Below, piece after piece: positions 1 to 64,000 of a stretch of DNA of 64,000 bases; the stretch's first letter is position 1, and the number at the start of each line of letters is the position of its first letter. The stretch is taken from positions 1 through 64,000 of the forward strand of contig FLMG01001044.1 in the NCBI GenBank assembly GCA_900088475.1. Reading direction: 5' to 3'. The notes under the pieces are model-generated. The model saw only the letters and a list, made by a program, of their open reading frames with translations. It ran no database searches and was not told the origin of the DNA. This DNA comes from Hyphochytrium catenoides (Eukaryota > Protista > Hyphochytriomycota). The translations under genes and the position numbers were made by a program.

Positions 1-154
1 GACACTGCGTCCTCACCTTGGAGTGCTCCCTCCTAGTGTCAGTACTCTTGCCACAACCCATCTAGCTTCGTCTGAGGGGGAGAGAGTGAGTGAGACCGAC
101 AATTAGGTGAGTTAATTCGACCCTCACCACTAATGATCCAGAGAAGCTAGGCAT

Positions 155-163
155 GAGGGGGAG
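155..163 (+). other. Polypurine tract preceding an LTR
   Basis: GAGGGGGAG immediately followed by TGTTGAG, the usual Copia PPT/LTR junction. Confidence 0.7.
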
Positions 164-438
164 TGTTGAGTGCGACAATGTTCGTTGTCAGTAGCACAGT
201 AGTCACTCTCTATACACACCTAGCTCTCAGGGACATAGACGTTACGGGTACACCTGTGTTATTCGGAGAAAGGGATGTGAGAAGAGTTTCCAGAAGAACA
301 CAGGAACAGCAGAGGAGAGAGAGATGATGAGAGAAGCTGGGCCGAGCAAAGATCTCGAGACCAGACTCTCAGGACTCAGCAATGATTCAGAGAAATCTCA
401 ATCAGATAGCAATACCCAGTCCCTTTGTTATCGTTTCA
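164..438 (+). mobile_element. Copia-type LTR (family A); 3' boundary uncertain
   Basis: Starts with TG after a PPT. The first ~100-120 bp recur at 4674 (+) and 6845 (-). The 3' part (413-447) recurs at 7757-7790. Confidence 0.6.
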
Positions 439-524
439 TCTAGGTTGATGTTAGAATTTATCATTGGATGGTGAGCACTTTGAATTACCATTGAGGGGTG
501 TCTGGATATACCGGAGAAAAGTTT

Positions 525-605
525 TGTACGCTCCGGGATTCGAACCCAGGAGCTCTGTCTTTGATGCCGACACCCTAACCAGTATGCAGCATACACCAAA
601 CGTAC
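525..605 (-). ncRNA. tRNA-like RNA (81 nt) in TRIM copy 1 3' LTR
   Basis: Acceptor stem GTACGTT/AGCGTAC plus discriminator A, T-arm CTGGG-TTCGAAT-CCCGG (canonical B box), TTTT a few nt downstream, and TATATAAATA about 21-30 nt upstream. Confidence 0.75.
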
Positions 606-824
606 ACTTAATTAATCTCCGGTTTTATTTATATACCAGGGTTTTTGTTGAATGTTCAGCTTCGACCCTTCACAAGAGGGAGTTCGAGCTGCGGGGAGGT
701 GTTGGAGTCTGAGGGCACAGCTATGTGGAATGTCGAACTGTGATCGACGCTGAAACCAAAAAGTGTACGGCGGACGACGCAGAGGGATAAATCCCTGGTA
801 AACAAAAACGGAGATTAGTCAAGT

Positions 825-905
825 GTACGTTTGGTGTATGGTGCATACTGGTTAGGGTGTCGGCATCAAAGACAGAGGTCCTGGGTTCAGATCCCGGAGC
901 GTACA
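825..905 (+). ncRNA. tRNA-like RNA (81 nt) in TRIM copy 2 5' LTR
   Basis: 7-bp acceptor stem, D-arm GTGT-ATGGTGC-ATAC, variable region AGGTC, T-arm CTGGG-TTCAGAT-CCCGG, discriminator A, TTTT at 910-913. The anticodon region is 9 nt too long and non-canonical. Confidence 0.75.
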
Positions 906-980
906 AAACTTTTCTTCGGTTTATCCTGACACCCCCCAATATTAATTCAAAGTGCTCACCATCCGTGATGAAATCTAACA

Positions 981-994
981 TGGTGTACGCTCCG
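981..994 (+). other. Primer-binding site TGGTGTACGCTCCG (TRIM copy 2)
   Basis: Directly abuts the 5' LTR end, begins with TGG, and is complementary to CGGAGCGTACA+CCA. Confidence 0.9.
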
Positions 995-1197
995 AGCGAT
1001 TTAACTCGGGAAATAAAGTGAGCCATTCGGTTCTGTGACCAAGGATGACCATCACAGATCCATTTGAATCTAGACCTTACAGAGTTCACTAGATTCCGGG
1101 GGAGTGTTGAACTGTGATCGACGCTGAAACCAAAAGTATACAGCGGACGACGCAGAGGGGAAAATCCCTGGTAAACGAAAACGGAGATTAGTCAAGT

Positions 1198-1273
1198 GTA
1201 CGTTTGGTGTATGGTGCATACTGGTTAGGGTGTCGGCATCAAAGACAGAGGTCCTGGGTTCAAATCCCGGAGC
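1198..1273 (+). pseudogene. tRNA-like copy with the 3' acceptor strand deleted (9 bp)
   Basis: Matches 825-900 but lacks GTACAAAAC before the T-run. Confidence 0.7.
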
Positions 1274-1516
1274 TTTTCTCCGGTTTATCCTGACACCCCC
1301 CAATATTAGTTCAAAGTGCTTACCATCCATGATAAATACTAACAGTTTTCCCCTTCTGCGTCGTCCGCTGTACACTTTTTGGTTTCAGCGTCGATCACAG
1401 TTAGACACTTCCCCGGATCTAGAGAACTCTGTAAGGTCTAGATTCAAATGGAACTGTGATGGTCATCCGTGGTCACAGAACCGAATGGCTCACTATATTG
1501 CCCGAGTTAAATCGCT

Positions 1517-1530
1517 CGGAGCGTACACCA
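1517..1530 (-). other. Primer-binding site TGGTGTACGCTCCG (TRIM copy 1)
   Basis: Identical to 981-994 and adjacent to the 5' LTR end at 1531. Confidence 0.88.
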
Positions 1531-1606
1531 CGTGAGAATTTATCATTGGATGGTGAGCACTTTGAATTAATATTTGGGGGTTTCTGGATATACCGGAGAA
1601 AAGTTT

Positions 1607-1680
1607 TGTACGCTCCGGGATTTGAACCCAGGACCTCTGTCTTTGATGCCGACACCCTAACCAGTATGCACCATACACCA
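1607..1680 (-). pseudogene. tRNA-like copy lacking the 5' acceptor strand and upstream LTR sequence
   Basis: The first 20 bp of the LTR are fused directly to TGGTGTATGG. The rest of the tRNA-like unit is intact. Confidence 0.7.
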
Positions 1681-1700
1681 GCGTTGATCACAGTTCAACA

Positions 1701-4673
1701 GATTGTGCTCATACAGAAGCTCAGGCATTACCACCCAGCTCTGTAAAGTTCATCATCATTCACCACACAAGACGGTGGCGTCTACTACCTAGATGCGAAG
1801 AACGTACCACATCTAGCTACAAGCCAAGGTGCACTATCTCTCGGCACACGCGTCGGTACGTTGTTCTACGCAAAAGGAATAAGTCAGAAGCCCGTCGTAA
1901 TAGGTACGCACCAATTCGGAACCAGCCTGGATGAGCCACCAATACACAACCACCAATCATAGTCAGTTACCATTTGGCATCGCCGCCTGGGGCACCTCAA
2001 CATTCCAGACCTCAGGGAACTAGCCAAAGTCGCTGAAGGCATTCAGATCAACCATGAGGACGCTCAGTTCTGCTCCGGATGCATTCTCGGTAAACTCACA
2101 CGCCGTAAGTTCCCCAAGAAAGCGACTCGCAGAGCTTCAAAACCCCTGGAGCTAGTTCACTCCGTTGTGGGAGTTGTCAATATCCTTAGCCTAGGAGGAC
2201 ACCGCTACTATGTTGTCTTTGTAGATGATCAAACCCGGCGGACGTCTCTCTACTTGAGGAAATCCAAAGATGAAGTGATTACTGAGTTGGCTCACTCCGA
2301 TGTGGGAGTTATCAGTACCCTTAGCCTAGGAGGACACCGCTACTATGTTGTCTTCGTAGATGATCCACCTGGCGGACGTTTCTCTATTTGAAAAAAAAAA
2401 GGTGAAGTGATTACTCACCTCCTGGACACGTTTTTGCGACTAGCGGAACGACAAACTGGATGTAAAATCCAGAAAACTCGAAGCGATCGAGGCGGAGGAC
2501 ACTGCTCCGAAGCCATGGAGTACTGTAAAACACTTGGAATAGTCCATGAACTCACAGCCGGTATTCACCAGCACAAAATGGCGTCGCTGAACGTAAACAG
2601 CGCATTCTTGTGGAATGCGCTCGCTGCATGCTCCACGCTGCAAAACCTCCCTTATCGTTTTGGGGAGAAGCCCTTCTTAGAACAGCAGCTCACCTTGGAA
2701 ACATGTATCCCACCTCAGCACTCAACAAGGACAACACAACAACCTATAAAATGTGGAAGGTAAAAATCCTGACTTGAGTCGTCTGCGTGTCTTCGGTTGT
2801 CAAGCTTATGGTCTCATCCCTGAGCAGGAACGGACCAAGATGGATGCTGAGACTAAGTACTATGTCTTTGTGGGTTATGCAGATCATTCAAACGCGTATC
2901 GCTTATATGATCCAGAGACAAAGAGAATCATTGAAAAGAGTGATGGCGCATTCAACGAGAACCACCAGAACGGATACGTCGAAACATCACCGCCACCCGA
3001 GGACCTTGACATACTCTTTGAGATACTAAATGACTCCCACGACGCGAGTCCAGCTCCAGTCGAAGATCCAAAAACCCAACTAAGACATGGGCCCGGCTTC
3101 GAAGTAACAACAGACATATCTGATCCAGCCAACCTTGACAACACCGAGGGGGAGAGATTTCGGTGTACGGAAGACGACACCGAAGATGAAGAAGAGATCC
3201 TACCTCCACGAAATGCAGATCATGCACTCTCGTCCACTAGTAGTGAAAAGTCTACACTGGATACACTATCGCTGGTAGATTCAATCCAAGTAGATTAGAC
3301 CGCCAAGTGTTAACCCCCGGAGGAGAACGCTCTCACTCTCCACCTATTGCCATCCAACCTTCTCGTATCCCACTACTACGAAGCCGCCTACAACAGGAAG
3401 ATTCCATCTCCCGTGCGGTTACAACACTGAGACAACATCTTACCCGCGAACCATCAAAGAGGCACTAAGTGGACCTCACGCCGAAGAATGGAGCGCTGCT
3501 ATTGCTAGCGAGTTGGCCTCGATGGCACAACATGATGTCTGGGAGCTTGTTGAACGGCCACCGGACGCCAATATGTTCGGGTGCAAATGGGTTTTCCGCA
3601 CGTATAACAGCGATGGCAGTCTCGACCGCTACAAAGCTCGTCTGGTAGCCCAAGGATACAACCACAGGTTTGGGGTTGATTACAATGAAGTTTTTGCACG
3701 TGTCGTCAGTTATGAGTCAGTGCGATGTCTTCTCTCATTGGCAGCCACATATAATCTCGAGATCCACCACGTTGACATCAAAACGGCCTTTCTCCATGGC
3801 AATTTGGAAGAGACGATATCTATGTGTCAGCCTCCTGGCTTCGAGCAACCTGGAGCGAGAAGAACATGCATGGTCTGCAAGCTAAAGCGGAGAGTCTATG
3901 GCCTCAAACAAAGTCCCCAGCAATACAATAAAGTCCTCGAAGGATATCTGCGTGATCATGGTCTCTGCGAGCCATGCGTCTATATTCGCAGTTCCAACGA
4001 TGGCTCCAAACCAACAATCATCTCTGCCTTCGTTGATGACACACTGATATTTGCTCCAGACACCACCAAAGTCATTCAAGTCAAGCAGCTGCTCGCGAAT
4101 CGCTTCGATGTCACGGACCTGGGAGAATTGCAATATTTTTTTGGGGTTGAAGTTCTTAGAGACCGACTAAATCGCAAGATATACCTTAGACAAACGAGAT
4201 ATATCCAAGACATACTGAAGAGATTTCGTATGGAAAAATCCAACCCAACCAGCACCCCAGCTGTGGCAGGGGAGCATCTTCCCATAGCGTGCGAGCTCCC
4301 TGCGTTGAGTCCGGCCGAAGAGCAGGAGTTACTACAAATTCCCTACCGCAATGCTCTCAGTAAGTCAACATATGGCCAACTTCCGGAATGTCCACTGGAA
4401 AGCGGTCAAGAGAATCTTTCGATACTTGAAGGGTACTAGCAGCTACGCACGATGTCTAGGGGGAGTTACGGTCACAACCTCAAGCTCTTTGCCGATGCTG
4501 ACTGGGCTAATGACACATTCATTCGTAAGCCGGTCACTGGATATTTATGACTCTTGGCACCGATGCTTTCACTTGGAAATGCCAAAAGTGGGACATTGTA
4601 TCGTCCTCGACAACAGAAGCTGGGTGCATCTCTCTGTGGACAGGATCCAAAGCATGCCGAACATATAACCCCT
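1701..4673 (+). mobile_element. Degenerate Ty1/Copia internal region (pol pseudogene: GAG-pre-integrase, integrase, RT, partial RNase H); gag and protease not recognisable
   Basis: WHRRLGH...CSGC at ~1975-2085; integrase YYVVFVDD and RSDRGG; LRVFGC...FVGY; RT motifs KARLVAQG, DIKTAFLHG, YGLKQSP and FVDD (4029-4040); RNase H FADADW (~4488). Domain order is INT-RT-RH, with many frameshifts. Confidence 0.95.
3513..4439 (+). pseudogene. Copia reverse transcriptase (RVT_2-type) ORF fragment
   Basis: 308-aa ORF with the characteristic Copia RT motifs, frameshifted before RNase H. Confidence 0.9.
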
Positions 4674-4815
4674 TGTTGAGTGCTACAATGTTCGTTGTCA
4701 GTAGTAGTACAGTAGTCACTCTCTATACACACCCTGCTCTCAGGGACATAGACGTTACGGGTACACCTTTGTTATGGGAAATCGGCGGGGGGCTACTGAC
4801 CCATGCGTGGTCAGG
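4674..4815 (+). mobile_element. LTR family A 5' fragment
   Basis: Close match to 164-262 and to the reverse complement of 6700-6845. No PPT precedes it. Confidence 0.75.
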
Positions 4816-6565
4816 CAAAATGGGCCCGAAAGGCCCGTGGACAGGGGGAGTAGAAAGAAAATAAGGAAACCAAAGCCTGCCAAATTACAAGACCACTTGA
4901 AATTTGGTTTACGGTTGGGAGAAAGACACCTTCTTCGGCTATTGCAGAGGGGAGATGATGACCTCAAGAGAGCTTCTTTGTATTGTTTGTCTTCATTCGC
5001 CTTCTTGCCACCATCGCCTCTTATGTAAGTCAATATCACTCCCTCTCTTGTTTGTCGTCACGCTTTATTATCGGTCACGGTCAAACCATGTCATGAATAG
5101 ACCACACAAACAAGTGGGTGGCGCCGCCGCAAACCGACGGTATCATCATCATCCAGCAATAACAAATGCTTTTGATGAGTTGAAGGAAGAAGAAGTGGCG
5201 AGAGACAGCACTGGGAAGCCCTTTTTCATTTATGGCCCACTTGATTGCAGAGGCAGCAGCCTCTAATGCCTTGTCCCTTAACATAAACAAGGTTCTCCTC
5301 TTCACGGAGAAGATGATGAAAGAAGAAACCCGCTTGTCTAAAAAGAGGCCACGCTTTTACAACGACTTTCTTTGTGCTTTTCGTACTGGCCGATGATGTT
5401 CGTAGGGCGAACTGATTGACGACGCAGACCGGAGTAGGTATTAGGCCGCTGGCGAAAGAGCTAGTGACCATACCATCAAGCAGGTAAAAGAAGCGGTGCC
5501 ACTGGTTAACCCAAGTGGAAAAGGATAAAGGCCCACCACCGAAAAAAAGCAACAACTCCTGCCAAAGAAGCATCCACAAAAAATCTTTCTCGAATAGAGG
5601 ATCTTCTTCTAGTATTTAACCTACTATAAGAAAATAATAAAGCCTATCGAATTTGAGCCCGTTGGCAGGTTACCTAACAAGCATGGCCTTTTATCGCTAT
5701 GTCGTGTACTACTTGCATATGCCCGATTGCATACTCCACCACCCGTCGTTACCCTCTTGCCAAATGGGTCTTGGAGCTTCCCTTTTCCCTTAATGATGTG
5801 GGTTTGACATCTCTCTTAATTCCGCTAGCTGCATTCACTAGGAGGTGGTTTGAAGAGGCAGCAAAGAAGGAAAAAAAGAGAACAAGCATCACTCCCAGTC
5901 CCATCGGGACTACTGTTCTCACCTTATGCTGAATGACGCCTAAAGAATGAAGACCCAGAGAGCATCATTACCTCTTCTTGTCTCCAAGAGGAGACACAAT
6001 TCTTCGTCTTCTTCTCTTCTCCTTCCAGCTATATCAGCGGCAGCGGTGATAGCATGATGATAAAGAAGGAAGAGGCTTTATCTGCCTGTCTAGCTTCATT
6101 ACGGCACAGCATAATTCGTAAATGACGGAGAACGACGAGTCCTAGCCCAGTAGGCAGCTAAAGGTTACAGTGATAAAGGATGAAGGAGGACCAACTCCCA
6201 GATGCCCGAGTGCAAGCAAGCCTCCCATCCGAAGATTGAAGCGACGATCCTGTTAGGAACCTGCTGTTCTATGAAGGATGCCCAGAAAGCGAACCGCGGA
6301 CTCGTCACCAGAAGATACCTGGAGGAAGAAGCTCAGGTAGATTGTAACGACCATCATCAACCTCGAAAGCACGAGAATAACCCCTTAGCCACCCCCAAGA
6401 ATCACAGAGAGTCCGCTTTTAGCACTTGAGCCTCCCAAGTTTATTAGCGGCTTTCAAGAGGAGAAATAATAGAATGGGGGCGGACTTTCGGAAACACATA
6501 GGTTTTGCTGAGGTTGATCAAACAGATTGGAAAGTCCGCTAGACGCATTCCATTCTTACAGTAGA

Positions 6566-6845
6566 TGTTAGGGTAACGTGGTAAAGAATAGAATTAGGCT
6601 GGACTTTCGCAGCCCATACATTTGCAACACAAATCAGAATAGAAGTAGAATAGAATTAAGCCATACATTTGTGCTGTTCTATTCTTTCTATTCTTTGGAG
6701 CTGTCCACGTATGGGCCAGTATCCCAATCTCACATCCCTCTTTCCCATACCACAGGTGTACCCGTAACGTCTATGTCCCTGAGAGCTAGGTGTGTATAGA
6801 GAGTGACTACTGTACTACTGACAACGAACATTGTAGCACTCAACA
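6566..6845 (-). mobile_element. Probable solo LTR, family A (280 bp)
   Basis: The minus strand reads TGTTGAG...CTAACA, and its first ~120 bp match 164-283. No matching TSD. Confidence 0.65.
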
Positions 6846-7756
6846 TTCTGTAGTAGTCCATCCAGCTGTGGCCTGATTGCGCTTACTTAGCATGTCGCCT
6901 CGCCACCCCAGGTATGCAATGCTGTTATTGTCACTCTGCCTCCCAGGAGAAATGGAAGATCGTCTTCCTCCTCGTCCTCGTCCCCGCCTCTCCTGGACTT
7001 TCACCCCTTCTAGAACCCCGCCCTCCCCTTGTTGTTGCGGGACTGCTGCTCCGTCCTACCTCTGCCTCGTCTTGATGAGTCCTTACTACTACCTGCTCCT
7101 GGCTCCTTTCTCCTCCTTCTTCTGACTAAGAGAGGACGACCGAGGAGCCAACAGAACAACGTCACCTTCAAGTCCACCATCAACTTAAGGCGATGAAGAA
7201 GAACAAGAGAAATGCTGCTGCTGACTCTCCTCCTCCTCCAGCAGTGTATTAGCTTGCGATACAAAAGGGCCATCAGCCCCTACTACACTATCTCCTCATC
7301 CTCCTCTCCATTCACGATCACTCTCTGCCACCTCCTTCTGCTGATCGTCCATCACCATCAACCTGGAAGAGCAGCAAGTAAGGGAGCAGTCCGTCGTTGC
7401 TGCAGTGGTGGCACTAGTAAAGTAGCACCAGCGAGCCTCTTCGTTGAGCCTTTCTACAGTGATAGATAGGCTTAACTTATGGAACAGTAAATTGCTTGTA
7501 ACTCGGCGAAGCCTCAGCCGATTGAGCTCAAACCTCTTGCCAGTCCAGGTGAATGTACCACCAATGAGATTTTCCCCTCGGGTCCACCAATTGTGCAGCT
7601 CTAACTACAGTAGGGTTGCCGAGGTACACCTGATTGACCGCTTCCTGGCGCCCAGATTAACGTATTAGAATACGGTAATCACACTTCTCCTGGGGGAAAT
7701 CTGAAAACCAAATACCGTATTATAAGACGGTAGTTTTACAGTAGGGATATATCACT

Positions 7757-7850
7757 ACCCAGTCCCGTTGTTATCGTTTCATTTGGATTGTGCCTATAGA
7801 GAAGCTTCAGGCATTGCCACCCAGCTCTGTAAACTTCATCAGAGTATCAC
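7757..7850 (+). repeat. Uninterrupted paralog of the Copia LTR-end/leader junction (413-447 joined to 1701-1755)
   Basis: TACCCAGTCCC.TTGTTATCGTTTCAT runs directly into GATTGTGC.....AGAAGCT.CAGGCATT.CCACCCAGCTCTGTAAA. Confidence 0.75.
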
Positions 7851-7904
7851 AGCTTCGTCATCATGGCCACCTGTCTCTCCAGACGTTCCTTCCTGCTGAC
7901 CATG

Positions 7905-9050
7905 ACTCTCTTCTCAGGGTTTTTACTTTCTCACATTTTACAGGATACGTTGTCGTGAGGGTGAGTGCCCAGATAGATGGGATACATGTTTCCGAGAAGT
8001 TGCCGTTTTAAGGGCTTCTCTCCTCCAGAACCTAAGGAAATTTTTTTCGCGGCATGAAGCATGGAGCAGCGAGCTGATTCCACAAGGGGGCGCTGTTCCA
8101 TTTAGCGAAGCCATTTTGTGCTGCTGAATACGGTGCTGCGAGTTCCGTACTATTCCGCGTGCTTGCAGTACTCCTTCTTCATGGCTTCGGAGGAGTATCT
8201 CCTCTTCGTTCGCTTGGAGGAGGAGTTTGATGGATTTTGCGTCCAGTTCATCGTGCTAATCGAACAAACTGTAGAATGTATGGGATTCGGAGACACTCTT
8301 ATTGGAGCTTGCATGTCGCCTTAAAAGCTAAAATTGAGCACTCTCCAGCTTGTGGGACCCTATAGGTTATAGGATCAAGAGTCTATTTGATCCTATTCCG
8401 AATAGGGAGAGGTTGCTCTCCTATAGGCATAAGGCCATAGTTGATATTAGAGCTCCTCTTCTTCTTTCATAACTCTGCTTCTACTTAGAGTTGGGACTGT
8501 AACTTGGACAGCTGACCTTGTACTTTAGTCCTGGATGTATGATTCAGATAGTCAATAGTTCAACACCATCCGTGTCCTGAGTAAGCAGTTCATTCTTGGT
8601 TTTCATCAAGTAGAATAGAAACGTCCGCAGTTTTAGTCATCTACTACGAAGACAACATAGTAGCGGTTGTGGTGCTCCCTAGGTTCAGTGTATTGACAAC
8701 ACCCACATCATCAGAGTGAACCCAGCTCCGAGGGGTCCTGTAATTCTGGGAGTTGCTTTTTCGTGGGAAACGGCGTGTCGGTCAGTTCGCCTCGAAACAT
8801 CGGTAGTAGAAAGAGCGTCATCGTGGTTGATAGTGAACACCTTCGGCGACTTTGTTGGCTAGCTTCCTAATGTCTGGAATGCTGAGGTGCCCCAGAGGCC
8901 AAGTGGTAATTGACTTTGGTTCGTCGTTAGAAGTTGGAGTACAGCAAGAAGGTGATGGCAGTGGAGAGCATGTGCGTTCATAGAGGTTAGTAACAAATCC
9001 TCCAGGCTGAGTTGTGTTCTTCACCTTGTGTGCAGTAACTATACGGCCAA
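7905..9050 (-). mobile_element. Highly degenerate Copia integrase relic, same family as 1701-4673
   Basis: The minus strand encodes LGHLSIPDIRKLANKVAEG (compare LGHLNIPDLRELAKVAEG at ~1990). The reverse complement of 7905-8260 aligns with 2450-2775. Confidence 0.8.
8270..8565. mobile_element. Possible solo LTR inserted in the integrase relic
   Basis: 296-bp segment TGTAGAA...TTCAACA interrupting the integrase homology. Flanks CAAAC/CCATC match only 3/5. Confidence 0.45.
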
Positions 9051-10196
9051 CAACAAGAAGGGAGTGCTTTCTCTCAGCAGCCTTCTATCACAAACGCTTT
9101 AAGGCGAAACCACTGACTAAATGAGTATCAAATGAATCGTACTCCCCAGAAAAGCAGAATCTGGTCGTCTCTGCTGCTTACTGAACCCCTCCTCTGCACC
9201 CTTCTCCTCCTCGGATCCTACAGACGTTCCCCTACACAAAATAGAACATCCCCATAGTGAAAAAACGCGCGAGAGGAGTTTATGTTGCTTGACCGCTGCT
9301 TCAGCAAAACCACCTCCATGTCATCATGATCATCAGAACCTGCCGCAGCCCACCCCTCTTCCATCTAACAGGCAAGAAGTTTCGCAGTTTCTTTCTGGCA
9401 TTTGGTCTCTTATAAAGTGCAGTAGTGTTGAGTGCAAGTGTGCATAAAATTAGAGTGCATGGCAACATGAACATGATGGAGCAGCCGGATCCTCCGGCGG
9501 AGGACAATAAAGCAGGCGGCATTCCGCAACAAGCAGTTACGGAGTAAAGAAAGTTGGATTTGCTGAGTGCCAGAAGAGGACTCTCTGACGGCCAACTTTA
9601 CAACAATAAGTTATGGTAGCGGAACCGGTGGTGTTGCCGCTTCTTTTCGTTTGCTTTGCGAGTTGAGAAGTAGTGATATGCATGAAGTCCTTTTTGAGCT
9701 TATGGAGCTATTATTTTGAAGCTTTTGATATGAAGAACAACCATGAGTTGTCGCTGACTTCTCTTAACGATCGATGCTATGTTGCTAGAGCTACGTTTTC
9801 TTAATGCTGCTAGTGAGGAGCTGCTGCAAGAGGCAATCTCATCCGTACCCTGATGGCTGCGCTTCTGGCGCTAAGCGGCGGTTAGGAGTTAACAAATGAA
9901 GTTTTAGAATTTGGACGCAAAGTGGATGGCTAAAGGAAGTAGTAAGCTAAAAATGCAGGGAGTATAATTAGTAGAGAGAGAAGTGCGGCTGAATAGAGCG
10001 TGAAAAGATCCTGAGTTGTGGTGCTGAAGAAGTTGAAGAAGAAGGAAAGATATGCGTGGTCTCTCAGATATGGCCGTTTGCTGCTGGCTTTGTAGCCGAT
10101 AAAAAAGCCAAAGTCCAACAGAGTTGGAGTTTCAGCTGTTGTCTTCTGCTGATGTGTTTTTGTTCTAGGACAGAGTGTCAGTGACAAGTCTATAGA

Positions 10197-10300
10197 GGGG
10201 ATGTCGGCTCATACGTGGACACTCTAGAGGAATAGAATAGAATCAGTGTACCATGTATGGCTTATTATAAAAGAATCTATTATCATTCTAACCTAATTGG
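10197..10300 (+). repeat. Degenerate internal part of LTR family A
   Basis: CATACGTGGACA...GAATAGAA...ATGTATGGCTTA matches the reverse complement of 6655-6725. Confidence 0.55.
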
Positions 10301-11199
10301 AAGTACGAAGGTCCCCGTCAGACTGTGGAGCTACAGTTTGTGCCAGTCCTCCGGGAGTCTTTTGGTGGTGCCATGCCCTACGTCCTGGCCTCTGTGCAAC
10401 AGCTGGTAAAGCTTAAGTGTGATCGTTCCGCTCTTGAGGCCTCCGGTCCTCTTGATCATTGGTCTCGGTTGGCAAAGTCTCGGACTCTTCATACCAGAAG
10501 CTCTTTCGCCATCCATGAAGCGAATGCGCTACAAATTCTGAAGCGTATTCCTCTTCAGCAGTTGGGCCCCGCTCTAGCTCGCGATGATGATGATGGTCTC
10601 GGCGCCACATCCCTTCCTTCTTTTCCTCCTCCGTCTCCTATTATAATTATTTTGGAAAAGTTCGACCATAATTCTCTTGTTCCTTATCCGACATTGATGG
10701 TGGCAGAGGAGGAGAACGCGTTAAAGAGTCCAGGGCTTTGTAGCTCTCCTCTCCTCTATATTTTCCTTCTTCCTCTCGTTCTTCTTTTCGTTCTTCTTCT
10801 CCTCCTCCTTCTTCTTCTTTTGCTTCTCTTTAGTTAGTTACAGAGGTCGCATTATATAGACAAATATAAAACTTCTGACTTGTGTTGCGGATTTATGGGC
10901 TTGCACCAAAATTCCGACATAAATCGATTTTTACCCTACTAACTGTGAGAATAGAATGCTGCTAGGAGACGCTGTGTTGAAGCCGACGTGCTTGCGGCGA
11001 TATACAATCTTTCGCTTCTTATTAGTAGAGAGGCTGAAGGGAGGGGTTCATTCGCCTTGGAACGAACACGTGATGAATTCCCTTTGAAACGCGATTAACG
11101 TCCCCACAGCAAACCTGCTGTTCACCAATCACCCACGGGCCCTCTTGAAGTCAGGGATATCTGCTTGTGTCGTTCAACATGTGTCACCCGTTGAACCTA

Positions 11200-12420
11200 C
11201 ATTAGCTTACGGATTCGAAACCTCCAAGTCCAGCATAATAGATTCTGTCGAAGGTAAACGGACTCTGCACAGCCAATGCTCAAGGATCAGATGGCGCGCC
11301 TTGCTGTCAGTCTGTCATGAGGCGGTTCAGTAAGTGAGTGAGCGAAGATGAGTAGAACGAGATCCCTGGGTGCGAGTGCGGTACTCTCTTCTTTTCCCAG
11401 GTACTGAGACAACTCGATTTAGAAAGATGCTCACCGTGGCAAAAAAGTTACGATCCTGAATTTCAATTACCAGCTGCCGGGAGCTCGAAGCAAGGTATAC
11501 AGAGAAACGAAGGGTGCCCCGCGACTCATTGCCGAAGACAGAAATTACCGCTAGGTGGCCGCTCACTCTCTGGCCTTTGCGACACAGGAGCTGCTCGTCC
11601 TCTCCTGATTGTTGAAAGAATGTTTTGAGGATAGAATAAGTTTCTGTCAACTCTTGGAGTTTCCTCTCCCTGCTTCGACTTTCTCTTCATCAAGAAACCC
11701 TTTTGTACTAACAAACTGAGAGGACCGCGGCCCGATACTCTTTCCTACCTGGGTGCCTTGACGTCTGCCCACTGCGGGCAGAGTCAACAGACCGTGAACA
11801 ACCATCTGTTCGCGGTGATGGGGCAGGTGGTGACAGGTGGGCGCTTCTTTTGTCTGTCTGTCCAGGAGTAGAGAAACCATGCGTCAGGGGGCGTAACTTA
11901 TGCTCAAGGAGAGGAAAGCTCAGACCCGCAAGAGGTAATAAGACACAAAAGAATAGATGGAAGGGGAGTCAAGTGGCGCATTACCTCGAAAGCTTTCTGT
12001 TGAACGCCCGCGGCGGGCTCTTGCAGCTGATTGGAGCTAGGTCTCAGCTTCAAAGTCGGGACACCTGAGACTTCAATCTCAATTTGCTGGGCTTCTGCCA
12101 GCCTTCTACGCGGGGTGGAGCAACTCATTCTTTGTAGAACTCTGTGTTTCTGTTCATTCAAGAAATTTGAAGGCCTTTTTCTACCACAGAGTCTCCTCCG
12201 TCCTCCTCCTCTTGTTAAGAAAGCTAGGCCTATTAGCCGGCTCGGCTGGGCAGAATTGCACCAAAGGGAAGACCAGCACACAATGTAGTTCGGTGGAGGA
12301 TGAGGAGAGAGAGGATAGGTGGTGGCATCATGATGTCTGCGACCGCTATTGCTGATGTCGCCTATGGGCGACCTAGAAGAAAGGTACCGGAAGTGCCACA
12401 ACGCTTGCGAAGGGCTCATA
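11200..12420 (-). CDS. Possible spliced hypothetical gene; boundaries uncertain
   Basis: Successive protein-like minus-strand ORF segments (11904-12419, 11647-11880, 11327-11650) with GT donors after ...QKAFE and ...QGTQ. No domain recognised. Confidence 0.3.
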
Positions 12421-13389
12421 AAGAGAGGAAGACGAGGGAGATAGACGAAGAACGGCGAGGAGTGAAGTCCAATATAGAGTGGAGTCCAGAACAGCTCTCT
12501 GTACGATCCAAAAGTAGAGCCCTTAGAACTGCGAGCAAGCGATAAACGAGACTGCTGAGGAAACAGGAGGGCATAATGATGTCCCGAGAGAACAGCTAGC
12601 TCTCCAGACGCGCACTCAATGTGCTCATCCTTGTGGTTTTGCTAGGGCCGTCTCGCGGCGCAGGCTATTGTTACCGTGGAACTACTCGCTTCAGTTTCCT
12701 GAGTTGCAGCGTTTCTACTCTTCATCTGTTACCTCATTAACATCAGTACGTTGCTTGCCTAACTGCAGCGATCCTACGGAGGAAGACGACTGGCTAAAGG
12801 TAGTAGGCTCCTCATCAGAAAGAACGGGTCAGCTCGCTCTAGGCTCCCTTCTGGTCCATCTGGATCCAGATCACAGATCACACCTTCCACCCTTGTACTA
12901 CATACTCGGCCAGGGGCAGGGTCCCTGGAGTGGGAGGAACCATCAATGCTCTCCCCTGCGGCTCTAGGAACTACATACTGTACAAGCAGTAACGACCCAA
13001 CCTAACTAGCGGTTAGCGGCCTCCGGTGGGCGTCTGTTCAGTGTCTCACTCACTTCCCTCCTCCTTCCTCCTCCTCAACAGTTCCTGTTAACCTGTAGAG
13101 AGGTTGTTCCCCGTCATCCCCGCCACTGTGACCTCGATCCCGTAAAGTCTGTCGGTGCGGCCATGGCCAGGGAACCTGCGGCAGGCAGGGCGACCAGGAT
13201 TGAAGACTTTAGAAATCAGTGGCAAGAAGAGATAAATTGGACGCCCTGTGACCCCTAATAATCTCAAGCGCGAGGCGTGAGGGGTGGCCGGCCCAGCAAC
13301 AACGAACCTAGACTTCTGCAGCACCAAAGATTAACCCATTGACGGATAAACAAAACTCCAGCAAGTTCTCGTTGCTAACGCTGGGAAAC

Positions 13390-13885
13390 ATGAGCGGCGC
13401 CACGCCCGTCATCAAGAGCTCCATGATGCCTTCGGACATGCAGAAGAAAGCCATTGACATTGCGATTGAGGCGCTTACGAAGGAGCAAACGCACACGGTA
13501 TGCGAATTTTCCCCTCGGCGCATCGAAATTTCTTAGTGGGCGTTCGCCTGCGTGTCACTTGTTCGTATAACTTGTCTGGCCACTCTGCCCTTCAGTAGGG
13601 ACGGTTCTCCGGTCTTCACCTTCTTGAGTCTGAGCTACTCTACCGTTCGTCTTTCTTGTCTCCACATTGCGTTTTGGCGTTTCTGAGCTCTCCGTATCTA
13701 TCCTTCGTCGATCACCTTAGGATGTGGCAGCCCACATCCGCTCCAAGTTTGTCGAGCACTATGGAGGCGCACCATGGCACTGCTTTGTGGGAAGGAACTT
13801 CGGGTGCTTCGTGACTCATGAACGAAGTAAGTTCATCTACTTCTACGTTGGGCAGATTGGGATCTGCCTGTTCGCTAGCGCATAA
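13390..13885 (+). CDS. Dynein light chain type 1 (LC8 family), 90 aa, 2 exons (13390-13497, 13721-13885)
   Basis: Spliced product MSGATPVIKSSMMPSDMQKKAIDIA...DVAAHIRSKF...WHCFVGRNFGCFVTHE...FIYFYVGQIGICLF, with a phase-0 GT-AG intron. Confidence 0.93.
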
Positions 13886-14069
13886 GAATCCGCCAGATGC
13901 AAGACAACCCCCTAAACAAGCAACCAAGTACTTTACACACCGGGAAGAAAAAGAGATTCTTCCTGCATAGAGCAAGTGCCTCTACTTCGCTTCTCTCTAT
14001 GTCTTCCCTTTAAATAACGGGGTTCGGTCATGCATAAACTCTCTCCTTCCTACTTTCATGCTAAAACAA

Positions 14070-17000
14070 CTAAAGATTTTGCGGTAGACTTTCTACTTCC
14101 CCAGACTTCTCATCAATGAAGCGTGCAGCCTTTTCCCGTGGAAGCAACCTTCGTGTCTTCAACTTGATTCCGGCTTTGTCTGTCTGCCCGTCGGTTACTC
14201 CGCCCTCTGGAGCCACCCTACTGTTGGCCTCTCTTCGCGTAATGTCAGACAGGGCCGCTCTTTCTTTCTCCTTGACGCTTGAGGTGGAGCTCGACTTGCG
14301 CTTCTGTCGTGGCTCCTGCATCACCGTAGACAAGGTGGGGGTGTTAAGGAAGTGCATCTTTGGCATTGACGGCTCCTTGTGGTGATACTCGAGGGTACGG
14401 TTGTAAGAAGGGAACGGTTTTGCAAAAAAAGAGAACGAGGCAGAAGAGCTCGGTTATGATGGAGGGTAAAAGGAGGCAAGCCAAGCCATGAATTGAAAAC
14501 TGAAAGATAACAACTCACTACACTGTTGAAATATGTATAGGGACAATACAGAGGGGATGAGATGATAGCGGAAGAACCGCAATGTTATGTACCTGCTCCA
14601 AGCCGGGCCGGTTTAAGCATCGCTCTGCATGACAACTGCAGTCTTCAGACAGACAGAAATTTCCGCTTTTTTTGCACTTACAGCTCTTGGTAGCGCATTT
14701 CCCTTTACATTCGCAGCCCTTGCAGCTTTTCAGTAACAAGGTGTCCAGCTCTTCCATTAGCTCCTACCCGTGCGCAGCAGGAGGCGTTTAGCCATGCGAA
14801 CAGTACTTGGCTCGTTTTCATCAAATTTCACTCTTACCGTTTCGAAGGCTGAGGCGTTAGATTCCATTGACTCCCTAGATTCTTGGGCTTTAGAGCTCTG
14901 CGTAGAAATTCGCTGTTTTCTATTGTTTCGCTTCGCCCCTTCAACCTTCTTACGCTTGCGGACTGGGCGCCGCGGAGTTTCCGTATAGCTTGAGTCTGAG
15001 TACCTTTCTTCCTCCTCCCCGTCCTCTTCCTCACTTTCCTCCGTTATCTCCTCTGCTGACTCATCCTTAATCACCCTCTTTCTGTTGGTGCTTGGTTTCC
15101 TTCCCATGCTTGATTTTAGCGCTTCCTCAAGAGTAATTCGAATCTGATGAGTAACAGTTAGGTATGAGGAGTGCCCTACCGAAGGAAGAGGGAAGACTCA
15201 CCTTCTCTTCGTATTCTTGTTGCTGCTGAACTAGCTCTCTCTCATGCCGCAATTTATCCGACTTCATGGTCGCCACGGTCTGGAGGCAGATAGGTATATG
15301 GCTGATCAGAGAGTGGAGCTAAAGTTGAACTACTTCTTTCGTCTGCCGTATATGTTACCTTGCTGAGTTGCTCCTCCAGCTCGATCAAGCGTTGTTCCAC
15401 CCCCATCGCTCGATTCTTCTCAAGACGCTCACGTGCCCACTGGCTGAACAGCCACTGCATATGAGGAGTTAAGTTCTTTTTTTACATCGTCTAAGAGCAA
15501 GGTGGTTTGACTGACCTTCAGGACTGCCTTTGCCTCTAACGTACTTCGAATCTGTTCCCAGCGTTGGCTAACTCCTCCCTGCAAAGTGTCTCCTCGCTCA
15601 ATTGCAGCCAACTTACTTTGAAGCTCAGCTACATCTCTGGATCTCTCCTTCATCTCTTGAAGCGTCCGGCACAACTCCTCACCGCGTAAGCCCGTGCTCT
15701 GGAGTAGTTCGGCCTTTTTCGCTTTGAAGTCGTTGACAAAACACAAAATGGCTGGTAAATATTCAATCTGCCTTCATTGCAGTCGCATTCACTTTTACTT
15801 AACATCAACACGACAAGACCGAAGCCGCAAGGTTAGTAGACCGATCGCCTTGATGGACTGAGAGAGACCTCTACACGCACACTAAAGTAGGGAAAAAACA
15901 CCAAGACACCGGACCCTCACCAAGACTTCTTCTGGCTTCCATATGCTCCTTCAATGCGGCTTTCGCCTGTTGCACCGTGACCGAGATCTCCAATTCGCGC
16001 TCTAGGGCTGCAGTGAGTGCCTCTAGGTCAAAAGATGCACCCATCCGCATGGCGCTGGCATTCGACTTCTTCTGCATTAAGTCTTTCATTTTCTTTGTGA
16101 CCTGTGAGACTTCCTCAGCCTTTCGCCGCAGTACGTTCTGTTGCTTGATATTTAAGGCCTGCCAGTGTCAAGGTCAATATAGGAGTACAACCGCAGATGG
16201 TGAGAAAGAGTGGGGCAGTACGGAAGGGAAAGATCGGCTCTTGACTAATACAGATAAGCGAGTAACGCGAACCTCCAGCTTCTGAAGCTGATAGTCCTTC
16301 CGCTGACCCTGGCGCTTAAGATTCGCGATCTCTTTTTCTTTCTCTTTTTGATGATGTTTTAGACTCTCCATTTCCTGTCGCAGCTGTCTTTGTACCGCAA
16401 TCTTCTGCTTTTTCAGATTGTCCAGTTCTTGCTATCATAGCGTTTCAGCGATCACAATGCAAAGGGGAGAAAATGTTCCTGCAAAAGCACAATAAGCAAC
16501 CTGGGCGTTACCTGGACTGACAAAACTTTCTGGTCACTTTTCTCTTTAAGCTTTCGCATTTTCTCGGCGTCAGCGTGATTCTTTTTCATGGCGCGAAGAT
16601 CTTTTTCTAGGCTTGCAATCCTGGCAGGGTTCGGAAGGTGTGAAGAGTTAACAAGATCAATTTGGCGTTCTCTTCCCTATAACCTGAGCTCAGCGGAAGA
16701 ACAGGGAGGGAATCTGGCAGTTCTGAGGAACATTATTCTTACTTTTCCTCATATTTCTGCAGTTTGTAGGTTTTCGGGTCATGTTCTAGCTGCTGCTTGG
16801 TACCACGAAGGTCGCGTTGTAACTGCTCTCTTTCTTTCTCCAGGTACATAATCTGCTGTTCCATCGTCTTGATAGCTTCTTCGTAGTGCCGACTATATCG
16901 AAATAAGAATTCGCCTCACATTAACAAAGAGCAAGAAAAGAAGAAACACTCTTCTGTAGGTTTGTCATACTTACTCATTTAGACGAGAAAGTGCCTCATC

Positions 17001-20000
17001 AGTGTGGAACATTGTCTCCAAGAGCTTTTCCTTCTGCAAGATCGCGTCCGAGATGTTCTTTTGCAACGTATTTTCATAAAAGGACACAGTGACGAACACA
17101 TAAGGACAGTGCGTCCGAACGAATAGCAGATAGAGACGCAAACCTCCAGCTCAAACTCCAAGAGCTTTTGATTCTCCTTAGACTCCATCTCAAACGAATC
17201 AGGTTCTGTTTCGACAGCTTGGGTCCATAAGTCAGAACGTCTAGATTCATTTTCAGCACTTACGTTCCCCGTCTTTCTTGGGGCTGCTTGCCTCCTCGTT
17301 CTGCTTATTATTGCTGTTGGTCAGCTGTATTTGCTCCTCCAGCTCCATAATTCGGCGGAGGTACGGCTCCAGCACGTCAACTCCCTGGGACTGACAGCAG
17401 CTATTGTGAATATTCATGGGTGCATCTTATTTGAGCTTTTCTCCTTATGCCCACCTGCTGACCATCTGATGACTGAGCCTTTAAAGGGCCAGAACTTTCC
17501 ACAATCAGCTTCAACTGTAAAACTTCTTCTGTGCGCATTTTCAGCATCTGTTCCATCTTCATAACCTTGGCCTTCAGCTCCAGTATCAACTCGTTCTTTG
17601 CTTGCTCTCCTTCCTGTTGGGGGATAGACACAATAAGGAAGAGGGCGAGAAGAAATGTAAGTGAGATTTGATTCCTGCGGTACTATTGCTTTAAACGCAA
17701 TTTGAAAGCTTACTCTGGATGAGATCACCCCTCTTGATTGCAGAAGCTGGAGCTGTAAGAGGTGAATTTGTTGTTTCAGCCGAAGCAGCTCCGCCGAGTT
17801 AGGATCACGGTTAACCTGACCACCACTTTCCGATGAGACTGGCTGTGCCAAAAAGGAGTGTGGTACATCTATGCCCGAGACCTACCACAGCCTTGTTCTC
17901 AATATTACGCGCCCTGTTTGCGTAGCGGAGAGTGTTCACAGTCTCTTCAAAGTTGACATCAGCCGGACTGACGCAGGCTAAACAAGGGCAAGGGCAGCAG
18001 TGTCATGGGACATCAACGGACTAGGTAAGAAGGGGATACGAGCGTGAACCTATCATAAGCGTCCGACTATTCCCTCCCAAGCTATCTTGTAACAATCTTG
18101 TAATCTTTGCATCTCTATAGGGCACATGTGTGGCTCCACCCTGGCGTTTTGGGTCACCCAGCGCTGATATTACGTTTCCTAAGGCGAGTAGCCCCTTATT
18201 GATGCTGATGCCTGGATGAAGATCAGGTGGGGATGATGTTTAGAGGCAACTCCCTTCCTCAAGAGAGCTGAAGACTTCATTCGGTACTATCGTCTTTGGT
18301 CCCGCAATCAGAGTCCTCCTACCTTCCTTCATCCTGTCGCCCACGGCTTTCGTTCTCTTTGCCCGCTCTGAGCCTGCTAAGTCCACCAGATGCAGCTTCG
18401 AGAATTTGAAGTCATCTTGACAGCCAGCAGAGCCATATGGAATGATAAGTCGGTGTTACACAAGTGCGAAAGTGAGAGAAAAGCAAGATCACGGCTAAGA
18501 GAAATGATAAAAGTGGATAAAATTCCCGGTCTCATATTCACAAGCCTGTCGCTTATCAAGATCTGTAGAACGGTGAACAGTTCTGCAAAAGAATTTCTCC
18601 TACCAGGATCATCCTCGGGCTGCTGCTGCATGGAGATAGTGCAAATGGCGTGCGAACGGGAGGAATGAAGGTTCATGGAGGTACTGCCTGTTGCCCTCAA
18701 CATTGATCCCTGGCGCAGTAGGGTGGCCACTTCTTCCCAGGAGACAACTTCCCTCTCGGTCAAGCCTGCGACGATGATGCCTAGCTTTGGGTCCTCTCTT
18801 ATGGCTAAGGGCTTTGCTGATGGGCGCGAGGCAGGGGCAAGCAGATCCTTGATGTCTTCGTTGTGAATCTGGAGAGATATATTTTCGGTCGGAGTTAATT
18901 TCCCTGCTTAGAAGACTAAGATCTTATGACATAGGGTAGAAGCTATCAGCCTTAGGTGGTGGAAACCATAGAAGCTGTCGAACTCGAAGGTTTTAAAGAA
19001 GCGATAGTTACAGCAGGGGCTAACCTCAAGGTACGAAAGTCGCACCACGAAACGTGTGTGCGTCCGCCGTTGGTCAATGTCCGAGAATATCTATGGTGAC
19101 AAAGAGGGGTCACGTGAGCATCATATCATTCAGAAGGATTCCTATATAGCGCCAGTAACTTCCAAATTCTTTCACGTATGCGTGAAGCCAGCCCTTTGTG
19201 CCTTTCTCTGTCCTGACACCGTCTCTCTTGCAGGCAACTGATATTTTGGTCAGTACTGCACCTGCATTAAGGCCTTTGGAATGACGCCATTATGCTCCGC
19301 TTCCGAGGCAAAGCCACTTCCCATCGTGAAGCTGTAGAAGAACCAAGCAAGCGCAGGCGTATATCAGGATATAGGAGATTTCACAACGTTCATCTAACTT
19401 ACGTCTTCCCAGAGCCTGTCTGACCGTAAGCAAAAATGGTGGCGTTGTAGCCCTGCATGAAGCTTCGGATTAAGGGAAGGGCCCCTTCGATGTAAACTCT
19501 TTCCTAATGTAAGTACCGCCGAGTTTTGGTAAGACGTTGAGGTAATGGAAACATAAGGCAAGATGAGTAAGCCTAAGAAGAGCAACGCTAGTGACATGTA
19601 ATCTGTTTACTTCAACAAAGCTTATATGCTCCCTCTCACCTGGGAGGCGGACTGATCAAAGACCATGTCAAAGGTGAACCTCTGTTCACCCCTAAGGCAG
19701 ATCTGACAACGAAAGTAAGATATTAAGTTAGATAAGGGCCATCGGATATCTTGGAAAGTTGCACGGAAGACAGCATAATTGAGACAAGAAAGTACCCAAA
19801 GAAGATGCTCAGAAGGTGCGGGTAGAAGCAGATGCTGACGCACCTCCCGCCGGTTATGGTCCACCTCCACGCACTCTGCGCAACCTTCAGAAAGTTCTGA
19901 GGGAACCAGCGGGCGCACGCGCACGCAGACTTTCACGCAGGCACTGGCTTCCTCGCCCGTTCTACCAGGGAGTTGATGGGGCTGCTGCTCCTGTGGAGAG

Positions 20001-20104
20001 CCTATGAGTTGAAATACTAGAAGGTAAGGTAATCAAAGCGGCCATACCTCCTCATCTGGAGGCCGAGTAGAGCTCAACATCTTATGGTCTTCTGCCACAG
20101 ACAT
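14070..20104 (-). CDS. KIF4: Kinesin-4 / chromokinesin (KIF4-like), multi-exon
   Basis: [10 protein letters not shown]-loop [10 protein letters not shown] (~19400-19430), switch I NLHSSRSH, switch [30 protein letters not shown], long coiled coil, and C-terminal Cys-rich [14 protein letters not shown]...CSC...CLNR. Start codon inferred. Confidence 0.9.
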
Positions 20105-23100
20105 CCTTTCTGTTTGGTCCTGTCCTTCTCCTCGAAACTTGGAGTTCTTGGCGCTCGGATGGTGCGTCGTCTTGGTTAGAGGTTAATGACGTGAGGTTGA
20201 GGCCGCCACGTGGTCCTTACAATTCTGCCAAGTCTGTCTCCCTTCATTCCATTACCCTCCTGTGCCTAGCTAAGCTCCTGTTTTCGTTCTCCTTCTCTCC
20301 CGATTGTTCTGCTTTTCGGTAACTAGAGCTTCAAACGACCGGAGCATGTAGTTTCTGGAGCTGTGGCTGTGGTGCCCTGGTCTTCTGGCTCTTGGATTAG
20401 GGAAGGGGACGCAGTCCGTTACCAGGTGAGGCCGACGAGCGGTATATCCAGCACCAGCGTGTCTGATGAGGTCGGGGACTAGGAGCTTCGGAGTTAGCGA
20501 AGAACTAATAAACAGGCAGGGAAAGGGAGAAAGTTGGCGCGTCGATGCGGAGAGAAGAGGAGAGGAGGCAGCAGAAGGCAGGAGGAGGAATGGACGCAGC
20601 GGTGGAGAGAGAGAGAAGATGATGGTCCTGGTCCTGGCCCCGTTCGTTACCTTTATACTGTTCCCTCCTCCTGGGCTCCTGAGCCTGTCACCATCATCAC
20701 CCTCGCTAGCCGTTAGAGTTTGAAATTCTAAAAATGGGATCCATTCCGGAATATTACACAGCCATATATAACCGTATAGAGCCTTTTTATACCGACGCTT
20801 TCCGGACTATCGTTCGCACATAAAGGCCGGGTGGTCTGCCTCTTCTCCGCCTACAAGGGGTTTCTCTCTTTTGAAGTGAGGGCACTCTACTGCGACATCA
20901 GGAACCAGGAGTAATGATGGGCCAGAGGTAGAGACAAGACTCCCTCCCAGCTGGACTCCCTCCCCTCTGCGTGATGTTATACTCGAACAGAAGAAGAGGG
21001 AGTGCACAGCTTGCGAGTACAAGGAGACAAGGAGACATCAAGTGCTCTCATAAGAGAAGTTTCGTCCTAATAATAAAGAAGAATTTGTCCGCTAGCCATC
21101 TTTTGTTATTGAGTCATCCTCAGTGCTCAAGGCGGCCAAGTCCAGCTAATTGTATCAAAGCGTCTGCCAGACTGACGAGGTGACCTACTCTAGCACTAAC
21201 CGAACAGAGCCAAAGCCCTTCATCAGCCATGAGCCGAAGGTACGGCAATTAGAACATTTGGCTTTCCCTACAGCGAGTTATTGACAATCTGCGGGTTGCA
21301 TATGCGTTCTGGTGGGCAATCTTTACCTTAGAAACATAATCAGCGGCGAAGGAGTGCCAGACGTCCCCGTCAAGCCCTCGTGTAAGGTAATGGAGTTTCT
21401 TGTTGTCTAGCTCCAGGAAAGGCAACTTAAAATCATCGCTATCACTCAATCTCAGATCGTAAGCGGGCCCGCGTCAAGTAAACTCTTTACAGCTGAAGAG
21501 ACAACGACCCTCCCTGCTCCTAAGTCTACTCCATGGGTGGAAGAGGGACGCACCAGAAACACAGCAGGAAACATTAATCTATTCAAGGAAGCTGAAGAAG
21601 GTGCTGCCTGCGCTCGACGAATTAGCAAACGATGGACTTCATCCGCTCCTGTATAAGCTTTATCTCTAACTGACCTCCGTCTCTGTGGCCAGTGCCTTTC
21701 CGACCCGGCAAGAAGATTCTCTCGCATAATCCTGCAAACGCATCCCGTATGTATGCACTTTTTAGAGTTTACAACAACCTTGGCTTTCATCGAGAAGGCT
21801 CCTTGTTCACCTTGCATCTGCTTGCTCACAATATCTTAGCTATATACGTGTACGCCATCTTCGTTGATCTATGCCATCTCAGTGGTGACTTTTGCAGGTG
21901 ATGATGCAGACTTCAAGCCTTCGAAACCCATTTTGAACAAGATGCATGAAAGTCAGATTACTCTTTCGTATGATGGAGAGGAGGTCAAAGAGAGTGCAGA
22001 GGGAGACAACGAAGAAAACGTGCCCATAAACTCGGAAGCTATGGCTAACAGGAGAAAAGTGATGGGAAGCAATGTCCTCGGTATGTCAGTTACATTGTGT
22101 GCTCTCGAAAGTGGGCTCTGATGGTGCCAAACCAACAGGCAAGCACGAGAAGGAAGAAACTCCCGTTAAACCCCTTCGCTCGAAAGGTCGCCAACATCTG
22201 AGTAGTGTTGGAAGCATCCTCTCCTGGCAATGACCGCCACGCTGGGCCTCCTAATTCCCTCAGCCTATGTATACTAAAGAGCACGCGACCAACCAAACAC
22301 AGCTGCCAAGGAAACGTCATTAGGTCTCTTGGGGAATGCATGGCCGATATGTCACCTTATGTTCACTACGATCACTACCATCAGGCTTTTTCAGTGGTCA
22401 ACAAAGCGTAAACTCAATAATCCTTTTAGATACCCCATACTCGGCCCAGGTAGTTGAGCGGATGACAGATCTCGTGGCAAGAAGGGCAAAGTCTCACACC
22501 TTGTGGCCCAGTATAAGGGTCATCCTCCTTTGCCCTGTATCCACAGTGCTGGTTCCCCTCCGCCAATTTCCTTCTTGTATCATACTCCACCTGCTATAAT
22601 CTAGAGTATGGCTCCTTCCTTGCCCATCTTGGTGTCAGAGTCACATTTGATAGGTCGACTGTAGGAGACAAGCTAGAGGGAGAAATGTTTGAAGAGGCCG
22701 GACACAGTGGCTCATCCTCTTGTGTAGAAACCGAAGACAAATCAACAAGGAGGAGGTGGCCTCAAGAGGCTCCTCTGGAGCCTTCTATTCCGTCAATGAT
22801 AGCAGAACTCGCCACAGCGAAGGGTTTGGTCAATTTGGCAGGCAATCACAAAAGGAAGGGAGGAGCGAGCCCTGTTGTCTAGGTATCACCATGTGGTCCT
22901 AGACATAGATATATACACATGGGCCTGTCGGTAGGGGAGACCCAAGCCGGAAATCTGCCAGTTAGGACATTGAGGGAGAGAGTAAGCCGCCAATCCGCGT
23001 CTAGTAAGCGATCCGACCTCTCATCCAAGGTATTGCTGGGAAATACTTCCTAGAATTTCCACCCTGTCACCTTGAGCGTGACGGCAAGATGCAAAGACAA

Positions 23101-26100
23101 TTACGTTCCCGAGACTTGCTTGCTTAAGGCTGCGGCAAGGACCACGAACGAGTACTTGTAGTAAAGGATTAACCTTCATTTATATTCCTTCGACCTCGGA
23201 TCGAGTGTCGATATGTCCTTATGATATTACCCTTCTCCTCCCTATCCCTGCCTGTACTCCCGACTGCGGCGGTGTCTGAGGTGACGATGATGAGCGGTGA
23301 TGGTGAGGAGACGAGAAGAGGAGAGGACTCTCCGGGTGGTGGTGTTCTGATTCTGATCCTCCTCCCTCCTCTCGCCCATCACCATCGCAAATTATCAAAA
23401 GAAAGCACCTTGGAATATCTTTCAGGTGGCTACCGTGATCTCTACTAGCTTTAGTGAAACCAACGAATAATTTATGGTGAAACATTTCCGTTCTGGTTCT
23501 GAGGGCAGGAGGAGTGATGATGCAGATCGGAGCTTGAGTCTCAAGCTGGAAGCTTTCTCTCATAGCAGACATAGACCACTCGGAGAGAGGGAGATGAATC
23601 AAGGCAAGGAAGATAGGGAGGCCCGGTCCTACTCGCACCCTCACTGGCTGGGGCAAGAAAGGATGGGCTTGATGAAGAAGAGGCGAAGGAAAGCTTTGAG
23701 GAAGTTTCAGAAATGGATAGGACGCGGAGGAGAGCGAAGACGAGATCTAGAGGAATGCATCATAAAGCTAATGATGCCGCTCAAAAGGCTAGAAGGAATA
23801 AGGAACGGAGTGGAGTTAGCCAAACCTTTCTTGTCTGTTTGGGACCGGCAGAGGTCTGCAACAAGAAGCTTTCTACTAAGGCGAGCACTGTTGGAGGATC
23901 GCTACAGGCCCAGGAGACTGTAATTTTCGTTCCCTCGCTCAGGCCTACCAGATCACTTTAGCAGAAAAGGTACAGATAGCCATTTACTTCTAGGGCTCAG
24001 TGGAAGGAAGGAAGCATAGGATTGCAGCTATAGGACATCATTACGGGAAATATGGTCGTTGAGGGCTCCGAGAACTCTAGGCGACATTCCTTTCAAACTG
24101 TAAGGCAGAGGGTGTTAATTAGTCCGACTGCTGAGTACCAGAACCGCCAGAAATCTGAGCTCTTGGCACCAGAAGGCAAGTCACTGCACCTGTAAAGACC
24201 TATATATTGGTGTAGTCACCGCTTACCATCTTTTCCCAAACCCGGTGCCCCGGCCACTTCTATTCTGCCATTATAGGTACGTGGTCCGCCACTGCCGCTG
24301 TAGAGGCGTACAAGACCGCTGATGCCACAGACAATCAGCTTGAACTTTCAGAACAGCAACTAGCTTCACTATCTCTAGTCACTACTAAAAGCTCAGCCTC
24401 TAAAGCCAAGCTCTTGGAAGATAAAGATCCTACCGCCAGTAAAGTTCCCAGCCCTGGTCCGACATCAGTCACAGAGAGAGAGCTCCATAACCTATCTTCA
24501 GTTCAGGCTGCAGCGTCCAGCCCGCAGCAGGTATTTGCGTTACATCCATCTTCCTATGCCAAACGTGGCAGCATCAACCCCAGGGAACGGTTGCGCAACC
24601 GCAGAAGTTTTGACTGTGGCAAAAGCAACTCAAACCTCGATGTGAAGGTAAGGACATGAGAATCCATAAATGATCTAGTCACTTACCTAGGAATCGTTTC
24701 CCCTTTCTCCAGAAAGTTGAAGGACTGCTTCCTCCCCCAGTAGTACTCAGCAATGAGCTGAAAAGAGCGCTTCCCGTTGCTGTTGAGTTAGAGAAGCATA
24801 GTGTTCAGCCAACAAGTGGTTCAGGTGCTGCAGGTCTACCTGATTCATTGAGGACTGAGACCCATCCTCAATCCATTCAAACAACTTCTACCAGTTCCGG
24901 GGTGCACGAACTCCAAAGCTTTGCCCTCGCTATTCCGGTGCTGGAATTCTTTGAGAACGAGTGTCATAGCGTAAGTGGCTGTTCGGATCTGCTACTTCTA
25001 TCTCACTACTGACTACGTCTGATTCCCACCTGTTCTTCACGCTTCCCCGCTCTAGCCAAGAGAGGAACAGCATGGGAACACGGCAATAGAAACTGATAGT
25101 GAACGCAGGCTCTGCTGCAAACAGTGCAGCATTCAGTAGCAAAGAGCGTCGCCAATTTCAGTTTTTGATTGACGCTATTCTGTGTAGCAATAAAGCGGTG
25201 TACCGTAGTCGAACTAATAGTGGTGTCTCTTTTTCTCTTTGTAATATAGCTTTTAGCCCCACACGGCTAAACCACTGCAAATGCTCTCATATCCTTTTCG
25301 CCAGCTCTTGCTCTGCTGATTAACACCTTCCAGTCCGAAGAAAGCCCTTCCTTGGTGAATAACACCTCGCCGGCACTGAAGTATGAAGCTCAATTCTCGT
25401 GAAGCAGCACGAGCGCGACCGCCGACAACTAAACATTACTCTGCCATGGAGGTCCTCGCCCAACGACTGGAGTTTGCAAGCAGGAAGACGCTCAGAAGCG
25501 TAGGTCGGCCGATGTGAAGTCTATACATGAGGTCGAGCTCAAGTGAGCCACACCGAGCTATGTGTCCAACCAGGACCATTCTCTGCCTTATCAGCCTCAT
25601 GAAGCTTCGGTCTTCATCCACCAGCGCGTAGCAGTCTCCCATCCACCAGGCGTCATAAAAGGGAGCGACGACAGCTCCTCTGAGACGCCAAAGCCCGGCG
25701 AAGTGGAACAGTTTTGTCGTGAGGATGGTTGGCGCCATGGTTCCTATGGCGTGTAACGGAGGGAGAAGGACGAGAAAGCTCTTTGAAAAGCACAGAAAGG
25801 CTCATAAGGAGAGACTCGCACTCCGCACACCTTGCAACTGCAACTAGGCCCACCCATTTATGGCTGCTAACGGCTAGCAATGACCCTTCCTTTTCGCCTT
25901 CTTCAAGGCTCCACAAGGAATCGCGGTGATGATAGCCGGTAGCGGCTAGCCCTCCAAAGGGCATGGCTCCGTCAATCTCTAGGTGGCGCGGCGGATAGGA
26001 AGCAAAAGTCTATCCGCTGCTTCTTCAGCTCACCGCATTCGGCGCCACCCCGTGGGCTCCGGCTTCAGTTCCAGAGCTGCCTAGCTGCCATGCTGCACGA

Positions 26101-26556
26101 AGAGGAGTGGGTTGGTCGACAGCAGCAGAAGGATGAGACTCTAATTGCACCGCGAAAGGCCAAACAGTAGTCCTGAAAGAGGTCTACAGGCTCCTTTAAG
26201 CTAAAGGTGCACAAGTCAGAAGCGATGGCCATTGCGGACAAGTCCAACTTACCATTTACCACTTCATGGGCCGACTGAGGGGCTCTGGGGTCAGAAGTGC
26301 CCCTATAAAGAACATGTCAAAGTGGACATTAACACAGTCATTTATTATTGTGGCCCACTGGCTCTCAGTGGGACGTTCTAGTGCTAGCGATGGGCAAGGT
26401 AGTGAAGCTATACTCACTGGGCTCAATCTCCACCTTCCGTTGTCTTTCTCCATTGTCCACATTTTACCGTTCAGGCACATAGGTTCGGCAGTTGTAAGGG
26501 CTAACTGCATATTTCCCTCCCGCATCAGGGCTCTTCTGGAGTGCCCAGCCACGTAG

Positions 26557-29500
26557 GCCAGCTAATCTCACACAAACAAACGTTTGGATGGACATCCCGG
26601 ATGCACTGGTGCACCTCACCCTTGACAATGAGGCAGTGTCCGTAATACACTATCAGATACGTGCGACAGGACTGCGTGCGCTCGCCGCAATTGGAGGCTT
26701 GGGAGACTCTGCACTAACCACCGGAGATAGAGATTTCCTCGCAACCAGAGTAACAGTTGATAGTACGCCATTTCGGCAGTCAGGAGCGCTAACGCAACCG
26801 CGCTTCGATGGCGAACGCACGCAAAACACACTATCAGGGACACTTGTGACTACGTTACCACGGGGAAACCATAGTGTCCGCTTGCAGTGGAAAAAGTTTG
26901 GCCCTAGCAGCATCAAATGGCTTGCTGGTCCCTCAATTCAGGCGAACCAGAGCTCAGAAGTGAGCCTTACGGTCCGAGGCAATCCAAAATATGTTTGGTC
27001 CCGTCAGCCTCTCACCCCTGCACGCTTGGACCGCAACTCCGAATGGCAAGATGTAGATGAGGAGCCTCTACAGATTGATCTACCTCAGCAGACATCCTTA
27101 GAGTTCAAGTATCGGGTCCCACTCACGGCGGATGTGCCCTACTTTCCTGAAGGTATCACGTCCCGAGTGTTATCTCCCAACTCTCAAAGGTGATTACTAA
27201 TCTCTTCCATGTCACATAGGGAACTCTTTAGGGGATACCGTAACGTCAGTACTCTCAGTGGATGAGGTGAAATACTACGAAACCCAGTCCACTTTTAGGT
27301 TGCTGACCAAGGGGTTACCAGTGGCTACTCTGCATGGCAGCATCCTGCTTACCCTCTCGGCGGGTCAGCACCAGATCAGGCTACTCTGGAAGAAGGTTGG
27401 GAAAAATGTTAGGGCATGGCGCTCTGTCCCCTCCTTTCTGGATGGCTTCGTTAGTGGGCGGACATTAGTGGCAGAAAGCCGCGAGCTAGTGCACGCATCT
27501 AGACAACTGACTCAAGGGAGTGTCGTCCCACCACCTTACATTCTCTCGAGTAGGGATGAGCTTGATCTATTTGGCTTTCGGGATTGGATTGACATAGTAC
27601 CTTCTCTCTTATCTTTCGAAATGCCGTCTTTGTCCATTGTACTCTTCCAATACCGGCTACCACAGCAAGCTGCTAGAGTGCTGCAGAAGACACAGACAGA
27701 AGAGGACGACCCGAAAACATCACCCATTCGTGTCGTCATTGACGGGGAGCCCTACCAGGAGCTTCCTGCTACAAGAGCTTGGAAAAGTCAACCTGACGAG
27801 GGCATCAAGGGTGAGCTTGTCCTTAGCCTGCCCCCTGGCACGCACTCGGCAAAGCTTCAGATTCGGAAATCTGTCTTCGATGATCTTCAGAGGGACTGGC
27901 TGGGGGCTAGGGAGCTTCAGTCACTTAATAGATTGTCTAAAGGGGAGTACCTGACTTACGCCCTTAGAACGAATGTTCCAGCTGTTCGGCTCCCGTCTCA
28001 TCTGAATCAGACGTTGGAAGACGTAAGTACTAGGATCCACGGCATTGAGGTTTTTGACAAGGAGGCTGGTATGCCTCTTGATTATAGCGTCAGCGTGAGG
28101 CTTGCGGTACAGTATGGCACTTTGAGGTTTGCTCGCAACTACAGCGGGGTTCATTATATCCAAGGCACAGGGGAGGACGACGCAGTTCTTGTGCTTGCCG
28201 GTAGTATGCCAGCCATCAATGATGTACTGGCTGGAGCTCTGTACACGCCCTACCTCCACTATCACGGGCCAGAACGGCTGCTAGTCTCAGTCATGGATGG
28301 GGACAGATCATCAGCCACCGAGGCCAAGGAACACATAGCACAACTTGAGTTTGTTGTGAAATCTGTGAATGATCCTCCATCTGTCGTGGTACCAGCAGCG
28401 CAGAATATGAGGGAGGACGAGCGACTCTCTATTCATGGGATCACGGTCTACGATGTGGATTGCATAGAGCACCTAGACTGTCAACTGGAAATAACACTTA
28501 AGGTTACAGCTGGCAGATTGCTCATAATGGACTCATTCAGCCACTTACTGACAGAAGAAGAGTCTCACTTTGGGTCAAATGTCCTTCGCCTTTCTGGGCC
28601 AATCCAAACTGTGAACCAAGCCTTGCGAGAAGTTCAGTACCTACCCTTGCCAGACTACAACTACCGACACCACCCAGAAGCGTTAGAGATTATTGTCGCG
28701 GACTTTCCGCTTGAAGGTAGCCAAAGACTGACAGCTTATGCCGTCATTCCTATCTTTGTCGCCCCAGTCAATGATGCCCCAATTATCTCGAAAGCTTTGG
28801 AACAAAGTCTCACCCTGGATGGGCTAAGGCTGAAGGGGCCTTCCTCAGTCACTCTGCAAGCAGATTTGGTGGCAGGCCATGGAGGATTCTGCCTCTCCAA
28901 CGCTAGCACTTCCGCTTCCAGTTGGACATTAAAGGGTTCCGCCGTAGAGGTCGGGGCGTTGGTGGAAAGGCTAGTGATGAATAACATTGACTCGAGCAGT
29001 GTAATGGGTTCAGTCCACTTCACCATTCATGATCAGTCCCTGCCAGTGCAATTGGCGGAGACATACATTCTGGAGTTCCGCCTGATGGAAAAGTCTGAAC
29101 GTAAGTAATCTATTGCAGACTCACATACAGAAGCGGAGTTCTAACTCTCGTATTATTTCAGATCCACGTCCATATCCGCGTATCTTGAGCGTCTCTCCTC
29201 AAAGCGGTACGTCTCAAGGCGGCACTAGGGTTGCAATTGAAGCCGAAAACCTGGGGAATGATACCATCTGGTGCCTATTCAACACCGTCAAAGTCCAAGC
29301 GACTACTGCCAATGGCACCGTCACTTGCCATACTCCTCGTTTGACTGAAGGTTCCCGTGTGCCACAAACAGTTCTGCTGCGACTCCTCACTTCTGAGGGT
29401 CTGCTTTCCAGCCGCGCCCTATACCGCTATGAAGGTAAGTAGTAAAGTTAGGCCGTGAAATCTGATTTGCTCTCACTTGTTGTAAATATCAAGTGGGACC

Positions 29501-32500
29501 AACTGTAGCGATGGTTACGCCGACCCTTCTGGACAGAAGAAAGCCCACTGTAGTCACAATTCACGGAAAGGACTTTAAACCGAGGGTTGAGATGGCTTGC
29601 AGGGCGGGAGAAGCCGTGGTCCGCGGTCTGTGGCTAAATGACTCAGCCGTCACTTGTGAATTCCCGCCTATGGGCTGGATGCCTTCACAGCTCCTGGAGT
29701 TCACTTCAAATGGCCGAGAGTTCATCAGCACTGGTCACACCTTGGCAGTTCCCGGTACAGTGAATAAATACTTGATAACGTACAAGGCACTGCTTGGTTC
29801 TATTAGCACTCACCTTCTCCCCTCAGGCAACTGTACCGGGTACGTGATTTCTCCAGAGTCGCCGTACGAAAGGGATACCCTAGAGGTAGAAGTCATAGGA
29901 ACCTTTTTGACGACGGGGATGGCCCCTGCTTGTCATATCGGTGGAACCAATGTTTCTGGCCGACCTCTTAATGAGACGTTCTTCTCATGTAAGCTTCCGG
30001 AAGGGATGATAGGAGCAACAGATTTTCAGATCACCCTCCACGGGTCTGTCATCACTTCAGAAGGGTACCGAACGTTACACATAAGAGGTAAGGAACACGT
30101 TATGGTTACGCGCAGAGATCAGTCCATCGTGCTAATTGTCCTTTTGTCGTTAACATGTAGAGCGCCTTTTTATAGAAAGCATAAGCCCTGCCTTTGGGTT
30201 CTCCACCGGTGGCACTCTCGTGACGATAAAGGGGAAAGGTTTCCTAGATAGTCCTTCCATTACCTGTCAGTTTGGGCTTGCTGCAATACCTGCCCGGACT
30301 GTTTCTTCCTCCGAGCTCGTCTGCGAAGCCCCGCCGAATCATGCCGGGTTGGTAAATGTTTCTGTGGAGGATTCGAACGGACTGAAGGTTTCTTTCACTG
30401 ATGCCTATGAGTACATTGATGCCCCAGATATCTACACAATTAGCCCGCGCATGGTCCCTGCCGGTGAAGCCGGAGTGCTCAGGTTGTATGGACACGGCTT
30501 CCTTGACTCGCTTTCTACGGGTTGCAAGGTCAGCAACCAGCTATTTTCAGCAAAATGGATTTCTTCCAGTCAAGTTATCTGCATGGTAGACCCAGATATA
30601 ACGTCTGGCCTCCATACAGTGGAGCTTACTCTCAACGGTGTGGACTACATCCCAGCTGGCGTCGACCTTCATGTCTACAGAATTCCTGAAGTGCAAGGGC
30701 TTTCTCCCACCAAAGGGTTCGCAAACGGTGGAATGAGAATCCTTTTTCAAGGTGCTGGCTTTTTCCCGGCTCCAAACATTGCCTGCCGTTTTGGGTCCGC
30801 TATCATACATGCAGAGTACTTATCGCAGGGAGAGATAGCTTGTGTTGCACCTGCAACGACTTCTTTTGGGGAAGTGCCGGTCTATATCTCGATGGACGGC
30901 ACGCACTTTAAAAGAACCGGGCATTCATACACCTTCGTTGAGGATCCTGAGATTGGGGCAGTTTTCCCTCTCAGTGGCCCCATTGATGGTGGGTCTAAGC
31001 TACACTTGCGCGGGAGGGGACTCAACAACTCAAACTACCTCTGTCTTTTTAGAAGTGTGAACAATCGCACTATCCAAGAGGAAGTGCCTTCAACAGCATT
31101 CGCCGAAAACGAAATGACGTGCACGACACCACCTTGGCAAACGCCTGAAGATGTACACCTCAGCCTGATGCTTGTCGACACTGGGGAAACAGCGAGGTCG
31201 TTCGTGACCTTCTCCTATTCCGAACGCCCGGTGTTGACCTCTATTAGACCCGGCGCCGGGCTTACTTCTGGGAACACCACGTTAGCCTTATTTGGCTCGC
31301 ATCTGCTAGCTCTGTCAGGGTCTATCCGTTGCGCTTTCTACTTTCCTTTATCAAATCAAACTATTACGGTTGAAGGGGTAGCATTGGATGCTGGATATGC
31401 AAGATGCTTGACACCTCCGAGTCCGCACAGTGCTACAACAGCGTTTGTTTCGATGTCTCTCAACAATCACGACTATTCGAAGAACCAGGTTCGGTATCGA
31501 TACCTTTCGGAACCGGACATCCATGAGTTGTCGCCAAATTTTGGTAGCGTGAGGGGTGGAACATATGTGACTGTTCTTGGTAATAACCTTATAGCTGGGA
31601 ATGACCTACTTTGCCTCTTCGGTCAAAGGGGCGTCCTCGCAACGATGATCCACGACAACATTCTGATTTGTGCAACTCCAGCTGCAGAGCATGAGGAAGA
31701 GGTTCCTTTTGCCCTTTCTCTCAGTGGAGTTGTGATCGCTCAAAGCAATCTTACATTTACCTACATCAAGGAAGCCCGAGTAACAGCCATCTGGCCTCCC
31801 ATTGGCCCTGAGACAGGTGGCACTCTAGTAACGGTGACGGGTGGTGACTTTCTCAACTCTTCTACCATTCGTTGCAAAATGCATGAAGACCTAAAAGTGG
31901 GGCGTTTCGTTTCGTCGGAAGAAATAGAATGCATCACGCCGAACGGTACTAGAGATGAAGTTTCTATGCTTCAGGTTTCCTTAAATGGCATTGACTTTCT
32001 AGAATCTGCCCAGATCTTTCAATATGTTGCGGTCATTACTCTGTCGGAACTCGAACCCAATAGAGGCTTCGCAGCTGGCGGAACTCTTATCAATGTTTAC
32101 GGCGACGGCTTCGAGGATTCTGACTCCTTCTACTGTCGATTTGGGAGTCAGCTTACACGGGCAAGGTGGCTGACGAAAACCCACGCCCAGTGCGTGGCAC
32201 CTCAAGCGGAGGTCGTGGGAGTTGTTATCTTGGAGTTAACGGCCAATGGGGTCGATTTCACTGCCGACAAACTCACTTTTGAGTATGTTGAGGACCCAGT
32301 TCTCATTGCCGCACATCCCAATCACAGCAGCGTCCTAGGTGGGGCCTTATTGACAGTGGAGGGTGCTAACTTCGTAAATTCGAGCGCGCTGAGTTGTACC
32401 TTTGGCAAGGAGTCTGTCCCAGCCGCATACCTGTCTCCTACTTCCCTGACGTGTCTCACCCCTCCACACGAAGCTGGACCAGTGCCTCTGGCGGTTGGGC

Positions 32501-35500
32501 TAGGCGGAAGTCTGATGCCACCCGATCAATCACTAACCATTTTATTTCATGAAGCCATGCTTGAAGATGAAAGAGATGCATCTGCAGAGGATGTACAAGG
32601 GAAGTTGGAGCAGGATTTCCGTATTCTTCTGCTTCAGGCAGCAGCGGAGGCCAAGACAAGAAGAAATCTTTTCGATCTGAACCCTTCCTATGGACCTAGA
32701 AATGCTACAACCTCTATCAGAATTTACGGACCGTTTACAACGTTGACTCGGCAGCTCCGCTGTCGATTTGGATCGGATGAAAGACCGGCAGTAAGAATAT
32801 CAAGCTCTGAGGTACATTGCGAAGCTCCACCCGTTAACAACAGTTTGAGTGCGTTGCCTCTTGCTCTCTCATTCAATAGAGGGGAATATCTAGAAACTTC
32901 GCAGACGTTTTACTACTATGACGAACCGAAAATCAACTCCATAACGCCTGTGGCCGGGCCGAGGGATGGGGGTACCCGCGTCTACGTCTTTGGCTCAGGA
33001 TTTATCCATAATGGCCTGTCCAGGTGTAGGTTTGGGACAGAAACGAGTCGTCCCACCTATATTTCTAGTCAGGAGCTGATGTGTGCTGCTCCTTCGCAGA
33101 AGTCTGGCGGAGCAGTTGCTTTTTCTCTTTCGATGAATGGGCAGCATTTCACAGATAGCCAACTACTCTACCACTACTACTCTCCCCCAACTCTCCTAGA
33201 TATCCTACCGCCTGCTGGGGTCATCACTCACATGAAGAGTTTCCACTTAGTAGGAGAGGGATTTGTTCCTGAACTACCTCTTTGGATTAAGCTCGGGGTT
33301 ACTCTGGCTTCATGTAGTGCCCACAACTCTACTTCAGCCAGTTGTGGCCCCCCAGACACCGATCTAGCAGTAGGACCCCACGCAGTCAAGCTCTCACAAA
33401 ATGGGCAGGACTTTGCCAGTGCAGTGCCTCTTTTCACGGCTATTCCGTCTCCTGTCATCTATTCAATCTTGCCGAAGATGGTTCCAGCTTGGACTGAAAG
33501 CGATCTTTATCTCGACATCCAATCTATCCCAGAGAGCGCGGAGCTATCATGTAAGGTTGGAGAGGCGTTGGTGCCGGCAATTGTACAAGCCAGGCATAGG
33601 ATTTCCTGCAGAACTGATGCTACACTACTACCAGGACTTCACACCGTCCAACTTGTGATATATGGAGTAACTTATGGCTCCAACCATAGCACTGTCCAGG
33701 TTTACAGCCCACCAGAGATAAGAGCCATTGAACCGAAAGAGGGGCCCTATGACGTAGTAACTAAAGTCACCATACTGGGGGTCGGTTTCTTTTATTCTTC
33801 AGCGATGCTTTGTCGGTTTGGAGAGTTGCACAGCTATGCGGAATTTATCTCAGAGAATGAGATAGCTTGCCACGCTCCTTCTAGCCCAAGTGCTCACGAA
33901 GTAGAGGTATCCTTCGCGCCAGATGGTGTACACTTTAGGTCTCCTGGGCTGACATTCACTTACACTCCTGGTATTGAGGTGTTGGATGTGTCTCCTTCCT
34001 TAGTGCTCACGAGCGGTGGTTCACGAGTAGTCGTTCGCGGCCGGGGCTTCTTCGCTGCAATGCATTGCCGGTTGAGTAGTCTGACAAACGCCAGTCTTTA
34101 CAGCCTCGCAGCTGCTACAGTCCTGTCAAGTAATGAAGCAGAGTGCATCACCCCAAAATGGAATTATAGTGAAGAGGTCAGGCTTAATGTGGTCCATGCC
34201 CCGGAGGAGATTCCGAAAGGTTCAGGCGCGATTCTCCGCTATATTCCACAGCCTGAAGTAAGTCACCTGTGGCCCACGGCTGGGCTCAATACTGGTGGAA
34301 CCTCCGTCACCGTCACTGGAGCTCATATTTGGGAACCAAGCGGGACGACGCGTTGCTCGTTCGCCTTCCCTGAAACAGGAAAGACAATTCTAGTGAATGG
34401 GCGCAGGTTGACGGCAGAGCAGATCGAGTGCATTTCACCTCCTGCCCCCACGAACGCCACCAAGGCCATGGTGGCTATCTCTCTGAATGGTGGTGTTGAC
34501 TTCTCAAGCCGAAGTCTTCGTTACAGCTATCTAATCAAGCCCATAATAACTGGGACCACACCCACGTTCGGTGGAGCGGAAGGGGGTACTCCAGTGACAA
34601 TCCAGGGCTCAGATTTTCCGCTGGCAGCAATCAACGTAATTTGTTCCTTTGGCGGTCAGATGAGCGCTGCCATTCGCCTAACGTCATTCGCAATGGTGTG
34701 CGTATCCCCTCCCGCCGATAGTCTGGGGCAGATGAACGTTTCATTAGTTCTCGGTGATCTGGAGGCAACCATTGGCTCCTTTATGTTTACCTACACCCCA
34801 ACAGCTCGCATAAAGAGGATAAAGCCAGAGAGAGGCACGGCATCTGGAGGAACCCCGGTGATAGTCGAAGGCTCTTCATTCCGTAACTCTACAGCCTTAA
34901 GTTGCAGGTTTGGTGAGGAAACGAGGCCAGGGAAGTTAGTGACCGAAGAAACTATTGAGTGTTTAAGCCCCGCGGGTCAGCCAGGGTCTATGGTACCTCT
35001 ACAGGTCTCTCTGAATGGGGTTGACTTTATTCAGTCATCGCGAGTATTTGAGTATTTGGCAGTCATGAACCTCGACAGACTTCATCCCACCCATGGGTCT
35101 CTCAATGGCGGTACCGTAGTAAATGTCTATGGCCATATTTTTGTCGATTCTGTCAGTTTGGAATGCAGCTTCGATTCGAACTTGGTCCCTGCAATCTGGA
35201 TCTCTTCCTTTCACATACAATGCCTGTCACCTCCGATGACGACAAGTAGAGCTGTAATGCTTAAGCTGACGGAAAACGGCATAGACTTCACGTCGGTGGG
35301 ACTATTATTCAACTACGTGGATGATGTTAAGGTGACGGGATTAACTCCTGTGCACGGAAGTGCTCTTGGCGGTATGTTGGTGACCGTGAACGGGGAGAAC
35401 TTCCTTGACTCTGACGGACTCTCGTGCACCTTTGGAGAAGATGTAGTACCTGCTCGCTTCGTATCTTCCACTTTACTTACCTGCCTCACTCCTGCTTGCA

Positions 35501-38500
35501 CCCCTGGGCGAGTTCCATTTGGTATCTCGTTGAATGGCGTCGAGCGCTCTACAGCTCCTCTTTGGTTTGAGTTCCTGCATCCAGTGCAAGTTCAAAACAT
35601 TCTTCCAGAAAGAGGACCCATCACAGGCGGGACGGACATCACCGTGTCTGGATATGGTTTTGTGAACGTTTCGACCCTATGCTGTATATTTGATGATATT
35701 CACTTGGTCCCAGCCCGTTTCGTGTCCTCAAAAAAAATTCTATGCCGTTCGCCCAAGACTGCCCGCCTTGGAAGGATGGCCTTAGAGGTATCGATCAACT
35801 CTCTAGAGAAAACGTCTGATCGTGTGACATTCGAAGCAACTCCTGAGATTGAGCTGTTTTCTGTATCACCTGCCAAAGGCTCTCCGTATGGCACCAGTCG
35901 CGTAATTCTGACAGGTTTTGGATTCGTCAAGAACTCCTACCTAGCCTGCAGAGTTGGCAGACGCACCGTGGTTACAGCTCACTGGTTGTCTCCCTCAAGT
36001 ATCGAATGTGTTCTTCCACCTCCAGACAATCCCGGTAGCACATATATAGAAGTCACCAACAACCGTCTAGATTATAGCACGTCTCAAGTCCGCTTTGACT
36101 ACATTTTGCCGTTAGCACTTTCTTCAATATCTCCCACCGTCGGAGTGGCGAGTGGTCAAACCCCAGTGACGATCCGAGGGGCCGGCTTCGACGACAGAAA
36201 TGCACAACTGCACTGCCTTTTTGGGGCGGTCCTTGTTCCTGCTATTAAGATTACTTCACAAGGCCTGACTTGCATATCGCCTCCACACGTCCCTCGGGCC
36301 GTCAACGTCAGTATTGTTCAAGGTGGTCACATGGAGTCAAGAGTGAAGTTCCAGTTCAGCTATATACCGGACCCTTTCATCACCCTCTTACGCCCGCGGG
36401 AAGTAGTGGAGAATACTGTGACGGAGATTTACGTTGAGGGAACCAACTTCATAGTAACAGAGGTCATCTATTGCCGCTTTCAGGGCGAAACTCTAACTGA
36501 GGCCTTATTGGTAAGTCCAACTCAGCTTACATGTCTTACCCCGCCACTGCGAAGAGGCCATGTGACAGTTGATGTGACTTTCAACGGAGTAGATTTCAGT
36601 AATATGGCTGACTTGAAGGTGATTCGGGCACTCCATGCAGTCAGTATTAGGCCTCAGCAAACATTCCCTGAAAGCGCGGCAATAGTGGTGACGATCGGCT
36701 CTAATAGCCCTGACTATTTGGATATCTGGTGTGAGTTCAATGGAGCTTATCGGTCTCTAGCCACGCACTATTTAGAAGGGAAGCTCTCTTGCGAACGACC
36801 ACGTTTGCCGCCCGGTCGACACAGAATAACCCTTGTCACCAATAGCGGTCATAGGGTAGCTTCGGCCTTGTACTTCAAGGTCTACCCAACTCCGTTGCTG
36901 AGATCTGCTAGTCCGCCCGCAACGTCCACGGTAGGAGGGTCTCTGATTACCCTCAAAGGTGCTAACTTTCCCAATGAAATGGCTGTCACTTGTCATTTCG
37001 ATGGCATAGCAAGTCCAGCTCATGTAGTCAACTCTACCACTTTACTTTGTACTTCTCCGGAGCGGTCCGTTGGTTCGGTACGACTTTGGCTGGCGTACGA
37101 TGGGGTAGCAAAAACGTCGGATTTCGTTCAGCTCAGTGTCGTAAACCCTCCTTGGCTGAATAGCGTTGAGCCTCAGCGTCTTAGCAGTGCTGTGAGCTCA
37201 TTCATACAAATCCAGGGGAATAACATCCCTGGGGAAGGGAATTGCTTCTGCATTCTCAAGTCAGGCCGAATCCCAGGGGTATGTCAAAAAAATGGCTTTA
37301 TAGAATGCTCTATGGAGCGACTAGAACCAGGCACGCACAGTATATGGGTGGAGGTCAACGGCGTGAAGTCCTTGAACTTCAAGACGTTTACTGTGGTCCA
37401 TAGCCCTTTAATAACCGGAATATACCCAATGCAAGTTCCTGCCCTGGATGGCCTGCAGGTACAGGTGCTTGGTAGGCTATTTCCCAATAACAGCAATCTT
37501 GGGTGCACGATAGGTGACGCCCCGGGGGTGGCGTCCTTCGTATCTCAAGATCTACTTCTTTGTGGGATTCCCGCCATTATTCCCGGAAAGTACGAGGTAG
37601 CGGTGACAATGAACGGCCACCTCATGAGAGCGAATGAATTGTATCTAGAGGTACTCAGCCCGCCGCTGGTCACTGATGTGGAGCCGAAAGGTATCAACAA
37701 GGCTGGAGGGACACGGCTGACTGTGTCGGGGTCCCACTTTGGTGATAACCCTTCCTTACTTTGCAGCTTCGACGCCATCAGCATCCGTCCTACAGTATTA
37801 AGCAACCGCAAGCTCATCTGCATCTCTCCACCCACAGAAAGCAGCACGGTATCATTCACGCTGATGGATGGTGCGATCAAGCGCCATTTAACAAATCCGA
37901 GGCTACTACTAAGCCGCACCGCCATTCGTATCCATTCTATTTATCCCCTTGCTGGACCGACGGGCATTGAAGGAGAAGTAAATGTCACTATTGAATCATC
38001 TGGGTTGACAGAGAAAGTCTTTGTGCGGGTGGGAGACTATGGCCCGACAGAATGCCAACTCGTCGAATCCAGCATCGCACGTTGTGGCATCAAGTCTCAC
38101 CAGTCAGGGTACATCCCTCTCGAGGTCTCAACAAATGGAAGAGACTGGTTCAGAGCACCCACGGAATACTACTTCTATCCTGGCCTCCAGGTCGTGAGCG
38201 CGGAGCCTTCCACATTGCTAGAAGGATTGACTGCATCATTGACTGTCACGGGTTTGGGTTTCCAAAAGCACCCACACCTGTTTGCACGGATAGGCGATGG
38301 TGGTGCCCCTTCTGAGTGTAGTGTTCTCTCACCTAGGAGAGCCATCTGCCAAATGCGCCCTCGTCGGCCGGGCACCTATACGTTATTTTTGAGTGGGAAT
38401 GGAGTTAACTATCGAAAAGTAGAAGTCAGCAATGTCACCGTGGCGTCGCGTCCTGTCGTGACTGCTGTGAAACCCTCCAAGGCAAGCATGGGAGGGGGAA

Positions 38501-41500
38501 CGGTCGTCACGATTGAAGGCACGAACTTATTCTTTTCCCCGTTATGGAGTTGTTTATTTGGCTCAATATCTGTAAGGGCTGTGTTTGACGGCCAGACGAG
38601 AGTCAAGTGCCTCTCTCCCTCTCACCCCGTTGGTCTAGTTAATCTCACGCTAGCACTGGGCTTGGTAGTAGTGCCCTCGTCGCATACTTTCCGCTTCCAA
38701 ATGCCCCCCACCATACACTCCATCTTCCCAACGCTTACTACGGTCAATCAGTCCATTCAAGTCTTAATCTCTGGATACTTTGGCGAGCAACTTGAAGACC
38801 TCGACTGTCGGTTTGGAGAGGAGGTGATCTCTGCGGTCTCTGCAATTAGTGAGAGTGAAACGCTGCGGTGCCAATCTCCTGTACACCTGCAACCTGGTCC
38901 GTATGCCGTCGGACTTGAATCACGGAGTTCCGGAGAAAGTTATAAATCGGCCTTCAAGTTCACTGTTATCCCAGGGTTCAAAGTGCTGACAGTTAAGGTG
39001 ACAGAAGGTGCATCTGGAGGGGCAAGGGTTATTATAAAGGGTGAGGGCTTCGTCGACGTACCCAGATTATCCTGCCAGATGCGTGATTATGTTGTGCTAG
39101 GTGAATTCATGTCTTCACAAGAGGTGTCTTGCATGTTCTCAACCATAGTGAGGGGAGCCTCGATAGGCTTATCCTTCAATGGACAAGACTTCGTCTCAGT
39201 CTACAATATCCCAAAAGTTAGTGAGCTATCCTTCAACACACTTTCGGTGCGGAAAGGGTATTTGAAGGGTGGTACGTTGCTTAACATTCGCGGTCGATTC
39301 CCAACCGCCGGGGAAAGGCTCTGGTGTCGTTTCGGCTCAAAGGATTCGCCAGCTTCTGTGCTCTCTTCCACTGAAGCACAATGCAGATCTCCACCGTCGT
39401 CGGACCTGGGGAATGTGTCTCTGACGATGCATGGGCATGGATCTGGTGGTAATTTCAAGTTGCATGGGGCTGCTCTTTATGAATATACCGAGGATTTGAA
39501 GATACGCTCTTACTCGCCAAGTGTAATTCACCCATCCCAGACGTCCAATCTGATTGTAGAGGTCGAAAACTTAGACAGTTCCAATGCCCTCTGCCGTTTT
39601 GGCAACCTGATAACGGTGGGTATGGTTAACGGAGTCAATGTCTCCTGCGCGGCGCCCAACAATGTGACCATTGGAAATGAGTACACCCTGGAGGTCTCTA
39701 TAGGTCATGAAGAGTTCGTGTATGTTGGCCGGGTCCAAGTGGTTCAAACACCGGTCATTACAGACGTCTCGCCCTTGATCCTCTCGACCGCTGGCGGGGT
39801 CGTAGTCATGTTGAAAGGGGTAGCGTTCAGGCAGTCAGCCGACCTGATCTGTCGCTTTAATAGTGAAGTGATCACTCCAGCGCTTTTCCTAGCAAGTGAT
39901 GCTGTAGAGTGTGCATCCCCGAAACTGCCCAATGGACAGACATCCATAGAGCTCTCGGTTAATGGAAAAGACTTTGTCTTGGCCCCGCAAATGCTTCGGA
40001 CGATCCAGCCGCCTCGCATTCTCTCCATGGAGCCTGACTCAGGTCTAGTAACTGGAGGTACGAGAGTGGAGTTCGTCTTAGGCTCCTTGACCGACGCGTC
40101 CCCTTCTTGGAAGTGCTTGTTTGGGATCATACCGGCTGCTGTGACGGTCATCGGCCCTCATAAGCTGCTCTGTGTGGCCCCTCCACAAGTAGAGAGTCAA
40201 GTAGAAGTTCGTCTGCAAGTACACGACCAACTTGAGGCTGAGGGACCGTCGCGTTACTTTACCTACTTTGTGGCGCCAGAGGTCAGAGGATTAGAGCCAT
40301 CACTCGGCAGCACTGCGGGTGGAACAAGGGTTACCATTATGGGGCAACATTTCCAGCTCAACCACTCTTACACCTGCCACTTTGGCAAAATATATGTGTC
40401 TGACGCCGTAGTTGTTTCTGGAGAAAAGATGGTTTGCAAAACACCGGCTTCGCCTAGGGGACTCTTACCTGTAGGAGTAAGCAGCAACAAGCACGATCTT
40501 CCAGAACAACCTTTACTATTCCGCTACGTTGCCCCCATGATTTGCCTAAGTTTCCACCCAATCCAAGGACCCGCAAAGGGTGGGACGTGGGTTACAGTCA
40601 ATGGACTGCATTATCCGAACTCTATCCACATAGGTTGCAAGTTTGGGGATATACAGGCCACCAGGACGATTTGGATGTCTCACACTTCCATACAATGTCT
40701 GTCTCCACCCTCAAACGCATCTAGCGTAACTATCTCTGTGACGGCGAATGGGGAGGATTACGAGCCCGTGAAGTTCTTCCGTTATTACTACAACCAAGGT
40801 GATCCAGTGCTTCATTCCATTTCTCCTGCCCATGGTAGGATTGAGGGAGGTACCCAGGTGTACGTCAGAGGAAAGAACTTCATGAGCGCACACACTCTCT
40901 CATGTCAATTTGGTAATATGCTGGCGCCGGCAGGGTTCTACAATAGTACAACGCTTCTCTGCCGGTCACCTCCGACCTCACGACCAATGCGATTGCGCTT
41001 TCAAGTCAAGATCGAGGAGCAGACGGCGGAGAGCTTATCTGAAATTATCTTTCAGTACGTACTGCCAGTGCGGGTAGATGCTGTACATCCAGATGTCCTT
41101 ACTATTGGCTCCATGCAATCGTTAGTCGTGACCGGCACGGGATTTCTAAACACCTCTTCTATAGTTTGCAGAATTGAAGGTCTCGGCATAGTGCCTGCAG
41201 AGTACATCACTTTCTCAAAGGTCCGCTGCAACAGCATAGCGATCCCTGCCAGAAGTACAATCTCCCAGCGATTGGAAGTTGCGGTATCCCTTAATGGTCA
41301 AGAATTTTCTCCTTCGACAGCAACCATACGGGTGCAACGACACCTTCCTGGCATCACAGACATAACCCCATCTATAGGACCGAGCACGGGAGGTACGATC
41401 CTCACCGTAAGTGGCTACGGCTTTCTTGACCGCCACCGAAGTCGTTGTCACTTCGGTAATGTTTCTGTGGAATCCCTGTATATTTCACCCAGTGAAATGC

Positions 41501-44500
41501 TATGTCCAGCCCCCGAGCTACGCCCCGGAGCTTATCCCATTGCCTTCAGCTACGCAGAAGCTGATATCGGTGATGAGATTACCATGCAATCCCCACTACA
41601 ATACAATGTCTACGGTATAGTTCGAGTAGTAGGGCTATCCCCGCTGTCAGGGTCAGAGAGGGGTGGTACTACGGTAACTATAAAGCTCCACGGTGAGGTG
41701 TCAGGTTCGCTAAGACCCTTTTGCCGCTTTGGAGAGGTTACGGTATCAGCTTCTCTAATAGGGCAAAGCCTACATTGCACCTCACCGCCATACAACCCTG
41801 GCGTGGCATCACTAGCCTTTTCCTTCAATGGGGCAGATTTCCATGAGGTACCTGCAAATTTCACGTATACTAAGGTGATGGATGTTAAGGCCCTGAATCC
41901 ATCCCACGGGCCTATCAAAGGTGGGACTCCAGTGACCATAACCGGTTCTAATTTCCTGCCCAACGCTACCTGCCGCTTCGGCCCAATGCCCGCTAAGAGA
42001 TCCACCTACATGAATAGCTCCCACCTAATCTGCATTACTCCAGCTGTGGAAAATCCGGGTACCAGGCTCTTGTCGATAAGCACCAATGGACTGGAATATA
42101 TCAGCTTCCGTCCATACCACTATAGAGAAGAGCCGACCATCTCTGGACTGGCTCCCGCTGTCATAATGTCAGGACCGTATGCAGAGGTCTCTATCACCGG
42201 CGTGAACCTTGGAGTTTCTGAGGTTTCGTGCCGATTTAACTCAACAATGGTTGCAAAGGGCCGCCGTCAATCGCCCGTGATGATCAGCTGTAGCCTCCCT
42301 GATGTTCCAGAAGGGCCTCTGGAGGTTGAATTGTCCACTAACGGGATCGACTATGTTCGAGCCCCTGAGCCTTTGAGGGTCCTCCGGGCGTTGCAGCTTT
42401 CACAAGCAGGACCCCTAGCTGGTCCAATAAAGGGCGGAACTATGATTACTCTATTGGGCACTGGTTTTAGCCGCTTTGGACGATTGCAATGTAAATTCGA
42501 CCTGGTTGTAGTCTCGGGTATTATTGTGTCCGCCACTGAAGGGAGATGCCCCAGCCCACGAGGAGCTGTCGGCAAAGTACCGCTTGCGATATCCATCGAC
42601 GGTGTGACGTTTGCCTCGTCTGGGTTTGAATTCGAATATACTCCAGATCCAAGAGTGCGCGTGCTAAGTCCAACGCATGGCGCTGTAGAATCCAATACCA
42701 CTTTGACTCTTATCGGCGACGATCTCTCGATAAGGGGCTCAGCCTGGTGCAAAATGGGCAACTCAATTGCGCCAGCGAAAGCTCTAAATAATTCAAGCAT
42801 TCAGTGCAGCTCACCGAAGGGACTTAGTCCTGAAATGGTGGAACTAGAGCTTTCAGTGAACGGACAAAACTTCGTACGTTCAGGATTCTTTTTCCGCTAC
42901 TACCAAACTCCTTCCGTCCGCTCAATTGAGCCCTCACTGGGTAGCACACAAGGAGGTACCATAGTGACGGTTTCCGGTGCGGATTTTCCAAACGTGCTGC
43001 CTGTAACGTGCCGCTTTGGGCAAGTGGAGGTCGTGGGCTACTGGATTTCCGAGGTTCGTGTCACATGCCCGGTGCCACAGCTACGGCCCGGCGCTGTGTC
43101 TGTAGGCCTCAGTTTCAATGGTCAACAAACTTATGGCTCACTGAGCTTCCGCGTTCACGAGGTGGTAAGAGTTCGTACCGTAGCACCACTTACAGGCTGG
43201 AACATAGGTGGCAAGGAGCTGGTACTTCTAGGTCATTTTCCTTTCTCGTTTGCCCTATCCTGCAGACTCGGTGGCAACGATGTGGATGCCGTTTATATCA
43301 ACAGTAGTTGCATCAAATGTATAACTCCACCCAACGCGCCTGGAAGGTACGCGGTCGAAGTATCGGCAAATGGAAAGGACTACGTTCCCACCGGCTCTTA
43401 TTTCCAATACGCCATGAAACCTCGGATCGAGACTGTTCAGCCCTCCGTTTTGGTCCGTGGCGTTTCTCACTCGCTTCTCATTAATGGAACACACCTTGAG
43501 GACACACTAGTATGTCATTTTCGTGCTGGTGATTATCTGATAGCCGTGACAAATGTGGAGATGCAATCTACCGGACAAGTGACGTGCCCCAGTCCAAAGA
43601 TTGGACCTGATGATGGCATGAAGGATCTTGAGTTGCGCTTGATGGATACTGCCGCGAGTGATGGTTCGAACACAATCTCTCTTAAGGTCACCTCTCAACC
43701 TTACCTTTCCTATGTGGAGCCTGACCGCGGGCCCGATACGGGCGGTACCCTGGTCAAGTTGCGCGGTTACAATTTCCCAAACACTCCATCGCTACGATGC
43801 AGATTTGGCCATGTCCTTAGCCCTCAAGCTATATTTGTTGATGACAACACCATTACCTGCATAACTCCCAAAGGACAGGCAGGTCAAGTCGCTGTAGCCC
43901 TTCTAGATGAAACGACTTCAATGTCATTGGTCTCGCAAAGCGTTACATTCGCTTATCAGGTGGAAGTCACGGTGACCGATCTCTGGCCAGGAAAGGGTTC
44001 GGTCAAAGGTGGAACATTGGTTTATTTGGCGGTAGAGCGTGTAGAGATGTCCGTATTCACCTCTTGCCGATTTGGGAAGGTTATTGGTCCTGCATCTCTT
44101 GTGTCGCTCGGAGTCATCTCATGCGTGGCTCCCAGAGCTGACTCAGCGCAAGTGATCCAAGTTGCAGTGAGCAATAATGGTAAAGACTTTTCTGCAACAA
44201 GCAAGCCCTTCCAATATGTAGAGCAACCGGCAGTGGATGGTATCGAGCCGCAAGAAGGTCCCATCACAGGTGGAACTTTGATAACCGTTAGAGGAGGGCC
44301 ATTTGAGAATGACTCTATTTGCCAAATTGGAGAAACACGAATGGAACCAATCATCAAGAACGAGTCTGTTGTCATCTGTCGGACGGCCAAGGTGGAGACA
44401 GTTGGGTCACAAGCAGTGACTATCAGCTCTGTTACCACTGGGGTTGCCTACTCTACCTCATATTTCAGATTTCTACCCCCAGTTCGAGTAATCAGGGTAT

Positions 44501-47500
44501 CGCCCACCTTTTCGTATGAGACCGGCGGAGGAATAGTGACCGTATCGGGTTATAACTTTCTGGAGAGTAAGGAACTACAGTGTAGGTTTGGAACGATGAG
44601 CGTTGTTGCTCTGCGCTTGTCCCAAGGTGAAGCTCTCTGTCGAGTGCCTCCTAGCAAGAGGACAAACACAACTTTCAGTCTTTGGATGAACCCATCTACC
44701 CCTGGAACGGATCTAATCCCTTTCTCGTATCTTCCTACGCCGACCGTAGATTCGGTCAAAGCCTTGGACACGAAAAGTCCAACAGGGGGTCTTCCAGTGG
44801 TCATCCAGGGTCGCGGCTTCGATAGAACGATCCAAAGTTGCACCTTCAATCACATCGTGGTAGCAGTCCATCTAGTTTCACCGACCGAGATCGTCTGCCA
44901 AATACCGTCGGTGATGAAGGGTCTTCTAAGCGTGGGACTGAAGGGAGAGGCTTTGGAACTAGATCTTGGAGTACATTCACTTCAGGGCGAGATGCGTACT
45001 GCAGGAAGAGTGTTACAGGAGCAAGAAGCGGTTCCCAAGCTCCTGGAAGTCCAGCCATCCACTGCCCACAGCGCGGGTGGAAGTGAGCTTAGAGTGAAAG
45101 GCGAGGATTTCGCAAATCTGGTAACTCTAGCCTGTAGGTTTGGCCAGACAGAAGTGCCAGGAGCGTGGATTTCGGCTTCTGAAATTCGCTGCGTAGTCCC
45201 GCGGATGGAGCCCGCTATAGTACGTCTTGAGGTTGCAAATGACGGTGAAACTTTCAGTGCAAGCGGCTTATTAGTCACTATAATCCCAGACCTTACCGTC
45301 ACCTCAATTGAGCCTCTCCAGGGCCCCCTGGCTGGTGGAACTCTGGTCATGATTAGAGGGGTTAGCTTCACGCCAGGAGACACCTACAGCGTAACCTTCG
45401 GCACAACCGTGGTATCGAGTGTCACGATTGTGTCTTCTCAGGCACTTCAAGTGCTCTCACCTCCACGATACGAGGGCCCAGGATCTGTACCCATCCAAAT
45501 AGCGAAGAACAACCAAAGCTACACAGAGCAACGAGTGTACTTTAGGTATGTAGAAACGCCCATCCTTTTAGGATCATCCCCAGATTGGAAAGGATCTGCG
45601 GGAGACACATCTGTGGTAGTCTTTGGCAGACACTTTCTGATGAATGAGGCCTACTCATGCCGATTTGATGACCAGATTCTTCCAGCGCAAGTTGTTTCCT
45701 CTGAAATACTTCATTGTATTGCTCCTCCTGGGAACCCTGGTCGTGTGGATCTATCCCTTATGGCGTCAGGACAAGATGTAGCTCTTCCCATCTCCTTCAC
45801 TTACCGGAGCTTAACGATGGTCAAAGGGATCTTCCCTACGCTGGGGTTCAGCTTAACAGGAAGGTCTAGCATTACGGTCATCGGTTCAGATTTTCCTAAA
45901 TCAACGGACATTCAGTGCAAGTTTGGCAAAAAGACTGTCCCAGCGGTATATCTCGACAGCAGCAGTCTCGCGTGCCGCCCTCCTATTCATCGGCCAGACC
46001 TGGTCACATTCAGCGTAATTGCAGATGGGGTTCAGGTGTTAGGTGACGAGCTTCGATACCTGTATTTGGAGGATCCTTCCGTGTTCTCTGTGACACCATA
46101 TGCTGGATCCAGCCGAGGAGGCCTGCCTGTGTATGTTAAAGGAGCCAACTTTGTGAACGTCACTTCCTTAGGCTGCAGGTTTGGGACCGTCCAAACTCGA
46201 GGTCTCTTCATTTCTCCAACTTTGTTGATGTGCCTCTCGCCTTCCATGGTTAGCGGAGGGCTACAAGTGGCTGGTAAAGTATCAGTAGAGGTAACCTTGA
46301 ATGGGCTGGACTACACGGAGGCTGGAGTTCAGTTCGAGTACATGCAGCATCCAAGTCATGGGGCCTTTCTCAAAGGGGCGACCTTCCAGGCTTGTCCAAA
46401 CGGCACGGCTTGTAGCTTGCAGAGCAACAATTTCACTCTGTGCGGTGTCGGCCACTTCCAGCCCCGAACTGGTCAGGGGACATGTTTGCAATGCCCAGTA
46501 GGCTTCTATTGCCCAGATGTGGGAATGTCCAAGCCCGTTGCTTGCCCTGCAGGCAGGATTTGTGACACGCTGGGCTTGGGAGTCCCCTTAAAAGCATGCC
46601 CCAAAGGCCACTACTGCTACCCCGGAACAAAGGCGATAGCGCCTTCTGCCCTGAACTTTACCAGCGGTTTCCTTCAGGATAGGGGCGACGGTACCATTCG
46701 TTTTTATCCCAACCTGCCCGAGGTGGCTGCACGGTGGCAGGTAATTCCACGTATGGCTCCTGAGCATCATGAATATCAGGTCGAGCACATCCCTCATGAA
46801 CCTCCACTGGCAGAGACACCTTTTGTTTGCCCTAAAGGGACCTACTGTAGGCCTGGTACTACTACACCAGTAAGCTCACCGAAGAACTTCAGCACTCCAC
46901 AGAAGTGCTTCGATGGCTTCTTCTGCCCGCAAGGATCGAGCACACCAGAAGGATCTGGTCCTTGCCCAACAGGTTATTTTTGTCCGGAGTATGACCGAGC
47001 GGTAAGGTGTCCTAAAGGGCATTTCTGTCCAGGAGTGGGTAATCTCAAACCCCGACAGTGCCTTCCTGGCAGCTTCAACCCACTGGAAACTCAGTCCAAA
47101 TGCGAGCTTTGTCCCCTAGGTCATATTTGTCCCGGTTGGGGAAGAGAGTTACCAGAAACTTGCCCCGCGGGTTTCGTGTGTGCATCACTGGGCCTTTCGG
47201 TGCCAGTTGTAGAGTGTCCGCCAGGGTTCTATTGCGAGGAAGGCACAATGACGATGGATCCCTCCGATACCATCCAAAAGAAGCCTAAGCCCTGTAAACC
47301 TGGAACCTTCTGTTTAGGAGGTGTGGCGCATGACACGACTATTGAGTGGGTACCTAATACTCCCTCGGGTTCTACTGCACCTCAGCCTTGCATAGAGGGC
47401 ATGTTCTGCGCAGCGGGTACGGTGTCCCCACAGCCAACTAATGCATGCTATCCGGGTCACTACTGCCCTCCAAACACAGAGTACCCCATAGAAACACCTC

Positions 47501-50500
47501 TGGGCTCGTTCAGTGGGACTCACGGATCGGTTGTGTCAACCCTGTGCTTTCCGGGGACTTACGCCTCACTGACTGGTATGGTGGCATGTGACCTCTGCCC
47601 AGCAGGCTTTTCTTGCAACGGATACGGCATTTATGAGCCAAGTGTGTGCCCTGCTGGAACATACCGCTCCATGGCAGATTCGCTGTCCTGTGTTCCGTGT
47701 CCCCTTGGCACTTGGTCCCGAGAAACGGGATTGACGGATATTTCCCAGTGTGAGCCTTGCCTTCCTGGCCGCATCTGTGCTACGAAAAAGTTAACCAATT
47801 TAGAGGACTCTTCGCCATGCCCTGCTGGCTATGTCTGCGGCGAAGGAACGGACAGCTCTGGACAGTTTGAGCATCCTTGTCCGGCCGGCTACTTTTGCTA
47901 TGCTCAGAGTACCAATCAAGATATTCTATCGCAGCCCTGTCCTGCTGGATTTTATTGTGAGAGAGGTACGGAAGGCGACCAGTATAAGAAGAATAAGTGT
48001 GGGAACAACTACTTTTGCCCTGTGGGCTCTAGTGTCGGAGAAAGTCCAGAAACAGCTTGTCCCAATGGCACTACATCGGACTTGGGGTCTGCTTCTTTGA
48101 GCAGCTGCGAAATCAAGGTAGTGCCCGTGTGTAGCAAGAGCCCCTTGAAAAGTTACTACCCAAAGTTCTCGTACACTATCAACAACCGGACCATCAGCTT
48201 CGACTCCACGCTACAGACAGGTTACACAGGGGAGGTAGAAGTGGTGAAGAAGATCATGCCTGTCAATGTTACCAGATCGAGTCCGCTATGGCAAAACGAC
48301 ACTGCTGACGTGTTGGATATCTGTCCTCGAGAAGGCAGGGGAGGAGGAAAGACAAACATCACTGTCATCGGCAAACATTTTGCTGACAGTCCATCGCTTA
48401 CCTGTCACTATATCAGTGAGAAGAGTAAGACTGTGCACGTCAAAAGCGGCGTATACAATTCATCCACTCGAGTCATTTGCCCCTCTCCAGATGGAAGCGT
48501 GGGAGACACTTACACAGTTCATATATCAAACTACGGCCGCCGGGAAAGCACTGCGTTCAGCACCTTTCTGATCCTGGATGACACTAATGAAGCTGTGAAT
48601 CCTACCTGCTTAGAACGACGTTGGGAGGAAGAGCCCACAGACTTTGACACAGGATGGTACCTAATGAGAGGCATGTCGGAGGCACGCCTCCAGTTTGACT
48701 TTAGCCACATTCCGCCGAATATCATTTACGGTCAGCATTTCATGTTGGCGCTCTATGTGACACCAAGCATTTGCGAGGAGCAGGTATGCTCTGCTTCGAA
48801 GGACAAGATCACTACTAGAATGCAGCCATGTCAGCGTCCGATCGACTTAAGTCCATGGTTCAACTCTCCAACTGTAGACAAGCACTCGGTCTTCAATATC
48901 TCCATCCTGGCCCTGGAAGATTTGCTTCTGAAGGTGGAAGTACAGATTCTTTTCGGGAAGTACCTACCACTGGAGCCTTACTTCTATAATACGGGCACGG
49001 TAATTATAACACATCCTGAAAGGGCCTATGTTTCTATGGGAACCCAGCCAGAGATGAGACCTCTCTCTCCTCTCGTGTCGCAAGAGGAGCTAGAAGTGCC
49101 CCAAGACTACTTCTTCGTAGCGTTTTTCAATCGCTTGGCGCTTCAGTACGTCACTCAGCCATACAACCTACCTCCAAAGTTTGCTAAGCTAGAAAAAGGG
49201 AGAGTGTTGGTCCGTTACGGTGCTGATGAGACAGAGGACACTGTCATTGATCCTTCTCCTACCGTTAAGGATCAAACGACCTACTGGAGCGCCCCAGGCG
49301 TGACAGGTGAAGACACAATCAATATGATCGACACATACAGAGAGACCTTCATGCAGTTGAAGGGGACTGACTACAATCTTCAGACACTGACTCTTCCATA
49401 TCTCCCCTTCATAAGCAACTGCAAGGGCTATGACAGCTTTATTCCACTTTTTTCTATTATGGAGAGTGAGAAGTGCAGCCTTCCCGAAGAGTCTCTCAGC
49501 TATCCAGGAGACTGGCAGAGGCGTCGGTATTCGGCACTTCCCCATTTGGATGACGTATATGTTGTCGGACCTCTTCAAGTACTGCAGGAGCCCATCTCTG
49601 ACTGGTGTGAGGTGAAGATATCCTGTGCCTATGAAGAAGAGCTGAAACAGAAGGAGACCGAACCGAGGTGGTTCGAAGCTGAGCAAGATGCAATTCTTTT
49701 TGAGATACTCAACTTCCCCATTACCATGAGTCAATACGTCAGTGGTGGGGACCTTAGGGAGCAGGTTATCAAAGAGTATGGTCGGGATAACCTCATTCCT
49801 GTCAGAGTGGACCGAAACGCTGCGCTGGAGGTGGACGGAGGCTGCTCAACTGGCTGCTTTCCTCGTTCGGTCAAGCTTTCAGTGACCTACTATCAGATTA
49901 CCGCGCGCACCAAGCGCATTATAAGTGCGAGTCTGGTGCTCAGCAAGTTTGACAAGAACATGCAGGACCGAAACTATGAGTTCGATGTTGACCTGCAGCC
50001 CTTGCCATGGATCGAGCTTGTGGTGAAGTTTGCCTTCGATCAGTATGTCTTCATCATCCTCTTCACCGTGATGGGAGGCTTTGCGGTGGTGATAGCGGGA
50101 ATCTTTTGGGCGTTGACAAGGTTGGTTTATCTCCTATTGGCCTCCCATTAGGCATTCTATCTGCCCTTCTCTTCATTTACCTGTCGCTAACTGTACCGAT
50201 TAACACAAAGGTTGATTTGATTACTACTAGCCACCCATTACACATTCTGTCCTCCCCTTCTTTCCGGATACCTGTCGCTGATTGTACCGACTGACACCTA
50301 TCTCGCCTCCACTCAGGTTGACTACGCGATTGCAGTCACCTCCTCGCTTTCGGTTGTACTCTTACATAATGTTGGTAGCCCCGCCTTGCTTCTCAGGCGT
50401 CGTTCTTGCCCTGATCCCAATATCTATTGAGCTTTTTCTCCTATGGGCTTTCATCAACATGGACCGCGCCGCGGCTCTAATTGGTCTCTCCTTCGACACA

Positions 50501-52873
50501 TCTCTCTCCTCCCTTCGGCACCGGTATACTCTCTCTTCCCCAGATACCGAGAACGTAGATAGTATCGTAAGAGGTAGAACAGGGATGGCGTTCATATTTT
50601 TCTCTCTCTACATGATGGTCATGAGCGCGAAGCTATACATTCTCAAGCCTGTGTCCATCGAGGAAAAAGAAGCTGAAGAAGAGGGCGAAGAGAGGGACGA
50701 GGAGCTGTGGCAGCCAACTGCGTGGAAGAGAATGCACTTCGTTTTGGTATCTCTCGGTGTAGCCCTCTACATGGTCCTCTATCTTGAGTTCTCCTTCTGG
50801 AGTCAATTTCCAGACCATATCTGGTTGATCTTGGTTGCTTCAAAAGTGGTTTTCAAAGTCTATGAAAGCGTAACGGGGGCGCTGATGAAAGAAGATCTAT
50901 TCACAACGGCCCTGAAAAGTGCTCACGCTATCACCTTTGAGGTGATGACCATGGCAGCCAACGACTTTTTAGATTTCATCCTTACTTTCTACGTAGTCCT
51001 AGGCTTCACAATCCTTGAGAGAGTTTTCGCCGACCCAGCGATTGACGATGCCACGGACTACGCTCAGAAAATATTCAAAAAGGCGGCAGCGAAGGTAAAA
51101 GCGTTTGTTGCAAAGTTGAGGAAGAGGAAGTCAGGAATCAGAGAGAAAGCAAAGGAAAAGAAAGAAGCTGCCAAGAAAGGCGAGAATAAGTCAAAAGCAG
51201 GAGGAACAGATGAAAAAGAGACTGACGAAGAAGAGGAAGATGACAAAGAGGGAGAGACTGTGGAACCCATTCTCGATTCCCTCAACGGTTACGCTGCGGA
51301 CGCTCTAGCTTCCATTTACGTGCCATTTCTCTTCGCCATTGTCATCTGGTTCGACAATGAGACGCAGTTTACCGAGCTGTATAACATCAGAGATCAGGAT
51401 ATGATTTACTATCTATTGTTTGGAGTGATCATCATCCCGTTCCAATACGTTGTTGATGTCCTCATTCACAACGGAGGAGAACTCTTCCATGGTTGGAAGG
51501 TGTACGACTATCTCGTCTACGCTCGTTATCGCTACCTTCAACGAGAGACGCGGTGGAAAGGCTTTGAGGATACTCAAGATGAATGCATAGAGGAGGGACT
51601 TCGGTCGCTTGACCAGATGTGCTTCTCTTCTCAGATGTATGCAATGTGCACCGTCCATACGACAGCCATTGTCTTCTTTACCCTTGGTATCGACATCATC
51701 ATCCGATCGGACTACATACTCTTCGCCGATCCTGCTCTCCTCATAATTCTTCCTTATGTCTACGTGTCCTGTACGGTGGTCAAGCAACTAGTCATAGTCC
51801 TAGGCATTGTCCTACCTATCTGGAGGATCAAGCATCAAAAGACCGCGTGGCTCCAGGGAGAAGAAGAGGAGGAGTTGGGCCTTCCAACATTTGATGAACT
51901 GGAACAATTGAAAGGAGCTAGTCACGAGGAGTTCCTTATGAACCAGCGCCTAACCTCTGAAACGTTTAGGCACAAATTCCTTAATTATAACCGGGCATGG
52001 CTAGTTTCACAGCTTCCCAACATCTTGACGCCTCGCACTCTACGCCGAGGCCGGCCATACCTCATTCAACAGCTATCCAAGATCCTGGGGTCTGTTAACC
52101 CAGACATCTCCGATGACTCAGAGGATGAGGGCATGAAGTTTGGTGCCGTGGCTCTGTCAGCTCCTGCTCGTATTATGATTAGGCTCTGGCTGGCTAAGGC
52201 AAGGCGTCGGCGGCGTCTGATTGTCGCTGTGCAGCCAATTATAGCAGCCGCGCGGAAGGTGGAATGTGAGATTTGTCTCAGTCGAAAGCAGCTGCAAGTG
52301 GAGCTTGTGACGCCTTTAGAAGAGTTAGGGGATAAGTTTGAACAGCAGTTTCCCTCTGAGGAGTTTGATCAGGTTGCATGGAAGCAATTTTTTCAGAAGC
52401 ATGCCCGGATGCGAACCATATGTCTCACCTGTTCTGGCGTAGAAAAGACCAGAGAACAAACTGAAGTTGGGGCTGGCGGAGGCCGAGCAAGGCGCTCGGT
52501 TGGCAACGCAATGCCATCTGCCTATCAGCCACAATTTCCTCCAGTCTATCTCAACCCGACCTCGAAGCTCATCATGCTCTCCTGGTACCGCAAAGCTCAA
52601 AGCCGGGTCTTCGGCGTCTTTGGCAAGAAGCGGGCCCAGGTCAACGTTAGCGATGACTCTGAAGACGACGATGCAATCAACCAGTTTGAGTGGGCTAAGA
52701 GACCTCTTAATCTCAATCCAGCATCAGTGGCTATTGCCAAAAAATGGCTAGGAACTGCCCGACAGTTGACTAACCAGAAAGAAGTAAGAGCGAGCGAGGC
52801 ATCTTTACAGCTGCCCAAGCAGCAGAGGAAGAAGCCTCCTAGCAAAGGGGGAAGCAAATTAAAGAAGAAGTAG
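26557..52873 (+). CDS. Giant multipass membrane protein (~8,600 aa): cadherin/Ig-like domains, ~55-60 IPT/TIG repeats, GCC2/GCC3-like Cys-rich repeats, C-terminal multi-TM region; 5' end not located
   Basis: ORFs 26588, 27258, 29113, 29493, 30220 and 50282 join through short GT-AG introns (e.g. 29101-29161, 30088-30160, 50121-50316, the last giving ALTR|LTTRLQSPPRF). Motifs: VNDPP/VNDAP, repeated PxxGxxxGGTxVxVxGxxF...C.FG...C.SP, CPxGxYCP repeats, and hydrophobic helices. Confidence 0.9.
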
Positions 52874-53082
52874 CTTTACCAGTAGGTTCTAACAGAAGTC
52901 TTCTCCCTAGATCGTTATATGTTTGCCATGGACGTCCATATTACCCTATGACACTGATCATTCCTTATCTATAAATTTAAGCCATCCTCTGTCAATCCAC
53001 AGTGTCCTGTCTCTTCCAAACTTTGCAAAGCCTAGCATGGACCACTTCCGCCACACACGGATACGTAACTAGTCTTGCATTA

Positions 53083-54940
53083 TTAATTAATGTTAGTCAT
53101 CAATGCAACGTCCTCGGAGCTACGCCCTCTCGCTTTCTGTCCTCTGCCTCCACCTAAGAAGGACTTCGCACAGTCTTTCAAAAGAGAATACTGCACGAGG
53201 CAAGAGGAGAATAGCGCGAGGAAAGGAAAGACTGCTGCAGATACGGGCGATGTCCAAATATCCTGGGTAAGCGCCCATACTAGCAAGAGGCAGCCACCAG
53301 ACTTTACCACGCGCCAATATTGAGACGCAAAAAGCGACTCCGGAAAGCCAGATAAGATTAAAAGCATAGATATTAGCAGCAACATTCCTAGAGAATGGTA
53401 GCCAATGAAGAGAGCAAACGCAAAAGTAGGATGGAGATACGGCGGAACGCAGAGATAGCCCAGAGCGTACGCAAAGATGACACCTGCCATCGCAATGCCT
53501 TGGGAAGGCACTTTCTGTAAAAGCACAGAGCTTTGTGCTATGTAGCGCCTATAGGCTGGCGAGGACCGAGCCCGAACTGTCAGAAAAGGTATCAGCCCAA
53601 ACAATGCGCACAGAATGCCTCCCCGGGAAAGGAAGAGAGGGTAAGGAGAATCGTTGGACAGTTCTATTCGGAACTTGTACCAGCGCCAGTGGAGGTTCCA
53701 ATAGACGTAAGGGACCCAGTACCAAGGATACATCTTCCTAGCTGTGTATCCAAAGGAGAGAGAACGACCTGGGATGTCACCCTGCACTTCAGTGCAGACA
53801 TAGATGTCGAAGCTCCTCCTCTCATAGTAGAAGAAGTGGTTGATGTTGTACCAGAAAGGCAGGCGCTTCACGAGAGCAGACTCTCCTCCAATCGCAGTTT
53901 CAAGATGACTGCCTGCCTCGAAGAGAGGACCCATCTCGATGGCCGAAAACAGCCTGTTGGGCAGAAGTGAGATTCCAGTCATGGACTCGTTTGCCTGCCA
54001 GGTCACTCCTCATCTCCTGCCCTCTATGTAGGCTGACACTATCATCCTTGAATTCACTCAAGACAAACCCTGTCTGTTGCCCAGTCTCTCTCCCGCCTCT
54101 TCCACCTATCCCGTCTGATAATGCCTCTACCCCGTCTCAATCCTTACTCTTACTCCGTAGAATCATTGTCCTGTAATACCTGGGAATAAATCCCTGATCA
54201 ATGCCTTTAAGCAAAGGGTCTTGCGCTTCCATGTCGACTAGCGCACCTTTTACGAGGTCCAAGGTCGCATTGTGCCCCGGTGTGACGACCCAAAGACCGA
54301 TCGCATACACGAGAGGGTTAATGTGAACCGCACAAAATGGCCCGCAGGTGAAAAGATCATCCATATTGTACAGAACTAAGTTCTCTGGCTCCAGATACAC
54401 AATCCGCTCGTAGTTGACAAGCTCCCAGAGCCTCAGCTTATTATACGAGTGCTCCAGATGGGCACGCCTGTCCGTCCTCGACGTCTAACAAGAAGGAGTA
54501 TTAGGGTCATCGAAGGGGTTAACAACTGACTCCACCAAAAGTAACTGAGGTACTTCTAGGACAAAAGAAGCGTAAGCTCGACGACTTACTCGAGCAAACG
54601 GGTCTTTGATATTGAGCTTCACAACCTTGGCTCCATCGCGCGTCAGTACTTCCTCTGTCTCTGGCTTGGTGGCCTCAGGCACCAGTACGACCACGTCAAA
54701 CCTCGTCTCGGTCTTTAGTAACGAGCGAAGCAACACTCGAGTAGCAAGCAAGAAACCTTCAGATTCACTGCCGGCATCGTAGTGAATCGTTGCGTAGGCG
54801 AAATGCCCTGTTCTTTCAGTGTATGGTGTCGCCTTGCCCTTGTGAATGGTCTTTGAACTGCACAGCAGGACTAAGACGGCAAGAAAAACGAATGGGATCC
54901 GCCGATGGCAGCTATTTCGGCGGCAAGATGCTGGCGCCAT
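53083..54940 (-). CDS. Glycosyltransferase family 8, PGSIP7/8-like, with N-terminal signal/anchor and C-terminal TM helices (probably 3 exons)
   Basis: FAYATI...ATRVLLRSL...DVVVLV, YNKLRLWELVNYERIVYL, DDLFTCGPFCAV.INP, DQGF, RLPFWY, PWYW, and a hydrophobic C-terminus. Confidence 0.85.
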
Positions 54941-55772
54941 TATGTTCCACTTCCTTCGTGGATGTACTATGTACTCCTAAGATGAACAAGTTTGCTGATC
55001 ATGAGAGTCAGCGGTATTGCTTAGTGCCCGCAAAGGGGCATCAATGTTCACTCCTTCGCGACCATTTGCAGAGTTGATAGACTACACTGGGTAACAATAA
55101 GCAATCCCTATACTCAGTAGCTGCAGTGTCAGCAGAGGAGCTCGTAGACCCGCTTGTAGGCTGACGATGAGCCTGCGATGAGCCATGTTCTGTCTATCTG
55201 CCGCGCTGCTGACGGCTGCGGCTGCGGCAGTCGGCACTCGCTTGGGCTTTGTCTGCAGTCTGCACTCATCGCTGAAGAGCCCAAAAGCCATCTGTAAGAA
55301 TCAGAACTGAAAGCGGCTATCATAGGAGGATCTGTTACATGATAAACCAACATTCAGTCCATTATAGTTATCAAAACCGCCGAATCTCTGTTCTGTGTAT
55401 TTTCTACAAGTACGAGGTACAGTCAACGACTTCTCCAACGGTAAAGCGACAATAACAGGAGAAGGTATACTACTAATGCGTTTGTCATGCATAAAGCAAT
55501 AATAGACTAGTTTAAAAGATGGTCCTTGTACTCTTACGAAGGGATTATGGTGATAATATTAGGCGCCTATCTGGAGGACCAAAATGTGACAGCAATGCGA
55601 CGAGTGACAAGTGCGAGACAGAGTGATCAAGAGCGGTGATCAAGGGGTCACTAACGGCAAACCTTCGAACGAGACAGAGCGGCATGGAGGTGAGCCGGTG
55701 ACCAAAAGACAAGGAATGAACGGACCAGAGAATAAGGTATCTTATCCATCATCTTTTTCTTCTTTCCAGTTG

Positions 55773-55774
<2 letters not shown>

Positions 55775-55816
<42 letters not shown>
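55775..55816 (+). repeat. (CT)n microsatellite, about 21 units
   Basis: Seen directly in the sequence. Confidence 0.95.
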
Positions 55817-55821
<5 letters not shown>

Positions 55822-56074
55822 TCTCGCTCTCTTTCTGTCCGCTTGCTCACTCTACTTCTCCTCTCCTCCTTTCCTCACATCCCGTCTTCACTGTCACTTA
55901 CTTTCTCTTTATAACTCTTCTTCAACCAGGCATGACAAGCATTTCCTGCTGTTGAGATGAGGGTAAGGTAAGACGTCAAGCTCCCTCATCACCCAGAACA
56001 AGATTTGCCAGGCTCTAAACCTCTCACGGGCGGCTTGTAGCGCATACACTTGGTCCTCAGTCACTCCCACAGGC

Positions 56075-59000
56075 ATGAAGCTGCAAGCAGGACTCGCACT
56101 CACTGCGCTGCTTAGCCTTTGGGGAGCGACGTCGGCATGCACTTCCATTGGAGTGGGGAAGCTTGCCAGCACGGACGGCTCAACGTTTGCCACTCATACC
56201 GCTGACAGCAAGACCGGAGACTTCCGAGCCATCAGAGTGCCACGAAACTATCATCTGGGTGCTGAGAGGCCTGTTTATCCGGGCTCTCTGACCTTTCCTA
56301 GATACGTCGGGTCATCTCGGGGAAAGAATAACTACAAGCCGCGGGATGGAGAGGAGCCAACAAAGCCAATCGGTTATATACCGGAGACCAACAGGAGTTA
56401 TACGTATGCCTACTATGACGCTATCTATGGCGTCGTCAACGAGGCCGGACTAGGTAAGGTGAACCCTGGCGCCCTTTCTGTCTCCCTCGCCTGTATTCTT
56501 CTAAGCAGACTTACCTAGAGGGGCGTCGACCTCTCAGTGGTTAATCCTGCATATGAGCATCACAGTTCTGTCTCTCTAGTGTCTGACACGAAGGATCCTT
56601 TGCTTCTTGAAGAAAGAGAACACCCTCTCACATTTTCACTCCTCCATTGAACGCGTCGCAGGCATCGGCGAATCCACATGTGGCGGAAAGATCTTTGCCG
56701 CTATTCGGCCCAATGGCAAGGCATTGATGACTATTGATGAACTTACGCGCACCGCCCTCGAGCGCTGCGCAACGGCCCGTTGTGCGGTAGAACTTATGGG
56801 TGACTTAGCCTACAACTACGGCTTTGCTGCGGCCGAACCGGTGGCCGCGGAAGCAGGAGAAGCACTGGTGGTCAATGATAGGGAGGAAGTCTGGGTTTTC
56901 CACGTGACTGCAGGCGATTTCGAGGGCCGTCACGGCGTCTGGGTAGCTCAGAGACTGCCTCACGACCACATCACGGTGGTGCCAAACTTCTTCGTCATCG
57001 GAAAAGTGAACCTGGCAGACACCGATAACTATCTGGCGTCTCCTAACCTCTTCTCAGCTGCCAAGGAGAATGGGCTTTGGAAGGAGGAGGACGGAGAGTT
57101 TGAGTTCAACAAGGTGTACGGCAACGATCCCATGATCTATTCCTCCAGACGATGGTGGAGAGTCTTCTCCCTCGCTGCGCCCTCTCTAGCACTCCCTCCG
57201 ACCCAAGACTACTATCCATTTTCTGTGAAGGTGGAGAAGAAAGTCTCAGCTGAGGATCTGATGTGGATGAATAGAGACCACTTTGAGGGCACTCCCTATG
57301 ATCTCACGGCAAGCGTAGGTGGGTAGTAGACAAGGAGTCCGGCAGGCTTCTGCAGCAGCAATTGGCATAATTATTTCTTCTATTCTCTGCTTTGCCCTTG
57401 CGTTCAGGTGGAGGTCCTTTTGGAATGGCTGATCGATGGGAGAATGAGCCTCGCCTGTCCTGGGAACGTGCGATATCTATCCATCGCACACTGTATAGCA
57501 CAGTGATACAAGCGAGACCTCACAAGCCAGGTAAAATGAGGAGAACAGCTAGAAGCCTATGCGCTCTCTAAAAGAGTTCTGGAGACGTTGTTTTGAAAGA
57601 AGGAATAAAGTCAGTTGCTAGGCTAGAGCTGGGAGGCGAAGAGGTTTTCATGAAAAGTACTCTTGGGAGAATAGGGAGAATAGCCTTGTTATCTCAACCA
57701 GGGGGAGAAGAGAAAGATGACACGGGTCTCCCGATTGAGATCCTTATGCTGTCTTTCGTAGGCTTTTACGGCACTATCCTTTGGTTCGGCTTCGATTCCC
57801 CCCACGCGTCGGCTTACACGCCCGTATACGCGGGCAGCGAGGGAATGGGAAAGCCCTACAGCACAGGGTAAGTTTTGCCATCTAATAGTTCTGATCGTAG
57901 TACTGCCTCAATGTTCCACCCAAACAACTACCTTTGGTTCTGTTACTCTCGGCTTGGCTTGGGTGGCTCTCCTCACAGATGCACAGAGTTCGCTGACCGC
58001 TGCTTGGCCTCGACGGACGGTTACGTTTCCGTCTTCCTCGTTATTGTGTCCTTGTCTCTCTCTCTCCTCGTAGGTCCCAGCTGCTGTACACCTCTGACAG
58101 CATGTGGTGGGTGAACAACCTCCTCTCCAACTATCTTAACCTTCGGTATAAGTGTATCATTGGGGACATCCAGACGAAGATTAGGGAAGTAGAGACCCGG
58201 GCATTTCAAGAGATCGAGGAGGTGGATAGAAAGGTGGCCAAGGCGATGGAGAAGGATGAGGAGGTAAGGGAAACGAAGGAGAGCGTGAGGGGCAGTGAGA
58301 TTGGGCAAAGAAGAAGGAGGTTACATGCTTCCTTGGAAAAGGCAATGAAGTGGTGCAGCATCGCACACTTGCCTTCCTCTTGGGAGGCCTTATTAGAGGT
58401 AGTCACAGGTCAAAGTAACGTCTAGCCAACTGGAGAGGGGAGGAGAGCGAGGACAGAGGAAACCTTTATGAAGACGTCATCCATAGTTATTATGTAGCGG
58501 AAGGGTCCCCTCATTCTGCTGAAAGGGTATTCTAAAGGAAGAAAGGGAAGAAGTTGAAGAGAGATAGACTGTAGGATGACTCTCACTTTCTCCTTTATTT
58601 CTCTGTTAGCATCTGGCTCGGCGGATTGTCTCAGAATACACCGAGCGGGCTGCCGTGCGCCTTCATCGGGAATGGCAGGAGCTCTCATCGCTGGTGTTTA
58701 CCAAGTACAATGACGGATATGTCAATCTGCCGACCGTGGGAGCAGACTCTTGTGCCTACCCCGTCTGGTGGCACGACCTACAGATCCAGGTAAGGGCACA
58801 ACTTGGCAAGTTGACTCATTCCAAGACAGCGTTTTCAGCTCTATGGCTCGTAACTCCTTGCCTATACTACTTCTTCCGACTAGTAGTATTGAGAGTGTCT
58901 ACTCTGGCAACTCTCTATCCCTGCATTCTTAGATGAGACCTTTCGGGACGCCTAACACAGCCGCCTTTCTCTGATGACGCAGTACGACGCTCAGAAACTG

Positions 59001-59186
59001 GCCTCTCCGACTCCATCTGAGATATCCGCAGAAAGTTCTTCCGTCGACATCGTCAAGCTCGCAAACAGCAGGTCTTCACATCTATTTGGATTCCTCTGCG
59101 CCCTCGTTGGACTCGTTGCAGGCGCGTTCTTAGGAGCTCACGTCTCGTCCAGGAGAAGTAGGTCAGGTTACGCTGTCGTGCCCTAG
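56075..59186 (+). CDS. Peptidase family C69 (dipeptidase/secernin-like Ntn hydrolase) with signal peptide and C-terminal TM helix, about 7 exons
   Basis: Signal peptide then CTSIGVGKLASTDGST (N-terminal nucleophile Cys), GVVNEAGL|GIGESTC, ALERCATARCAVELMG, WVAQRLP, RDHFEGT.YDLT, ERAISIHRT and KYNDGY. Confidence 0.9.
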
Positions 59187-59699
59187 AGTGATCTAAAGAC
59201 TTTGCGTTGGAGGGAACAGACAATCGAAAGAGATAAATAGAGAAGAGTAGTGTCTGCGCCATTTGAGCCGGTGCAGAGTCAGGGACCTTTTGGAAGTAAC
59301 AGCTAATAGAAGCTTGTGCTATCATCTGCGGTTGCCTTCTCAACTTTAGATGGTGGGCGCCTTGACTAAAAGCTGACCCGAAACGGCAATGGAGGACAGC
59401 GTAGGAGCTTTTGCTGATCTCTCGCTTTATAGCCCTTCTCATGGTGTCCTTTCCTGAGCCCAGGCATCGCACAGAACACCTCTTCCTGCGTCTTCCTCTC
59501 TATGTCAATCTTTACCCGGAACATCTTCCTTTATGTCGCTCTGGAAACACTTTTTTTCCGATACAAGGAGGCAGCAGGATGTTGTGCGTGGGGCAAATAA
59601 ATATAAGAGATATAGTACGTGGCCGTCTCTCACCCGCTATAGGCTAGGTTGGGACTGCCGTCAAGGTCTCAATGGCTCTGTGCTTCCCTCTGGCCTAAC

Positions 59700-62600
59700 T
59701 CAATCTCTAACTGCTGCGCGGAGACGGTATCTAACATTGTCTATGAACTTCTCCAGCCCCTTTGTCTCTTCCCTCATATGAAGGAGAAAGGTCTCCACAA
59801 GGTCTCGCCCAACTACGTTATCAACGAAAAGCAAGCTCTCTTCTGCCAGACACAGAGCCCTTGACTTTTCTGCTTCTTGACTAGCATCCTGTACCTGCGT
59901 CTCCCGGGAGGAAGAGACGGGGAGCTTGAGAAGGATGTCTACTCCCACACCAGCAAGGATCGAGGAGAGAATGCAAGGAAGATGGGCTTCAATTCTCATC
60001 CAACAATGCTTCAACAATAGCAGAAGAGTCTCTAAAGCCTCTTCTCTCACTCTTTCTTGAGGGCTGCGCAAGTAGTTTCCCTTCTCTAATGCCCTGAGTG
60101 CCGTCCCAAAGTACTTCACAAGCAGGAAAGACCGAGGCAAGCCCATTTCTATGACAAAAGGCCTGAGTCCCGCCAGCACTGAGACCTTTACTGACTGGGA
60201 GGTTTGGTATGGCATGTCCCTCAGTACTCGAAAGAAGAACTTCTCAAAGAAAGGAGAAGAGGAGGATCCTTGTAAGAGAGTCTCTGCATTCTTTGTAGGA
60301 TTCTCTCCCAGGCCTCTCTCCTTAGTGCAGAACGCAGCAATTGTAGGTAGCAGAAGAGAGAGAACAGCAGCGTCTCGGGACGTAAGAGAGTCCTCCAGAA
60401 TCTTTGAGATGACTGGCGCAAACCAACGAACCTCCGTGGTCGTAACTTGGTCGAGAGCGCTTGAAAGGACCCTAATCCCTGGGATACCCAGGGCATAGGA
60501 ACAAAAAATTGGCAGGATAGGTGAGCGACCGGGTAGAGATGAAGGCAGCTTAGCTACGAGCTTAGTCTTCAATAATCGGCCGGAAACAAATGCAGGCATA
60601 GATAGGAGAAGACTCCAACGAATATAACAGGACAGCGAAGGCAGCGAGCCAGGGGCAAATCTTGCCTCCTTTTCGAGAGTCGTGCCGTTCCAAGGGCAGA
60701 GAGGGTGAGCTCTTTGAAGTCGTAGCGAGTGGGAAAGAGGGGGAGACGGGAAGCAGCTAAGGAGACTAAGCAAAAGGCATTAAATAGAGCTAAAGCAAGG
60801 GCATTTACCTAGCAGCTGGTGGGTCTGGGACGTATAGTCATCAATCATTGGCCCACACAGAGGGAGAACCTTGCCCAGGAGGTTGAAGTCTTCCTCTTCG
60901 TCCCTCAATCCCTTGGATGCTAGAGAAACTACCCAGGAGCCGAAAGCAAACTTTGCCAGTTCGTTTTCTTTCTCTTTCCATTTCTCTCCTGAGAGCCTAG
61001 CGGCTAGGTTGTGAAAGATAGATGATAAGCTGCTGCCGACTGCCTTCACTGTTGAGCTCTCTTCTACACTCTTTGCTTGAGCACCAGTCCTCACTCTTTG
61101 AGAAAAGGAAGGACGAGAGGGCTTATTAACGAGACATTCAAGGAGTGTCCTGCTCGCTCTCTGTATCTTCTCTCCGGATAGCCCTCCCCATGGGGCCTGT
61201 TCCCCTTCATAGGAGAGAGCAAGCAGAAGCTCTACGAGTTTTGTCCTAAGTGACCGCAAAGAGTCAATCTGTTCACTCTCCGCTTTTTCGTTAACCTCGT
61301 CTTCTACTCTGGAGAGTCGAAAGACAAGAGGATGAGCCGAGATGCAGCGGAGAAGAATCTCTAGACAAAGTGAGGCAGCTGAGCGGGCGGGAGAGACTGA
61401 GGATGTCTCGCCATCTGAAGGCCGCTCTCCGACAGCAAATAAGGCGAGTTCTGTTGCGGAGACTAGCAGGTGGTGGAAAGAGGGGAAGAAGAGAGAAGGA
61501 CCCGTGTCCTCCCCTTTAAGATTTGCTGGTTCTCTCTCTGTCCACTGTCCTTCGGCTTGGCCGTTCAGCAGTGCCTCTAAGACCTTCAGCGGGAAGACGA
61601 GCCCCCGCAGACTTTCAGTCTCGAATGTGAAGACAACGAGCCTCTGGACCGCGCGCAAAAGCTCTTCCTCCTCCTCTTTCACTGTATTTGAACCTGCCTG
61701 TCTTGCCGTTCTAGTTAGACCAGCAGCTACACGATGACAGAGCGGGAGAAAGTAGGAGAGATTGCGCTCGTCCTTCTCTTCTCCTCTTTCTTCTCTTCTC
61801 ATTCTCTCCACCGTCACGCACACGACTTCCCAAAAAGAACCAGATAGGCCAAGAACAGGCTGCTGGGGAGAGGGAGAAAGAAGAGATAGTGCGGCAGGAT
61901 GAAAGGCTCCCCTTAAAATAAGCGACGCGCGGGCGAGATCTGTAGCATTGTCTGTCATCTCTTGGAAGTGGCCCCAAGCTCGAGAGAGAATGGTCTCTGT
62001 TGCACTGGAGAGAATGCGAGGAAGAGGTGGAAGAGAAAGAGAGGATGCTGTCTCTTTCCATCTCCAGCTAGCCGTTTCCAAGGCTCTTACGGCCGCCAGA
62101 GCTGTCAGAGCTGCGTCATTGCCTTTGCGGTCCCTCTGTGTTACCTCTTCTCCTGCCAGCGCGATGTAAAAGAGAGACAAGGTGCCCTGCACTTCTCTTT
62201 CAAGTGCGCTGCAGAGTCTCTCTTGCATCTGTTGGCCTTCCTCTTCCACCGGCTGGGCTGCGTGAGATGAGAGGGAGAGAAGCTCAGAGGCCTCCCCAGA
62301 GCCAAATGGACAGAGACAACTCATTGCAATGTACAGGCCAACAGCTCCTGATGGGGAGAGAGAAGGATATGGAGCAACAGGGAGAGAAGAAGAGCAAGAC
62401 GTGGAGCCTACTTCTCGCTCAAATATTGCCTTGCTAAGCCTCTCCCTCAATGCAGAAGAGAGAGGAGAGAAGGAGTTTAGGTAGATATCGAGCTCAGTCT
62501 CTTTCTCTTCCAGGTCCAGGACTGCAAAGCCTAAGAGCCAGAGCTGCAGGCCAAGAGAGACCGCAAAGAGAGAGAGGCCGAGGTTTCTCTCCCTACTGAA

Positions 62601-63113
62601 ACTTCTGTTACGCTTCTCTTCTTCCTGTTTTAGCCACTGAAGTGCAAATGAGGAGACGGCCTGGAGAGCCCGGTAAAGATTTCTTCTCCTTGTTCGCTCT
62701 GTCTCATCATTCTCTCTCTTCTCCTCTCGGCTTCTGAGAGTATCCCGAACTTCTATCTTTAGCACAGAGAGAAAACAGTGGAGGAGCTCTAGTGCCCTGC
62801 CCTCGCTTTCTTCTTCCATCTTTTCTTTGCCCTCCAGCTCCTGCTTTCCTGACTGGTAAAGGTCCGTAACCACCCTGAAGGAGAGAGACTCTGTCTCTCT
62901 CTGCGCCCAAATAAAGGAGAGCACTGCCCTAATGTTTAGCTCTGTCTCGTCGCTGAGGTTGGAGTCGCTGTCCCCTGTTAGCAGCTCTGTTAGACTGTCC
63001 TCGTCTTCTGACCATTTCTCATCACGCTCATGCTGCTCACTTCTCTGGCGCGTCCAACTCGCCTGCACAGATTGGAGGAGATCTGGCAGCTGAAACAGAG
63101 GCACCTCTTCCAT
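59700..63113 (-). CDS. TTI2: TTI2-like (TELO2-interacting protein 2) helical-repeat protein, 2 exons (intron ~60808-60479)
   Basis: KVLPLCGPMIDDY....QLLG|IRVL and EALETLLLLLKHCWMRIEAHLPCIL resemble Tti2 conserved blocks. A phase-1 GT-AG intron joins the two ORFs. Confidence 0.65.
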
Positions 63114-63328
63114 CCCTCAACCCCGTCTCCCCCAAGGGATGAGCACCTTGCGTTCTTTCACTCCTCAAAATGTGGCCATGAACGAAGGTTAGTCCTGCCA
63201 CACGCGACCCTCTCTCTGAAGCTGCAGCTAGACTTGAAGGGAGTAGTATCGTTGTGCCTGCTTCGTGTTCCCCAGTATTCCAGCTCTGTCTTTTCTCTCT
63301 TCCCGTTCTTCTCTCTCCCCCTCTCACC

Positions 63329-63336
<8 letters not shown>

Positions 63337-63386
<50 letters not shown>
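63337..63386 (+). repeat. (TC)n microsatellite, about 25 units
   Basis: Seen directly in the sequence. Confidence 0.95.
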
Positions 63387-63388
<2 letters not shown>

Positions 63389-64000
63389 CCCTCCCCTGTC
63401 ACCTGCTGCTGCTGCTGCTGCTCTGTCCCATTCTGAAGCTTCATCATCGCCCGCAGACAAAGCCAAGAATCCATCAGAACAAAGTGACAACAACAGCGCA
63501 TCTCAGAACTCCTCCAGAGGTATGTGAGGTATCCTCATTCAGAATGAGTGAATATGATGTTGCCGAATCAAGCTGACTATCACCAGATCTATTCTCAATG
63601 TATTTCGCCACACCTGAGAGACAGAGGGCCTAGAGATATGATTCGAACGTGAATAAGAGCGAGGTGACCGAGATAGAGTATTACTAGGTTTGGATACTGT
63701 ACTTGCGAAGAGACATCGGGAGGGAGAGAGACAGAGACACGCCAATCTACGATAAATCAGTGTTTTGCCGTCGAGACAGAGACATGAAAAATGGAAGGAA
63801 GAGTCCCGATGGGTCAGGAAGATTAGGAGACAGAGAGAGAGACAGAGTCAGGGGGAAGATGTGAGACAGAGTTATGGAGAGAGGGAGAAAGAGACAGAGA
63901 GGGAAGCACTAGAGAGACAGACGAAGAAAGAGACAGAGAAAGAGTGAAATGAACGGCGCTGCGCCACTGGAACCTCGAACCCTGGCCGCGTCTCCTCTTT

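Follow-up and report, generated by a model that had tools for sequence, protein, structure and literature searches.

As far as is known, reverse transcription in all retroviruses, and in nearly every LTR retrotransposon, starts from a tRNA taken from the host cell, the known exception being Tf1. The Tf1 mRNA of S. pombe folds back its first 11 nt, which are cut off by RNase H, and no tRNA-like fold, Pol III unit or CCA is involved; the self-primer duplex, which goes back to work by Levin in 1995, is reportedly 11 nt long. Cassandra, a miniature LTR retrotransposon (TRIM) of plants, uses a host tRNA as primer, and the RNA embedded in it is not known to be complementary to its primer-binding site (PBS). 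The Cassandra LTR contains a Pol III 5S gene that acts as promoter and terminator, and this small-RNA unit defines R (PMC10886601).

The closest described counterparts of the element analysed here are the Helenus elements (collectively TRIMp3), TRIMs whose LTRs contain a Pol III unit of tRNA origin; they were named by Kojima in 2024 (Biology 13:119, PMC10886601). Their hosts in that study are fungi, animals and Selaginella, oomycetes and stramenopiles not being mentioned (PMC10886601), and most of their units were reported as non-functional tRNAs (PMC10886601). Kojima raised the idea that the tRNA-like sequence serves as primer (section 3.6), and found no complementarity to the corresponding PBS in any Helenus (PMC10886601). 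The complementarity that was sought there without success is present in the family described below. Our literature searches gave no description of an LTR element that encodes its primer, the arrangement put forward in the original prediction made from this DNA.

The element and its tRNA-like unit

We analysed a 64,000-nt stretch of DNA from Hyphochytrium catenoides (the window). As can be seen from the table, positions 731-1344 of its plus strand hold a non-coding TRIM of 614 bp, built as LTR, PBS, 124-bp internal region, polypurine tract (PPT) and LTR; this layout had been predicted, and both the direct repeats and the positions of the motifs bear it out. The element is shorter than 1 kb, has two direct LTRs (TG...CA) and no apparent coding capacity, its coding content amounting to mechanical GTG/TTG ORFs of at most 122 aa. 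The PBS lies right after the 5' LTR and the PPT right before the 3' LTR; across the genome, 5-bp target duplications were found in 4 of the 5 full TRIM copies with clean ends. The two LTRs of the plus-strand TRIM are 95.4% identical over 239 aligned nt. Because the TRIM and an 85-bp foreign LTR-like piece next to it sit within one AAAAC duplication, the inserted block is 646-1344. The same foreign piece also adjoins TRIM fragments at two other loci of the genome, L076 and L052.

Features of the two TRIM copies in the window (positions are those of the window)
Feature	Positions	Strand	Remarks
Minus-copy 3' LTR, distal part (LTR nt ~59-250)	441-645	-	complete unit at 525-605
Foreign LTR-like piece, 85 bp	646-730	+	shares the 5-bp duplication AAAAC with the plus-strand TRIM
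5' LTR of plus-strand TRIM (TG...CA)	731-980	+	250 bp; direct repeat with 1105-1344
tRNA-like unit, 81 nt (LTR nt 95-175)	825-905	+	ends ...CCCGGAGCGTACA
Spacer AAAC and T4 (910-913), Pol III terminator-like run	906-913	+	no lineage-level variable columns
Internal region, 124 bp, non-coding	981-1104	+	PPT-like purine run GGGGGAG (1098-1104) at its end
PBS TGGTGTACGCTCCG	981-994	+	exact complement of unit nt 71-81 plus CCA
PBS-adjacent stretch	995-1010	+	T-arm-like in reverse complement; read from sequence
3' LTR of plus-strand TRIM	1105-1344	+	240 bp; unit only 1198-1273
Minus-copy 3' LTR, proximal part (LTR nt 1-~63)	1345-1407	-	severed by insertion of 646-1344
Internal region of minus copy	1408-1530	-	PBS at 1517-1530, identical to that of the plus copy
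5' LTR of minus-strand TRIM copy	1531-1700	-	LTR nt 23-~103 deleted; unit remnant ends at 1607

The predicted second copy on the minus strand is present and carries an identical PBS, but it is rearranged, with a deletion in its 5' LTR and a 3' LTR split by insertion. The entire minus copy (441-1700) is nested in the 3' LTR of a Copia-type element, where it is marked by the duplication G(A/G)TTG. The expectation that each LTR carries the 81-nt unit did not hold: besides the internal deletion of the minus-strand 5' LTR, the unit in the plus-strand 3' LTR is shortened by a 9-nt deletion, which takes out GTACAAAAC, that is, the last 5 nt of the unit and the AAAC spacer.

The element belongs to the Helenus/TRIMp3 class, as its LTR holds a tRNA-derived sequence with A and B boxes. 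The class, named in the original prediction as one with a tRNA-like sequence in the LTR, had been identified correctly (Kojima 2024, PMC10886601).

The unit has a 7-bp acceptor stem (GTACGTT/AGCGTAC) with discriminator A, and a canonical T arm (CTGGG/TTCRAAT/CCCGG). Of its Pol III boxes, the B box, GGTTCAGATCC, is exact (GGTTCRAATCC) and the A box partial. Position 57 of the T loop, which in tRNAs is always a purine, is A or G depending on the copy. The D and anticodon parts are aberrant: a proper anticodon arm is missing, and about 9-11 additional nt separate the acceptor region from the D region. The unit was not called as a tRNA by ARAGORN at default settings or by Rfam at E<=1; a call by ARAGORN was obtained only with the threshold relaxed to -ps95, and this call was tRNA-? 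with an anticodon of 4 nt. When aligned to host tRNAs the unit scored 69, against 38±4 for shuffled sequences; its fold was no better than that of shuffles (z = -1.5). In the minimum-energy fold of the unit plus CCA, the 3' end is hidden in an alternative helix with unit nt 8-15, which hold the 7-nt motif TGGTGTA, with which the PBS also begins. The unit is thus a tRNA mimic and not a functional (decoding) tRNA, the canonical cloverleaf with a 7-nt anticodon loop being absent.

The sense strand of each LTR has just one T4, located four bases 3' of the unit, and in most copies a TATA-like motif lies about 25 nt upstream of the unit. The presence of one sense-strand T4 per LTR, compared with several A runs, is compatible with read-through by Pol III and is not statistically meaningful.

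At least 85 units in the genome retain both the T loop and the 3' end intact, and amplification has brought the family to over 100 LTRs. The two LTRs of a pair share 92-98.4% identity, whereas copies differ from each other by about 10%. Since the LTRs of a pair are more alike than separate copies, much of the divergence arose in transposing lineages, and the family was amplified over a long period in its present host and with its present PBS. We scored lineage-level diversity only in columns where both LTRs of an element agree, using 7 elements. There were 2 variable columns out of 92 in the unit, spacer and T4 (one of them T-loop position 57, A/G), compared with 27 out of 157 in U3 and U5 (Fisher p = 1.6e-4); in transposing lineages the unit and T4 vary about eight times less often than the remaining LTR. 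Differences that arose after insertion were only mildly lower in the unit, spacer and T4 (2.4% versus 4.2%, p = 0.057). Judged from these columns, the entire unit with its terminator, and not merely the promoter boxes, is under purifying selection in transposing lineages. It is possible that promoter function alone is the cause of this selection.

The PBS and the census of host tRNAs

In both copies in the window, the reverse complement of the PBS TGGTGTACGCTCCG is CGGAGCGTACA followed by CCA. The predicted exact match (14 of 14 nt) between the PBS and the 3' end of the unit plus CCA was therefore reproduced in both, their PBS sequences being identical. The CCA is untemplated, also as predicted, because the LTR DNA past the unit continues with AAAC and then T4. 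Given the TGG start, the chance of 11 further matched bases at a fixed position is about 2e-7. The complementarity between PBS and unit is real and not due to chance.

The similarity extends beyond the PBS. When the PBS and the adjacent stretch are read in reverse complement, they give CCGAG TTAAATCG CTCGG AGCGTAC A CCA, i.e. a T-arm-like hairpin, an acceptor strand and CCA; the T-arm-like stem differs from the T stem of the LTR unit by one compensatory pair. Most TRIM copies have a 14-nt and not an 18-nt match, and re-copying of the PBS should lengthen it. Within the internal region, the conservation of the PBS is not above that of its surroundings. We looked for covariation between PBS and unit among the TRIM copies, a comparison proposed together with the original prediction, and found none: both are fixed, apart from private mutations, and the family thus has no variation in either that could be matched by the other. 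One element has a G to C change in the acceptor strand of the unit in both of its LTRs and an unchanged PBS, which fits a primer supplied in trans and is not evidence for it. Metagenome scans with the unit pattern and with the PBS/internal pattern gave 0 matches each.

A host tRNA with the same 3' end had been named at the outset as the observation that would count against a self-supplied primer; we looked for one across the assembly and found none. The census covered the 61-Mb assembly (4759 contigs) by model-free pattern searches. The exact 14-nt PBS string occurs at 26 genome sites, 24 of which are TRIM PBSs and 2 CCA-ended copies of the LTR. The 11-mer CGGAGCGTACA occurs at 129 sites (92 + 36 + 1), and those outside the TRIM BLAST matches were fetched and read singly; 10 are random non-tRNA sites, and all others are TRIM units or TRIM PBSs. 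Genome searches anchored on the canonical T loop, whether with a free acceptor strand, with two mismatches or with every G-U alternative, returned TRIM units only, and a search anchored on the acceptor stem returned no tRNA. There is thus no ordinary tRNA gene with a canonical T loop in the assembly that pairs with more than 8 nt of the PBS, G-U pairs allowed, and no conventional host tRNA ending in ...CGGAGCGUACA-CCA. As a positive control, 19 real host tRNAs found by ARAGORN match the PBS over at most 5 nt. Several candidates for a host tRNA were rejected: the near-miss matches on C667, C134, C2197 and C1580 and the ten DCGGAGCGTACA sites are not tRNAs, and those on C1871, C2145, C2636, C742, C3425 and C1941 are diverged TRIM LTRs.

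As no fitting ordinary tRNA gene is present in the assembled genome, the element probably supplied its own primer. The alternative that survives best, and which we nevertheless regard as unlikely, is that an ordinary tRNA of the host, sharing this 3' end, was the primer, that its gene is unassembled or has an unusual T loop, and that the unit is only a promoter captured from it. Priming by host tRNAs is the rule in all other Helenus families (PMC10886601). Such a gene could be missing from the assembly because of its fragmentation into 4759 contigs, and in the whole-genome search with a tRNA model only 63 of 1710 candidates were scored, which does not amount to a complete tRNA set. However, the CGGAGCGTACA census is independent of any tRNA model and gave only TRIM copies and the 10 non-tRNA sites, the wobble-tolerant search was empty, and no decayed pseudogene of such a tRNA was seen, while tRNA genes are normally multicopy.

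Genomic traces of a probable CCA-ended RNA

Two loci, on contigs C1131 (L077) and C2516 (L078), contain LTR nt 1-175, up to the exact discriminator, followed by CCA and then by unrelated DNA. They are the only discriminator-ended LTR copies in the genome, and no copy is truncated there without CCA next to it. The chance that two independent truncations at the RNase Z site are both followed by CCA is about (1/64)^2 for the CCA alone. Both of these fossils start at LTR nt 1, which is not where a free unit transcript made by Pol III would begin, and the RNA recorded by them therefore included U3 and was longer than a free 84-nt tRNA-like RNA. At L077, which has no duplication, a Copia-type LTR, with its PPT and internal region, comes after the CCA in antisense orientation, and the locus looks like a chimeric cDNA. 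The insertion at L078 interrupts a long transposase-like ORF, which is restored if CCAT is counted as a 4-bp duplication; for this reason the CCA at L078 is ambiguous and could be target sequence or microhomology. With the usual duplication of the family being 5 bp, L078 is not a standard integration.

Another trace is found in the PBS of one copy on C4384 (L067/L076), which reads TGGTGTACGCTCCGGGAT and then continues with the canonical downstream sequence. Here 18 nt of the usual PBS region have been overwritten with a sequence identical to the end of the unit plus CCA, and its match to the unit in its own LTR is 19 nt contiguous. In retroviruses, plus-strand copying of the tRNA primer stops 18 nt in, at m1A58; the 18-nt tract on C4384 thus has the expected footprint of a copied primer. 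At a further locus, L050, on a 1-kb contig, the LTR is followed by the full reverse complement of the unit and U3, with TGT in place of TGG. This arrangement is the expected product of plus-strand read-through of a long primer, and it may also be an inversion or an assembly artefact. The CCA-ended copies, the conversion on C4384 and the purifying selection on the unit point to the participation of a CCA-tailed unit RNA in reverse transcription.

It is conceivable, although rather improbable in our view, that unit and PBS are a historical relic, having a common origin (read-through or recombination might, for instance, have brought a copy of the primer into the LTR) and no role in priming since. 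The T-arm-like copy beside the PBS demonstrates that sequence from a primer does become part of the element, the occurrence of TGGTGTA in the 5' part of the unit hints at past exchanges, and the lack of covariation between PBS and unit would also be explained. However, this PBS must have had some primer during the long period in which the family spread to more than 100 LTRs, and nothing else in the assembly fits; in addition, purifying selection over the full unit and terminator, not only the promoter boxes, and the C4384 conversion both argue against a relic.

A proposed primer supplied by the element

The neighbouring Copia-type LTR elements resemble the TRIM in their termini (TGTTGA...), PPT (GGGGGAG) and 5-bp duplications, and differ from it in the PBS. 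The Copia-type PBS, GGTTATGGGCCCA, pairs with the anticodon arm of the initiator tRNA, these elements being primed by a 3'-truncated initiator tRNA, and the PBS of the TRIM is unrelated to it. The Copia-type family is the likely helper of the TRIM. The sequence TGGGCCCATAACC, which follows a TRIM-type LTR at L052 and L036, was considered as an alternative PBS and rejected, as it is the PBS of an inverted Copia-type element abutting the LTR. No second tRNA-bearing LTR family was found among about 115 fetched loci.

We propose, with a probability of roughly 55%, that minus-strand synthesis of the TRIM was primed by an RNA from the LTR unit of the family itself, tailed with CCA, and not by a cellular tRNA. 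The unit would be transcribed from its A and B boxes, with the T4 run 4 nt past the discriminator. The intact acceptor/T-arm 'top half' of the unit would then be recognizable to RNase Z, which would cut after discriminator A, and CCA would be added. The resulting ...CGGAGCGUACACCA-3' end would anneal to the 14-nt PBS and be extended by the reverse transcriptase of the partner, the TRIM being mobilised in trans by a Copia-type element, and the primer would also serve for re-copying of the PBS. Either a free tRNA-like RNA or a longer TRIM transcript with a CCA-tailed 3' end could have been the primer. Given the fossils extending from LTR nt 1 to CCA, it is possible that the genomic RNA of the TRIM acted in trans as primer through its own CCA-tailed 3' end.

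The sequence is also compatible with two fates of Pol III transcription, in which a stop at T4 would give the primer and read-through would give the genome. We would put at even odds the broader idea that one Pol III tRNA mimic in the LTR is at once promoter, signal for the RNA 3' end (RNase Z cut and CCA addition) and source of the minus-strand primer. Among public sequencing runs, related sequence was found only in two soil metatranscriptomes, as contigs 85-90% alike. One of these contigs spans the equivalent of 867-1014, over the T4 and into the PBS and internal region, although assembled metatranscriptome sequence gives no information on ends, strand or CCA and may include carried-over DNA.

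The least probable of the alternatives is self-priming in cis as in Tf1, in which the 3' end of the unit in the 5' LTR folds onto the PBS core and is cut there, TGG being a leftover of an older PBS: the partners lie on one RNA, the PBS core being 76 nt downstream, the 11 bp formed without CCA equal the length of the Tf1 self-primer duplex, and the fossils from LTR nt 1 show a processed RNA that is not a free tRNA-like molecule, but most PBS copies of the family retain the TGG, by which the match grows to 14 nt, TGG is also part of the C4384 conversion tract, where the match covers 18-19 nt, CCA follows the discriminator in two fossils, and cutting off the unit would strip R from the 5' end, leaving only about 9 nt for strand transfer.

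If the element did supply a CCA-tailed primer from its own LTR, a primer gene inside the element would represent a third solution to priming, and would free the element from host tRNAs. It would also show a captured tRNA-derived Pol III unit taking over a step of replication, and would provide a natural system in which to study how primers are chosen, how the PBS is re-copied and how tRNA mimics are processed. The family extends the tRNA-bearing TRIMs to a protist lineage.

As in Tf1/Tf2, the primer would come from the element's own transcript, and there is a templated duplex of about 11 nt in the 5' region of the RNA. In contrast to Tf1/Tf2, the complementary stretch is here the 3' end of a tRNA-like unit (LTR nt 165-175), and the full match needs CCA; this stretch would lie about 70-80 nt into a Pol III transcript, as opposed to the first ~11 nt in Tf1. 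Tails of this kind on tRNA mimics have precedents. The mascRNA of MALAT1 mimics a tRNA without decoding, has an intact top half and is cut by RNases P and Z and CCA-tailed, and in the Mauriceville retroplasmid a CCA-ended tRNA-like RNA takes part in starting the cDNA. Both resemble the unit in its proposed CCA-tailed form; neither, however, is an LTR element, and in neither is the mimic known to anneal as a primer to a PBS.

With Cassandra, the TRIM shares the presence of a Pol III gene in the LTR, which is a 5S unit in Cassandra and tRNA-like here. A string search of the Kojima consensus file with four 10- to 12-nt words from the unit and PBS gave no match. Like Helenus, the TRIM is shorter than 1 kb, has a PBS and PPT flanking a short non-coding internal region and is accompanied by multiple solo LTRs, and its 5-bp duplications are those of fungal and plant Helenus. 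Unlike in the described Helenus elements, where the PBS corresponds to a host tRNA and not to the element's own unit, the PBS here fits its own unit plus CCA exactly and fits no host tRNA gene.

The Copia-type element around the TRIM cluster

A Copia-type element, which occupies the flanking segments 1-440 and 1701-1754, harbours the TRIM cluster in its 3' LTR. Other copies of the LTR family have GGTTATGGGCCCA as their PBS, which is complementary to the anticodon arm of the initiator tRNA (half-tRNA priming). Since the LTR termini and the PPT of the Copia-type family are similar to those of the TRIM, this family is a possible candidate for the TRIM's helper. Within a degenerate Copia integrase region we also noted a tandem duplication (repeat families D3 and D6), and, further along the window, a single ORF of 6643 aa, whose neighbouring ORF gave a weak cadherin-like match.

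Features of the window and of other loci (window positions unless a locus is named)
Feature	Sequence or size	Position	Strand
Copia-type PPT	GAGGGGGAG	153-165	
Copia-type 3' LTR, start	TGTTGAGTG	after PPT	
Copia-type 3' LTR, end	...TTCATCA	about 1754	
85-bp recurrent piece	TGTTGAATGTTCAGC ... GGGGAGG TGTTGGAGTCTGAGGGCAC...	646-730; L076, about 1290-1375; L052, about 151-165	
Upstream motif, example	TATATAAA	621-628	minus
Tandem duplication	~135 bp	2149-2396	
ORF with weak cadherin-like match		27258-29108	
Single ORF	6643 aa	30220-50151	plus
Interrupted transposase-like gene		L078, 6-2547	plus
Copia reverse-transcriptase region with TRIM fragment		L076, 1200-1800	

TRIM fragments and the 85-bp piece

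TRIM fragments were also found inside coding regions elsewhere in the assembly. At L078 (contig C2516) the CCA-ended LTR fragment interrupts a long, transposase-like gene, which has the motif ..FDHKQKWVPMYHRETQTQRFGKRG.. and ORFs of 351, 127 and 319 aa. At L076 (contig C4384) a fragment made up of LTR nt 80-250, the PBS and 35 nt lies within Copia reverse-transcriptase coding sequence and carries the converted 18-nt PBS, a copy of the unit-CCA end. The 85-bp piece repeatedly adjoins TRIM LTR ends directly, and in the window a common 5-bp duplication encloses both it and the plus-strand TRIM. The piece may belong to a composite element, or constitute a second mini-element.

The 5' part of the tRNA-like unit and the upstream motif

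The 5' part of the unit (nt 8-16; window unit 825-905) contains TGGTGTATG, the same 7 nt with which the PBS begins. Base pairing between this sequence and the CCA-tailed 3' end is possible and occurs in the predicted minimum-energy fold, and a deletion derivative at locus L064 has its breakpoint here. Most copies carry the TATATAAA motif at LTR nt about 69-76, which is about 25 nt upstream of where the unit begins; the motif is deleted from the 5' LTR of the window's plus-strand copy. It is compatible with either a TATA-assisted Pol III promoter or a Pol II promoter.
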